The translations under genes and the position numbers were made by a program. Positions 1 through 64,000 of a DNA stretch of 64,000 nucleotides are shown here, piece after piece. The notes under the pieces are model-generated. The model made no database searches. It saw only the letters and a list, made by a program, of their open reading frames with translations, and had not been told where the DNA came from. The stretch is from Vicugna vicugna (lineage: Eukaryota): assembly GCA_013265495.1 (NCBI GenBank), contig MU057701.1:248001-312000 (forward strand). The letters run 5' to 3'. Positions within the stretch are counted from its first letter, which is position 1. Every line of letters starts with the position of its first letter.

Positions 1-100
1 CTCAGTTTTTCCATCTGTAAAATGGAGTCAATAGCAGCCCCACAGGAGAGGGTTGTAGTGAGGACAAAATGAGTTAAAACATAAACACTTGATAAGCATG
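1..100 (+). mobile_element. MIR SINE fragment
   Basis: MIR core ctcagtttttccatctgtaaaatgg...gggttgtagtgagga...aatgagttaa. Confidence 0.8.
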
Positions 101-2354
101 TTAACTAACTGATGTGTGCTAGCTGCTGGTGGTCACAGGAGTTCTGGTAGCACAGGAACAACTGCTTGACCCCAGAAGGCTCCCCTCTGCAGGCTTTGGT
201 CCTGTGTCCCTTGTGCATCTGCAAAGTCTAGCAAGAAACCAGAGCAACTGCAACTGTTAGGGTAGCGGAGGCTCCCAGTTCAGGCTGTCTGACTGGGCGG
301 CCTCCGGGGAGCCAGGCTTTATGTCGATGACTTAGGGAGAGGGCCGACTTCTCCCCCGACTTTCAGTGGGCCTGGGACGGAGTGGTGGGTAATAGATTCA
401 GAAGCCCCCAGAGAGGAGGTAACATTTAGTGATGTCCAAACACAGATTGCTTCCTCATCAGGTGAGGACCATGGGCCCTCACCAGCCTTACCCCGCGCGC
501 TCTCCAGGCAGAATCCCACTGCATTCCAAGCCGCTCCCGCCTGTCTCTGTGTCTCTCGCCAGCATTTCTCTTGCTTAATAGTGAGGAGCTGCAGCACGGC
601 TTCCCATTAACTTTCATCCTCCCCATAAACAGCCTGCTTGACTCACAGCGACAATTGTTCTGCTCTGTTCCCGGGGGGTTCTCCATCATCCTCTCGCTCC
701 CAGCCAGCCTGTAACCGCCGAGGCCCAGCCCGCCGACGCCCCACTCACCAGCCCTGCTGTGCTGAGAGGGAGGAAAGCTGGGTTTTACATTTGGTTTACT
801 TTTCTCTTTTGCCTTCAAGCAAAGGCCCCAGGCCTCAGCTCCAAACCTCCTGGAGGAAGTGGAGGAAAGTGAGCTGTCCCTGGGAACGAAAGGTCCAGGA
901 GGCAGGGGAGGGACCACAGGCACAGGACATGTGCCCTGGAACCCGGAGCTGGCAACAGAGACAGGGGTGTGGGTGTGGCCTCTGGGATGAACAGGGAGGG
1001 GCACAGGAGGACTGGCAGGGGCTAGTGGCCACGTCCTCCAGACCCTGAGTCTGGGCACAGCCGGAAAGAAGTGGGTGAAGCAGCCCGGGGAGGCCACTTG
1101 GAGAGGGCACTAGTGTCCCTGAGCCAAGGCTGCTTTCCAGGGGCGATGGATGCTTAGTCTAAAGCCGGATAGGGGTGGGCATGAATTCACCTTGGGGAAT
1201 CCTCCCTCTCTGCCTCAAATTAGCAGGTGACTGTGAGTGAGACTTTCGTCCCAGAGCCTGGATTCCAGCTGCCTTCTTGTCTCTGCTCTGTACCCCCACC
1301 ATGCAGAGGGACAGAACTTTCTCAAAACTTCAAGGTTCCCTCTGGTTCCGAGACCCTGCCATCTCCCATCTCTGCCCCCAGCCCAGGCCCTCCACCTCCA
1401 GCCACCGCATGGACCTCCTCTGACCTCCCCAGATGTGCTCCAACCGCCTACCTCTTCCCTCCGGGCCTCAGCAGTGCCAGTCCCTCTGCCTGGAGCTCAT
1501 CCACCCTGTCTTCCCGCGGCCGGTTCCTGCTCGTCCTTCACGACCCAGCTCCAGTGCCAGTTCCTTGGGCAGCTTCCCTGACCCCATTACAGGCTCCCCA
1601 GCACCTTTGGTGATGCCAAGTCAAGAGAGTCTGGCTCGCTCCCCGCTGTGGCCCAGTGTCCCGCCTGGCGCCTGGCACACGGTAGGCCCTCGGCACGGTG
1701 GTTGCTGACTTGAACTGAGGGGGGACTGGATGGCTGTCAATCCACAGCTGCTCCACCAGCACTGGAGGGGTCCTTGTGGGGGGAGATGGCACTGACATGC
1801 TCTCTCTGGCTCCAGAGAGAATGGAAGGTACCAGGTCCAGCAATAATGAAGCCCTTCCAGAAACATCACCAGGCAGTGGACCGAGCACAGTCAGGACATC
1901 CGGTGCTCTGAGGGTTGGGGACAAAGAGACAGGGCCCTGGGTGCGGCTGAATAGCCCAGGTGCTGAGTCCCGTCCAAGCCCAGGGCTCGGTGTCTCCTCA
2001 CCAAGTGACCTGGAAGCATCAGGGTCCCCGCAGGTGAGGGAGAATTTTAACCTGGCACTCTGGACTGTGGGTGCCGGCGGCAGTGACAGGGGACTTGAAA
2101 ACTGGGTTGGAACCCAGGTTCTGGCTGACCAGGAGGAGCTGTTCCCAACCCTGGGGAGATACAGGAAGTGGATCTGCATTCCCAGCAGCCTGCCCCTCAT
2201 CCCTCCCCACCTGCCTGTCAGAAAATGCTGGTGACCCAGCAAGCGTGTGCCCCTCAAGACACTGGCTCTCTCTGCCTCCCATCTTCCTGTTTCCCGTCTC
2301 CCGTCTACGGTTCTCAAACAGAACAGGGAGGCAGGGCAGCACCGTGGGGAGAGC

Positions 2355-2535
2355 TCTGGTTCCGGAGCCAGACGGGAGCAGGTGAGAAGCCTAACTTGGC
2401 TGCTTGAGGCTCTGCTACCTCGGGTAAGTTACTTGCCTTCTCGGAGCCTTGTCTTTCTTGTGTGTAAAATGGAGCTCCTGTTTCATAGGTTATTTTGAGG
2501 CTTAAACGAGAAAATGTAAAGAGTTTAGCACGGGG
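2355..2535 (+). mobile_element. MIR SINE
   Basis: Degenerate MIR core (gggtaagttactt...tgtaaaatgg...cataggttattttgagg). Confidence 0.7.
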
Positions 2536-2839
2536 CTTTGCAGGGAGTCCGTGATGAACAGAAACCAGCTCTTGTCAGCCCACTGGTCACAGGACTAAGG
2601 GACAGCTGGGTCATCTTGCTGGGCCTTCTAACAGCAGGGGGCTTTGCCCATTTTGAAGGCCGCTATGTCATGGGTATCTGAGGACAAGGAAGAGTCCGTG
2701 TCAGTCCTGATAGGGCACAAAACTGGCCTGCTCCCTTCTGATAGGACCAGCTGCCTCTTTGTCACTAGAGCAGGGCTGATTACCCTCATAGCAGCTTCCA
2801 CGTTGTCCCAGGCACGGTGACATTGAAAGACTGCCTTAA

Positions 2840-3005
2840 CTTGTTTAATCCCCTAAACAGCCCTCTGAAAATTTTCTCATTTATGATCTCCATTTCACAG
2901 ATGGGAAAAAGTGAGACACAGAGAGATTAATTAGGACCCCAGATCACACAGCTAGTAGATGTCAGAGCCAGGACTCAGACCCGAGAGAATGATTTCAGAA
3001 CCTAC
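2840..3005 (-). mobile_element. MIR SINE
   Basis: ccatttcacagatggg...gatcacacagctagtagatgtcagagccaggactc, the reverse MIR core. Confidence 0.75.
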
Positions 3006-3177
3006 CATCTTCATGGTATCTGGCCTCGGGATGATCCAAAGGTATCATCTCGACTTGTAGCCCCTGCACAGGGCACGGCATTGGGAATTTAGACTGTGAT
3101 CGGGGAGAAGAGCGATAAGCAACGTCTGCCATGGGCTTAGGAAGGGAGGATTCAGGTCTGTGCAGGCTACTTCTGTA

Positions 3178-3391
3178 TCACAGACCACAGCACTAATGCC
3201 ATTTTTGGTCGGACCATTCTTTGCTGTGCGGAGCTGTCCTGTGCACCATGGGATGTTTGGCAGCGCCCCTGGTCTCCACCCACTAGTTGCCAGTAGTACC
3301 AGTCTCCCCTCTCCACCAAGTTCTGACAGTCCAAACTGTCTCCAGGCATCATCTCCCAGGAGGCAAACTCTTCCCTGGTTGGGAACCTCTG
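3178..3391 (-). mobile_element. MER20 (hAT-Charlie) DNA transposon relic
   Basis: gctgtcctgtgcac...atgtttggcagc...cccactagttgccagtag...tgtctccag...ggttgggaacctctg matches the reverse MER20 consensus as recalled. Confidence 0.8.
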
Positions 3392-4225
3392 CGTTGGAGC
3401 AGGCGGTGCGGGGTGGGCCAAAGAGCACTGAACTCGGAGTCAAGAGACTTGGCTCTGTCACCAGCCAGCCTGTCCCTCTGGAAATAGCCCCTCATCTCCC
3501 CAGGGGTCAGGCTCTTAACGTGTAAAGTGAACGGGATGAAGTAGATGGTCCCAAGGTCTCCTTCTAGAAGTTTATGATTCCGCTCTGTGTATCTCCTTCC
3601 CTCACGCAAGCCCTTCAGTTAAAACTTTCAGGTTATTGGAGCACAGCTTTCCAAAGATCTGCAGAGCCAAACCAACCTGGAAAAGCCTGGAACCTGCAGA
3701 GCTGTTTCGCCCCTTGGAGCTTCATATTTGCTCATGAAAAGAATGAAAGAAACAACGAAGAAGAAGGGAAAAAAACCAAAACCTTGGTACTGAGATTTCA
3801 TACAGGCAGCAGTTATCAAGCAGAAAAATCAAGTAGAAAAATCAGAGAGACAATAACTGAACTCTCATTTCCCTGTGTTGGGAGAGAAACGAGCTCTTGG
3901 GGAAATCTCTCTGACTCCATTCAATTATGAATCTCGGCAGGAAGCCTGGAAAATCCCGTCCGCTCTGGAGCAAGGGGTTGGAAGATGCGTGAGGCCGGCG
4001 CTCTGTGTTCTTGGAGAATTTGCAAAATAAAATGAAGGATAGCGGATGGTGAGAGAGTGAGGCTGAGGTCCCACCTCCCACCAAGGGCCAGGGAACTGGG
4101 CCGTGAGGATGGGGACTCCCGTGCTTGAGAGCCATCTCTCAGGTCCTCACAGCAGGCCTTTCTTGAAGTGGCGTCACGTTTGTGGAAGGAGACCTGGGTC
4201 AAGGGCTTAGTTCGTGGGCCGCCAG

Positions 4226-4280
4226 CAGGTAGGAAGCCTTTGTTTCAGGGGAACAGGTAGGAAGCCTTTGTTTTAGGGGG
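4226..4280. repeat. 28-bp tandem duplication
   Basis: caggtaggaagcctttgttt(c/t)agggga occurs twice with period 28 and one mismatch. Confidence 0.9.
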
Positions 4281-7084
4281 ATGGGGGAGAAACCACCACG
4301 AATGGGAGCTTTCTCTGTGCTGGCCTCACATGCTTTTGTTTCCCTGATGCCTCATGGCAGCTGCACAAGGTCTGTGAGGATCCCCACTCAATAGATGAGG
4401 AAACAGGGAACCATTAACTGATGAGCCCAGCAAGGGTTTTCCCAGGTGACTGAGCTCCCAAGAGGCTGAAATTCACAGGTTCCACGTGGGAACATGGAGA
4501 CTGGCGTTCAGCATTCCAGTTCCCCAAGACTATGTCCCCTTCCCCTCCCCTGGGTTCTGTGGTCTCCTGGGAACCTGCACTCATTTTCACACCTCGTAAG
4601 AGCATCACAGACCCGCCCTGAGGAATGACGTGTGGCCCCGGCCCATGAGAACTAGGTTGGAATCTCTTGGTTGGAACCCCCGATGAAGGTGTGGGTGGTT
4701 AGGGGTTACGGCTCTCCTGGATGCAAGAAACCAACTTCCTCTTACTTGGTCCTAAAGGAAGACTTTATTGGAAGAATGTGGAGAGTCCAAAGGGATGAAA
4801 GGAGCTTAACAGTCAAGATTGAGGAAGGGGAGAATCAGAAACTTACGTAACTAGCATCATGGACCACTGAGAACACCTCATTTGTGAGCTCCCCTGAGTC
4901 TCCTAGCCCTTGAATCTCCTCTGCTTCTGACCCAAACTCCAAACTCCTAAGAGAGCATCTGATTGATCCAGCTTGGGCCAGGTGTGTGCCTGGAGCAGGG
5001 CCATGCGATGCAGCCATCGGGGGGACTCTGTGAGAGACACATTCCCAGAAAAAGGGGCTCCCCACAGGTGTACCCCAGGGGTACATCAGAGACTCAGGAT
5101 GGGCTGAGCACCAAGCCGATGGCCCGCCCCTTCTTTCCCCATCTTCTGCCCTCTGAGTCACTGCCCAGCTGTCCCAGCATAATATCCTTGGCGTCCAAGA
5201 CCTCTAGAGGTGCCTCCATTTACCAGACTAACTGTGATCTCCAGGTTCCAGGTTTAAAGAGACAGAGTTTGGGGGCAGAAATAGAGTTCTCTCTGTGAAT
5301 CCTGGGGGAAGAAGCCTGAACCGGAACGAGTTCAGACAGACCCCCAGTCCTCCGCTGGACACTGAACTAGAGCCCAGCTCCATTGAAACGGGTGCCATCT
5401 TTCTTCTGTTGCTGATGACAACAAGGGTGACTTCTTTCCCAAATCCTCCTCTAGCCCCACTCCGACTGTCCCAGTGGGGAAACACCCTTAGGGACCTAAT
5501 AGCTCACCTAGACTGCTGAAGAGGAGACGAAGTATCTGAGAGATGGAACCCCCTGTCCGCCACCTGGATACAGACTAGAGCTGAAGGAGGGGCCAGGTCT
5601 CTGGGGAATCCACTCTCCTCTCTTGGGTCAGAAACAGTGCAAGTCAGGGCCCATCACTGCTCAAGACGCTCTCTCCTTGTGACTGACAGTGAGTGAGGGG
5701 TGAGGCAGGCTGCATTTAAGGTCCCTTGCCAACCTCCCCGCTCCCTGCTCCTGGCAGCGTGGACACTGAGGATGCCACAGTCTGTCTGGCAGCTGCAGGA
5801 AGCTGGTGACTCTGAGCCAAAGTTTAAATGTGTCCCTCCTCCCAGGGCGCTGCGGTGAGAGGGGGAGCAATAAAGGGAGAGCTTGTTAATCCTGGGAGAG
5901 CCGAGCCTGCATCTCCCAGGCAGCTGGGCTCCTCTGGGACTGAAATAAGATGCCCATGAGGCCCCAGGGTAGGGCCCTCAAACCTAACAGGTCGCATTCC
6001 CACGGAGCCAGCCTGGGAATAGAATCGGAGACGTGCAGAGCCTTGGGGGACTGGCGGTCATTGAATTAGTCATGGGGAGACTTTTCCAGCTTCAGGAAAG
6101 TCACAGCGGCACCTTGGGGCCAATGGCATTGAATCCAGGATCCTTCCAGGGTGATCCAGACCCCCTCTATGACTGCTGCTCCACCTGCTTTATTCAGCTT
6201 CAGCACCACCCCCACCAACTCCCCATGCACGCTCTCTTTCAGAAGCTCACTCCCCAGACACACCTCTGGGCTTCTCCCTCCCGCCTTCCCCACCTGGGCT
6301 GCCACAGGTCAAATCCTACCCACTCCTCACTGCTCCCCAGAGCTGCCCCAGACACCCTGTCCAGCACTTAGCCCTCCTTCTCTGAAAGCCTCATAGCACG
6401 TGTCACTGGCTCTCCTGTTCTAAGGTGATGCGGACACTCACCTCCCCAGCCAGGCTAGGTATTCTCGCTGGCAGGACCCAAGTTTGGGTTCCCACAGAGC
6501 CTGGCATCGATAGATGAATGGATACTGAATTAAAAGAATGGGCAAAGTGTTGAATAGATGAGCCACGTCTCCATCAAAAGAAAGACCCCAAACAGATCCT
6601 GGAGGGACAATGAGGCACTTCAATGATCTAATAAGCTCACTTCAGAAAGGAGAAGAGAGCATGTGGGAATCTACCCCAGGAGCTGGTGCCCAAAGAGACT
6701 GCCCGGGCTCTGAATCCCAGGCAGTTGGCCATGGACAGGACACGGAGGGCTCCTCCCCAAACTACAGTCCAGAAACACTCTCATCTGAAGGCATCTCCAA
6801 GAAACGAGGGGTTAAAAACTACATCCTCACCCTCCGCATCATCAAGATTGAACCTTCTCAAAATGCTCTGACCTACATGGGGCTCGTTGGGCCTCACTTC
6901 AGCTCTGAAAGATCTAAAAACATTTCTCCATATTCCAGATCAGGAGACGCTCTCCAGACTCTGCAGCCTGGGACGACGTGCTCTCTGAAACTCTGGCCTC
7001 CTCCTTTCCTCAGTGGTCACTGAGTGGCTGTGCGCCGGGAAAGCTGCAGGGTGGTGGGGACCCTGCCTGCCTTGCTGTCCCCTT

Positions 7085-7450
7085 GTATTATTGATTATCA
7101 CTGTAACAGAAACACGCCCAAATGTAGACTGTCTGAAATGTAATAGAAGTGGGTTTATCGCTCGTGGAGCAGTTTAAAGTGGGTAGTCCTCTTCGTGGAT
7201 GGCCTTCCTCCACAGTGGGATTCAGGGACCCAGGCTGCTCCTGTCTTGTGGCACCACCATTCCCTGGGCTGGTGGAGGGACGCTGTGGAGATGGAGAGGC
7301 ACCTCCACTTCTCTAGAGCCTTCTCCAGGAAGGACACACATCACTTCTGCTTGCATCCCATTGGCCAACTTGGTCACATGGCCCCATCTCACTACAAAGG
7401 AAGCTGAGAGACAGAGTGTAGCCATGTGCCCAAGAAGAAGAGAGCCTGCA
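7085..7450 (-). mobile_element. Old MaLR LTR (MLT1K/L-like)
   Basis: catcccattggccaacttggtcacatggccccatctcactacaaaggaagctgaga, typical of old MLT1 elements. Confidence 0.6.
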
Positions 7451-7949
7451 TTCTGAGTGAGCAGATGCTCTGCCACATCTCTGAGTCCCCAGCGTCTAGG
7501 GCGTAGCAGGTGCTCCAAAGTCTAAGTTGGATGAAGGAATTGAAGGTCATCATGGCTTAACGGGGTCTTACAGAGAGTCACTTACAAGCCAGGGAGCTAA
7601 GGCTCCCACAAGGAAGCCCAGCCCAGCCCAGGCTGCCGCTCTAAGCCCGGAGTTTCTCTGTAGGAACCCTTGGAGAGGTTTCCCAGCCGACTGCCTCCTC
7701 GCAACTGGAGAGAGGCCAGCTCTTAGGAGACACCAGCGTGTGCCAATTGGGAAATCACAGTGATTAGGAGGGCCCTCTGGAGCCTGGCATGGAAGTGGAG
7801 GAATTATGAAGGGTGCTCAGAGGGGGAGTTATAGGGGGCTGGAGTCAAGGCAGGGCAAAGAGCTGGAGGGGTGGGAGAGACATGGAGCCTGGGTTTGTTG
7901 GTGGCAGCTTGGAGTACCAGATGCCTGGCCAGGGCCTCTGCCCCAACCC

Positions 7950-8375
7950 TGTCTCATGGGCTGAACTGTGTCCCCTCCAACTCCTGTGTTGAAGTCCTAA
8001 CCCCAGTACCTCAGAATATGACTGTACTTGGAAATAGGGTCTTTATAGAGATTATTCAAGTTAAAATGAGGTCCTTAGGGTGGGCCCTGATCAAATGTAA
8101 GTGGCTTCCTTATGAAAAGGGCAAATTTGGAGACACACACACACGTGTGCAGAAGAGGAAGGCAGAAATCAGGGTGATGCGTCTACAAGCCAAGGAATGC
8201 CAACGATTGCCAGCACACCATCCAAAGCCAGGGGAGGGGCCTGGAAGATGCTCCCTCGAGCCCTGGGATGGAACCAAGTCTACTTGCACCTTCATCTTGG
8301 ACTTCTGGCCTCCAGAACCATGAAACACTGAATTGGTTTGTGGTACTTTGTTACGGCAGCTCTGGAAACAATACA
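7950..8375 (+). mobile_element. MaLR solo LTR (MLT1B/C-like)
   Basis: TG...CA termini; gggctgaactgtgtcccc, gaagtcctaacccc, ggacttctggcctccagaac, tgtggtactttgttacggcagc. Confidence 0.85.
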
Positions 8376-9109
8376 CGCTGACTCTCCGTGCCAGAATGAT
8401 CTTGGCCCATTCATTTCCATCCCAGGCTCTGTAAACACATCTAAGGACAAGAACCAGGGTCTCCCTAAACAAGCTCCCTGTTTGCTCTGCCCTGTGCTGC
8501 CTTTCTTTTATACCTCCTTGCTGCCCTTACCCCGTGCAGCTCCTTTCGGGAGTGGCTGTCCCTACAGAGCCTCAACCCCAGGTTACCCTCGTGGAGACCA
8601 CACAGCGAAGTCCCATCTCCTCAGCCCACCTGCAGGACACCACCACTAGCCCAGCCTCTTCTGTCTCTGCCTCTCCATTGCTGCTCTCCACCCAGGCCAG
8701 GCCAGGCCAGGCCACCTGAGGTTCCAGAGCACAAGGCTGGCCTGCCTGCCCGCTTTTGTACCTTTTGCTTGTACGGACCACTGTAGCGCCCCTCTGTCCA
8801 CATCGGCACCTCTGGAAAATCAACCTGCCGCCATGGGCAAGCTCTGCTCTCATGTCCATCCATCCCTGACCACTTGCTGTCCTGACCTGTGTGGGGTCTT
8901 GGATTGCCATCCCTCCTGCTCCAGCATCTCCACTTTCAATAAAAGGTTAACCCAGCCTCAAACATGAGCCGGTGCCCTTAGCCCCAAAGTCTGGGAAAAC
9001 AAGTTTTCCCACCAATAAGGAGTGTCAGGGACCCATGTTTTCCCGTCATGCTCCAGCCAATCAAAACTGCTTGTAGCTCTGAGAACACAGCGTGCCCTTC
9101 TGCCTCCAC

Positions 9110-9305
9110 AGTGTGGGAGGTAAGGGCATGGACTCTGAAGCCGGGCAGCCTGGGTTCAAACCCCAGCTAGGGCACTTAGTAGCAAATGGTGTCAGTAATC
9201 CTATCCACCTTGTAGGGCTAGTATGGAGTTCATAGATGTCAGGTGCTTAAAACAGAGCCTGGCACATAACAGATGCTAAGGGAATCCTTGATATTATTCT
9301 TATTG
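9110..9305 (+). mobile_element. MIR SINE (internally deleted)
   Basis: MIR head ggactctgaagccgggcagcctgggttcaaacccc and tail cttaaaacagagcctggcacata. Confidence 0.7.
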
Positions 9306-11296
9306 TGAGGATAACACTCTCCCTTCCACCTTCTTTCCCATCATTCCAGCCAAAACCCTGCATCCTTCAGTTCTTCACTTCTTCCACAAAGCCCTGGGTC
9401 CTTTCTGAAAAGGTCTGTATCCTCCTGGAAACATACAGCCCTACTGCTGGGCTGTTCCCATCCTTCCCATGGGACGTTAGGGTCAGGGGACCAGGCTCAT
9501 ACATTAAGCAGCCCTGGGAAAACATTAGAGGAGGAGCCGTTCGAGCAGGTGATTGGCAGCAGGTGGGAGACGCAGGCAGGCTCCCCACCTGAGATGTGGA
9601 TTTGGTGCATCTGGCCCTTGGACCAGGGCTGTGGCTGGCACAGATGACCCAGCTCACAGTGTACAGTCCAGGGAAACCATCCTAATCTGGACTAGTTACG
9701 AGATGGCCACTTTGAACTATTACAAAATCCGAATCGATAGCTATTTAGAAAAATAAGTGTGGTTTGATTATTTTCCAACATGTGATTCAAACGAAGCTGG
9801 TGGAAGGTTTGGCCCCACATGTGGTTCCCACCCTCACCTCCTCCTCCAGTCTAGGCGGCCTCCATCAGCAGCTGGGCCTCATCTGGGCTCTTCCATGCCT
9901 CTTATTGACCAGGGTTATGGGGATGTTCTGAAATCACATGTCTGAGCAGCCACCCCCGAAGAAGCATCTGTTCCCGGATGTGGGCCCCACACCTGAGCCC
10001 CAACCTTGGCTTTGAGCTCAGCCTCCACTTAAGATCCAAACCATCTCGTATCCCTTCTCCGGCTATCCAGCTCGTATCGCCCCCGGAAGTGATACCAGCC
10101 GAAACCTGCAGATACAGAGGGCCGACTCTAGTCACAGTCACCCTGTCCTGGAGCCGAAAGGGGCCTTGCCATGCCTGGCCTGCCCCTCCCCAGCTCCATG
10201 TACCCCACTGACCCAGAGCCGCCTTTTCCAAGGTCTGGAGACACCGTTGCCTCCTGCTTCACCGTCAGGAAACTGTCCTCTTGAAGCTTACCCAGCACCC
10301 TTGATTGTTACCTGGTTTCACTTCCTGATCTGTCTTGGGGAGGAAGGCCAGTGACCCACGCTGCATCAGAACCCTTTCCTGCGTTCACTGAGGGCTCTTG
10401 GAAAGGCAGCATTCGGGTGCTGTGGGAAGAACACTTGGGGAGACATCAAGAAGCTGGATTCCAGGGGCTGCCGCTCTGCCACGGGCATCCCCTGAGCCTC
10501 TTCTTGAAAATGGGGCAAAGAAGTCTTTCCTTTACCGCATTAGGCAGCTTGCCTCAGAGCTCAGAGCTGGATCTCTGCGCTGGGGCTTGGGAGAACAGGG
10601 CTTTCAATACCTCTAAGCCTCTTTCTTGCATCTTCAAAGGCGTGTTGTTACAAAGATGAGATGGGCTGATGCACTGACCGTGCTCGGCACATTAGTTTTC
10701 ATCTAAGCCTGAGCCCAGGGCGTGCACGCAGGCGCTGTGTCTTGGGTGGCCATCCTGGGGAGCCGGCATGGGGGAGGGCTGGGAGAGTGAGGCTGAGGGA
10801 ACATTTACCCACCAGCTCCCATCCTCCAGCTCAGAGGTTACCCTGGGGCAGTGGGGGAGGGGCGGTGCGCAATCCCTCGAAATTCAGTTCCACCTGCGCG
10901 CATGCGTGCGCTGCAGCTCCCCTGGGCAACCTACCCAGTGCCGTGGGCAAAAAGCAAGAAATAACTGGAGCAGCTGAATCGAGACAGCAGCAGGTGACAC
11001 CCGCATGGAGCTGACTGCTGCACTGAGGAATGGCTGGAGTAAACGATGGGCAGAGACGCAGGAGGTGGGGCAGAAAGTATGCTTTCAATGGGTGTGCCTT
11101 GCTGCCATTTGTGTCGGTGAGGATCTGATGAAGTAGGGCTTGTGAAAATGCATTGCAAGCGATAAGGAATTACACGAGTGAGCGCCATGATTATTAAGCC
11201 TCCCTCTAACGTTCTTTTCTCCAGGATTCCCTGAATTACGACGGACCTCTGAGGTGGCCTATTATGGAAGCTTAAGTCAGATGCTGAAATGACTCA

Positions 11297-11399
11297 TGGG
11301 GTGAACAACTTGTCCTGGTTTGTCTGTGACTCTCTTGGTTTCAGCGCTGACAGTGCTGCGTCCCCATGCCTGCCTGAGTCCTGGGGATCGGTCACCCTT
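11297..11399 (+). mobile_element. MER81-like (hAT-Blackjack) MITE
   Basis: Terminal inverted repeats ggggtgaacaac / gatcggtcaccct with internal gtcctggtttg...ggtttcagcgctga. Confidence 0.7.
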
Positions 11400-12159
11400 G
11401 CTGCGTATCAGGGCTTAACCTCAGGGCATGATCATCACAGTCCAGAAGGAAATCAGTAGGGAGACTCACCCGTGGAGGCTAAAATGTCACCCACGCTCGG
11501 TTCCCACCCCACTCCCCAGCCTCCACATCTGGACGGACCTGTGGTTCCTTCAGACACAACACCACACTTGCCTTACAATCAAAGATTCGGTTTCTTTTTC
11601 TCACTTTCAGTGAGCCTGGCTGGTTCACTTCCAGACGTTGTAGAAAATTCAGAAAATACAGAGAAAATGTAAAGGAGAAAATTTCAATTCACTCGGAAGT
11701 AAAACTGTGGATACATTTTAGGATATTTCTTTCCAGATGCTTCCTGTGCCTACTGAAATACCTTTAACAGGACGTATGTCAATGAATAGAGATGTTAACA
11801 CACGCACAGACTCCTGGACTTTTTCTCCACAAAATAGTCCTGGAATCCTAGAGCAGGAGGGGCTCCCTCTGGTGTGGTTCCCGAGTTTTACAGATAAAGA
11901 AATCACACGAGTGGTTTCCTGACCCTCAGGAGGAGGGGACCACCGGGTCTCTGGGAGCACAAGCCAGCGACCTCAGCACACCTTGGTACTCCTGCACTGT
12001 GGCCAGTCCGGGATCTCAAAATTAGCCGCCCTGAATGTCACTTGACAGAGAACACAGTAAATGGCGCGTTCACCGAGAGAAAACACACGTGAAGTGGATG
12101 GGCAACGGCTTTCTCTCTTACTTCTCACATCAGCCATTAATTTTCTCCCTATTAAATGC

Positions 12160-12540
12160 CTTGAGGCCAACACTAACAAAATTAAATTTGACAGGGATAA
12201 ATGTGAAGTCCTTAGGACTGAACACTCCACTCGACAAAAACAGGTTGGAGGAAGTGAGGCAGCTCTCGCGAAAAAAGTCCAAGGAGACTGAGTCACTGGG
12301 AACACCAGGTCCCATTAACAGAAGCACGGGGTCTAGAGAAGAGGAGGGGACAACACTGCTGTGCTCTGGGCTGGTCAGACCCAGCCCGGAACGCTGGGTT
12401 TGGTGGTGAGTGCTGTGCTTCTGAGCACTGGGAGCTGGGAGCTGACCCAGAGGAGGGGATGGGGCTGGAGAAAGATCTGGAACCCTCAATAATGAAATGG
12501 CTGAAGGAAATGAAGATGTTTGACCCAGGGAGGACTTTCA
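12160..12540 (+). mobile_element. L3/CR1 LINE relic
   Basis: Translates IKFDRDKCEVL, resembling the CR1 ORF2 motif MKFNxxKCKVL; also tgctctgggctggtcagaccc and tggctgaaggaaatgaagatgttt. A 3' remnant lies near 12985-13045. Confidence 0.7.
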
Positions 12541-13278
12541 TTTAAGGGAAATGCTTACATTCTTGATTCCAGGGGTGGGGAGCAATCTCTTTCACACTCC
12601 GTGTGCCGAAATGACTCCTGCCCTTCTCCCATAGCCCCCACTTCTTATGGGGGTAGTGGGGAGGCTGATGGGGGTGGGGTCAGGCTTCCAGCCTGGTAAC
12701 AGTGTCTGGCTGGGGGACTCATCTGGTCCCAACTGTTGGCAGCTGGCCAGCCACCTCTGGTCCTCAGTTTTGAGCTTCACTTTTTGTGCAAATCCTGGAC
12801 GGCTGGAAAACTAGCATGTCCTTCCATGCTGTTGGATACAATTCCTCTCTTCAGTGATTTGAAGAGTTGACACTTGATAGGTGATGGATACTTTTATTCC
12901 CCGGGATGATAAGTCATCCCTGTGGATGGAGTTTCGTGGAGGTAGATGGCCTCTCAGGAACTTGAAGCTAAAGCTGTTTGAAAAGAGAATGCTGTAGAAG
13001 GTGGTAAGGTCCCCGTCGCTGGCTGGAAGTAAGTAGAGGGGGAGGATTCAGGAACCTTCCCCAGTGCTTTGGAAGCCTAAGCCCGAGAGAGTGCATGAGT
13101 TTTGCTGTACACCCAACAAGAAGATGCTTTTACAGATGCCCCATACATGTGGCTTCTTAGACATCGCTGAGGGCCCCTGCAGTTGACAGGGCACAGGAAG
13201 ACCTAACAGGTCTGTCTGCCTTCCTGCAAGGCTGGACTCCAGTGACGAGTGAACGAGGCCCGCCGCACTTCCTGTCCC

Positions 13279-13732
13279 GTGTTAGCTTCCGAGGGCTGTT
13301 GTATAAGAAACTGTCACAACTGGGTGGCTTAGAAGAAACAGACTACTGTTGTCTCACAGTTCTGGAGGCCAGAAGTGTGAAATCTACGTGTCTGCAGAGC
13401 CCTGTCCTCTCTGAGTCTCTGATAGATCCTTCCTTGTCTCTTCCTAGCATTTGGTGGTTGCCTGTGGTCCCCGACATCCCTCGATGTGTAGACGCATCGC
13501 TCTGATCTGTGTCTTCACTTGGGCTTTTCCCATATGTATGTCTGTGTCCAGATTTCCCTCTTCTTGTAAGGACACCTGTCATTGGATTTAGGGCTGCATG
13601 AACTCAGTGTGATCTCGTCTTACCTTGATTACATCTTCAAGACTGTTTCCAAATAAGGTCACATTCATGGATACCAGGGGTTCTGACACCCGCAAAAGTT
13701 TTGGTGGGAGGGACACAGTTCTACCCATAGCG
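13279..13732 (-). mobile_element. MaLR solo LTR (MLT1B/C-like)
   Basis: ctgggtggcttag...tctcacagttctggaggccagaag...gtcattggatttaggg...tttccaaataaggtcacattc. Confidence 0.85.
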
Positions 13733-14467
13733 ATGCCTGTTCCTTCAGTCTGTGCAGAAGAGCTTGGTGTGGGAGGAGGAAGGGAGAGGAAAAAGGAAAG
13801 AAAAGGAGAGGCGTTGCTGAGGGGAAGAGCGAAGGCAGAATATGTGCCGTCAACGTATCTCTGAGCAGAACGCCACGTGGAGGGAGCCAGAGCCCCGAGA
13901 AAGGAAAGTGTCTCATCTACCGTGTAATCAAACTGATAAACCCTAACTATGGATGGTCATGCAGCCTCTAAAAAGAATGTGTTTAAAAATGTGTTAATAT
14001 GTTGGACAGTGTGATTTCTATTTACAATTCCTACCAAATACAAAATATCACCCTAAACGCAGAGTGGAGGTTAGCATGATGTATTGGAAGGACGTTTGGA
14101 ACTCACATGTCTATAAGCAGGCGAATGTGTCAAAACCTGAGTTTTGTTTTCCGATTGAGTATATAAATATATGGTTTCCTCATCTCTGCCAAAGCACCAT
14201 TTTCTTTTAGCGTTATCAGTGTTAGAGCAAGCTTTGGTCCCCAAGCCCCTCTGCTATTTCCTTCTAAGATTTCCAGCAATTTCTGGATTAGTATCAACTT
14301 ACTGGGTTTTTTTGAAGACAAGTTTTTTAAAGTCAGATCTATGGGTATTGACCTAGAGAAGTTTGTATACATCAGTAAACGAAAAAAGCAGTTTACAGAG
14401 TAAAGTGTATTGAATAATTCCAAGAGGGAGGCAGCTCTTCCACAAACCAGTGAGGTTGGCCCTTATC

Positions 14468-15080
14468 ACACTAAACGTGCAACCATTGTATGACCTAGCA
14501 AGTGCACTCCTGGGCCCTCATCCCAGAGAAATGAAAACTTAGGTTCACCCCCAAACCTGTACATGACTGTTCATAGCAGCATTATGAGAAACAGCTGGAA
14601 GCCACAGCTGTGACTGGTGGAAACAATCCAGGTGTCATAAACTGGTACATTCATGCCATGGAATATTGCTCTGCAAGGAAAAGGGACAGACTATTGATAT
14701 GTACAACAACTGGACGACTCCTCAGAGAATTATACTGAGTGAAAAGAGCCAGTCCCAACAGGTCACATGCTGTGTGACTCCATTTATAGAACCTTCCGGA
14801 AATGACAAAACCATACAAAGGGAGGACAGCTTGGTGGTTGCCATGGGTCAGTGTCCAAGGCAGGGGACAGGAAGGAGGTGGGTGTGGCTGTAAAAGGGCA
14901 GCATGAGGGATCCTTGCGCTGGTGGCATGTTCTTGACTGTCACAGTGTCAGTATCCTGGTTGTGATACTGTAGTTTTGTAAAATGTTATTGGGGGAAACC
15001 CAGAAAAAGGTATGTGGGATCTCTCTGTATTGTTTATTACAACTGTGTGTAAATCAACATCTCCATGTAAAAATATTAAT
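14468..15080 (+). mobile_element. L1M (L1MC-like) 3' end
   Basis: ORF2 terminus and 3' UTR motifs: cccagagaaatgaaaact, tgttcatagcagc, atggaatatt, ctgagtgaaaagagccagtc, gggatctctctgtatt. Confidence 0.85.
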
Positions 15081-17065
15081 TTTTTTTTGAAACAAGGGGA
15101 AGCCTTGTGTACATGCACACGTGTAGGTGCACATCACAAAGAAAGATGTGGGGAGACACAGCAGGCTGCTGACCTTTGCAAAACAACTCTGAAGAGGGAT
15201 TGTTTACTTTTTCTTTTTCACCCTCTTAATGTTCGACTTGTTCCAACAAGCATGGGGGACTTGGTGATTTTGTTTAGACCCATAAGGTAGCCCCAAAAGT
15301 GTGCAGAGGTCAGGGGAGGAGGGAGGAAGGGCAGAGGGCTCCGTCTAGCCCACTTGCCCCTGGAAAATGCTTGTTCAGTATCTCCATGAACATCTTCAGT
15401 CTGGGGTGTGGCCCGCTCGAGCCTCTGCATCTGCCACCTCTGGCCACCCTGACACCAGCCTGTCCTGGTTCTGTTTCCTCTTGCTCACAGACGCTCATGA
15501 TTCTCCATCAACTTAACCACTCACAAAAGAGTAAGACCCCTTGGGTAAAGAGTGGGGGATTTCTGAGTCCCTTAGCAACCTGCCTCCCTGATCCACCACC
15601 TGAGGCCAAGAATCGTCTTGGTGCCTTTCAAGTATTACCTCAGGTGATCCTCCTAAGAGCCTAGGAGATAAGGCCTGTGGTCATCCCCATTCTACAGATG
15701 AGGAGACTGAGGGGGAGTAACTAAGTTGTTCCTACTTAACCTGGCACAGAGTTCACTGTCTTCCGCTGTCCCTGACCAAGCCCCACCTGCCCACCAATCG
15801 CCCTGGAGGCCCCTGGGTCTTCAGGAAGCAGGGGTCCTTACCCAGCACCCCAGCTCCCTGAAGGCAGCAGCTAAGGAGCCGGACAGAGGGGAGAGGTTGG
15901 GGAGAGCTGGTAAGCCGGCTGACTGGTAAACAGGAGGAAGAGCAGCCAGCCCCCAGCTCTTCAGAGGCCTCCCGATTGGAAGCACCGAGACGGACGCTGG
16001 TCTGGCCCAGGCCCTGCTCCCTACCTTGTGCTCCCGACCAGGAGGTCGGGCTGGGCGTGGGAAGGCCAGTGAGATGCTTGGCAGCGGCTGCAGAACAAGA
16101 ATTGGCTCTGGTGGAGACCGCCCCCAACCCCACTCGGGCACTGCAGGAGCTGGGGGCAAGCCTGGTGTGAGGGGGTCAGCCGGCCGGGCAGAGCCCGACC
16201 CCCCAAGCACCCCCTCCACCTGTGTCCACTTCTGCACTGGCCGCTCCCAGACAGCAAGAGAGTGGGGGCTGGGAGAGCTAGATGGGAGATTCTGGAAGGG
16301 AGGACTGGGCGGTCCTCCTGCAGAACTATCCAGGGTGCCCTGCCTCCCACCCTGTAAGGCAACTTCTCCGAGCGGGGAGGGGAAGCCAGGCAGGAGAGGG
16401 TCTCGACTTTTCTGGCAGTTTCTCTTGTTCCATCTTCTCTTCCTTCTATCACACTGAGTGAGGGGATTAGAATCACGTTGCCAACTGTGTGCATATTTGA
16501 TGTGTAACTTAGGAGGGATTCACCATAATTGTGTGCTTGAGAGAGGGAAAGACAGACAGACAGACACCATGGGGGCAGATTTCATCCTGACCTACCTGAC
16601 CCGTAGCATCCGCCCCACCTTCAGTCACAGCCCCTCCCCCTATACAGGTCCTTCTCAGCTCCAGAACTTCCCACCCTGGGCAAATACATAGCCTCTTCCT
16701 TGGCCTCGAAGGCCTCCTCCCCATCCCCTTGGGAAACTGTCATTTTTCTAGACTTGGCTCTGCAGCCCCCTTGAGTAAGGGGGTCTCTTGTCCTGCTGGC
16801 CCAGGAATTTCTGCTTGAGTCCTCTTGTCCCTGCGTGGTTACTGATGGTGGCCTCACTCTCATAGGTGTCCAGATGTGGACTGGAAATGATACGGTCACC
16901 TTTGGGCACTTTCCCCTCTGCAGTTCTTCTCTGTGTGTGCCCATCCCCCCCCCCCCCCCGAATCCCCGGACCCCCCGCCCGCCCCTCCCTCCCCCATGGA
17001 TCTGAAGTGCGTGCACGTGGAGCCCACGCACACTGACCACGCTCTTCTCCTCTCGTTCCCTCCAG

Positions 17066-17149
17066 GGATCTATAAAGGCCACTGCTTCCGGATCAATCAC
17101 TTCCCAGAGGACAACGATTATGACCACGACAGCTCGGAGTATCTCCTCC
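17066..17149 (+). CDS. CACNG4: CACNG4 (TARP gamma-4) coding exon 2, 84 nt
   Basis: Pyrimidine tract plus AG at 17064-17065 and GTAAGT donor at 17150. Translates (G)[27 protein letters not shown](R), the gamma-4 first extracellular loop; phase 1/1. Exon 1 lies upstream of the window, so 1-17065 is intron 1. Confidence 0.97.
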
Positions 17150-18326
17150 GTAAGTGTCGAGAATCCCTCCTTCATGTGCCGAGCAGGAGCGGGTGGCGGG
17201 TAGGCGGCTGGAGGAGAGATGGACCCGTGGGAGTGGGTGGGGTGCTGTTCTCTGGGTGCTCCTGTCACTCCCTCTCTGACTCAGAATTGTTAATTCAGAG
17301 GATGGCGTTTTGTTCAAGGCTGGGCATCCCAGTGGAGTTACTTGGCTGATAGGATCATGCCCGGGGAGACTGGGGCCTGGGAAGAGGGGATGAGGCTGGG
17401 GCATCCCAGCTCCCCGGGGCTTCTGGGCATGGCTGTCTTCAGAGGAGTGGTTGCTGCAGCCAGTCCTGGCAAGCAAGTTAGAGACAGGCATGCCCAGTCC
17501 CAGCATCCCTGGGGGCTCTGACACCCCAAGGACACTGCCCTGCCAGCACTGGATCGTCCACCCCTCCCCACACCACCCAGCATTCTCCTCTTAAAAACCC
17601 AGATTAAGTCACACACTGAGGAAGCCCAGTGGGTGCCAGGCAGCCTGTGGAAGAAGGTGAGGGAGGTAGCAGGACCAGCCTTGGACATGGGGGTCCTCAG
17701 TGTCTCCAGCACCAATTGGTCGAGCTGTCACCTCTGCCCGTGAGCTGCCCCTGCCTGGGTCCTGTGGCTGGGCTGGCCCCCAGATGGGAACCCAGAAGTC
17801 ACAGAATATACTGAACCCCAAAGGACGAATAGCACTATGCCCTAAATCCTGATCTCATCCCTGGGCCTGTGGACACCTCCCTGGGAGGAAGGATGGAGCC
17901 ACAGCCCAGGAATGAACCTGGAAATGGAAAAATCAGCACCGTTTTGAAGTCATTTTTCCCTTTTGCATTAGCCAAGACACACGCAGAGCTGCTCCCAGCA
18001 GCTCCCCCAGGGGCTGGGGCCAGCTGCATTTATGGAGAATCGATACCAGCATCCTCAGAGGGAGCACAATCCACTCTGCACCTGCTTATGGATCGTTTTT
18101 TCTAAGAGAAAGGATTTTGGTTGTGAGTCATCTAGTGAAATGAAACAGCGTGTGGTTCCCATGGAGCCTGGGGCAGTGTCAGGATGCTCTGGCCAGGCCC
18201 AGAACCTGAAATAATTTGGCCAGATCTGCCTTCTATCTCTCCTCCCTTACCTTCTCCTCTTCCTCCCACCTGTCCTCTCTTTCTGCTTTCTGGGAGTCAA
18301 TACTAAACCAAGCAAATGTTATTCCA

Positions 18327-18458
18327 TAGGGCTGCCACAAATGGTTGTGCAGGTTGCACACTGCACAATTCAAGGGATGTTATTTGCATAGACAATTATA
18401 TAAATAACACTCCGTGAGTTGCACAGTGCATGGCCTGCACAGCCATCTAGGGCAGCTG
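18327..18458. mobile_element. MER91-like (hAT-Tip100) MITE
   Basis: Imperfect terminal inverted repeats of about 40 bp: gctgccacaaatggttgtgcaggttgcacactgcacaattc versus gagttgcacagtgcatggcctgcacagccatctagggcagc. Confidence 0.7.
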
Positions 18459-20647
18459 CTGGTGCTCAGCCCAGCCAGAATGGCTCAATTGAAAACCAAC
18501 CCTGACTCAGAACCTGCCTCTTTCTGCACCCCCCAGGGCAGTTGGGTGGTTCTTAAGGCTCTGAGGGCAGATATGCCCCAGCGACCAGCCTTGGGACTGT
18601 GGGGAAGGAAGCACTGGAGAAACAAACCATTCTCTCCCACTTCCCACTTGAACTTGCCCCAGGTTATGGGAATTGCCTCTGCTGGTTCTTCCTCTTTATT
18701 CCCCACTCCTGTCCCCTCACGGTCTCCAGGGTACAGGAATCTCTTGGTGGATGGGCCTCATGACACATCAGCCCAGAGGTCAGATGATACGGCTTCCCAG
18801 GTCCCAGCAGGAAGCAGAGGGTCTGCTCAAATGGGGTGAAAGGTCATTTAGTGAAGGACTCATTACAGAGGGGTGGGCAGGGCTCAGGGAAACTTGCAGG
18901 GGGTGGAGAGCACCCCGGGGCTAGCAACAGAAGGAGCCCTACACCCCTCGGCCTGAATAGGTGGGAGAAGCAGGTATAGTCACCTGGACGAAGGGCGCTG
19001 TGAGGACAGGGCCGCCTGGCAGGAGTGTGGCCTTTATGAAGGAATGCAGCCACTCATCCTTGTCCGCAGGAAGGGAGCCAGAGGAATAACCGTCTCCCCT
19101 GCTCTCCTTCCAAGCCAGAATGAGGGGACCCCGATGATCTGGTCCCTGGCATCAGCCTCCCTGGGCCCAGAGCAGGATGGGGAAAGGGGGTCCGAGGATC
19201 TGGAAGAGCAAAGCAAGGATGTGCCCCACACTCACCGATCCAGCTCCAGGCCCCCGCTGTCCTCAAACTCTGGCAGTGGTGTCCTGGGGCAGGGCGTGAG
19301 GGCTGGGGGGGTGGCAGGGTCCCAGCAGTGATTTTCCAAAATAAAATGATGGCGACAGCACATCAGCAATTAAAGCTCATTTGGGAAGGAAATGTGGGGA
19401 GACCGACTGGGTTCATTAACCAGCCCAGAGACACTCAAGGAGGAGGAGGGGTGATGGCTTCGGGGCGTGTGATGTCGGCTGCTGGTGGAACTGGGGTGGA
19501 AAGTGCAGCCGACTCTCCACTCAGGGGCTGCGGAGGCAGGGAGAACTGAGCCTGAAAGCGAGCTCAGAGTGCAGGTGCCTGTGAGCTTGGAGCCAGAGGG
19601 AGGAGGCAGCATTCCAAGACAGGCCAAGGTCTCGGGCACCGCGGCCATCCGATCTGTGTTTCCCTGATTCCCTGCCATTTCTATTCCACCGGCCCCACTG
19701 GCCTCAGGAGTTCCTTCCCACTTGCCCTGGGCCTGGTTCCCCTTTTCCAGGCTCCACTTTTCTGGTTGGGTGGATGGTTTCTGTGTTAAGCCTCAGGAGT
19801 GCTCATGTCAGGGCTACTGGGAGTCCACGGTGTGCCTGCGGGTGAATTAGAAGGAGATGCTCATCCTCTGAGCAAACACAGGTCCTCGCCAGGGCTTGAC
19901 ATGGCCCCAGGGCATGGGCTGGACATCAGCCCCGCTCTGCGCAAGACCCAGCCTGCACCAATGGCTGGCGCCTGCACACCCAGAGCCCCAGAATGAGCTC
20001 ATGTGGCAAAGGACAGCGCTCACATGACGAACCTGGGCAGGATGGGCGGCTCTGAGCCCAGCCCGACCTCAGTGATTTTGGAGGGTCCAGTCTCCCTTCT
20101 CTCCTGTGACCCGTTTGCAGAACAAGGGCATCGAGGGGGACCTGATCCTCCTTTTCTGGCCAGCACAGCTCAGAGGCCCATTTCAGAAGCGCAGAGGAAA
20201 CCTCCTCCCAGAGCCCACAACTTCAAGAAGGCAGAGAGGGGAGGAGGAGGAGGTGGCAGAGAGAAGAGCTTCATTTAATGCCCCAAACAAACCCCTCTCT
20301 GTGTGGCAGGGGCACACACTGGTGGGCTTACAAAGAAGGAGACAAATGCTGCCTTCAGAGGCTGAAACCAGCTCAGCTGGCTCAGGAGGGGGGCCTGCCA
20401 GTGCTCCTTGACTCACTGTCCCCTGCCGGGACCACCCAGGGTCCACGGAGCCGGGACTTCTCCTGGGCTGGGATGCAGGCGCGGCAGGGAGGCTGAGCTC
20501 GGGGTTCCTCTTCACATGCCCCCTCCCTTCCTCCCGCCCTTCCTCCCAGCCAGATGCTAAGGAAGGGGGACCCGCATCCCCTAGGTCCCTACTAAGTGCT
20601 TTCTGTGCCTTATTCCATCAAATTCTCACCACAACCCTCGCAGGTGG

Positions 20648-21112
20648 TGCATCCTTTTCCTAAGGCCACCGTAATAAATTACCACAGAGTGGGTAGCTTA
20701 AAACAACAGAAACTTACTGTCACACAGTGTGGAGGCCAGATGTCTTCAGTCAGGCGTTGGCAGGGCTGTCCTCCCTCCAAAGCCTCTAGGGGAGAATCTT
20801 TCTTTGCCTCTTCCAGCTTCTGGTGGCCCCAGCATCCTTGTCCTGAGCAACATGACTTCTTTCTCTGTCTCCGTCTTCACATGGCTTCTCCCCTTGTGTC
20901 TCCTCTTCTGCCTGTGTCTTTTCCTCCCTCATAAGGGCACTTGTCATTGGATTTAGGGCCCACCCTAATCTAGGATGGTGTCATCTCGAGATCCTTAACG
21001 TAATCACATCGGCAAAGACCTTTTTCCAACTCAAGTCATACTTATAGGTACCGTCAGTTAGAACCTGGACATAGCTTTTGGGGAGGGGTGGGCCACAGTT
21101 CAGCCCCCTACA
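20648..21112 (-). mobile_element. MaLR solo LTR (MLT1C-like) with 5-bp TSD, inserted in a MIR
   Basis: TG...CA termini flanked by GGTGG at 20643-20647 and 21113-21117; MLT1 motifs gtcattggatttagggcccaccctaatc. Confidence 0.88.
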
Positions 21113-22021
21113 GGTGGGTATTACTGGTCTCCCCCGGTTATAAAAGAGGGGACCGAGGTGGTCAGAAGTTAGATGCCCTGGTCACCCACCCCACCAGGAA
21201 GCAGCAGAGCAAAGGTGCAGATCTTACTCTGTTGGACATCATTGCATGGATTTCCAACTCTGGCCAGCTGCCTCCTTCTCTGTGACCTCAGGAGGTCCTG
21301 AGTTTCCGCATCGTCGTCTGTCCCCTGGGGTGACGACGGTGACAATGGCGCTAAAGGCTGTCACTTCAGAAGTGCATGCTAAGACCAGGCCCTGTGCTGA
21401 GCCCCTTAGGTGTGCAAAACCAGCTGCAGGATGTGGGTGCTGTTATGAACTGCTTTCCACTAACAGGGAAGCCCAGTTTTAGGTGATGTGACCAAAGCCA
21501 CACAGCCAGCATGTCACAAAGCAGGCTACCCAGACCCACTCAAGCGAAGCCTGTGTCCTCAGCCACCCACTGCAGCTGCCTGTCTTGCCTGCCGCTCCCC
21601 AGCCTCCTGGAGGCTTCGTGGAGATGGTGTCCAGGAAAGGGCCTAGTGGGCTGTGAGGTGTTGTCCGACTGTGTTTTCCTGGCTGTTGTGGTGGCTCCCC
21701 TGGTGGCACTGACTCCTCCCTCCTGGCTGGCAGAAGTGTGACCCACACCCCAGAAGAGGCCAAGCGAGACGTGGACAGATATGACTCCAGGCCACTTGGC
21801 GTCCGGGGGGGTGACCAGCAGGCCTGGGCTGTCACTTGGATCTGGTCCAACTGTCCCCGCCTCGGCTCCCTATCCACCTTGGGTCTCCAGGGCCAGCCGG
21901 GAGTCTTAGAGTCAAGGGGAAGGGCCTTGAGAGCTTTGGGGCTTCTGGCCAACGCCCCTGGCCCTGCCCCAGAGGGCAGCTGGTCTCACCACCCTGTCTG
22001 CTCTGTCTCCCGTCGGCCCAG

Positions 22022-22162
22022 GCATCGTGCGTGCCTCCAGTGTCTTCCCCATTCTCAGCACCATCCTGCTCCTGCTCGGCGGGCTCTGCATCGGCGCTGG
22101 GAGGTTCTACAGCCGCAAGAACAACATCGTGCTCAGTGCCGGCATCCTCTTTGTGGCTGCAG
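22022..22162 (+). CDS. CACNG4: CACNG4 coding exon 3, 141 nt
   Basis: AG at 22020-22021 and GTGAG donor at 22163. Translates (R)[46 protein letters not shown](G), covering TM2 into TM3, in frame with exons 2 and 4. Confidence 0.97.
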
Positions 22163-22261
22163 GTGAGCTGCCCACTCTGGTCCCCGCTGTACTGAGTACT
22201 GGTCCTGCTGGGGGAGCGGGTCGACCATAAGATCACTGGGCGTCATTAATATCAAACTTCC

Positions 22262-22455
22262 AGGGGGCCAGGCAGGGGGTGGGGAGCAACTGCTTAATGG
22301 ATATGAGGATCTCCTTCTGGGGTGATGAACATGTTCTGGAACCAGGTAGAGGTGGTAATTGCACAACACGGTGAATGTGCTAAATGCCACTGAATTGTGC
22401 ACTTGAAAGGGTTAATTTTATGTCATATGTATTTCACCTCAATTTGGAAAAATAA
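22262..22455 (+). mobile_element. L1MB-like 3' end
   Basis: ctggggtgatgaacatgttctggaac...gtgaatgtgctaaatgccactgaattgtgcactt...ttttatgtcatatgtatttcacctcaat. Confidence 0.85.
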
Positions 22456-22827
22456 TAAGGTGTGCAAAATGCCACAAAAGGGCAGTCCTAGTGCCTTACA
22501 AGCCTGTACCGGGGAGCCTGGCTGAGTTGGGGCGTCAGGGAAGTACCCAGAGGGACTCACGGAAACTTGAAGGAGTTGAGCAACTGCAGACAGGGTGAGG
22601 GGGGGACAGGGCTAGCAAGGGTGCAGAAGCAGAGAAGCCCAGTGTGCCTGGGGCAGGGTGAGCAAGAGGGCTGGGGCGGGAGCAGGGCAGACCCCCCCCT
22701 TCACTGGGGCCATCTTGATTGCCCAACTCTCCTGGCTAAGAGATGGGCGGCAACACCTTTATGCCACCCCTATCTCGACCCAATGAAAACCCACAGAGCT
22801 GTGGGTAACAGTAACACACTCCCAGTC

Positions 22828-22956
22828 CAAGTGGTAGAGTGCTTGCTTAGCCCACACAAGGCCCTGGGTTCAATCCCCAGTACCTCCAGTAAGTAAATAA
22901 ATAAATGAATAAACCTAATTACTTTCCCCCAAAAAACCAAACCAAACCAAACAAAA
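22828..22956 (+). mobile_element. tRNA-derived SINE of the camelid type, 5'-truncated
   Basis: gtggtagagtgcttgcttagc...ccctgggttcaatccccagtacctcc (B box), then aaataaataaa...aaacctaattac...ccccc and an A-rich tail. Confidence 0.75.
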
Positions 22957-23792
22957 TGGCTTTACACTGTTGCTTCTCCAAGCCTGGATGCAGACAATTC
23001 AATGCCTGTCCCCTCTCCCCTCACACTGCAGACATGGGAGAAATCCAGGCAGGAGATGGGTCAGTGTTTATTCACCATTCAGCAGAGAACCTGGGTTTTC
23101 TGGCCTGAGTGGCTGGGGTGGTGGGTGCGTGGAGCAGGTGTCTGCGGGACAAAGCTTGGCCAGTGGCATCCTTGGGACTCTGGGTGGCTCCTGAGGAGTG
23201 AAGATAACAGTGCAGCAGAGGTCCCTGTCCTGTCTGGAGCAACAGGAGCCATCTGACTTCGTAGGCCTCATTCCAGTGAATAAATGTGAGAAATGTTAAG
23301 ATGCTCAGCAATTCTTTCCTAAATTGTTGCCATAGCTCCTTACACTGTCCTAACAATATTTGTGCTTTTAAAACACCTTTCTTTTTTCTTGCATCGGACT
23401 GGTGAGGTGGAGCAGTACAGGGGAGGTGGCCGGAGATGGGCCGAGGCCCTGTGCCCTCTGTGCATCTGGTCTCGCATCCTAATACTGTGAGGGTGACCAT
23501 GAGAATCCCAGTAGCTGGTGGTCATGCCTCCTTTGCTGAGCTCAGGGAGGGGCCTCGAAAGGTGCCTGGCCCTTGTAGGTCCCCAGAGGTCATCCCATCT
23601 CCATCTCTTCTTGTGTTCCCTTGGAGAAGGAAGATGACTTCCTTTTGCATCATGGACCTGAGGGGCCAGAGCAATTCAGAGACCGGCTCAAGATCTCCCA
23701 GGCAGGTCAGCAGAGCTGGGGCTCCTGGCTGTGCTTCTCATGCTCTTTCTTCTACACCCATTCAGCTGTCGTCCCCTTCCAGCGCAGTCAAT

Positions 23793-23868
23793 GTATGCGT
23801 GTGTGTATCTGAGGGGGGATGTCTGTGTCAGGGTGTGTGTGCATGTGTGTGTGCGCACACGCATGTGT
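23793..23868. repeat. Degenerate (TG)n microsatellite
   Basis: gtgtgtgtgcatgtgtgtgtgcgcacacgcatgtgt. Confidence 0.7.
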
Positions 23869-24919
23869 TGGGAAGTTAGGGTCTCCTTACCAAGAAGCAG
23901 CATCCTTCTTCCACGCAGTTTCCCTGCCCCATCCCTTCTTTCCTCTCCTTGAAGCAGTCAGATTTCTCCAGGTGTGGGCCCTTACGGAAATCCCTGCTGT
24001 GACGTTTGAATGCTGCCCCCGTCCGTTCCCGAGGAAAGGAAAGAGGACGTACACTAACACGAGTGCCCAGTACTCCGTAAGCACAAGCCCCTCATCCCAG
24101 CTCCTGAGGAGGCAGGCAGGTGGCTCAGGCAGCTTCCCTGAAGTCACACGGTGGCAAAGACACTGCTGAGGCCAGGGTGGTCGGTCTTCAAAGTGAGGTG
24201 CCCCCACTGCTGCCCATTCCCCCAGGAGGAATCATTTCAAAGGTGTGTTCAGAGGTGCCACATCACCAGAGGGACTACAGAGCCCAGGGCCCAGAGACAC
24301 TCAGCTAAAAACAAGGATCCAGCCAGAGAGGAGAGGACGCGGCAGGCCAGCAAGGGGACATTCATTTGTTCCCATTTACTCCCTGGTTCATGGAGCTTTG
24401 ACTGTGGGCCGAGGCAGCCAGGCCCTGGGGCCCGTGCAGGGCCCAGCCCCAGGCCACTCCAGCCCCAGCAGTGAGGTGAGACAGGCCTATGAAGAATTCC
24501 AGATGGGGAATGATCAGCCTAGGGAGAGGTAAGGCTGGGAGAGTCGGAAGAAGATGCAGCAACTTCTCTGGGAACACAGAATCCGCTGGAATGTGACTTA
24601 AGGAGCGTTCTTGTGACTTGTGTAGAATACGGGGTGGGAAAGGAAAGACAAGCTAGGAGTCAGGGAGAGAAGGGACAAGAGAGGAGGGAGGGAAGGAAGC
24701 AAACGGTGAGCATGAAAGCCCATGTCGGGGAGGGTTCTTCTGGAACATAGCAGAAGGGGCAAGGGGCCCAGACTTAGAGCCAGTTTGCTCAGGGCTGGAT
24801 CTCTGGTCCCTTAGCAGGAAACATGCTAACCCATCTACAGTGAGATCGGTGCAGTAGGAAAATGGACAAAGGACCTGGGCAGGGCATAGACAACACAACA
24901 CGCTACTTTACGATACAAC

Positions 24920-25146
24920 ACAGTAGCCTGTAATAGAACTTAAAGCAGGCTCCCTGTGTGCCGGGCATGCTGTAAGTGCTTTGCACGTAGTAACTCATTG
25001 GATCTCCACAGCCAGCCAGTGAAGTGCGCACCACTGGTATTCCCATTTTGCACATGAAGACCCTGAGGCACGGAAAGGTCATTTGTCCAAAGTTCCAGAC
25101 CTGAGAGTTGGGAGAACCTGGATTCACCCCCAGGCAGCTCAGTTCT
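24920..25146 (-). mobile_element. MIR SINE
   Basis: taagtgctttgcacgtagtaactcatt...cccattttgcacatgaagaccctgaggcacggaaagg. Confidence 0.8.
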
Positions 25147-25295
25147 GCTCAACCTCACTTGTAATTAGAGAAAATCACATAAACACAACAACAGCTTTCA
25201 CCTCCCACATCAGCAAAGATCCAGAAGTTTGATAGCACAACTTGTAGGCTGTTGAGGTATTTTCTGCCTCTATGGAGGGGTCTTGGGCGGGGACT

Positions 25296-25556
25296 CTGAA
25301 TGCAAATATAACTAAACTCAAGATCCTGGGACAGAAAAAGGACATTAGTGGAGACCCCAGTGAGATCCGAGGAAAGGCTGGAGGGTAAGTGAGTAGGAAT
25401 GTATGAGGCAGGATTCCTGGTTGTGACACGTGGACATAGCATGTCAGAAGTTAATGGGGAAACTGGGTGGGGAGTTGGAAAGGGGCTCTCTCTGTACTGA
25501 CTTCACAACTCTTCAGTAAGTCTAAAACTATCCCAAAATAAAAGTTTGTTTTTAAA
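25296..25556 (+). mobile_element. L1MC4-like 3' end
   Basis: gatcctgggacagaaaaaggacattagtgg...ctctctgtact...gtaagtctaaaactatcccaaaataaaagt. Confidence 0.75.
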
Positions 25557-26163
25557 TGCACACGCTTGATGAGGCAGCAGTTTCTCTTCAGGGAATTCAT
25601 CACAGTTGTACGTGCGTGTGTGGAATGGTGTAGCCACAAGGCTGTCTCATAGCAGAGGGCTGGTTAGATGTCCCTGCGGCGGATGCCGTGTACAGTTAGA
25701 GACAGTGCTTCGTGTCCTGATAGGGAATCGTCTCTCAGGTTATCTGTTAAGTAAAAAGAAAGGGGGCTAAAGAGTACTGTGCAAAGAAAAAAATAAATGT
25801 ATGTGAGAGAGACTGGATATGGTTATAAGAAGGATATATATACCGAAGATTAACAGTAGCTGCCTTCAGGAGGGGAGCTGGGCAGCTAAGAGCCTGTGTT
25901 TTACCTTATACTCACCAGAACTCTGTACTTTATTACCCATTCAAAATTAACTGCTTTTACTTAAAAGGTAGCAACCAGAACAAAGAAATACCTATCAAAC
26001 GGGGAGGGGTCAGCAGCCCCGCCCACCGCCACGCCCACGGGCCCGCCACGCCCACAGCCCCTCCCCTGCCCACGGGCCCCCGCCACGTCCCCCGCCCCCC
26101 GGCCCAGCTGGGGTCTAACCTCTACCTCTCTCCCTCCCGCCCCACTCCTGCTTCCCCTTCCAG

Positions 26164-26702
26164 GCCTCAGTAACATCATTGGCATCATCGTCTACATTTC
26201 CAGCAACACAGGCGACCCCAGCGACAAACGCGACGAAGACAAAAAAAACCATTACAACTACGGCTGGTCTTTTTACTTCGGAGCCCTGTCTTTCATTGTG
26301 GCCGAGACCGTGGGCGTCTTGGCTGTAAACATTTACATTGAGAAAAACAAAGAGCTGAGATTTAAGACCAAACGGGAGTTCCTCAAGGCTCCCTCCTCGT
26401 CTCCCTACGCCAGGATGCCGAGCTACAGGTACCGGCGACGGCGCTCGCGGTCCAGCTCCAGGTCCACCGAGGCCTCTCCCTCCAGGGACGCGTCTCCGGT
26501 AGGGCTGAAGATCGCCGGGGCCATCCCCATGGGCGAGCTGTCCATGTACACGCTGTCCAGGGAGCCCCTCAAAGTGACCACGGCCGCCAGCTACAGCCCC
26601 GACCAGGAGGCCGGCTTCCTACAGGTGCACGACTTCTTCCAGCAGGACCTGAAGGAAGGCGTGCACATCAGCATGCTGAACCGGCGGACCACCCCGGTGT
26701 GA
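26164..26702 (+). CDS. CACNG4: CACNG4 terminal coding exon 4
   Basis: AG at 26162-26163. Translates (G)[60 protein letters not shown]..., then the RS-rich [13 protein letters not shown] tail and the TARP class I PDZ ligand RRTTPV; TGA at 26700-26702. Confidence 0.98.
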
Positions 26703-29065
26703 GCCGCCCTGTCCTCTCTGCGCCGGCCTCTCCCCGGATTGGCTGTTTGTATCCTGCAGGGGGGGCCGACCCTTAAGACGGACGGACTGAAGCCAAACCC
26801 CACCCTCCCCAGTCTCCAGAATGCATCGCGGGCTGGCTTGGAGCGAAGCCCCCCCCTCCCCGGAGACGGGAATTGGAAGCGAGAAGGCTAACTTTATCCC
26901 CCAAAAGGGTGTTGGGATGCCCCACGGTTCTGAAATCTCCCAGGAGGCCCCAGAGCTCTCCTGAGGCTGTGCAGCCTTGAGCAACCTGGTAAAGCAAAAT
27001 CGAGCCATTATTTCCTCTTGGAAGCAAATCTTGGCGGAAGAACAGACTTTCCGGGTTTTCCCTCCCAGCCTGGGCGCTGGGCCACGGGGAGGGCCTCGCG
27101 GGGCACAAGGGGGCCTCTGAATGCTGGATGGTTGCTTTTGAACTTGAAGTTCCTGTGTCTGTGAGCTGGAGGCGAGGATGCTGAAGCTTGCCCCCTTCCT
27201 CTTCTGTCTGTCTGTCCCTCTTTCTCGGGCAGTGGCCTATTGTCGAAATAACAGTGATCCTGTGGCCAACTGGTGCTTTGGCCTTTGTGCTGTCCTGGGC
27301 CGGCTTCCCTCAACCTGAGGACACCGAGGCCCATGGAGGACTCAGCAAAGGGGGAGGCCTTCGCTGGCCTGGGCGTGAGGTAAAGGCCAGAATCTGTCTT
27401 TGGCTTTCCTCTCTGCTCCTGGAAGTTTCTGCCTCACATAGAAAGGGCAGAACACACTGACTGTACTTGAGCGTCTGGAAGATTCCACCGGTCAGAGGAA
27501 AGGTGGCCAAGTGGCCTCTTGCTGTATCCTCCCCACCCCTGCCCACTGGCCTGAGGAGTGGCTCTGCCCCTCATGGTGGTGGTAGGGGGCTGTGGAGACA
27601 GACCCTCTCCCCTCCCCATGGTGTTTGGGAACAGAACCCATGGCCTATTGAACGGCAACCAAAAAGAATCAGAACAAACATCCATTTCCTGGGTGGTTAC
27701 TAATCCCGACTTACTGCAAATACCAGGAGAGCAAGTTACATTCATCCCCTCTTAAAAAGCAGCAGCAGCACCTGCCCCAAATCCTATGAGTGTGATTTAT
27801 TCCGCCACCACCTGAAAGGGCTCAGCGAGGACGCTTGAATGCAAGGCCGACCTGACGTCCCAGCACGTGGGAAGCCAGGCGGCAGGTCCCACGTTTGACG
27901 TTTTCCCAACCGTTTCTCCCCCTCCGGAAGCAAGCAGAGAACGTGGAAGCATGTCCGGGTTCAAAAGGAAAGCATCCTTTTTGAACATGGAGCTGACCTT
28001 CTTTTATATAAAACACGTGCTTTCTAAAGACAAACCCTTTCTTACTTTTTGAGACTTGGTAATCATCCTCGAGCAGTTGTCTGTGATCCCGGTAGCTGTC
28101 GTACTTAGAAGTGACAAGCAAATTCTTACCTCAGCCATCTGTTCCCGGACCCCCCTGGGTGGACTCGGCCCCTAGGAGTTCAGATCCAGGTCATGGTCAT
28201 CGCCATCCTCCTCTGCCCCACTGAGGGTATCTCCACATGTCCCGCCCCCAACGGACTGCGTGCCGGGGGCCCCTCTGCACTTGCTCGAAACCCCTCCCTC
28301 CCGTTGAGGTTGGCTTTGTGTGGTTTGTTCAAGCATGTACAGCAGTGAATGCTGGAGTGTCAGGGCTCGTGGCCCGCCCCTGCTGTGGGCCCACCCCGTC
28401 CCGCCCCCACCTGTCCACCCTCAACCTCTCCATGCCATGACACCATCTCACTGGGCTAGAAGGATGGGGGCGACATCTGGGGACACATCCCCCAGCCAGG
28501 CCCCGAGACTCTGCCTCTGTCACTTCCAAAAACAGGCAGCCTCATCCTTTCTTCTGCGTCAGCCACCTTCCCACCTGCTGCCCCGGAAATTTCTATCATT
28601 TCCTGGAGAAAGCTGTGTTCCAATGAATCCTACCTCTTGCCCAGTCCCAGGCAGAGAACGCGGGGCCCACTCTAGGGACCAAGAAAGTAGAAGGAAGTGA
28701 CAAGGAGGGACAGAAGAGCAGGGAGCAGAACAACCTCAGACCCTCTGGTCTTCACAGCCTTTCTCCCCACCGCCGCCCCGGGCTCTGGTCCACCCCCTCC
28801 CCTCGGGCATCCCGGGCATCTCGGAGGGGCCTCCCTGGGGAAGGGAGTGGAGCTAGCTCCCCCGCCCTTCACTCAGAGACTCTGTGCCCACGGCGGGAGG
28901 CGGTGGTCTGAGCCTCCTTCCTCACACTCCCCCCACCCCTACCCTCTCCATCCAGCCCCTGTGTGTTTCACCAGTTAAGCACCTGTGAATTCTGTACCTA
29001 CTACTGGTTTTGGGTTGTTAGTTCTGTCTTTTTTTTAATTAAATAAAAACATTTTTAAAATGTTC
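26703..29065 (+). other. CACNG4: CACNG4 3' UTR (end approximate)
   Basis: Sequence with no recognised interspersed repeats, running from the stop codon to a U-rich tract and poly(A) hexamers at 29038-29047. Confidence 0.75.
29038..29047 (+). terminator. CACNG4 polyadenylation signal (overlapping ATTAAA and AATAAA)
   Basis: ATTAAA at 29038-29043 overlaps AATAAA at 29042-29047, with a U-rich upstream tract and a U/GU-rich downstream tract. Confidence 0.75.
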
Positions 29066-30551
29066 TCTTCTTGATGTAGGGGGAGGGGGAGATCGCCCTT
29101 CAAGTCTTTGTGGGCACATAGTGTCCCTGGGAACGGGGAGAAGCTGAGGACCCTCCAGGAGAAGAGGAAGGGAGGGCGGATTCTGTGCTGAGCAAGGCCG
29201 GTTTCTCTGGCTTTTGTCCGGGTCACTGGCCACCCGCCCAGCACCACCAGCTGGGTTTAGACTTCTGGGTGGTGCTGTGGAGATGCCTTTTCCCAGATGA
29301 GCCAGAGGGACAGGCCACCTCCAGCGTGGTGGGGGCATCTGGACAGCTGAGCCTGCCAGGCCTGTCTTCAGAACCTGCAGGGCGGGACCAGCCCGACAGA
29401 GCCTCAGCCTCAGGGTCCCTAATCTGCCTGGTGGGGTTCCTAAGAAATTCAATAACCAGCCTCCTTTCCCCTCCAAATCCTGAGGTGACTGAGAAACAGA
29501 GGGAGGAGCCCCGTACCAAAATGTGAGCTTTATGCCTGGAGGAGCTGGATGGAAAATATGGCTCTAACCAGAGGCCAAACGAGACTGAGCCATCCAATCC
29601 CGGGCAGTGCAGCTGGCCGTCTCCAAGGGATGGAGAGAGGGACCATGAGTGACCCTTCTGATCGACATACAGCACAGGCCCCCACCAGTCACACTATAAC
29701 CCGCCAGCTTCACCCTTGCAGGTGGGCACTGGCTGGATGTCAGCCCTCCCCTCTTGGGAGGCACTGAGGAGAGATGCCAGTGCCCTCCAGTCCTACTCGA
29801 GCTGCAGACCCGGGCACTTTCACATCCAGTTTCACATTCCCTTCTCTTTAAGGACTAAGACAGTGAGTTTTCTTCCTGAGAGCCCCGGTCTTCTCTGACC
29901 CTGTTGGAGTCAAGATGCACCAAACTCTTGAGCCTCCTTCAAGAGCACTTTGGTGTCACGAAGGCCTTTCCCACCCTGGTCCCAGCTAAGTACTTTGAGC
30001 AGGGAGGCTGAAGACCCAGTGTCTCCATAAGCCCACCCTCGTGGCTGCAGGGACCACTCTGGCTTGTCCGAACTTTCAGCCCTGGCTTTCTAACCCTCTT
30101 TCCTCCTGCCTGAGATGGGCACTAGGGAAAACTGATGCTTCCAGATGGGCTGGGCCACGAGGCCCAGGGCCCAGGGGAGCTCGGGTCCCATCCCACCAAC
30201 TGACCCCTGCCGAGCTCCGGGCTCAGGGCTCGTCCAGCCTGGAGCCAGCCCTGCCCGTCGTTGGCACCATGCGCCGGAACTTCTGTTTATTCTTAGCTCC
30301 GAGGAAACTCTGGCTCAGCACAAGCTCTGCAGCCGTCCTGGGCGGACTCCTGTGCAGCCTGCGTTCAGTGACACAGTGCGGCCTCTCTGTTCGATGTGGG
30401 GCTCACATGGTTGTGCATTTTGTTCAGCTAAAACTCTTGCCTCTGTAAGTTGCAAAGTTAAATCCACAAGAACTGACAAAGAAGTGGATGTTCTAGTGCC
30501 CTGATCAAAATGCAACCCAGAGTGCCTGCCAGCCCCCATTCACCCTTCACT

Positions 30552-30900
30552 TGTATTACTCAGAGTAAACTAACGACACAACCAACAGCCTGGAATGCAG
30601 ACTGGCTTAATGCAATGGAAGTTTATTCCTTATCCGTGAAGCCCGATCAGCTGGGCGGGTAGGAGGTGCTCTGTTCCACGCGGTTATTCAGAGATGCAGA
30701 GACCCACGCTTTGGAGGCTCCACAGAGAGTGTTGTAAGAGGTTTCAATGGCCTGGAAAGTTGTAACTTCCCCTTCTGCCCACATGCCGTTGGCCAGAACT
30801 CAATCACATGTTCACATCTGAGAGCTGGGAAGATGGGATGTGTAGTCTAGCCCAGGAGGAAAGGAATACAACTTGGGGGCATAGCTGGTCAGTTTCAGCT
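30552..30900 (-). mobile_element. Old MaLR LTR (MLT1K-like)
   Basis: tggcttaatgcaatggaagtttatt...cttctgcccacatgccgttggccagaactcaatcacatg. Confidence 0.6.
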
Positions 30901-31315
30901 CCTGGTCTGTGTCTTTCGGCATCTCCCTCTTTTGCCTCCCCATCCCTAATCTTTGTGGGAGTGCCTATTTGAAACTGACACCTTTGCCTGGGACTACATC
31001 AACTTCTGTGTGTCCTGAGCACCTCCTTCAGCTCCAAAGCTAAAATCTGGGCTCTTCTCTGCTCCCAATGCCCCATCTGTAAAATAGGTCCATGCTATCT
31101 TCCTTCTTCGTAGGATGGAGGAGCAGGCTTGGACTCAAACAAGAACCACAGAATCACTAGACACTATGACCAGCAGGAGAGGCTGGTACCTTAGGAATCA
31201 TCTCATTCAGTGTGCACATCACAGGAGAGGAAGCAAGCCCAAAGAAGGAGGTGAGGGGGACGTAAAGGAAGAATAAAAGGAAGGAAGGAAATATTTTTTT
31301 CGAGAATTTTTGTGA

Positions 31316-31562
31316 CAAACTCTTCAAGCGGGGGCGATTTTGCTCCCAGGAGACATTTACCAATGTCTGGAGACATTTTTGGTTGTCATTTTGGTTTGGT
31401 TGACAGCTGGGAAGGGGATGGGACTGGCATCTAGGGAGGGGAGGCCAAGGATGCTGCTGCACATCCTACAGTCCACAGGACAGCCCCTCCCTCCACCCCC
31501 AAGAATGAGCTGGTCCAAAATGTCAGCAATCCCCAGGCTGATTTTACAGTGAGGGAAACCGA
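31316..31562 (+). mobile_element. MER20 DNA transposon relic
   Basis: gggggcgattttgctcccaggagacatttaccaatgtctggagacatttttggttgtca...ggatgctgctgcacatcctacagtccacaggacagcccc. Confidence 0.85.
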
Positions 31563-33599
31563 GGCACGGGAGGGTGACGATCCCACAGCGAGTGTTTGGT
31601 ACTTGCATCTGTGGACATAATATGAAAATTCGTGTTTATCCTCAGTATTTCCTTTCCCTGCAACACACTCCGATTCCTGCCTTTCTTCTCTTCACTTTTG
31701 AGCCGACAACTTTGAAAAGAGAGGTTGGGGGTTGAAGAAGGAACTAAGAAAACTGTCACTTTTCCCTGGTGGGGGCAGTGGATACCTTTTCCCTGGGTTT
31801 GTGGACAAAAGGCTGATGGAATTGAACCAAACAGGCAGCGGTAGAAAGAGCCCAGAATCCTGGCCCAGCACGACACCAGGACTCACCGCTGGCCGTGTCC
31901 TCCGCCCACACCCGGCAGCTGCAGCGAGGAGGCCAAGAGCCAGAAAGACGGAGATTAAATCCTCCAGTCACCCAAGCTCTCTCAGAGCCCTGGTGCCCTC
32001 CCAGGTCAAATAAGGAGGGTAATGCTTCCCTCCCAGGGCTGTTGGGAGAATGAATTAAACTTTAACTTAAGCAAACATTCATAAAGGCTCCAGCTTTACA
32101 ACTGGTCTTCGTGTAAGCTTTCAGGAGTGTCTGTTGACTAAAAACACTCAGGGAATTTCCCAGAAAGAATTGTTCCTAACAGCCCTGGGAGGTGGTGCTC
32201 TCAGAGCCAGGCCGAGCGCATTGCACTTTGGTTCTAGAGAAACGTGTCATCCAGCTGACCCAAGCACCGTGTGGTGCACCCCTCTCCCCGCCCCCGAGAG
32301 AGCCCTCCCATCCCAGTGGCTTCTCTGGTTGACACCCATCCTCTTCTGCCCTCAGTGGTCCCCGGGCGGTGGAGTGGTGGCCATCAAGGCAGCCACATGG
32401 CTTCTGCTTTCTTTGCAGGCCTTGCAATCCCCCAAACCCCCTCGGGATGTTCCCAGTTCCATGCAGGTGATACAGTCAGCAAAGGGCCAGTCCCAAGCAG
32501 TCTCGGGTGCCCCGGGAGCCAGGCTGCGCGGGGAGGGGTCCTGTTCTGGGCGCCTAGCATGGAGCTGTCAAAGAGGACAGGCCTGGGGGGAGGGGAGGCT
32601 TCCCTGCAGGGAGCTCAGAACCCGCCAAGTGACTTCCTAATATAGCACCCCTGGCTGCCCAGCCCTGAGATGAGGGGCGGGGAAGGGCCGAGGGGAGGGA
32701 TAGCTGCTCAGGGACCTTAGAATCCAGAGGGGCAGAGGGGATAGGTACGCCTGATACAGGTATTTTTAAACTTGCAGCTTTCAACAAAACTGCCGGTATG
32801 ACCGCAGGAACAGAAGTCTGCGATCAAAGAAGGTTATGAACCCACCTCCTCGTGCTCACAACTGCAGGAGAGGGGGCTTGGAAGGACCTAGGTCCTGACC
32901 TTTGTCCCCTGATACGTGTTCTTGGAGATACATTAACACCTGTCGGATCTCCAGAAACCACAAATTAAACTGCCAATAGTCAGGTGCTTTTCAAAACAGA
33001 CAATACTTACGCTTTTCTCATTCTAAGAGTATTACATTTTACCTTAAAAAGAAATCTGAAAAGTACAGAAAAGTTAAAGAAAACAGTATCAGACAAAATG
33101 CCAGCACCTAAGCACAGGTGAGGTTTCAGTGTCCCCGAATGTACGTGAGGCCTGGCTTAATATCATGCCCCGTTCACTGTTTTTCATCCTGAGGCTCCTC
33201 CTATGTCTTTAAATATTCCTCGGAAACATAGCCTTTAATGATTGCATAAAACAGAGATCCCACCAGTTATCTAACTATTGCTGGATGTGGGTCTCCGGAT
33301 CTTAAACCGAGTCTGAATGGGGCCAAAGTGCTGGGATATTTGGGAGGCATCTGGTTAAGACCTGGTGACTTCCCACTGTGAACCTCGGGCCTGGCTTTAT
33401 CCTAGAGGCTGATAAAAAGATAAGGTTCCAAACCATCACTCCCACCGTCCTGGGGGAAAGCCTTCTCCGAGGGCCTGGGAGGCCATCCTGAACCCTTTCT
33501 CATCACTGTCATCTCCTGAGCATCTCCTGGCTACTCCTTCACGTCATCAGGGGCTTCATCTTTGGCGGAAAGCTCTCCCCTGTACCCCAAAGTCCTGCC

Positions 33600-34090
33600 A
33601 CCATCAAACTGAACCACATCTACATCTCTGGGGCCAACCACTCCGGCTCCTGGTCTCACAGCTCTCCTGCCTTCTCACCTTCATTGACCATCTGACCTTC
33701 TCACCTCCACCGACCTTCATCTCCATCCTGGATCTTGTCTTCACCCCTGACTGTCCCCCCAGCCCGTAATCCTCAGGGCCATCGTCCTGCCCTCTGACCA
33801 CAGCTTCCAATGCTCCCAACTCCTTCACCACCTCCCACCACTGCACCTGTTCTCCAACCTCACCAAGCCCTTCTGGGCCTTGTCCTCTCCATTTTCACAT
33901 ATTGATCCTTCCTGGCTGCAGGAAGGCCCAGACAAATGATGGCAAACCAGCATCGAAACTCACCCTTGCCACTGCCCTCGGTTCCCTTGGCCTCTTTTCC
34001 TTGGCAGAGCTCCAACCCTCTTTCGATCTTCTCCATCACTACACCTGAGCTAGAAGGTGATGCCAGAAAAAACTCAAGCAAACCATAAGT
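33600..34090 (+). mobile_element. Probable L2 internal relic
   Basis: C/T-rich degenerate sequence resembling L2 ORF2; weak by-eye call. Confidence 0.4.
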
Positions 34091-34097
34091 CAGCGCC

Positions 34098-34365
34098 TGT
34101 GGTGGGCAGAATAGCAGCCCCCAAGATGTCCAAGTCCTCATTCCTGGAACCTGTGTCTACGTCCCCTTACAGAGCAAAAGAAACTTTACAGATGGGATTA
34201 AATTAAGGATCATGGGATGGGGAGATTTTCCTGGATCATCTGGTTGGACCCAGTGTCACCACAAGGGTCCATATAAGGGAAAAAGGGAGGGAGGAGAGTC
34301 AGGGAAGGAGACGTGGAAGCAGAGGTCAGAGCGATGGGGTCACTGACTTTGAAGATGGAAGAGTT
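34098..34365 (+). mobile_element. MLT1D-like LTR, 5' half
   Basis: tgtggtgggcagaat...cccccaagatgtcc...cctggaacctgtg...gattaaattaaggatc...actttgaagatgga. Confidence 0.85.
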
Positions 34366-35216
34366 CTGGGTCCCCTGGACAGAGGTAGAAGCTCACAGGT
34401 TGGAACTGGCGACCGAAGATCCAAGCTGAAAGTGTAGAGGGGAGATGAAGGGGCAAAAATAGATTGAGACCCGTTGGTGGTATCCTGTTTTTTTCTAGTA
34501 TGTTAAGATCACACACCCAAGGCCATTTCTCAGCCGAATTAAGCCTGAGCTCAAAATTAGATCCACATATTGCCAAAGGGTTCATTCGGCCCCCACCCAG
34601 GTGTGCCCTGGCCTTGGCTCTGGGAGATGTTTTCTTTCCCCTAATTATGTCTGGTCCTTCTTGGGAAAATAGCAGTCCTTTGGGATAAATGAAAGCTGGT
34701 TCGTCTGAATGTGTGCAATACAACTCCCGATTCACTGAGTGTGGCATCTCTACTGTGAAGACCATCTATAGAAAATGCCAGGTCTTCCTTCCGACTTGAT
34801 CACAGAGGTGACGATGGTGGCCTCCTGGGGTGTCCCTCAGCACCTAGAAGCAACTTAGCCATTGGTCCAAGCTGTCCTGGGTCTGCCCTAGCTGGCATTT
34901 CTTATGTCCCTGTGGCCTTAAACCACATAGAAATGTCCTTTGGGTCATCTGGTGGAGTCAATTATTTGAGTTTCTGTCCCCTTCTTTCAGTCCATCCATC
35001 CATCCTTCCATCATTTAATAAACATTTATGAGGATCCGACCCTGGGCTTAAATCCACGGAGGTTTCTGAGGGGACCCAGAATGAGTACATAATACAGTCT
35101 TATACAGTCTCACCGTCTCTGCCCTCCAGAGGTTTACAGCCCATCAGAGACAGCTGATCCACCTGCAGTCTATAAGTAACCGTGATAGTGACAGCCCCCC
35201 TGGACGGACTGCTTCC

Positions 35217-35525
35217 TGTATTAGTCAACCCGGGCTGCCATCGCAGAAGACCATAGACAGGGTGGCATAAACCACAAAAATGTATCTTTTCACAGTTCTG
35301 GAGGTTGGATGTCCTAGAGCAGGGTGGGTTCTGGTAAGAGCCTTCTTTCTGGCTTTTTTCTTTTTTGCCTTCTCACTGAGTCCTCATGTGGCAAAGAGCG
35401 AGCAAGCTCCCTGGTGTCTCGCCCCACCCTCTTGACCTCATCTAAACCTCATTACCTCCCGAGGCCTCAGCTGAAAATGCCATCACGTTGGGCCATTTAG
35501 GGGCGATCTAACTCAGCCCACAGCA
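35217..35525 (-). mobile_element. MLT1A-like solo LTR
   Basis: tgtattagtc...gggctgccat...ccatagacagggtggc...tcacagttctggagg...cagcccacagca. Confidence 0.8.
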
Positions 35526-36773
35526 CTCAGCACAGGCTGAGCTGGTCAAGCAGACTCCCTGGAATCCTAGAGGGAAGAGGGGTTGATGGCTTGCTGGAAG
35601 CCACGCAGCTGGAGGCCAGCAGAGCAGCGATCTGACCCTGGGGCAGATCCGGGCCCCACTCCCTAAGATGCCTGCCTCCCTGACTCCCCAGGGAAAGGGG
35701 AGGACTGTGTGGAGGGTGCTGGCGTCACCCAGTCCAGGCTCCCAGCCTCCCCAGAGCCCCCTTCCTGGCCAGCAAGGCCCTGGGGAGCAGAGCAGACAGC
35801 CCCACAGTGGCCTTGAGGAGCAGAGACAGTCTGTTAGAAGGAGCTTCCAGTAAGCCGAGCAGAGAGAGCAGACTCGCCTGCAATTCCTGGTGCTGCCGAC
35901 CTCATGCTAGATTTACACAAAGTCTGCTTCAAAAGGAAGCGGCCATCAATCTTTCATGCTTCTGCTGGCAGGGTCGGAGGACTCAGGACCCCCGCGTGGC
36001 ACAGGCCCGCCCCCCACGGAGGGAAGGCGCAGTCGGCTCCTCTGATGGGCCTGTGTTGTGGCGGCCGCTGAGGCTGAGCACAACACGCGGGCCAGGCTCC
36101 CCCACCCCTGTGGGACACTCTCAGAGGCCCTCAGGGGCTCCTGGGACAGGACGGGCCAAGAGGCCCACCCCTACCCATCACACCAGGAAATTCATTTTTA
36201 GTTCTTCAAGTGACACCACGTTTACCTGTAGTGCTAAACTTAAAATCGCTTCTTTCCAGATATTCTGTCATAAAACACAAGAATCTTCTTTTTGCTCCCC
36301 AGATGCTGCCTGGCACACGGTGGGTCTGCCTCAGGCTACCCGGTGCCCCCTGAGACCTCCAGCTGCCTGGCCCCTGAAGCTGGGCTCACACGGGTGATGG
36401 GAGGGGGCTGAGGCCACGTGTCATGTCCCAGCTTCTGAGAGTCCCTGATGGGGAAGGCCCACCTGCCTGGAGACAGAGTCACTCTCTGAGCTGAAGCAGG
36501 GTGGTGACAGGCATCAGCAAGTCACTGGGTAGTGACAGGTTGGGGAGGGGGTGCGGGGAAGGAGAGGAGGGGGCAGAGATGAGGAAGGTGCAGAGAGAAG
36601 CTGTGGGGAGGTGCTATCTGGGTGCGGAGGCTTGTACCGGGGAAGTTCAGCTGTAACTGCTCTCAGGCCAGCCTGGGGCCGGAGTCGCGAGGTCTCAGCC
36701 CTGGGGCTTGTTCACCGGGTGGTCCTGGCTTATGCCGTCCTCTCTCTAGGCTGCAGGGTCCCTTCATCAGTCA

Positions 36774-37449
36774 TGACGGGTTTCAGGACATGCTGCCTCA
36801 AAATACTGTGTATTTTCCTTGGTGTGTTGCATACGTTCAGCTGAAGGAATTTGAGGAACGGCAGGTGCAGGAAGGACTCTCTGACCCGCCCCTGAACCAG
36901 GTCATAAGACTCTCACGAGAGAGGTGCCCTCCTTGTACCTGGAAGAAAGCAGCAACCGTTTCACAAATGCAGAGGAATCTGAATGAACAGACCTTCTTTT
37001 CCCCCCAGTTTCCTGCCCTCAGCTCAGATCCTTTTGTCCTATTGTATTTTTCCACTCTCCATCACACCTCGTATTAAAGCGTTCTGCCTTAGATCATTAA
37101 CTGTTTATCCCTGGATGAGGCGGGGGTGGGGGAGGTTACAGAGAAGGCATACAGAAAGAGTAAGTGTCACTTTTCTCCTCCATATGCAAGAATGTGGTTG
37201 CATTTTTATAATGAATATGTTTTCTTGTCGGGGAAAAAAATTAAGTTAATACAATAAATATGCTGCTCAGAAAAAAAGACACAGGTTTAACTGTTTCTTT
37301 AGGTCTTCATTTTTCATGAAGTCTCCTATGCCACATAAAACTTATATTAATTTGTATGCTTGTCTCTTGTTAATTTGTCTTTAGAAAAGATGGACCTGAG
37401 CCTAGAACTTAAAAGTGGTGGAAGACAAAGACATTTTCCCTCTCCTACT
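36774..37449 (+). mobile_element. ERV1-class solo LTR (MER34/MER39-like) with 4-bp TSD
   Basis: GTCA at 36770-36773 and 37450-37453; cagctgaaggaatttgagg...gcaggaaggactctctgacc and cataaaacttatattaatttgtatgct. Confidence 0.8.
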
Positions 37450-37479
37450 GTCACAATAGATCTTGAACCACTGGTTACG

Positions 37480-37700
37480 AAGTTTGGGCTCTGGGTTCTG
37501 AAACCTGGTTTCACCATTTACCTGCTGGGTGACCTCGGACAAGCTCCTTCATGTCTCTGAGCCTCTGTGTCTTTATCTGTAAAATGGGAGTAATAGTTGT
37601 ACTGACCTCATGGATTGGTGTGAAGATTAGCTCCAATGATGGGGAAAGGCTCAGCAGAGTGCCTGGCAGATAGTAAGCACTCCCGGAAGTTGAGCTCTTA
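37480..37700 (+). mobile_element. MIR SINE
   Basis: gtgacctcggacaag...ctctgagcctctgtgtctttatctgtaaaatggg...cagagtgcctggcagatagtaagcactc. Confidence 0.85.
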
Positions 37701-37839
37701 CTATGGTCATTGTTATTAATTAACAGTCTGAGATTCCAAGGCTGGACCCCTGAGTGTTTCTCCCTACTCAGGCAGCCCTTCTGTAAGCCGTGTCAACCTG
37801 AAGCCAGGATTTTAAAGGCCAAAGCCCTGCCCAGCTCAG

Positions 37840-39022
37840 GGGTCTATTTCTGGCCATGCATCAGCCTCTTGGATACATCACAAAAGAGGCCCCTGGTGAA
37901 CTGAGAAAGGCAATACAGAACCTAGAGGGGTAGAGGGGTTCCCAGCCTGGAGTACTCGCCTGGGGAGTGGGGAGGGGGGCGTGCATGGGGGTAGGCAGGA
38001 CCCTCACACAGTGGTCTCAAACTCCCATATGCCTCTGCTGTATCCATGCACCCATTAACCTCTTAATAGTCACCTGTCTTAATAGTCACAGAAATCAGCC
38101 TATTTCTGCTCTTTTTTATGTAAGTATATTTCTTTTGTAAATGACAATATAATCAGAAAATCCTTATTACCTGCCATTAATAGAAGGTAAAACTAAAACG
38201 GTATAATGAGAACAGAACTACAGTCAAATCCAGCTGGAGTTTTGGTCCCTGCCAGGCTATTCTTTGATTCACAGGCATCAGAAAGGTGCTGGAGGGATGA
38301 GAAGGGAACTGAAAAGGAAATACGTTCTCATGCTGGGCACAGTGTTGGGTGATGCCAGGCCCAGGAACCACAGGAAATCTTCCTGCAGTTTGAGGGACGG
38401 GGTGGGGTTCTGGTCTAAAGCGCTTGCCTGGGCAGTCGGGTCCAGGGGCCCTGGGCGGGGCATCCCTGAGATGTCCCTTGGCAGGCTCCTGGATCCCAGA
38501 CCCCAGGGGACATTCACCCTGCCCTGGTGACCGGCCTGCCCAGTGTTAGGACAGAGGCTACGCAGCCTGCGTCCTCCCGGGTCCCTGCCCTTCCGCCCGG
38601 AGCAGGAAGATGCCTGCACACCTGGCGTCCCCGCTGCCTGCCCCTTGCCCCCTCCCAACTCGGGTACCCTGTGCTGCCGTTCCATGGACGGTCTCCAGTC
38701 TCCATCTAGAGCCTTCTCTCCTTGCCCCACCCTAGCCTATTTCTGCCTCCAGGAGGGGAAGAAAACCTGAAACCCGAGGAGACGCTGTTCTCGAGGCTTC
38801 GCCTGGAGAAGTGCATTAATAGAAGCCTCCCTCAGGCCCCTGACACGTCTGGGCAGCTGCTCAGCCCCGTCCAGTGTCCCTCAGCCCAAGGCCAGCCCAC
38901 TCTGGCGCGGCCGGGCACACTAAACTTAGCTTCCTGGCTCGATAACTACTGCTGCCACCCCAGCCCAGCCGCCACCTGCCTGGGAGGACACTGCCCCGAG
39001 CACCCACCCCTCCGTGACCACC
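37840..39022 (+). promoter_or_regulatory. Putative CACNG1 muscle promoter and 5' UTR
   Basis: Lies directly upstream of the ATG. Contains E-boxes CAGCTG (38854-38859) and CACCTG (38973-38978), MEF3/SIX-like AAAACCTGA/GAAACCCGA (38762-38777) and three CTATTTCTG MEF2-like motifs. Motif evidence only. Confidence 0.55.
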
Positions 39023-39257
39023 ATGTCCCAGACCAAAGCACTGAAGGTCCGTGTGACCCTCTTCTGCATCCTGGTGGGTATTGCACTGGCCTTGGTGGCC
39101 GTGGTGACCGACCACTGGGCCGTGCTGAGCCCCCACGTGGAGCACCTCAATGCCACCTGCGAGGCGGCCCACTTTGGCCTCTGGCGGATTTGCACCAAGC
39201 GGATCTTCGTCGGCCACAGCAAGGACAAGAGCTGCGGACCCATCACCCTGCCTGGGG
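39023..39257 (+). CDS. CACNG1: CACNG1 (Cav1.1 gamma-1 subunit) coding exon 1
   Basis: Kozak-like ACCACCATG. Translates MSQTKALKVRVTLFCILVGIALALVAVVTDHWAVLSPHVEHLNATCEAAHFGLWRICTKRIFVGHSKDKSCGPITLPG, with the claudin-family GLW..C motif; GTAACG donor at 39258. Confidence 0.97.
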
Positions 39258-39679
39258 GTAACGTACCCTTCTCTGTCCCCTATCCCTGCCTCCTGCCCTT
39301 CCCGTCCCTGGGGAAAAGTTGTCTGTGGGAAAGAGGGCAGGAGTCTCTGCGTCAGAACAGAGCTGGGCCCGGCCCTCCACACCCGGGGGAAGAGGATCTG
39401 AGTTGCATGAGGTGGTGCTGCTGGCCAGAGCCGGGTTGTAAAATGAGCACCTTTGTCTCCAGCTACTTCTGTCTTGCTGGGGCTCGGGGCTCTTCACTCA
39501 GAGCAGAGGTCTGGATGGGTGGGCAGGAGGCTCAAGAAAGAGACCATGGATCTACCAGACAAGGGCTTTGGGGCGTGCCTGGCTCCTCTCCCTGAAGATA
39601 GGCCTCGTGTCCTCAGGTGGCAGGGACCCCTGGGCCCGGGGAGGTGGGTCATTCTCTAGCCTCCAGGCTGGGGTGTAGA

Positions 39680-39852
39680 CAGGATCTGCTAGAGAATTTA
39701 CAGGGCCCTGTGCAGAATGAAAACGCAGTACTCCTTGGTATTACTATTAAGAATTTCCAGTCGGCAAGGGCAGAGCACCAAACCAAGGGGAGACTCCCTC
39801 CAGGGAGCCGGGCCTTGAGCCACAGCACCAGTCACATGTGAGGCAGGACCTG
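39680..39852 (-). mobile_element. MER45A-like (hAT-Tip100) element
   Basis: The reverse strand reads ...cttggtttggtgctctg...gaaattcttaata...gcgttttcattctgcacagggccctgtaaattctctagcagatcctg. Confidence 0.75.
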
Positions 39853-41221
39853 GCTGGAGATGAGCCACCTGACTTTGTCAGCACTGTGGGTCCTTCTGCA
39901 CATCCTCCCTTAGCTAGGACCCCTTCGGAATTAGAAAGCATTTCCTTCCACTATGATTTACATGCCTTCCTGGAATTCCTACCACGTGCGTGAACCACCC
40001 ATGGAGGGTGAGGTTCTTTGTCAAGAACACCTGGTATTAAGGTGACTGGTCTATTCTGCAAGCGTGGAGCCCTCCGCATTCATAGCAAATGGAGCATGTG
40101 CTGAGCCTTGAGTGGGAAATCAGAGGCTGGGCTCTGCTCCGGCCTTGCCCACAACCCGCTCTAAGTGACTCTGGGGGGTCGACAAAGCCCATCACAGCCT
40201 CTGCTTCTTCCTGTGAAATACAGTGCTTGGGCTCAGCAACATCAAGTCCCTTCCAGTGCTTACAAATGTCACTCCAAGGTGGCAGTGGACCAGGGTGAGT
40301 GTGGCATCCCATCTGGTTTTCAGAATTATTCCCTCTGTTATGAGACTGGGTGTTCCTTGACACTTGCCCTTTAAGGAAGCCATGGCTAAGTCCCCAAAGA
40401 TCTTGCAGCATGTAGGGGACAAAGTAGCCCAAACCCCATTCCTCCCATTTCTGTCCTTCCTCTTCCTTCCCTTCCTGCTGGCTCCAGGAAATGCCTGCCT
40501 TGCTCACACACTAGACGCTCAGAAGACTCGTAAATACCCAGCTGTCTTGGAAACACTGAGTCCCAGGCCTGGGGGGTTTAATAGGCATGGCCATGTGCTT
40601 GAAGGGTATCATATAGCCCAGACGCCCACGCCCCTCAGCCACGGCTGAGCACACCCATAAACAGACGCAGCATCCAGCCAACCCAGCTCTCCCCGGGGAC
40701 GGGGTGGGGCAGGGCTGGGCAGATTCTCCAGGTACCATGCATGGGAACACACTGTAATGGGCCTGCCCACCTGTCCTTGGCACCTGCCTTTTAAAGCCTG
40801 GTGATTTTTCAGAGCAGATGAGCAGGGAAGTGAGGTGAGTCTATACAAGGAGAGACAGACTGGTGGGAGGCGACTGGGCCAGCCACAGGGGATGAGCAGG
40901 CATGGCTTGGCCTTGAGCCTGAGCAGAGTCTATCTCTATGCCGTCTTATCCTGGTCCAGAGTGGATCCTACCTTCCATACCTGTGGCACTGCCTTACCCA
41001 CAACAAGCTTCCAAAGTGTGTTCCTGCCTTCTTCCCTCTCCTTTCTCTGCCAGTGGACACGTTTTTCCTGTCCCATCCAACTTTCCTGTGCTCTGTGAGA
41101 TCTCTCTTTTCTGGAAGGAAGAATGTATGTTCTCTTGTTTATTAACACCACCACCAACCACAAATACAAATATAGCACCGTCTGCCAGACATTGTTTTAA
41201 GTGCCTTATGAACATAACTTT

Positions 41222-43024
41222 AGATGACATCAAAAATAAAGAAGGACAGAGTAAGAACCTTCAAATATCCTCTTCTCCAAAAAAACCAATGAGCACAGTG
41301 GCCAAAATGGTCAGAATAAACTTTTTCAGAACTCTCAAGTTAACCAGGCTTGCAGCAATCCAGCAAGTGCTTATTCAAGAAAAATGGGTGAATCTAAGTA
41401 ACTACAGTGAGTTTCGTGGTACCCGAACTTGCCCTAATCCAATTCTCCCCTCCCCAGCTCCGTGATAGACTTGAAAACCAACAGCCTGCCATCACACTGA
41501 AACCCAGCAGCACGGTAGCCACCAGAGAGGACAGAACAGGACGGGATCTCTTTCAAAGCCTCATTCCCAGAGAACTATCATTATTTAATCTGTCTGGTGG
41601 TTCCCTGGAAGTCCCCACCTGCAAGACTGCCTTTATTCGACCTGACTCTGAGCTCATCCAGTGGAAGCAGTCTTTTTTCCCAAGAGGCATTTGTCAAAAA
41701 CAATTAGAAGCAATTGTTTAATACTGTGACTGCCTAAGGCAGTAGATAACAATTAGGGCAAACAACAGGCTAACCAAAAAAAGCTGGAGAATGGGAATGG
41801 GAGGCTTTGAAAAGCTTTAGCATACTTCTGGGAATTTAAGAGGCCATGTGCATCCACAGTGCTATATGTGTGCACAGGAAAGATCTGAGAAGGCCCAGAA
41901 CTTTTATCTCTGGCTTATCTTGAGCTGTGTGGTAAAAAAACAAAAACAAAAAAACTGAAGGCTTAGGCAGAAATATAGACTACTCAGCTGAGTGCTTAGC
42001 TCTTTACTTAGCACTTAGCACAGAGCCCCCCTCAGTAAAGACTGGGAGATGTATTGGTTCCAAGCATTTTAGGAAATCTAACTGCGCAGAGATCTCAGTG
42101 GCCACACATGATGAAGAATACAGACTTTACAAACTTAATTCAGAAATGTCACTCAACAGGCAACAATAACAAAGAGGCACAGAAACAAACCCTGGGGAAG
42201 AGTGGAAATCGGATTTCCAGAGTTTGTTGCATTATATTATTTTAAGTATCCAGTTTTAAATTTTAAATTGAAAAAGTTACAAGACATGCAAAGAATTTTT
42301 TAAAATGTGGCCCATATATGGGGTGGGGGAGGGTGCAGCCAACAGATCCTTAAGGAAGCCCAGATATCGAGCTTACTAGATAAGGACTTTGAATCAGCTA
42401 TTTTAGATACAAAGAACTGAAAGAAATCATGTCTAAAAAACTAAAATAAAGATTAGAATCACAGTTCAAAAAATGGAGAATATCAATAAAGAGATAGAAA
42501 TTATTTTTTAAAGACCTAATAGAAACTTCAGAGTCGTGAGGTACAATAACTGAAATGAAAAACTCACTAGGGGTCAGTAACAGATCCAAGCAGACAGGGG
42601 AAAGAATCAGTGAACTTGAAGATAGTTCAAGTCAGATTAGCTAATCTGAGGAACAGACAGGGAAAAAAGAATGAAGAAAAATAAACAGAGCCTCAGAGAC
42701 CTGTGGGACAGTATCAAATTTACCAACCTAGGCATAATGGCAGTCTCAGAAAAAGAGGAGTGAAAGAGAGAGAGAGAAGAAGAAAGGATATGTGAAAAAT
42801 AACGACTGAAAGTTCCTCAAATTTGATGAAAAACATTAATCCACAAATCCATGAAGCTTAATGGACTCCAAATGGGATAAATCCATACCTGGCACATCAT
42901 AATCAAACCACTGAAAGATAAAGACAGAGAATTTCATAAGTAGCAAGAAGTGACTCATTACATACAAGGAATTCTTAATAAGATTAAATAGTTTATCTTT
43001 CCACGGAGGCCAGAAGGCAGTGGG

Positions 43025-43028
<4 letters not shown>
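41222..43028 (+). mobile_element. Old L1M 5' UTR plus ORF1 relic
   Basis: ORF1-type motifs gaaagaatcagtgaacttgaagatag, aacagagcctcagagacctgtgggaca, cacatcataatcaaac and ggaggccagaaggcagtgggat; many stops. Confidence 0.8.
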
Positions 43029-43029
<1 letters not shown>

Positions 43030-43061
<32 letters not shown>

Positions 43062-43098
43062 ATATATATATGACTATATATATATATAGTCATATATA
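43030..43098. repeat. (TA)n microsatellite with GTC/GAC interruptions
   Basis: (TA)14 followed by gtcatatatatatgac(ta)7gtcatatata. Confidence 0.95.
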
Positions 43099-43240
43099 AT
43101 CCTCACAAAATCCTCTAGGAGCTCCATACTATTATCATCATCCAATCTTGCAGATAAAGAAAACGAGGCACAGAAAAGTTAAGTCATTTGACCAAGGTCA
43201 CACAATGGCCACGGCAGAACAGCCAGGACTCGCACCCCTA
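43098..43240 (-). mobile_element. MIR, second part of a copy split by the L1 relic
   Basis: aatcctcacaa...gcagataaagaaaacgaggcacagaaaagttaagtcatttgaccaaggtcacac; the other part is near 41160-41220. Confidence 0.75.
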
Positions 43241-43439
43241 AAATTCACCTTAGTTGCTACATTATGCTACTTTACAACAACCCCATGAGGAGGCTCTGAT
43301 TCTACAGGAGATTCTCCTTCTCCATGAGGGAAAACTGAGGCTCAGAGTGGCCTTCCGAAGGCCAGCCATCTAACAAGTAGAAGTTCAACACCCACATTTC
43401 AAATCCAGAGCCTCTTTCCTCTCCGGTCCCTTCCCATAA

Positions 43440-44545
43440 CCCTCCGCTGTACATACAAACACCACTCCCAGAAGCTGCTGAGCCAGGCAAACACATCAGA
43501 GACCAGCTTTTGACATGACATGGTTTAGAGCTGTTGCAATAGCTGGTGCAGTAGAGGAGAGCTTTCAAGGTCTCATTCAGCCATGGAATGCTGGAGGCTC
43601 TGAGAACACCAACTGTCTGATTTGGTTCTTTTTACCGACCAAGAGTCCCAGAAGGGCTGCCACGCACAGCATCTACATCTGAGGTCAACTTCAATGTCTC
43701 CAGAATGAGAGCAGGGGATTCCCCAGCTGTCAGAAGTAGCTGTCTTTCTGAAGGTCGAAGTGAATTCCCAGAAAGGTCATCTCTTGCCCTTGGTCCAGGT
43801 GGAACGTCGTTTCTTTCAGGCTCTGCCTCTTTAGCGCAAGGCAGCAGCCTGCCCCAGTGCCCAGTTTCCCTAGTGGCCCATCTTCTCTTCCAGTGCTCGG
43901 AGCAGGGACTGGGGCCATGTGAAAGAACATGATGCTAGTGACCCAAGAATTTCAGATGCCCCTTTTCCCATCCAGAGGAGTCCGTGCCGGAGACTCCAGC
44001 CATAACTAGGCTTGTCCCCCGTACAACAGCAATGCTCTGAAGCTCTGGGGTCAGGTCCCGAGGATTTCTCCAGCCCATTTTATAAAAGTCTTCACTCAGA
44101 GGGGTGGGGGTGGACAGCACAGAGAAACCACTATCAGGAACATCAAGAACTTCTTCTACAAAAAAACGGGTGAAGACAACCCTGGCATCGATGCAAGTAA
44201 CAAGTGGGTGGAACATTTCTTCCAACTCTTACAGCACTTGTTCTCTGGGTTTTGTGCAAATCAACAAGGCATTTTAAAATATATCAAAGTCTGCATCCAC
44301 CAGCATTGAATACAGTGATACATTCTCAGTGATAACCCAGAGGCATCCCTTAATCATACAAGCTGTTCCAACTATCAGAGAAAGATCTATATTAACTCAA
44401 GTTCAGCTTGGAGTTAAATGTGCCTTCTGTTCTAGTTCTTTGAAACTGGCACAGATATGGTTCTGCGTAGATAGTCCCTCTCTTAGAGTATTTGGTTAGC
44501 CTGAATGCTCCAACCCCAGTCAAGCCCCATAACTGAGTTCACCAT
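43440..44545 (-). pseudogene. Candidate decayed coding sequence of unknown origin
   Basis: One minus-strand frame joins ORF-track entries 43935..44225 and 43302..43568, with only 4 stops in about 320 codons (44396-43440) and a protein-like translation. Parent not recognised. Confidence 0.4.
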
Positions 44546-47102
44546 ATTTTTTTTAAAGAATAACCAACTTAAAGTTTTTAGACCACTGAGTCTTGGTAGG
44601 ACATTTCTGAAATACAGGGGAAAAAAAGAAATACAAATATTAAAATTACTGTGAGTCATTTGCAGAGACAAAGGAGGCTGGGGAACCTCAGAGTTCCTAA
44701 TTATGGTCCCAGATCATCATTCACCCTGGCTTGGGTATCTCTGCTGACTTGGTCCATAGCTCTTGCTTCCTCTATGCAGTAAGGGGCTGGAGATCAGCAA
44801 GGCAAAGCTGCAAGTCCTGAGCTTTGTGCAAGTAGGATGGAGGCCAGGCAGGGGGAGCATGGAGGGGCATCAGAGAGGCAGAGAGGGGCATCAGAATCAT
44901 CTGCACAGTCTGCACAGAACCGTCACCTGCCCTCCCCTCCAAGCCCCCTACCCATGACTAAGTGACTGAGTGGCCCATACAGGGCCCATCTCAAGTGTCC
45001 TCCCTTTTCAAGCTGCCCCTGATGCTCAGTTTGCCCAGACAAAGGGGCAGGGCCCCGGGATCTGCCCCTCTCCACAGGACCCTGGGCAATTCTTGAGTGA
45101 CACTGGCAGATGCCCGAACTGATTTATCCTGAATGAGCATTCTGTGGGTACTGGCCATGTCTGACAGCCCACGCTGAGGCCATCAGGGACCACAAAGGGG
45201 CGTGTAGTGTCCAGTGGGCAGCCACAGAGTGGACGTTTCTCCTGGTCCAGTGCAGAAGACAGTGGCCTTCCTCATGTGCTAAGTCCAAGAGAGGGGACGA
45301 GGTCGGTCCATCCATCCTCAGTTCAGCACGTCAAAGAAAAGCTGAGACTTCCAGATGCCCTGAGTGGGAGCCCCACCTACTGGGCTCCCTCCACCCCAGC
45401 CCCCATGTGTGAAAGCATTTAATAGGGAAGGGGAGGGAGGGGAGCCACCGAGGGGAAAAATCCCTCCAGAATCTGCAGACTGGCTTCTGCAGGCATGCAG
45501 CCTCCCGCTGTGGCCTGAGCTAAGGCAGTTTTCATGCCAGGACCCAGCGGCAGCGGCCTGTCCAGAATGGAGCCGGGTGGGGGCTGACAACCCAGACGCT
45601 ACCTGTGCTGGACGCGCCTCAGCCACGCAGAACTGCCAGGCGGCTGGGCCTTGCCCAGGCCCTGGGCCGGCCTTCATCTCCAGGCCCTCTGCTCCAGAGG
45701 CTTTTAACTCAACGGTTTGCAAGCAGTCAGGAGGCAGCTGACCGTGAAATACACTTGAATTCAGTCAATTCTTTTCAGAAGGTTTTCACTGACAACCGAA
45801 ATTGGCCCTTAAAGAATGAGACAGAAATCGTTCCTTTGTCCAGAGGGAGACACTTGGAGACCTGCGACGTCGCACAGGCCATTTTGAAGCAGGGATTTAA
45901 GAGAATCTATAGTTAATAATCTAACAAATATAAGAGGGTTGCATTATGCTTTAAAATAGCACCAGAAGCTGCGAGGGAGAAGCAGCAGCAAGTCTGACAT
46001 CACCAGCGGCAGTCAGGCACCCCAGGTACCTTGGTTCAAAAGGAAAGTGATTTAAATATAGAAGCTCAAAGAGAGGGCTGTTTACCTCATGGAACATTTC
46101 CTGCCGCCAAACCAGGCTCCGTCTACTGGGGTCATTTTCCTTCTCCACTGGGGGAGCGACAGGAACCCTGACACTGGGCGAGGGTGAGAGAGTGGGAGGC
46201 CACGGGCTTAAGTGGCAAGAAGGTGATACGGGTCAGATAGAAGGAAGCCGGCTCCTCAGTGAAAGCTCTGACTTTAGCAGCCCCTCGGGTGTGTTTTCAA
46301 AAGAAACGAGGCATCACTCACCTGGGGACAACTTAAATGTAGGCTGAAGGTGAAGAAATGAATGCACAAACTAGGTGCCCTCTAAACTAGGAGTGGAGAT
46401 GTCCTACTGAGGTTCAAGGAGCCACCGGAAAGAGAGAATTCAATGAAGGGCCTCACACAAATAAAAAGCAACCTAATTTAGTTTTTTCTTAAGAAAGCAA
46501 AATAGCATCCAATAACCCATTCATCTACTTTCTAAATCAGGAGTAAAGAACATTAAACTGTATTTAATAAGCAGTAAGACTATCCTTTGATTTTTATAGT
46601 ATGCCTGATTACAAAAGAGATTAAAGGAGGAAAAAACAGAAGAGAAATTATATTGAAAATCAGTGTGAATTTTTTTGTTCTGAGTCCTTCCCTCTGCCCC
46701 ACCTCCCCATCAAATCCAGACTTTTGGTCCTAGTGCCACGCAGATCAACTATGGCTTTTCTGACACTAGTCAGGTGGGCCAAGCAGCTCACCTGGGGAGG
46801 TCTTAGCTGGGCTGCACGTGTGGACACAGGTGTCGAGGGCCTAATGAAATGATTTGATGGACACATTTGGCCCTTGATTAAAAGTTCTCTACCATGCACC
46901 CAAGTCCATCTAGATGGTCCGCCTAGAAAAGCCCACTTTGGGGCATTTTAAGGGGGCCTGGAGCCAGGCTGCTCAACCTGGCAGAGCATCAGAATCTCCT
47001 GGAAAGTTTTTGAAAAGCACTGTTCGCTTTCCAGGTCACACCCAGGGCCTCAGGGTGGGTCTGGATGCTGATAAGAAACTCAGCTCTCGATTGGATGGAA
47101 TC

Positions 47103-47300
47103 CACAGTTTCTCTGCCTCAGCACTACTGATAATTCTATGTTGTAGGGGCTGTCCTGTGCACTGTAGGATCTCCAGCAGCCTCCTGGGGCCCCACTCCCT
47201 AGATGCCTGCAGCATCCTGCACAGATGTGACACCAAAAATGTCTCCAGACATTGCCCAGGGCACCTTGGGGGCAGAATCAGCTCCAGCTGAGAATCACTG
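47103..47300 (-). mobile_element. MER20 DNA transposon relic
   Basis: ggggctgtcctgtgcactgtaggat...ctagatgcc...gtgacaccaaaaatgtctccagacattgcc...gagaatcactg. Confidence 0.85.
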
Positions 47301-47640
47301 TTTGGCCCTTGGTTGACCACATGTCCTGCACCCGCTAAAATACAACTTGAGCTCTGGGCCTCAGTTCCCCTATCTGCCTAATGGGCTCAGTACCCACAGT
47401 GGACTCAAAGCCTCAGCTCCTGGCCTCTTACACAACCCCCTTTCCTACTGAAATTTTGGTGTAAGGGTTAGAGAAAGACATTTGTTTCAGCCCAGAGTCA
47501 GGGTTTGGGGAGCCGAGAACCAACCAGAAGCACCGTTCATGCTCGCTCCAGGGGGATCACACCCACCTTCTCTTGGCCAAGCTCCTGCCCCAGCTGCAGG
47601 CCCTTTCTCTCAATTCATAGGCTGTCTCCCTCCTTTGCAG

Positions 47641-47715
47641 AGAAAAACTGTTCCTACTTCAGGCATTTCAACCCAGGCGAGAGCTCGGAGATCTTTGAAG
47701 TCACCACTCAGAAAG
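47641..47715 (+). CDS. CACNG1: CACNG1 coding exon 2, 75 nt
   Basis: tcctttgcag acceptor and GTGAG donor at 47716. Translates (E)KNCSYFRHFNPGESSEIFEVTTQK(E). Confidence 0.97.
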
Positions 47716-48282
47716 GTGAGCCCGTGGTGGAGAGCAGGGAGGGGGAGGAAAAGTGGCTTCCGTCACACGCTGCTGAGCCAGAAAATCATCTAGCACAAAA
47801 GCCCCAACGTCCTGGCTCTCAGTGACAAGCGGCCCCTCCTGATGCAGAGCCCCGTCACCCTCTGTGCTCTGGAGTCGGCGGCACCCCATCTCCAGGCATC
47901 CCAGCAACCATACATCAGAGCTTGGGCGAGTCTGTAAAAGAGAGGTTTCCTGGTAGGCTCCCAAATGGCAGGAAGCATACATTCTCCCACGGAGCCGAAG
48001 GGAAGCTGCCGTAACAGGAGCTCTGAAACTGCAACAAGGATGCAAGGTCCCTGTGATGGTTTTCAAGGCTGGTGGGTCAGAGTCAGTGGGGCATCTGAAT
48101 CCCTCCCGCACCTATAAATCACTCCCTGAGAACCAGAGGCAGGGACTTGGGCAGATGTGTGAAGGACCACAGGAGGACACGTGCCCTGGGAGCCTCCTGG
48201 GAACCATGGGATTTGGGTGCATCCCCTTGGCCTGAGTACAGCCCGACATCTGCATATGTACAGATGACTGCACATGGCATGG

Positions 48283-48393
48283 GCGTGCACACACGCACAC
48301 GCACACACACGCACACGCACACACACGCACACATACACGCATGCACAAACACACATACACACATACACACACACACAAACACACATGCACATA
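48283..48393. repeat. (CA)n/(CACG)n alternating purine-pyrimidine tract
   Basis: About 110 nt of cacacgcacacgcacacacac... in CACNG1 intron 2. Confidence 0.95.
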
Positions 48394-48866
48394 TTCTGAA
48401 ACACATAGATTCTCTCCCGCACCCAGATCCGTAATAAGCCACCCTCTGCCATCCTCCCAGAGGCTGCTTACCAGTCCAGGGACAGCCCACCCCCAACCTG
48501 AGTGCTGCCTTCTTCCCAGTCACTTGGAGGAAGGCTTTTGTTCCAGAAAGGTCTCCAGCCACAAATCTCCCACCTCCTTCCAAGGCCTCTGCCCCTGGAG
48601 GGAGGAACTTCAGTTTAGTGCCTAGAAGACCTGGGGGAAGGAATGAGGTCCTGCGAACGTCCTGGCCCCACCCCTTATCCACTATGTGACTTTGAGGGAG
48701 TGATTTCATCTCTTGGACCTCAGTGTTCTCATCCAAGAAGTGGGAAGATAGAATGTGGTACAGTCACTAACCTGGTTGCGGGCACAGCCAGCAGTGACAA
48801 AAGGTCCAAGGGATGAGCCCCTTCTGAGGCTCCTGGGGGCCATCTCTGCCCTTTCGTGTGTCGCAG

Positions 48867-49004
48867 AGTACAGCATCTCGGCAGCCGCCATCGCCATCTT
48901 CAGCCTCGGCTTCGTCATCATGGGAACCATCTGTGTGCTCCTGTCCTTCAGGAAGAAGCGGGATTACCTGCTGAGGCCTGCATCCATGTTCTATGCCTTT
49001 GCAG
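48867..49004 (+). CDS. CACNG1: CACNG1 coding exon 3, 138 nt
   Basis: AG at 48865-48866 and GTACG donor at 49005 (phase 1). Translates (E)YSISAAAIAIFSLGFVIMGTICVLLSFRKKRDYLLRPASMFYAFA(G). Confidence 0.97.
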
Positions 49005-49415
49005 GTACGATGGGGCCCCTGTCCCTATGCCTGGGGTCCCGGGGGATGCTTCGACCCCATTCCCACATCGCCTGGGATTTGGGTTTGGAAATTCCTAGGC
49101 TCCAGCCAGGGGCAAACCTGATCAGGGCTTCAGCCACTGGCCACGTGCCAGGAGTAAGGGCAGATCTTGGCAGTTTGTCCATTTCTTACTAAGACAATCC
49201 TCAAGGCAGTGAGGATGCTAATTAATAACAAAAATTAAAATTAATTTTTAAAATAGTACTAACAAATGAAGGAATGAAAGGCGGTTAAAGGCAAAGGGGT
49301 CACTTTGGCAGATTCTCAACTGGAACTTCAATCTCAGGGCCATTCTCCCCACCCAGAGGCTGGGTCTTGACCTTGACCCGGTGCGGAAGCCCCAGCAGAT
49401 GCAGTGCTGGCTTCA

Positions 49416-49635
49416 CATCTTCGTCTCAGTGGAGGTCATGCGTCAGTCGGTGAAGCGCATGATCGACAGCGAGGACACTGTCTGGATCGAGTACTCTTAC
49501 TCCTGGTCCTTCGCCTGTGCCTGCGCCGCCTTCGTCCTCCTCTTCCTCGGCGGCCTCGCCCTCCTGCTCTTCTCCCTGCCGCGAATGCCCCAGAACCCCT
49601 GGGAGTCCTGCATGGATGCCGAGCCCGAGCACTAG
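49416..49635 (+). CDS. CACNG1: CACNG1 terminal coding exon 4; 5' boundary abnormal (canonical acceptor and first 7 nt missing)
   Basis: Translates IFVSVEVMRQSVKRMIDSEDTVWIEYSYSWSFACACAAFVLLFLGGLALLLFSLPRMPQNPWESCMDAEPEH* with TAG at 49633-49635. The expected G-L-C codons and preceding AG are absent; the only in-frame AG is 49428-49429. Confidence 0.92.
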
Positions 49636-50157
49636 CCCCCCAGGGGACCCAGAGACCCTCGAGGCTTTCCCCTCAGGATGCTGAGCCCAGCCCGGAACAT
49701 TCTAGAAAGGAGGTGGGAGCTTTACTTCTCCCCTGTTCCCACCTGCCCCTCTGTGACAACCGCAGCTGCTTCCCTTCTCTGAACTCCTCTCTGGGCTGGG
49801 ACAGGCTCCTCTGTGAATCCAGCAGGTGGACATGAGCCAGACCTGACCAAGGTGGGAGGGAGGCAGGGCCAGGGGGTACACAGGTGTTTTGAGAATCCTG
49901 ACCTTCCACTGGAGTGCCAGGTTGTCCCCACCGGGCCAGTTGTCCTTGATAAGCCAGCTCCGATTGTCCTCTGTAGCCTTAGAGGCATGCCCTGTGCATA
50001 TGTACCAGTCCTGGGTGTCTGCCTGTGTAAATAGCCAGCCCCTCTCTCCTTCTCAGTGACAAGATGCACCCTTCCCGGTGACCTGAATGTCCGCTCTTTG
50101 GCTTCTGGGAGACTTGAGAAGTATTTTTTAACTAGGTGGAATCTTACTGTGGTTTGA

Positions 50158-50163
50158 AATAAA
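50158..50163 (+). terminator. CACNG1 polyadenylation signal
   Basis: AATAAA about 520 nt after the stop codon, followed by U-rich ttgctttttcctt. Confidence 0.8.
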
Positions 50164-50723
50164 AACTGTTTGAAAACTTGCTTTTTCCTTGGCCTTGCAG
50201 AGGACCACAGCCCAGGGGCCCTATGACCCGGCAGGAGAAAGGAAGGCAGGTCCCCCAGAGTGTGTTGAGGACTTTAGTGTGGATGAGGGGAGATGGAGGG
50301 TCTGGTTTACGAATGAGACCTAGAGTTTCCGAATTCCCATTTGTATCTCTGGGACCTGGGATGGTCTTTGGGAAAAACCAGAGGCCATCTGACTAGGCAA
50401 GGGTGTTAAAAATAAGGAAGGGTTATTTCTGGAGCCGTCGGCATGCTAGGCATCTGAACGCTAACACAGCACTCCGGCCGAGCAGCTACAAGTGATTTTG
50501 GACGCTGCACTTCTGTTCTGAAGAACATCAGGAAGTGAGGCTTAGCAGCTAGACACGCAGGGCCACCCGCAGTATCCCAGTTCACATTTCTTCTGCCTTC
50601 AAAACCGCACTGTCCTCAGCCAGCCCTCAGAGATGGAAAGTCAGACATAGTCGGGGGAGGGGACCTGGTGCTCCTTGCCCTGAACGTGCACCAGAGGCCC
50701 TTGTGGGGTTTGTTCTTGCAGAG

Positions 50724-51538
50724 TCGGGTCAGCAAACCACTGGCCCGAGGCTCAACCTGGGGCTCCGTCACCTGCTAAGAATGGTCTGTACAATTTGAAA
50801 TAGTTAAGAAAAATCAAAAGAAGAAAAGTCTTTCGTGGTGTGAAGATTTCATGAAATTCAAATTTCAGTGTCCCCGAGTAAAAATTTCTCAGAACTGCCG
50901 AAGGTAAACAAGGCCACAGTTAGAGTGATGAGGACAGACGTTAATCAGTAACATACTATTGCAGCCAGCAGGGTTGGTATGAACTGAACTCAACTGTCTG
51001 TACAAAGGTGACCGGGAGTTTTAAAGAGTGAATGTGGGCGGGGTGGAGGGGGTGCTTTGTAGAGTCAGAGAAGCGAAAGTGTGCAAAGAGCTGGAAGGAG
51101 GTGGTCATATGAAACCCGTCTAGGTTGGCCAACTAGAGGTTATCAAAGTTAGGTTCCTACCCTCTCACAGAAGCTGGAAAACAAGGGCCTTCTCCTCAGG
51201 TGCGGCTGGACAAGTTCTTTAGGAAGCCTTGAATTTTCTCAAGCAGACACTTTAAGGAGGGGCTCGAGTCTTCCTAGGGATGTGGCCTTGAGCAGTTAGA
51301 AACGATGCTCGTGTTTGTTCACATCTTTCTAAACCAAGGTTGAGTGGAGAGGAGGACTCAGAGCAGCTTGGCTAGAGTCTGGTCCAGGAGAGAGTCTGCC
51401 AGGGCACAGCCATGCCCCTCTGATGGCTCATTCCTGCTTCCCGGGCAGTGTTAAGTAGTTGCGACACGGCCTGTCTGGCCTGCAAAGTCAGAAATATTTA
51501 CTGTGTGATCCTTTAAACAGAAAGTTTGCTGACCCCCA
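50724..51538 (+). mobile_element. MER58B-like hAT element split by an LTR
   Basis: TIRs gggtcagcaaac / gtttgctgaccc. Left arm 50724-50895; right arm 51402-51538 (cacagccatgccc...gtagttgcgacac...aatatttact). Confidence 0.8.
50896..51401 (-). mobile_element. ERV1 solo LTR (MER67/MER31-like)
   Basis: The reverse strand begins tggcagactctctcctggaccagactctagccaagctgctctgagtcc and contains ctcaaggccacatccctagga; TG...CA termini. Confidence 0.7.
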
Positions 51539-52779
51539 TTCTGGAGTAACTACTCTCATCCGCTAGCTTATTAACCCCTAGCTGTTAAATCTGTAAAGTG
51601 AGGGGAAAGAGACTCGTTCCTTCTGCTAAGAACAATTTAAAAGGAAGGAGCATGAGTTGGGGGCACCTGGGGAGTGGCCATGGTGGGGCTTGTGGAGCTC
51701 CCTATCTGCTATCTCTGAGGTTTGGGAGCCTGGGAGACAGACAGCCGAGCCCAACCTTTGAGTCAGGGAAAGTGCAAATGCCTGCTGCCTGGTTTTGAAG
51801 CCAGAAGGGTTCAGGAGAGGAGGGTGACACAAAATGGGATGAGGTCAAAGTGTGGGTGCTGCCGAGAAGGGCAGGCGGCTGCACAGCTCTGTGTGGTCCT
51901 ACAGCCAATGACGGGATGCTTCCTGAAGATGCAAAGACAGAGCTTGAGAGCAGACTCGCTCCAGGTAAGAGAACAGGAAAAGCAAAGCCTGGCCCAGCCT
52001 GGGAGCTGGGGCCACGGTTTATGAGTAAGAAGAAAGACAGATGCCCTCCTCCAGCAAACTCCATTTTGGAGTTCAGTATTATTGTTTTTAGTGTTATTAT
52101 GATTACTTTTAGCAGAATTAGGCTGGAGTGCATTTTATATGTCTACACGGATAGCTGTATGTTTAGCACCAAACCCCACTCTGAATGGAATATCCGCTGA
52201 CTATTCCATTCCACTCCAGAAGACATTTGGTTTCCCGGAGGTTCAGCAATTTGGGAGAGACCTAAGCCCTCCCGGAACTGCTGGGCAGACAGAAGGCTTG
52301 GAAGGTGGCTGCAAACAGGATTCTACAGAACAAAATAGAGCCGGATGCCGATAAACAAAGAGATCGACCAAACCCATGAGGGAAAGCACCTTTTTCTCTC
52401 CAGTCCAGCCATGGGTGCTTGCTGGGAAGGATGTCGGGATGGGCAGGGGGTCAGTCTCGCTCCGGTTGGGTCTGGCTCAGGATTCGAAGTGTCCCCTGGC
52501 CTCACGGCAGAGCCTAGCTGGGGCCGTGGTCAGAGGGCCTGCCCAGGGGCACACAGCAAAACGGTGCGATTTGCTCTAAGCCTTGCAGTTAGCATCAGAC
52601 ACCCACGGCTTCTAATTCCTCCCTGGAGGCATGTGAATTTAACAGTCATCAGACCCTGAGGTTCCATGATGCTTTTTTCTCAGCTTTTTAAAATTCGTCA
52701 GATCCCATGCGGTAAGGAAGGTGGCAGAGCCAGGACTAGCAACTCAGTCAAGATAAATAATATTTAAGTGTGAGATTTC

Positions 52780-53298
52780 TTTTTTTTTTTAACGTGGTAA
52801 AATATACACAGCCTAAAATTTACCGCCTTAACTATTTTTAAGCGGAAAGTTGAGTAATGTTAAGTGCATTCACATTGTTGCAGTCAGTCTCCAGAACTCT
52901 TCCCATCTTCCCAGACAGAAACTCGGTCCCTGTTAAACAGCTCCCGCCCACCACAGTCTTCCCCAACCCTCATTCCGTCTCTCTGAATTTGACTACTCTG
53001 GGTGCCTCACATGAGTGGAATCAGACAGTGTTTGTTTTCGTGTGTCTGTCTCATTTCACGTAGCACAATGTCCTCAAAGTCCATCCACATTGTAGCCTCT
53101 GTTGGAATTTCCTTCCCCTTTAAGGCTGAATAATGCTTTACCGGGTGAATACACATTTGTTTATCTGTTCATACATTGATGGACACTTGGGTTACCTCCA
53201 CCTTTTGGCTATTGTGAATAATGCTACTATAAACATGGATGTACAAATATGGATTACAAGGACTTTGGGGCCTTGTTTTCGATTCTTTGGGATATATA
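52780..53298 (-). mobile_element. L1MB-like 3' end with poly(A) tail
   Basis: T-run, then gtggtaaaatatacac...aaaatttacc...gaatttgactactct...gatggacacttgggtt...ccaccttttggctattgtgaataatgct. Confidence 0.88.
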
Positions 53299-53352
53299 GG
53301 ATATGTGATTTTTAAAATCACAGTTATTGCAAAATATCCAGAATGATGATAG

Positions 53353-53870
53353 TGAGGTAGGAAGCCCCAGAAAAAGACCGGCAGGACCCCCAGGCAGGGC
53401 CACTACTCTCCCACCAGCACCATCCGGTTTCCTGGTCCAGAGGCTTTATCTCACTTTTTGCCTCTGAAATTCTACTGATTCCCTGAGCTCCCTCCTGATT
53501 GGTTATTTCCTTCACTCCTGATTGGTCCATTTTCCTAACTTCTGATTGGTCCATTTGTAGTACTTCATTTGCATGGAGCTCACTCCTGATTGGTTATTTC
53601 TCTCCCTCCTGATTTGTCCATTTCTACAAAGCTTGTTCCTAATTAGTCAACTTCTGTTACACTTTATTTGCATATGATATTGCAAAGTGTAAACTGACAG
53701 CCTATAAAAGCTTGTGTAAACCTACAGACAGGGTCCAGAGCTTGGAGTGTTAACTCCTTTGGGCCTAATGGCGTAGTAAACCTGAGTTCTCCAACTCTCC
53801 GAGTGCTGCTTGGTCTCTTGCCAGGGTCCAGGTTGCTGTCACAACTGAGCTGTAACACCGAGCTGTAACA
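53353..53870 (+). mobile_element. ERV solo LTR with CCAAT/octamer array
   Basis: TG...CA ends; repeated ctgattgg boxes, TATAAAA at 53703-53709, AGTAAA at 53775-53780 and a tgtaaca terminus. Confidence 0.75.
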
Positions 53871-56019
53871 CATTTTTTCTGCAACAATAGTATCAAAATT
53901 TTAAATAGAGACAGCGTCCATATTATGGATTGTTCCTTTTTGTCACTCTCCTGTGGGTCAGCGGGGCAGTGGAAGGTAGCCACGATGATCCCCATTGTAC
54001 AGAAGGAAAGACTGAAGCCCTGAGGAGGGCTTGCTTCCCACAGTCTGGTTAACTGGTGCCCAAGCAGGAAAGAGAACCGAGGCTGCTGGTTTCCCACCTG
54101 TGTAACCAGGGTCCTTTTCAGTCTTCACTAGGGGGACCAAGAGACATCAAACTCTCTCTTTGGCTAACCCATAGTCGGGTCTAACACACAGAACTGTCCA
54201 GGTGGTTGAGTTCTCATTATCCCTCCTTGAGATCAAACATTTCGAGTCTGTGTACCTCCATTCCTCCTGCCTGCCCCAATAAAGAGGGGTTTTAATCACA
54301 TCCTACGTCAGTGTTTCTCCTGCCTACTGATGTGACTTGTTCCATTTTGAGCAACTGTTTTATTTACAGATTCATGTCTAATTTATACCCTGTCTGCTTT
54401 CAGAAAAGATCTGAAGTAGAGACAAGGTATTAATAAATCCATGGTGTGGAACATGTCTGTTAAATCGAGGACTGGCGGGAGGTGAGGATGCAGCTGCCCG
54501 TGGCCTCCTCAAGCCCTCATTTCACGGCTCTAGAGCAGCCACCGGGGCCATCAATTCATCCCCACACCAGGCATTGATCCTGCGCAGCAAAGGAAGTTCA
54601 TTAAGGTAATTGCCTTTACAAAGAACTATACTTTGTCTTCTTCTGACTTTGCTCCAGACAAGAGTTTTTGGCCTGAATGTGAACGCCCTGACCTCATGGA
54701 AATGCTCGTTGATGTGGTTTGATCTGCCTCATCTTGGCCCACAAAGGGATCCTGGTAACCCCGGGGAGAAGTGGAGGATGGGGTGGGGGGTTATCTGCAG
54801 CCACGACCTGCGAGTTCTCAGCTCTGAGCTTGAGGATCCCCAAAACACACGTCTGAGCCATGATTTCAACAGCTAACACCCTTCCTGCCCCCACCTCACC
54901 GCGTTTTAAACAGGGCGCCTTCAGGCAACTGTGCACGTGCTTCAGGGCCTAATGAAGTTAATAGAAACAGGGATACAGTTCACCTAGGAATGTCCAAGAG
55001 GCAGGGGGGTGACAATGTAGAATCCTCTCCATCTAATGGGGAGGAAAATGAGAAAAGGGAAACGCAGCAGCCAAGGCCGGCCCCAGCTCAGTGAGAGGCT
55101 GCCAGCAGTGGTTAAGACGAGGTGATGGGTGAGACCGAAGCCAAGAGGCTGGCCTGCAGGCTCCAGAAACTCAGGTATCAAACTCTCACCAGAGAGATGG
55201 GATCTAGGAGCAGCGAAGAACCATGGCTCCATTGGTTTCACAGGCGTGAAATTGACCTCTGAGGGAGGACACCAGCTACCCTGCTGAAAGATGCTTCTCC
55301 TCCTCCTTCCCGTCTTCAGATAGTTGGGAGATGTCTCGAGGCCAGAAAGAGTGGCCTGTGAAGTGGGGTGAGACCCAGCTCGTCCCTGAGCCCCAGGGGC
55401 CCCCTCCCCCTCCGCCTCAGAATGGCCGAGGCCATGGTTGACACGCCTCCCTCTCGTCATTTCCTGGTTCAAGATCTGCTTCCAACACAGGACAGAAAAA
55501 GCTCCAGGAGGGCAGAGGCTGGCGGGCTCATCCACTGCCACTCTGGAGGCCCCGCGCACAGTAGGCACCTTAAAGGAGGCGGAAAGAAAGGAGGGAGGGG
55601 AAAATAGTGTTTTGCCGCAAGTAATGTAGGTTTGTGAGTGGGGTCAAGGACGAATGGGGCTGCCGATCAGCAGAGTCTTCCGTTTGCATTGACGAGGGTG
55701 CTGTTCCAGGGTTCCCTTTGCTGAGGTCTGCCCTTAGTCACCCTCACCTTCCTGGCCCCACTACGCGCCAGCCTGGGGGTATAAGAGACAGAGCTCCAGG
55801 TCAGGGCAGCTGTGGACCTTCCCTGGGCCTGTTTCCTCACCTGCAAACGTTAACTAGCTCATGTGAGACTGGAGCATGTGTCAGACTACGTCATCGTTAC
55901 GGTCCCTCCAGCTCTACCATTCTCTGGGGCTGTGAAAACCCAGATGCACGATGTGGTCCCAGACCTCAGGAAACATGATGTGCACATTTAAAAAATCACC
56001 ATCAAATGTCCTTGAAACA

Positions 56020-56200
56020 GTAATAATGGTGCACTTGATGTGTATTTTCTCTCTTAAGCCTCACGACAACCCTGTGTGTTAGCTTTGATTATTATTCCCA
56101 ATTAACAGATGAAGAAACTGAGACTCAGCAAGGCTGAGGGGCTAACCTAGAGGATCTAACACAGCTGGTACGTCCCGCAGCAGAGCACAGAATGAGAGTC
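56020..56200 (-). mobile_element. MIR SINE
   Basis: cctcacgacaaccctgtg...attattcccaattaacagatgaagaaactgagactcag. Confidence 0.8.
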
Positions 56201-57997
56201 ACGTGCTTGTCGATTTCAGGGGGCTGAACTGGTAGCCACCTTGCTGTGTAATATGAGTTCAGTCTTGCCAGGTCCTGGTTTTCTGGAGAGACCAAAGTTT
56301 CCTGAAGGTTTCTCGTGAGCTAGGCAGATATCTGACTCTAGTTTGTTCCAACTGGAACAAAACCCAACATGCATTTATATGTGTCACATGCATCATTTTG
56401 GTATATTAAGGCCCCCTGAAGAGTTAAACTCTGTGCTGTCACTTTTTTCTTCAGACATTTCTCTGCCTACATTTCAACTTCTTGTCTGTGTTTCATGGAT
56501 TAGGATTTTTGTTCTGAGTTGGTCTTTGGAAAATTCAGGCCTGTGCATATCGGCTCAGATAAAATGGCGCAGAGAAATATACTACTGTTTATTTTCATTA
56601 ATCAGAATATTTTCTCATATCGCCCAACCAAAACAAAGTAAAGAAAATGAATTGGTGTTAGAGTTAGATGTCAGATTGCTTCTGTCTTTCATAAATTCCA
56701 TTTTCCAATGCTTGTGTCCTTCGTAATAGCATCATTGCTCTAATGAATGGATTTTACAAGAGGCTGTTATAAAATGTGTTTACTAAATACATTTACAAAA
56801 GTAAAACCTGTATTTTATATATTGTATATTGAGGCCTTATAGATTTAGGTTCTAACGTAAGACTTTGTTAGAATTTAAAAAAAGGACGCTGTTGCTTAAA
56901 ATGTTTGGAAACCCTTGATAATCATTTGATTATTAGATGATCTTTAAGAGTCCTGGTTACATTCAATGAAGCAGATCATGCGATCTAAACTTGTAAGAGT
57001 TCAAGAAAGAGCTTTTTGAGAAAGTTGACATTGCTTATCTTATGGATGGCCAGGCAAGGCATTTGGGGAAGAAAGTGGTCTGACAAAGATAAATGAGATG
57101 CAGATGAGAGATGTCTGAAGGGGCAGAGGCTGCAGGTGGAGAAAGGTAGGGTAGTGAGTGTTCCTTCTTCTAAGATCTACCATGTGGCATTCATCTCCCA
57201 TTAACTGGCCAGAGTCTCAAAATAATTCTCAGTACCCTGGTCACCAATGACTTTGCATTCCCTTCTCAAGCCCCACGTGCCACGCCATGGAGCGTGCTCT
57301 CCAGGTCACCAGGGACCTCTCCATCGCCAAGCTAAATCCTGCAACATCCTTCTCTAGCATTTTGCCCTTTTCCTCCTTCAGATTCCCTGAATTCTCCCTT
57401 TGTACTGGTCCTGTTTACGAAATGTTCGTATTTCTACCCTGCCCCTTGTACTTGTGTGTTTCCAAGGTTTTTGTCTTTGGCCTTCTTAGCTCGCACCACA
57501 ACATCTATGAAGTTTCACTCCCTCCTGGTGCTCTGGCTCCTGGCGACAACAGTCCCCGCCTGGGTTTCCAGCCCGTCTCTCTGTGCAGGTTTCAGCGCTG
57601 CTGCGTCACATTGCTTTGCCCGGGGACCTGCATCCCAGTTGTTCCAGATGGAGAAGTCCTAGCCCTGCCTCTGACCCTTCTGACCCAAACCTGCTCTTCC
57701 CTCTTTGTTCTCTCATTCTGATGACATGCTATCTCCCCATTCACCCAAGCCTCACCCTGCGGTTTCTTTGACTCCTAGCTTGCCTCCTGAGCCAGGCCTC
57801 CCAGATTCTGCTTCTGAGATGACTCCCAAATCCACACGCTCATCTTGCTCCCCTCGCTGTCGCCAGAGGCCCTCTCTCTGCTGCTTGTGCCCTGAGCACT
57901 GATCACCCTAGAGGGTGCTGTTTTCCATACATGCTAAGCCCGTTCACATCCCTTTCACAGGGGATGTCCTTCACTTAAGCAAATGTGCGCTCATTGA

Positions 57998-58462
57998 GTA
58001 TCTTCGGTTCCTACTGATGCTGTAACGAATCACACAAGCTTAGTGGCTAAAACTAACATGAGTTTATCCTCTTACTGTTGTGGAGGTCAGAAGTCTAAAA
58101 GTGAATCTTGGAGGCTAAACTCAAGGTGTTGGAAGAGATGGTCCTTTCTGGAGACTTCGGGAGAGAGTCTTTGCTTTTCCAGCGTCTGGAGAACACTCAC
58201 GTCCCTCGGTTTGTGGCCATATCCTTCCAGTCTCTGCTTCCACCATCACATTGCCCACATCTCTGACTTTGATCATCCTGCCTCCCTTCCTCTTAGAAGG
58301 ACCTTTGTGATTACATTGGACTCGTCCAGAGAACCCAAGTGGAGCTCCCCATCTCAAGGTCCTTAGCTTAATCACATCTGCAAAACGTCTTTTTCTATAT
58401 AACCTAACAGGTCCCGGGGTTAGGATGTGGCCGTCTTTGGGGGACCATCATTCTCTCTGCTC
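57998..58462 (-). mobile_element. MaLR solo LTR (MLT1D/E-like)
   Basis: gctgtaacgaatcacacaagcttagtggct...ggaggtcagaagtct...gacctttgtgattacattgg...ctccccatctcaaggtcctta. Confidence 0.85.
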
Positions 58463-61400
58463 CGTTGGATACAGCACTGTGTACGAGGCACTGGGCTAAA
58501 CCAGGACACAGCGAGGGATAGTTTATGGTCTTGTCCTTTGGGTACTTAGAGTTCAATAGTGGATGCTTTTAAAATAAAGTGTAAGTGCTATGCAATTTAG
58601 GAGGGCTGCTTGGAAACACGGAGGGGCATGGGGCCTGCCCCTTTGTGGAGCCACTGATGTCCCACTTACTCTGCAGGGCCCAGCTCAGACATCACGAGGG
58701 GACGTGTCTGTGCAGAGGGGACCCCTCTGTGCAGAATTCACGCTCTCTTCCTTCTGGTGCCCTTGACCCTGTGCTCATAGTCCTGTACCTGCCCCTTTCT
58801 GTACTGCTCCCTGGGCCGACCTGCCTTGCCGGATTGTAAGCTCTTCAAAGGGAAGGCTGTTATTTTCCTCAGAATCATCCCAGATGCAGCTAGGACCTTC
58901 CCCACCCCAGTCCTTGAGCCAAATCCTCTGCACAGCATACAGTGTACAGCGCCCCCTGGACGTGCTGGTACATGGAACAGGTGCATGACCTGGAAAAACG
59001 GAGGGGTGCGTGCAGAGACGCTGCAAAGAAGAACCAGGAGGCACAGTAAGACGGCCTCTAGAAGCACAGGAGGGGCTTGACGGAGCTCATTCAGATCTGG
59101 TTCCCTGGCCTCAGGAGTCTGCAGCCAGAGTTGCTTGTCCCTATGCGTGCGTGGCCGGAGCCGGGTTGACGGGCCTGAGCCGCCGTCTTTATCTGCCAGG
59201 GCTGAGCACTCGGCTGATTCCCCGATGTGAGCTGACTTTCTGAGCTGGAGCACATTGGCTGGCAGCCTGTGCCAACACACAGGTTTCCACCTGTGCTTTG
59301 CTGGGTGGTTCAGAACCACCTTTAATTATGCGAGACCACAAATTTGTTTTCAAAATCGTTTCTCTTCCCTCCTGTTAGCAGAAGCAGCCTGGTAGGAATT
59401 ATCTGGGTCCTAGAAGGCCTGTAGGTCACAGCGAGGAGATTTACTTCATCAGATTAAAGCCTATGTGCTTACTCAGCTGCCAACAATTCCCTGTTACCTT
59501 TGTCCCAGGTTCCACATTGCTCAAAGCCCGGTCGCGAACTCTGAGGACTGAATCCTCAAAACTGTCTCTTCGAGGAGGAGCCCCAGCCCAGGAGAACACC
59601 CACTTCTGCTCAGCTTTGTGAAAACACGTACGTGTCTGGATTCCAAACGGGTGGAAGACCTAGCAGGTGGGTCTGAACAAGAGCAGGCTCAGAGACGAGC
59701 CACCCACCCCTGAGACCTCAGGCCCCTCCTTTTCGGCTTCCTTGTGTCTTTTGCACATAAAAGCAACAAAACCAGAAAGACTAATTAGAACGTTTCCAAG
59801 TTTCTTTTGCAAGGTCTCCGACACTTTCAGGCACTCTGCTCCCATCAAGAGGGCTTGTCAGCAGACACCTCGGATGGCACTCCTGTTCAATTAGTGAGCA
59901 AACGGCATCCAGCCACATTCTCCTCTGGTTTGCTTTGCAGGGGAGCCCAGAGCCCGAGCCGCTAGGCCAGCCAGCCACGCCCACCTTCCAGAGTCCCTGC
60001 CAGTTCATCCCATCGTCTGACTAGCTCAGCTTTCTTCACGGGAATTAGTAGCATGGTTTCCCAAAACAATGGTTCAAATCAATTTGCAGAACATCAGTTA
60101 TAATGAGCTAAGTGTGGGCTAATACATAGATTTTGCAAGCTGCAGCTCCTATTCAATTTAATTACCTCCCTCTGCGGATTTAAAATCAACCAGAGCTTCA
60201 GACAAAAGGGGTTTTCATCACTTTCCCAGAAATCTGCATGGTAGGTATATGCCCACAGACCAGGCTATGCTAAAGTAGGCAGCATCCATCAAAACTGACG
60301 TAACCATGGTGAAGCTGTCAAACCAAGGGTTCTCACGGTGATACCTGGGAAGGCGCAGATACCAGTGAACACTCATGCTTTGTCATTGCTGGGAGAGCTG
60401 AGTGAAGTGGGTGGGGGTGTCACCACACCGCCCAGCTCACTCCTGCACCCCAGGCCGTCACTCCTGCCAACTGGTATCCTCTGGCCACACTGCACTGGCA
60501 AAAGACATCCCTGGGCAGGGGGGTGTGTTCTTGACTTCTTCTCTCAATCAAACCCCAGTCAAAGCCCAGTTCAGCAGGCGTTTGAGGGCTGGCTCTATAA
60601 AAGGTACAGAGTCAGTGCTGCAGGGTTTAGGGTCTTAGGACAAGACCTCTGCCACCTAGATGCTCACAAACTCCTAACTGTAATACAAAAACTGTGATAA
60701 CAGAGGTATAAGGCAACTAAGCAGGCCCAGAGGAACAGGGAGCTAATTCTACCTGGGGAGTAAGAGGGGTGGATTTGACAGTCTCGAATAATAAGAAGAG
60801 CTCCCCAGAGTAGACCTGGGGGTCTGAGTGCTGAAGGTTGTGCTCTGAACAAAGTAGAGAAGCGGGAATGTCAAGGGCTCGTCCAGGGAAGGGGAGGCGA
60901 GGGGTCTGATGTAGTCAGCCATGTGTGGGGCTCAGGAACAAGACTTGGGGGTGCCAGGTTTGAACAGGAGCACACAAAGAGACAAGCCAAGAAATTTAGG
61001 GTGCGATAGGAAGCCACCAGGGGCTTCTCAGAAAGAGTGGCACCGTCAGATGTGTTTCAGAAAGGCAACTCGGACTGCAGTTAGTGGGATGAGCTGGAAC
61101 TGAGGCCACGCAATCAAGATGGGGTCTTCAGATCTGAAGAAGAGAGTTTCCATGCACTGGGGAAGGGGTCTGTTAGGACAGTACCACTGTATGAGTCAAG
61201 CAGCAAAGCCGGTTTCAGACCAAGGGCTCGTCGGCTGCTTAAAACCGACCAGAGGGGTGTTTGGAGGTTCCAGTTTAACGGAGCCTAGCGCAGGCAAGTC
61301 CCCGTTCCAGCACTCCCTCCACTGAGCCCACTTTCCATTCTCATGCCTCACCTGCACTCCCTACAGATTGCTCCCGCTTTGCAGTTTTGTTGAAATTACA

Positions 61401-62459
61401 TTTCCCCACTAACTTTCACACTAATATTCTTGCAAAAATGCTTCAAAGAGCACCAATGTGGCACAGGAATTAACACCTGAGAATCTTGTTTGCATTTTCC
61501 CACCCATGACAGGCCCCCGGTTACTTCATCAAGAGCAGATGGGCAGCCCAGGGGGTTCTCCACATCCATTTGATTTGTACCTACAGAAGAGTGTTTCTTT
61601 CTGAAATCCAGAGATGATTTATGTCATATTGTATCAACTCAACTCAAAGAAAACAAGACACGTGGCTTAAAAACGGATTCACTGCAACGAATAAGAATAA
61701 TGAATTGTCCTTATGAAAGGCTGGCTGTCCTGTCTTCTTACATTTGCAGACTTTAAGCACAGCATATTCAAGTTAGATTTACAGCGCCACATGCTGGGAT
61801 GTTAAAAGTAAAATAGCCAGGGCACACCAAGCATTCTGTGACCTGCTAAGTGCTTCTCAAAATCACATCGTGGCAGATGCAAATAATTATTTCCCCAACA
61901 GAAATCAAGACCCTGACTCAGGGCGATTTTCTGCACAGCCAGCATTTGGAGGGGAGGGGCGGGGGAAGGTTGAATGAATGCTTGTCATATACCGCCGTGA
62001 AGGGTGTTATTATTGCCACATGATGTAAATGATATAAACTAGGTTTGTGAGTTCTGAAATAAATTCTAGACCACACAAGCCCAGCAGTAACAAGTGACTT
62101 GTTAACGGTAATTGATGATCACTTTTTTTGAAGTTCTTAAGAACTGTGTTGAATGGCAATTTGAGAACGGCTCATTTTCTCACTGACCCCTGAGGATCTT
62201 TAAGCTTTCAGGTAACAACCTGAAGCCTTCAGGCCTTGGGTACTGCTGAAGTTCACAGATTTAAGTAAAGCTGCGAATTTCTGGAAACTAGAGGAGTCAC
62301 AATTTTACAAATTAATATTACGTCCTGTTACTTTAGCTGGTTTTACAGATGAATATTATGAATGAAATCAAAGGGCTGTGCTTAACTTCTGTCAGACCTT
62401 TGATCTTAAAAGTAAAAGCAAGCAGAGGATCGTGGTTCACACATAATAAACACATCTCC

Positions 62460-64000
62460 AAATTATTAAAAAGGCATTTTATTATAAATACATTTTAGTT
62501 GTAGCAGTAAAATACATTTTGTGTTACCATGAATCTTTTAAAACAAAAGAACTTCACTGAGACAATGATCACAATGTAGGAACTGCAGACCCCCAAATTG
62601 AAAACTTGTTCTAAGGAACCAAAGTGGCTAAAGAAATTCCAAAACTAAGTTAAAAAAAAAAAGGAAACGACAGAAAAGGAAGAAAATAAAAACCCTAGAG
62701 AATGGCTTTGGGGTTATTTTATGGTACAAAGTCATTTTTACTTTTAAGGATAAACTCTTAAGGTATTAGAACCTCTCGGACGAGGTATCATTAACTGTAA
62801 GAAATAATAATAATTTTGTTATAATTTTGCCATAACTTATGATTATTACATGACTGTACAACTGGTACTTATAAGAGATGGAAACTGACCATCTCAGTTT
62901 TATATAGCCTCCCTTTGGAAGACTTGCCAAAAGAAGACCCAGTATGAATTTGCTAAGTAATTGATTGTATGAAGTTAGCTGAACAAGTTTAGATAAGAAC
63001 TTGTATTTTTGAAGCATAAAAAAAAAACCCTGTGTCATTAATAACAGGACCCTTTAATAAAATGCAAAACCCATTACCTTTATAATTTAGAGGAGAGGTA
63101 TTTTAATCACCGTATTTACCTAGGATACAACTACTACGTATAACCAGTACCTTCATGGGTTTCAAAGAATCAGGTCGGATGACTGGCACAGAAAGCGGAT
63201 ACAGTACAATGTCATACACTTGGGTTTATAGGAAGCAGGCATGGTCTGGATACGTAAAAATCCAAGACCTTTCCTCTGAATGGGAGGGGGTGCTGAGAAA
63301 CATTCTCAGGTGTAACTGACGCGTCCGTCAGGACCTCAGCCTGGATAAAAGGACCCTCCGACCGACGGAAAGAGACAAGAGGTCTTTGCATCCAAGGCAT
63401 CGTGCAAAGCAAAGTGTGAATAAACAGAAGCTCCCTGTGAGTTGGAACTGGATAAAGTAACCTGTGCTGAACATATAAACGATCCCACCAAAGGTTAGCA
63501 AGCCTTTCAAGGAGGAAGGACTGTGTTTTAAGAATTCCAAAACTGTGCGTTCTACGATGCTTATCATATGCACTACTTCTAAGTCGTTCTATAATCTATC
63601 ACCTTAAAAATATTTTATTTTTCTCTTTCTTGTGTCTCAGTAAATTCAAAGCCAAACTAAAAACCAGAGGCCGAGACCAAAACCCCTCAAGCTGCACTGA
63701 CTCCAGGGGGAATATTAACAACAACGACACTAACACACACATTTTTAAAATATCCAAAGACCTGTAGGTTGATTATATTGTAGGCAGTTTCTTTCTCAAA
63801 AATAACTTGTTCATACATGTGCACCTATGGTTTATGAACAACTCATGCTGTGTAGGTGGTAGATTCCCCTAGACTGTTGCTTTTTCTTTCTTTTTTTTCA
63901 AACATAGTTTTTTTTTGTTTTTTGTGTTTTTTTGAAGATAGCAAAGCAATCAGAGACAATGATCAACTTTCTGCCATATACATCACTTCAGGCTCCCCGA
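62460..64000 (-). other. HELZ: Distal 3' UTR of a convergent minus-strand gene, probably HELZ
   Basis: AT-rich UTR-like sequence with no recognised repeats. Minus-strand AATAAA at 62483-62478 with a GU/U-rich downstream element (tgtgtttattatgtgtg). The gene name rests only on recalled mammalian synteny CACNG4-CACNG1-HELZ; no coding sequence is in the window. Confidence 0.6.

Follow-up and report, generated by a model that had tools for sequence, protein, structure and literature searches.

A CACNG1 exon 4 without its splice acceptor in a vicuña assembly probably reflects a mis-join at a G-run

The CACNG1 gene of a Vicugna vicugna assembly reads as though exon 4 had lost its splice acceptor and first codons, and this is most probably the product of an assembly mis-join, in which about 101 nt of an ordinary four-exon gene were dropped at a run of G. 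The gene lies in the window, by which we mean the whole 64,000-nt stretch of contig MU057701.1 that was analysed. Judged by its sequence it is the CACNG1 orthologue encoding the gamma-1 subunit, and its parts are arranged as follows.

39023 to 39256, + strand: CACNG1 exon 1, coding part (residues 1-78); tblastn against P0001, 100%
47641 to 47715, + strand: CACNG1 exon 2 (residues 79-103); tblastn 100% (47640-47714); its AG ends at 47640, with 14 pyrimidines of 17
48867 to 49004, + strand: CACNG1 exon 3 (residues 104-150); tblastn 100%; donor GT 49005-6, phase 1
49005 to 49415, + strand: remaining part of CACNG1 intron 3; 411 nt, single copy in the assembly
49415 to 49416, + strand: junction, apparently blunt, with about 101 nt missing (G-rich intron end, pyrimidine tract, AG and first 7 nt of exon 4)
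49416 to 49635, + strand: coding remainder of CACNG1 exon 4, intact through the TAG at 49633-5
50158 to 50163, + strand: CACNG1 AATAAA polyadenylation signal

The reference protein used here (P0001) is a camelid gamma-1 of 224 aa (XP_006177484.2 / KAB1266096.1), which matches the gamma-1 subunit of CaV1.1 in PDB 3jbr chain E with E = 2.4e-134. The best matches of the window gene are camelid, and its exons 1 and 4 score 52 and 42.8 bits, respectively, against PF13903 (PMP-22/claudin; cut-off 29.1). When compared with mammalian CACNG1, exons 1-3 and exon 4 from residue 153 onward are identical to the camelid protein; in contrast, the acceptor of exon 4 is missing from the window text together with residues 150-152, and neither an intact exon 4 acceptor nor a full third membrane helix is present in the assembly text. 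Specifically, exon 4 agrees with residues 151-224 of the reference at 73 of 74 positions (tblastn, 49411-49632), the sole mismatch being Cys152, whose codon is cut by the junction. Because the rest of the gene carries no substitution relative to the camelid protein, there is no sign of decay, and with no further coding change a decaying CACNG1 pseudogene is ruled out. An initial annotation of this DNA had exon 3 ending in phase 1 and homology to exon 4 starting abruptly at about 49416 without an acceptor; both observations were borne out, with the exon end at 49004 and the second point confirmed by tblastn against the reference.

The size and nature of the missing piece can be read from a predicted alpaca protein (XP_031541748.1, or P0002; 247 aa). 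This model is faulty, skipping exon 3, and it reads the end of intron 3 as protein through the AG at 49394-5, to which it appears to splice from a cryptic donor in intron 2. One part of that read-through is present in the window.

49396 to 49415, + strand: intron stretch that is coding in XP_031541748.1, just 5′ of the G-rich piece; one codon, at 49407-9, differs (Leu in the window, Lys in the alpaca)

Beyond the match that ends at 49415, the alpaca model has 31 codons and then the full start of exon 4, all absent from the window. If the model is contiguous there, the missing length is 3 × 31 + 8 = about 101 nt and intron 3 would be expected to measure about 505 nt (vs 411 nt), figures that both depend on a single predicted protein, taken from an annotation in which this locus is itself broken. 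The earlier claim that the acceptor and 7 nt had been deleted is correct in that both are absent, but the loss is larger, since about 94 nt of intron 3 are gone too. Among the first 16 missing residues 12 are glycine, which, counted back from the alpaca peptide, gives at least 27 G in 48 nt, a G count reached by no more than 0.17% of the 48-mers in the window. The loss starts at the first base of this G-run and ends 7 nt into exon 4. That the alpaca model reads an intact, G-rich intron end and then the complete start of exon 4 favours a mis-join in the vicuña assembly. The window and the alpaca model are the same over the intron 2 read-through of the latter, whereas several non-coding read-throughs differ from those of a wild-camel model (P0121), a pattern that probably marks a New World camelid. 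As a separate observation, the cryptic sites of the alpaca model, with exon 3 skipped between them, fall at 47716-47810 (intron 2) and 49394-49415 (intron 3), and the model suggests that the assembly behind it is also broken at the CACNG1 locus.

Other origins for the gap were considered and set aside. To judge by the alpaca peptide, similar Ser-Gly codon pairs would flank the loss, one by the left breakpoint and one by the true acceptor, as would suit a microhomology-mediated loss, but joining at these pairs would probably have kept the AG and the first codons, both of which are missing from the window. Likewise, a second copy or displaced fragment is not indicated: intron 3 has a single match in the assembly (2.03 Gb in 12,405 pieces), and the 13 assembly matches of XP_031541748.1 are CACNG1 exons or are paralogue-like or weak. 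The missing piece together with the start of exon 4 occurs in none of these 13 matches, a search that a short piece could escape.

Intact versions of this segment are the rule elsewhere. We fetched 175 gamma-1 proteins, 7 of which do not have the motif that follows the junction in the form searched; of the remaining 168, the full G-L-C-x-x-x-S-V segment is present in 162, while three of the other six have their initial Met directly ahead of the motif and the last three are short isoforms by annotation. Because 162 of 168 proteins have the segment whole, its absence from the window is not a matter of chance. Four camelid accessions (the names include dromedary and wild camel; label n=4 Camelidae) share a 224-aa protein in which the segment is intact, and this too argues for a mis-join. 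XP_072796181.1 belongs with this group under the Camelidae label. We take that label to be the lowest common taxon of the group, which presumably therefore includes a member outside Camelus. Conversely, the peptide that would be read across the junction occurs in none of the 175 fetched proteins, and none of four junction frames was found by exact look-up in a collection of 15 billion proteins, a weak result in that ordinary exon 4 frames are absent from the collection as well; both observations favour the mis-join, the second only slightly. A search for host DNA in metagenome contigs gave 597 pattern matches, none of which was confirmed and none of which came from a relative.

Sequencing runs offer another view of the junction. 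The query was 49330-49580, represented by 24 sampled words, and 24 runs were listed. The best share was 18 of the 24 words (0.75), at which 14 DNA or unlabelled runs with 5 organism labels from 6 studies are tied, rows that may not be independent of one another. Below these stand three RNA runs and one DNA run at 0.42-0.46, three RNA runs at 0.08-0.13 and three runs with no words; there are six RNA-labelled runs in all, and we left the RNA rows of small share and the zero-share rows out of the argument. No listed run has the full word set (0/24). If the words were sampled at random, all of them would miss the junction with a probability of 0.024, and the simplest reading is that no run in the searched set has the join, a set from which the source animal may be absent or of which it may be a part. 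That none of the 24 runs exceeds 18 words hence speaks for a mis-join. Against it, six words are missing where the junction by itself would account for an expected 3.3 (P of six or more = 0.085). When the Leu/Lys difference is counted, the expectation rises to 4.2 (P = 0.23); the measure is a share of words and nothing else, and private SNPs could explain some of the six.

It is also worth considering how this assembly behaves at G and C runs in general. In a sample of 20 stretches of 10 kb (200 kb, from five pieces) there are two runs of N, of 53 and 78 letters, and both adjoin G or C runs, a sample of two that may not represent gaps; one has C runs of 25 and 18 on its two sides, the other a preceding flank with 22 G in 40. 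Positions within 10 nt of a G or C run of at least 6 make up about 1%. With n=2, and with the N runs perhaps not being gaps, this pattern leans at most towards the mis-join. Also in its favour is the documentation of errors and gaps at G-quadruplex (G4) or GC-rich motifs: the portions of two reports available to us describe raised deletion errors at G4 motifs in sequencing (PMC10519405) and the incomplete recovery of GC-rich and G4 sequence by short-read assembly (PMC7757076). A further paper, PMC13202175, whose accessible part deals with other sequencing chemistries, was left out of the argument. The missing piece of CACNG1 resembles the documented assembly gaps in starting with a G-run, and differs from them in that its flanks are joined without N. 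This last feature counts against a mis-join, as N stands at both of the weak spots in the sample. A plausible course of events is that read coverage or quality was lost over the G-run, which is G-quadruplex-like, that the two flanking pieces were then joined without a gap mark, and that the true acceptor of exon 4 was dropped together with the G-run. The gene of the animal would then be spliced normally, giving a 224-aa gamma-1 subunit with four membrane helices.

If the deletion were instead present in the animal, the outcome of splicing from the donor at 49005 would depend on the sites that are left, of which the following bear on the question.

49428 to 49429, + strand: in-frame cryptic AG; 13/17 pyrimidines; would give 217 aa
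49355 to 49356, + strand: competing out-of-frame AG; 12/17 pyrimidines; would give 153 aa
49367 to 49377, + strand: two branch-point-like YTNAY motifs, with A at 49370 and 49376; candidates from a motif scan

Much of what had been proposed about these sites is upheld. A frame test of every AG in intron 3 places those at 49388, 49394, 49397 and 49403 out of phase, as claimed, and, downstream of the final in-frame stop of the intron, leaves no in-frame AG except 49428-9. Its tract, described as good, falls within the range of the four true acceptors in the window (13-16 pyrimidines of 17), and its use would, as predicted, yield 217 aa with seven residues (150-156) removed. The AG at 49355-6 had gone unmentioned; it is out of frame and its tract is nearly equal (12/17 vs 13/17). 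Acceptor choice also depends on the branch point, which has a consensus and a typical spacing. The branch-point-like A nearest to 49428-9 is at 49415, only 14 nt away, and those at 49370 and 49376 would be better placed for the out-of-frame AGs at 49388-49404, the predicted products of which are 292-297 aa long with a foreign tail; retention of the intron would give 211 aa. Since 49355-6 and 49394-5 have a comparable tract or better-placed branch-point-like motifs, the 217-aa form is not assured even if the deletion is real.

Nonetheless, the cryptic acceptor at 49428-9 is plausible, because a bat gene model uses the same position: isoform X2 of Myotis yumanensis (XP_070249736.1, 217 aa) is exactly the product predicted for this AG. 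In Balaenoptera, the X2 models (XP_036694209.1 and XP_007185609.1) are 216 aa long and use a neighbouring acceptor inside exon 4. They differ from the window gene in being alternative isoforms, predicted for genes whose own acceptor is intact. The bat isoform and the two rorqual isoforms lose most of the hydrophobic core of the third helix. The uncharged run of that helix falls from 17 to 10 residues in the short form, and the best 19-residue hydropathy is 0.66 in the bat isoform vs 1.8-1.9 in intact proteins. In Pfam, the 217-aa bat isoform still scores above the claudin cut-off. Models of the 217-aa and 224-aa bat proteins made with AlphaFold (pLDDT 66.5 vs 72.6; pTM 0.58 vs 0.67) have four helices in both cases, with the third spanning 136-161 in the former and 136-168 in the latter, and leave function undecided.

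These observations bear on two further ways of reading the junction. One is that a rare real deletion allele, probably heterozygous, removed the acceptor in the sequenced animal and made gamma-1 hypomorphic or null, the phenotype being mild; we regard this as unlikely, though not negligible. Splicing from 49005 would then be expected to give a mixture of the in-frame product at 49428-9, products of the out-of-frame AGs and intron retention. Consistent with such an allele, the join is clean and without N, an internal acceptor appears in the 217-aa Myotis model and a neighbouring one in the two rorqual models of 216 aa, and an assembler could prefer a heterozygous real deletion when the intact allele is poorly covered. 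Furthermore, G-rich tracts are natural deletion sites too, according to the part of PMC4654259 available to us, which describes C. elegans dog-1 mutants whose deletions have their 3′ edge at the G4 motif and extend upstream to a 5′ edge 50-300 bp from it. The CACNG1 junction is like these deletions in having one edge directly at a G-tract and a size within 50-300 bp, and unlike them in that its tight edge is the 5′ one, with the loss running downstream into exon 4; the signature of a G4 replication stall, a tight 3′ edge with upstream loss, is not seen here. This opposite polarity weighs against the allele only weakly, coming from another organism and a mutant background. Also against it are the absence of the full word set from all 24 listed runs and, within the limits of n=2, the N runs at G/C runs. 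The allele could persist with little effect, because gamma-1 is dispensable for movement in the mouse and tunes inactivation: as far as PMC9184848 was accessible, gamma-1 null mice, which tolerate the loss, move and contract normally, and only inactivation is shifted. A preprint, likewise seen in part, has gamma-1 reducing the current density of the adult form of CaV1.1 (bioRxiv 10.1101/2021.11.10.468074).

The other reading, that the species lost the acceptor for good and that a 217-aa gamma-1 is its normal form, is very improbable indeed. It can draw on the presence of an in-frame AG with a good tract, on the Pfam score of the 217-aa bat isoform and on its four helices in a model of modest confidence. 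However, camelid records hold intact proteins, the alpaca model has an intact intron end, and none of the 14 best DNA or unlabelled runs, which come under five organism labels, goes beyond 18 of 24 words, so the junction is not one found in common in other individuals or relatives. Such a protein would also have its third helix reduced to an uncharged run of 10 residues, and the short forms on record are X2 models only, with X1 or X3 models intact in the two species where these were fetched. Of the possibilities left side by side by the initial annotation, namely a natural allele, a lineage-specific splice shift and an assembly error, the splice shift is therefore contradicted by the four intact camelid accessions and by the alpaca model, and an assembly error is favoured over an allele.

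If the mis-join is the correct explanation, this assembly is able to drop about 100 nt at G-runs with nothing to mark the gap, which can mimic the loss of a splice site or a gene. If the deletion is real, a New World camelid would have a natural loss-of-acceptor allele of CACNG1 in which splicing is forced onto an internal AG, the site of a minor isoform in bat gene models. This would be a natural gamma-1 knock-down or knock-out in a large animal, the third helix of the protein being seven residues shorter, and it would allow voltage-dependent inactivation of CaV1.1, as well as calcium release, to be studied in a species other than the mouse; its interest would be modest, given that in the available part of PMC9184848 mice without gamma-1 show only the inactivation shift. 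A literature search at the level of records, with supplements outside its scope, found no papers on camelid CACNG1, and nothing specific on false gene loss.

Upstream of CACNG1 there are three CACNG4-type exons (at about 17066, 22022 and 26164), which from their translation we take to be CACNG4, downstream of which CACNG1 would be expected. They span 17066-17150, 22022-22162 and 26164-about 26700 on the + strand, have canonical AG acceptors, and appear intact, the last exon being open. Just upstream of a CACNG4 exon, 16940-16995 is C-rich with a 15-C run, and the wild-camel model P0121 is about 10 residues shorter there; this is either a second G/C-run site at which camelid records disagree or a splice in P0121. 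An Rfam scan of window positions 1-48400 gave no matches. Imperfect microsatellites lie within CACNG1, of TA at 43031-43098 (intron 1) and of CA at 48288-48385 (intron 2). The element at about 53355-53871 is presumably, from its appearance, a solo LTR; units of CCAAT-box type recur in it, and it has a short terminal tandem. At 62001-64000 the GC content drops to 0.36, and on grounds of synteny we presume that this may be the 3′ end of the neighbouring HELZ.
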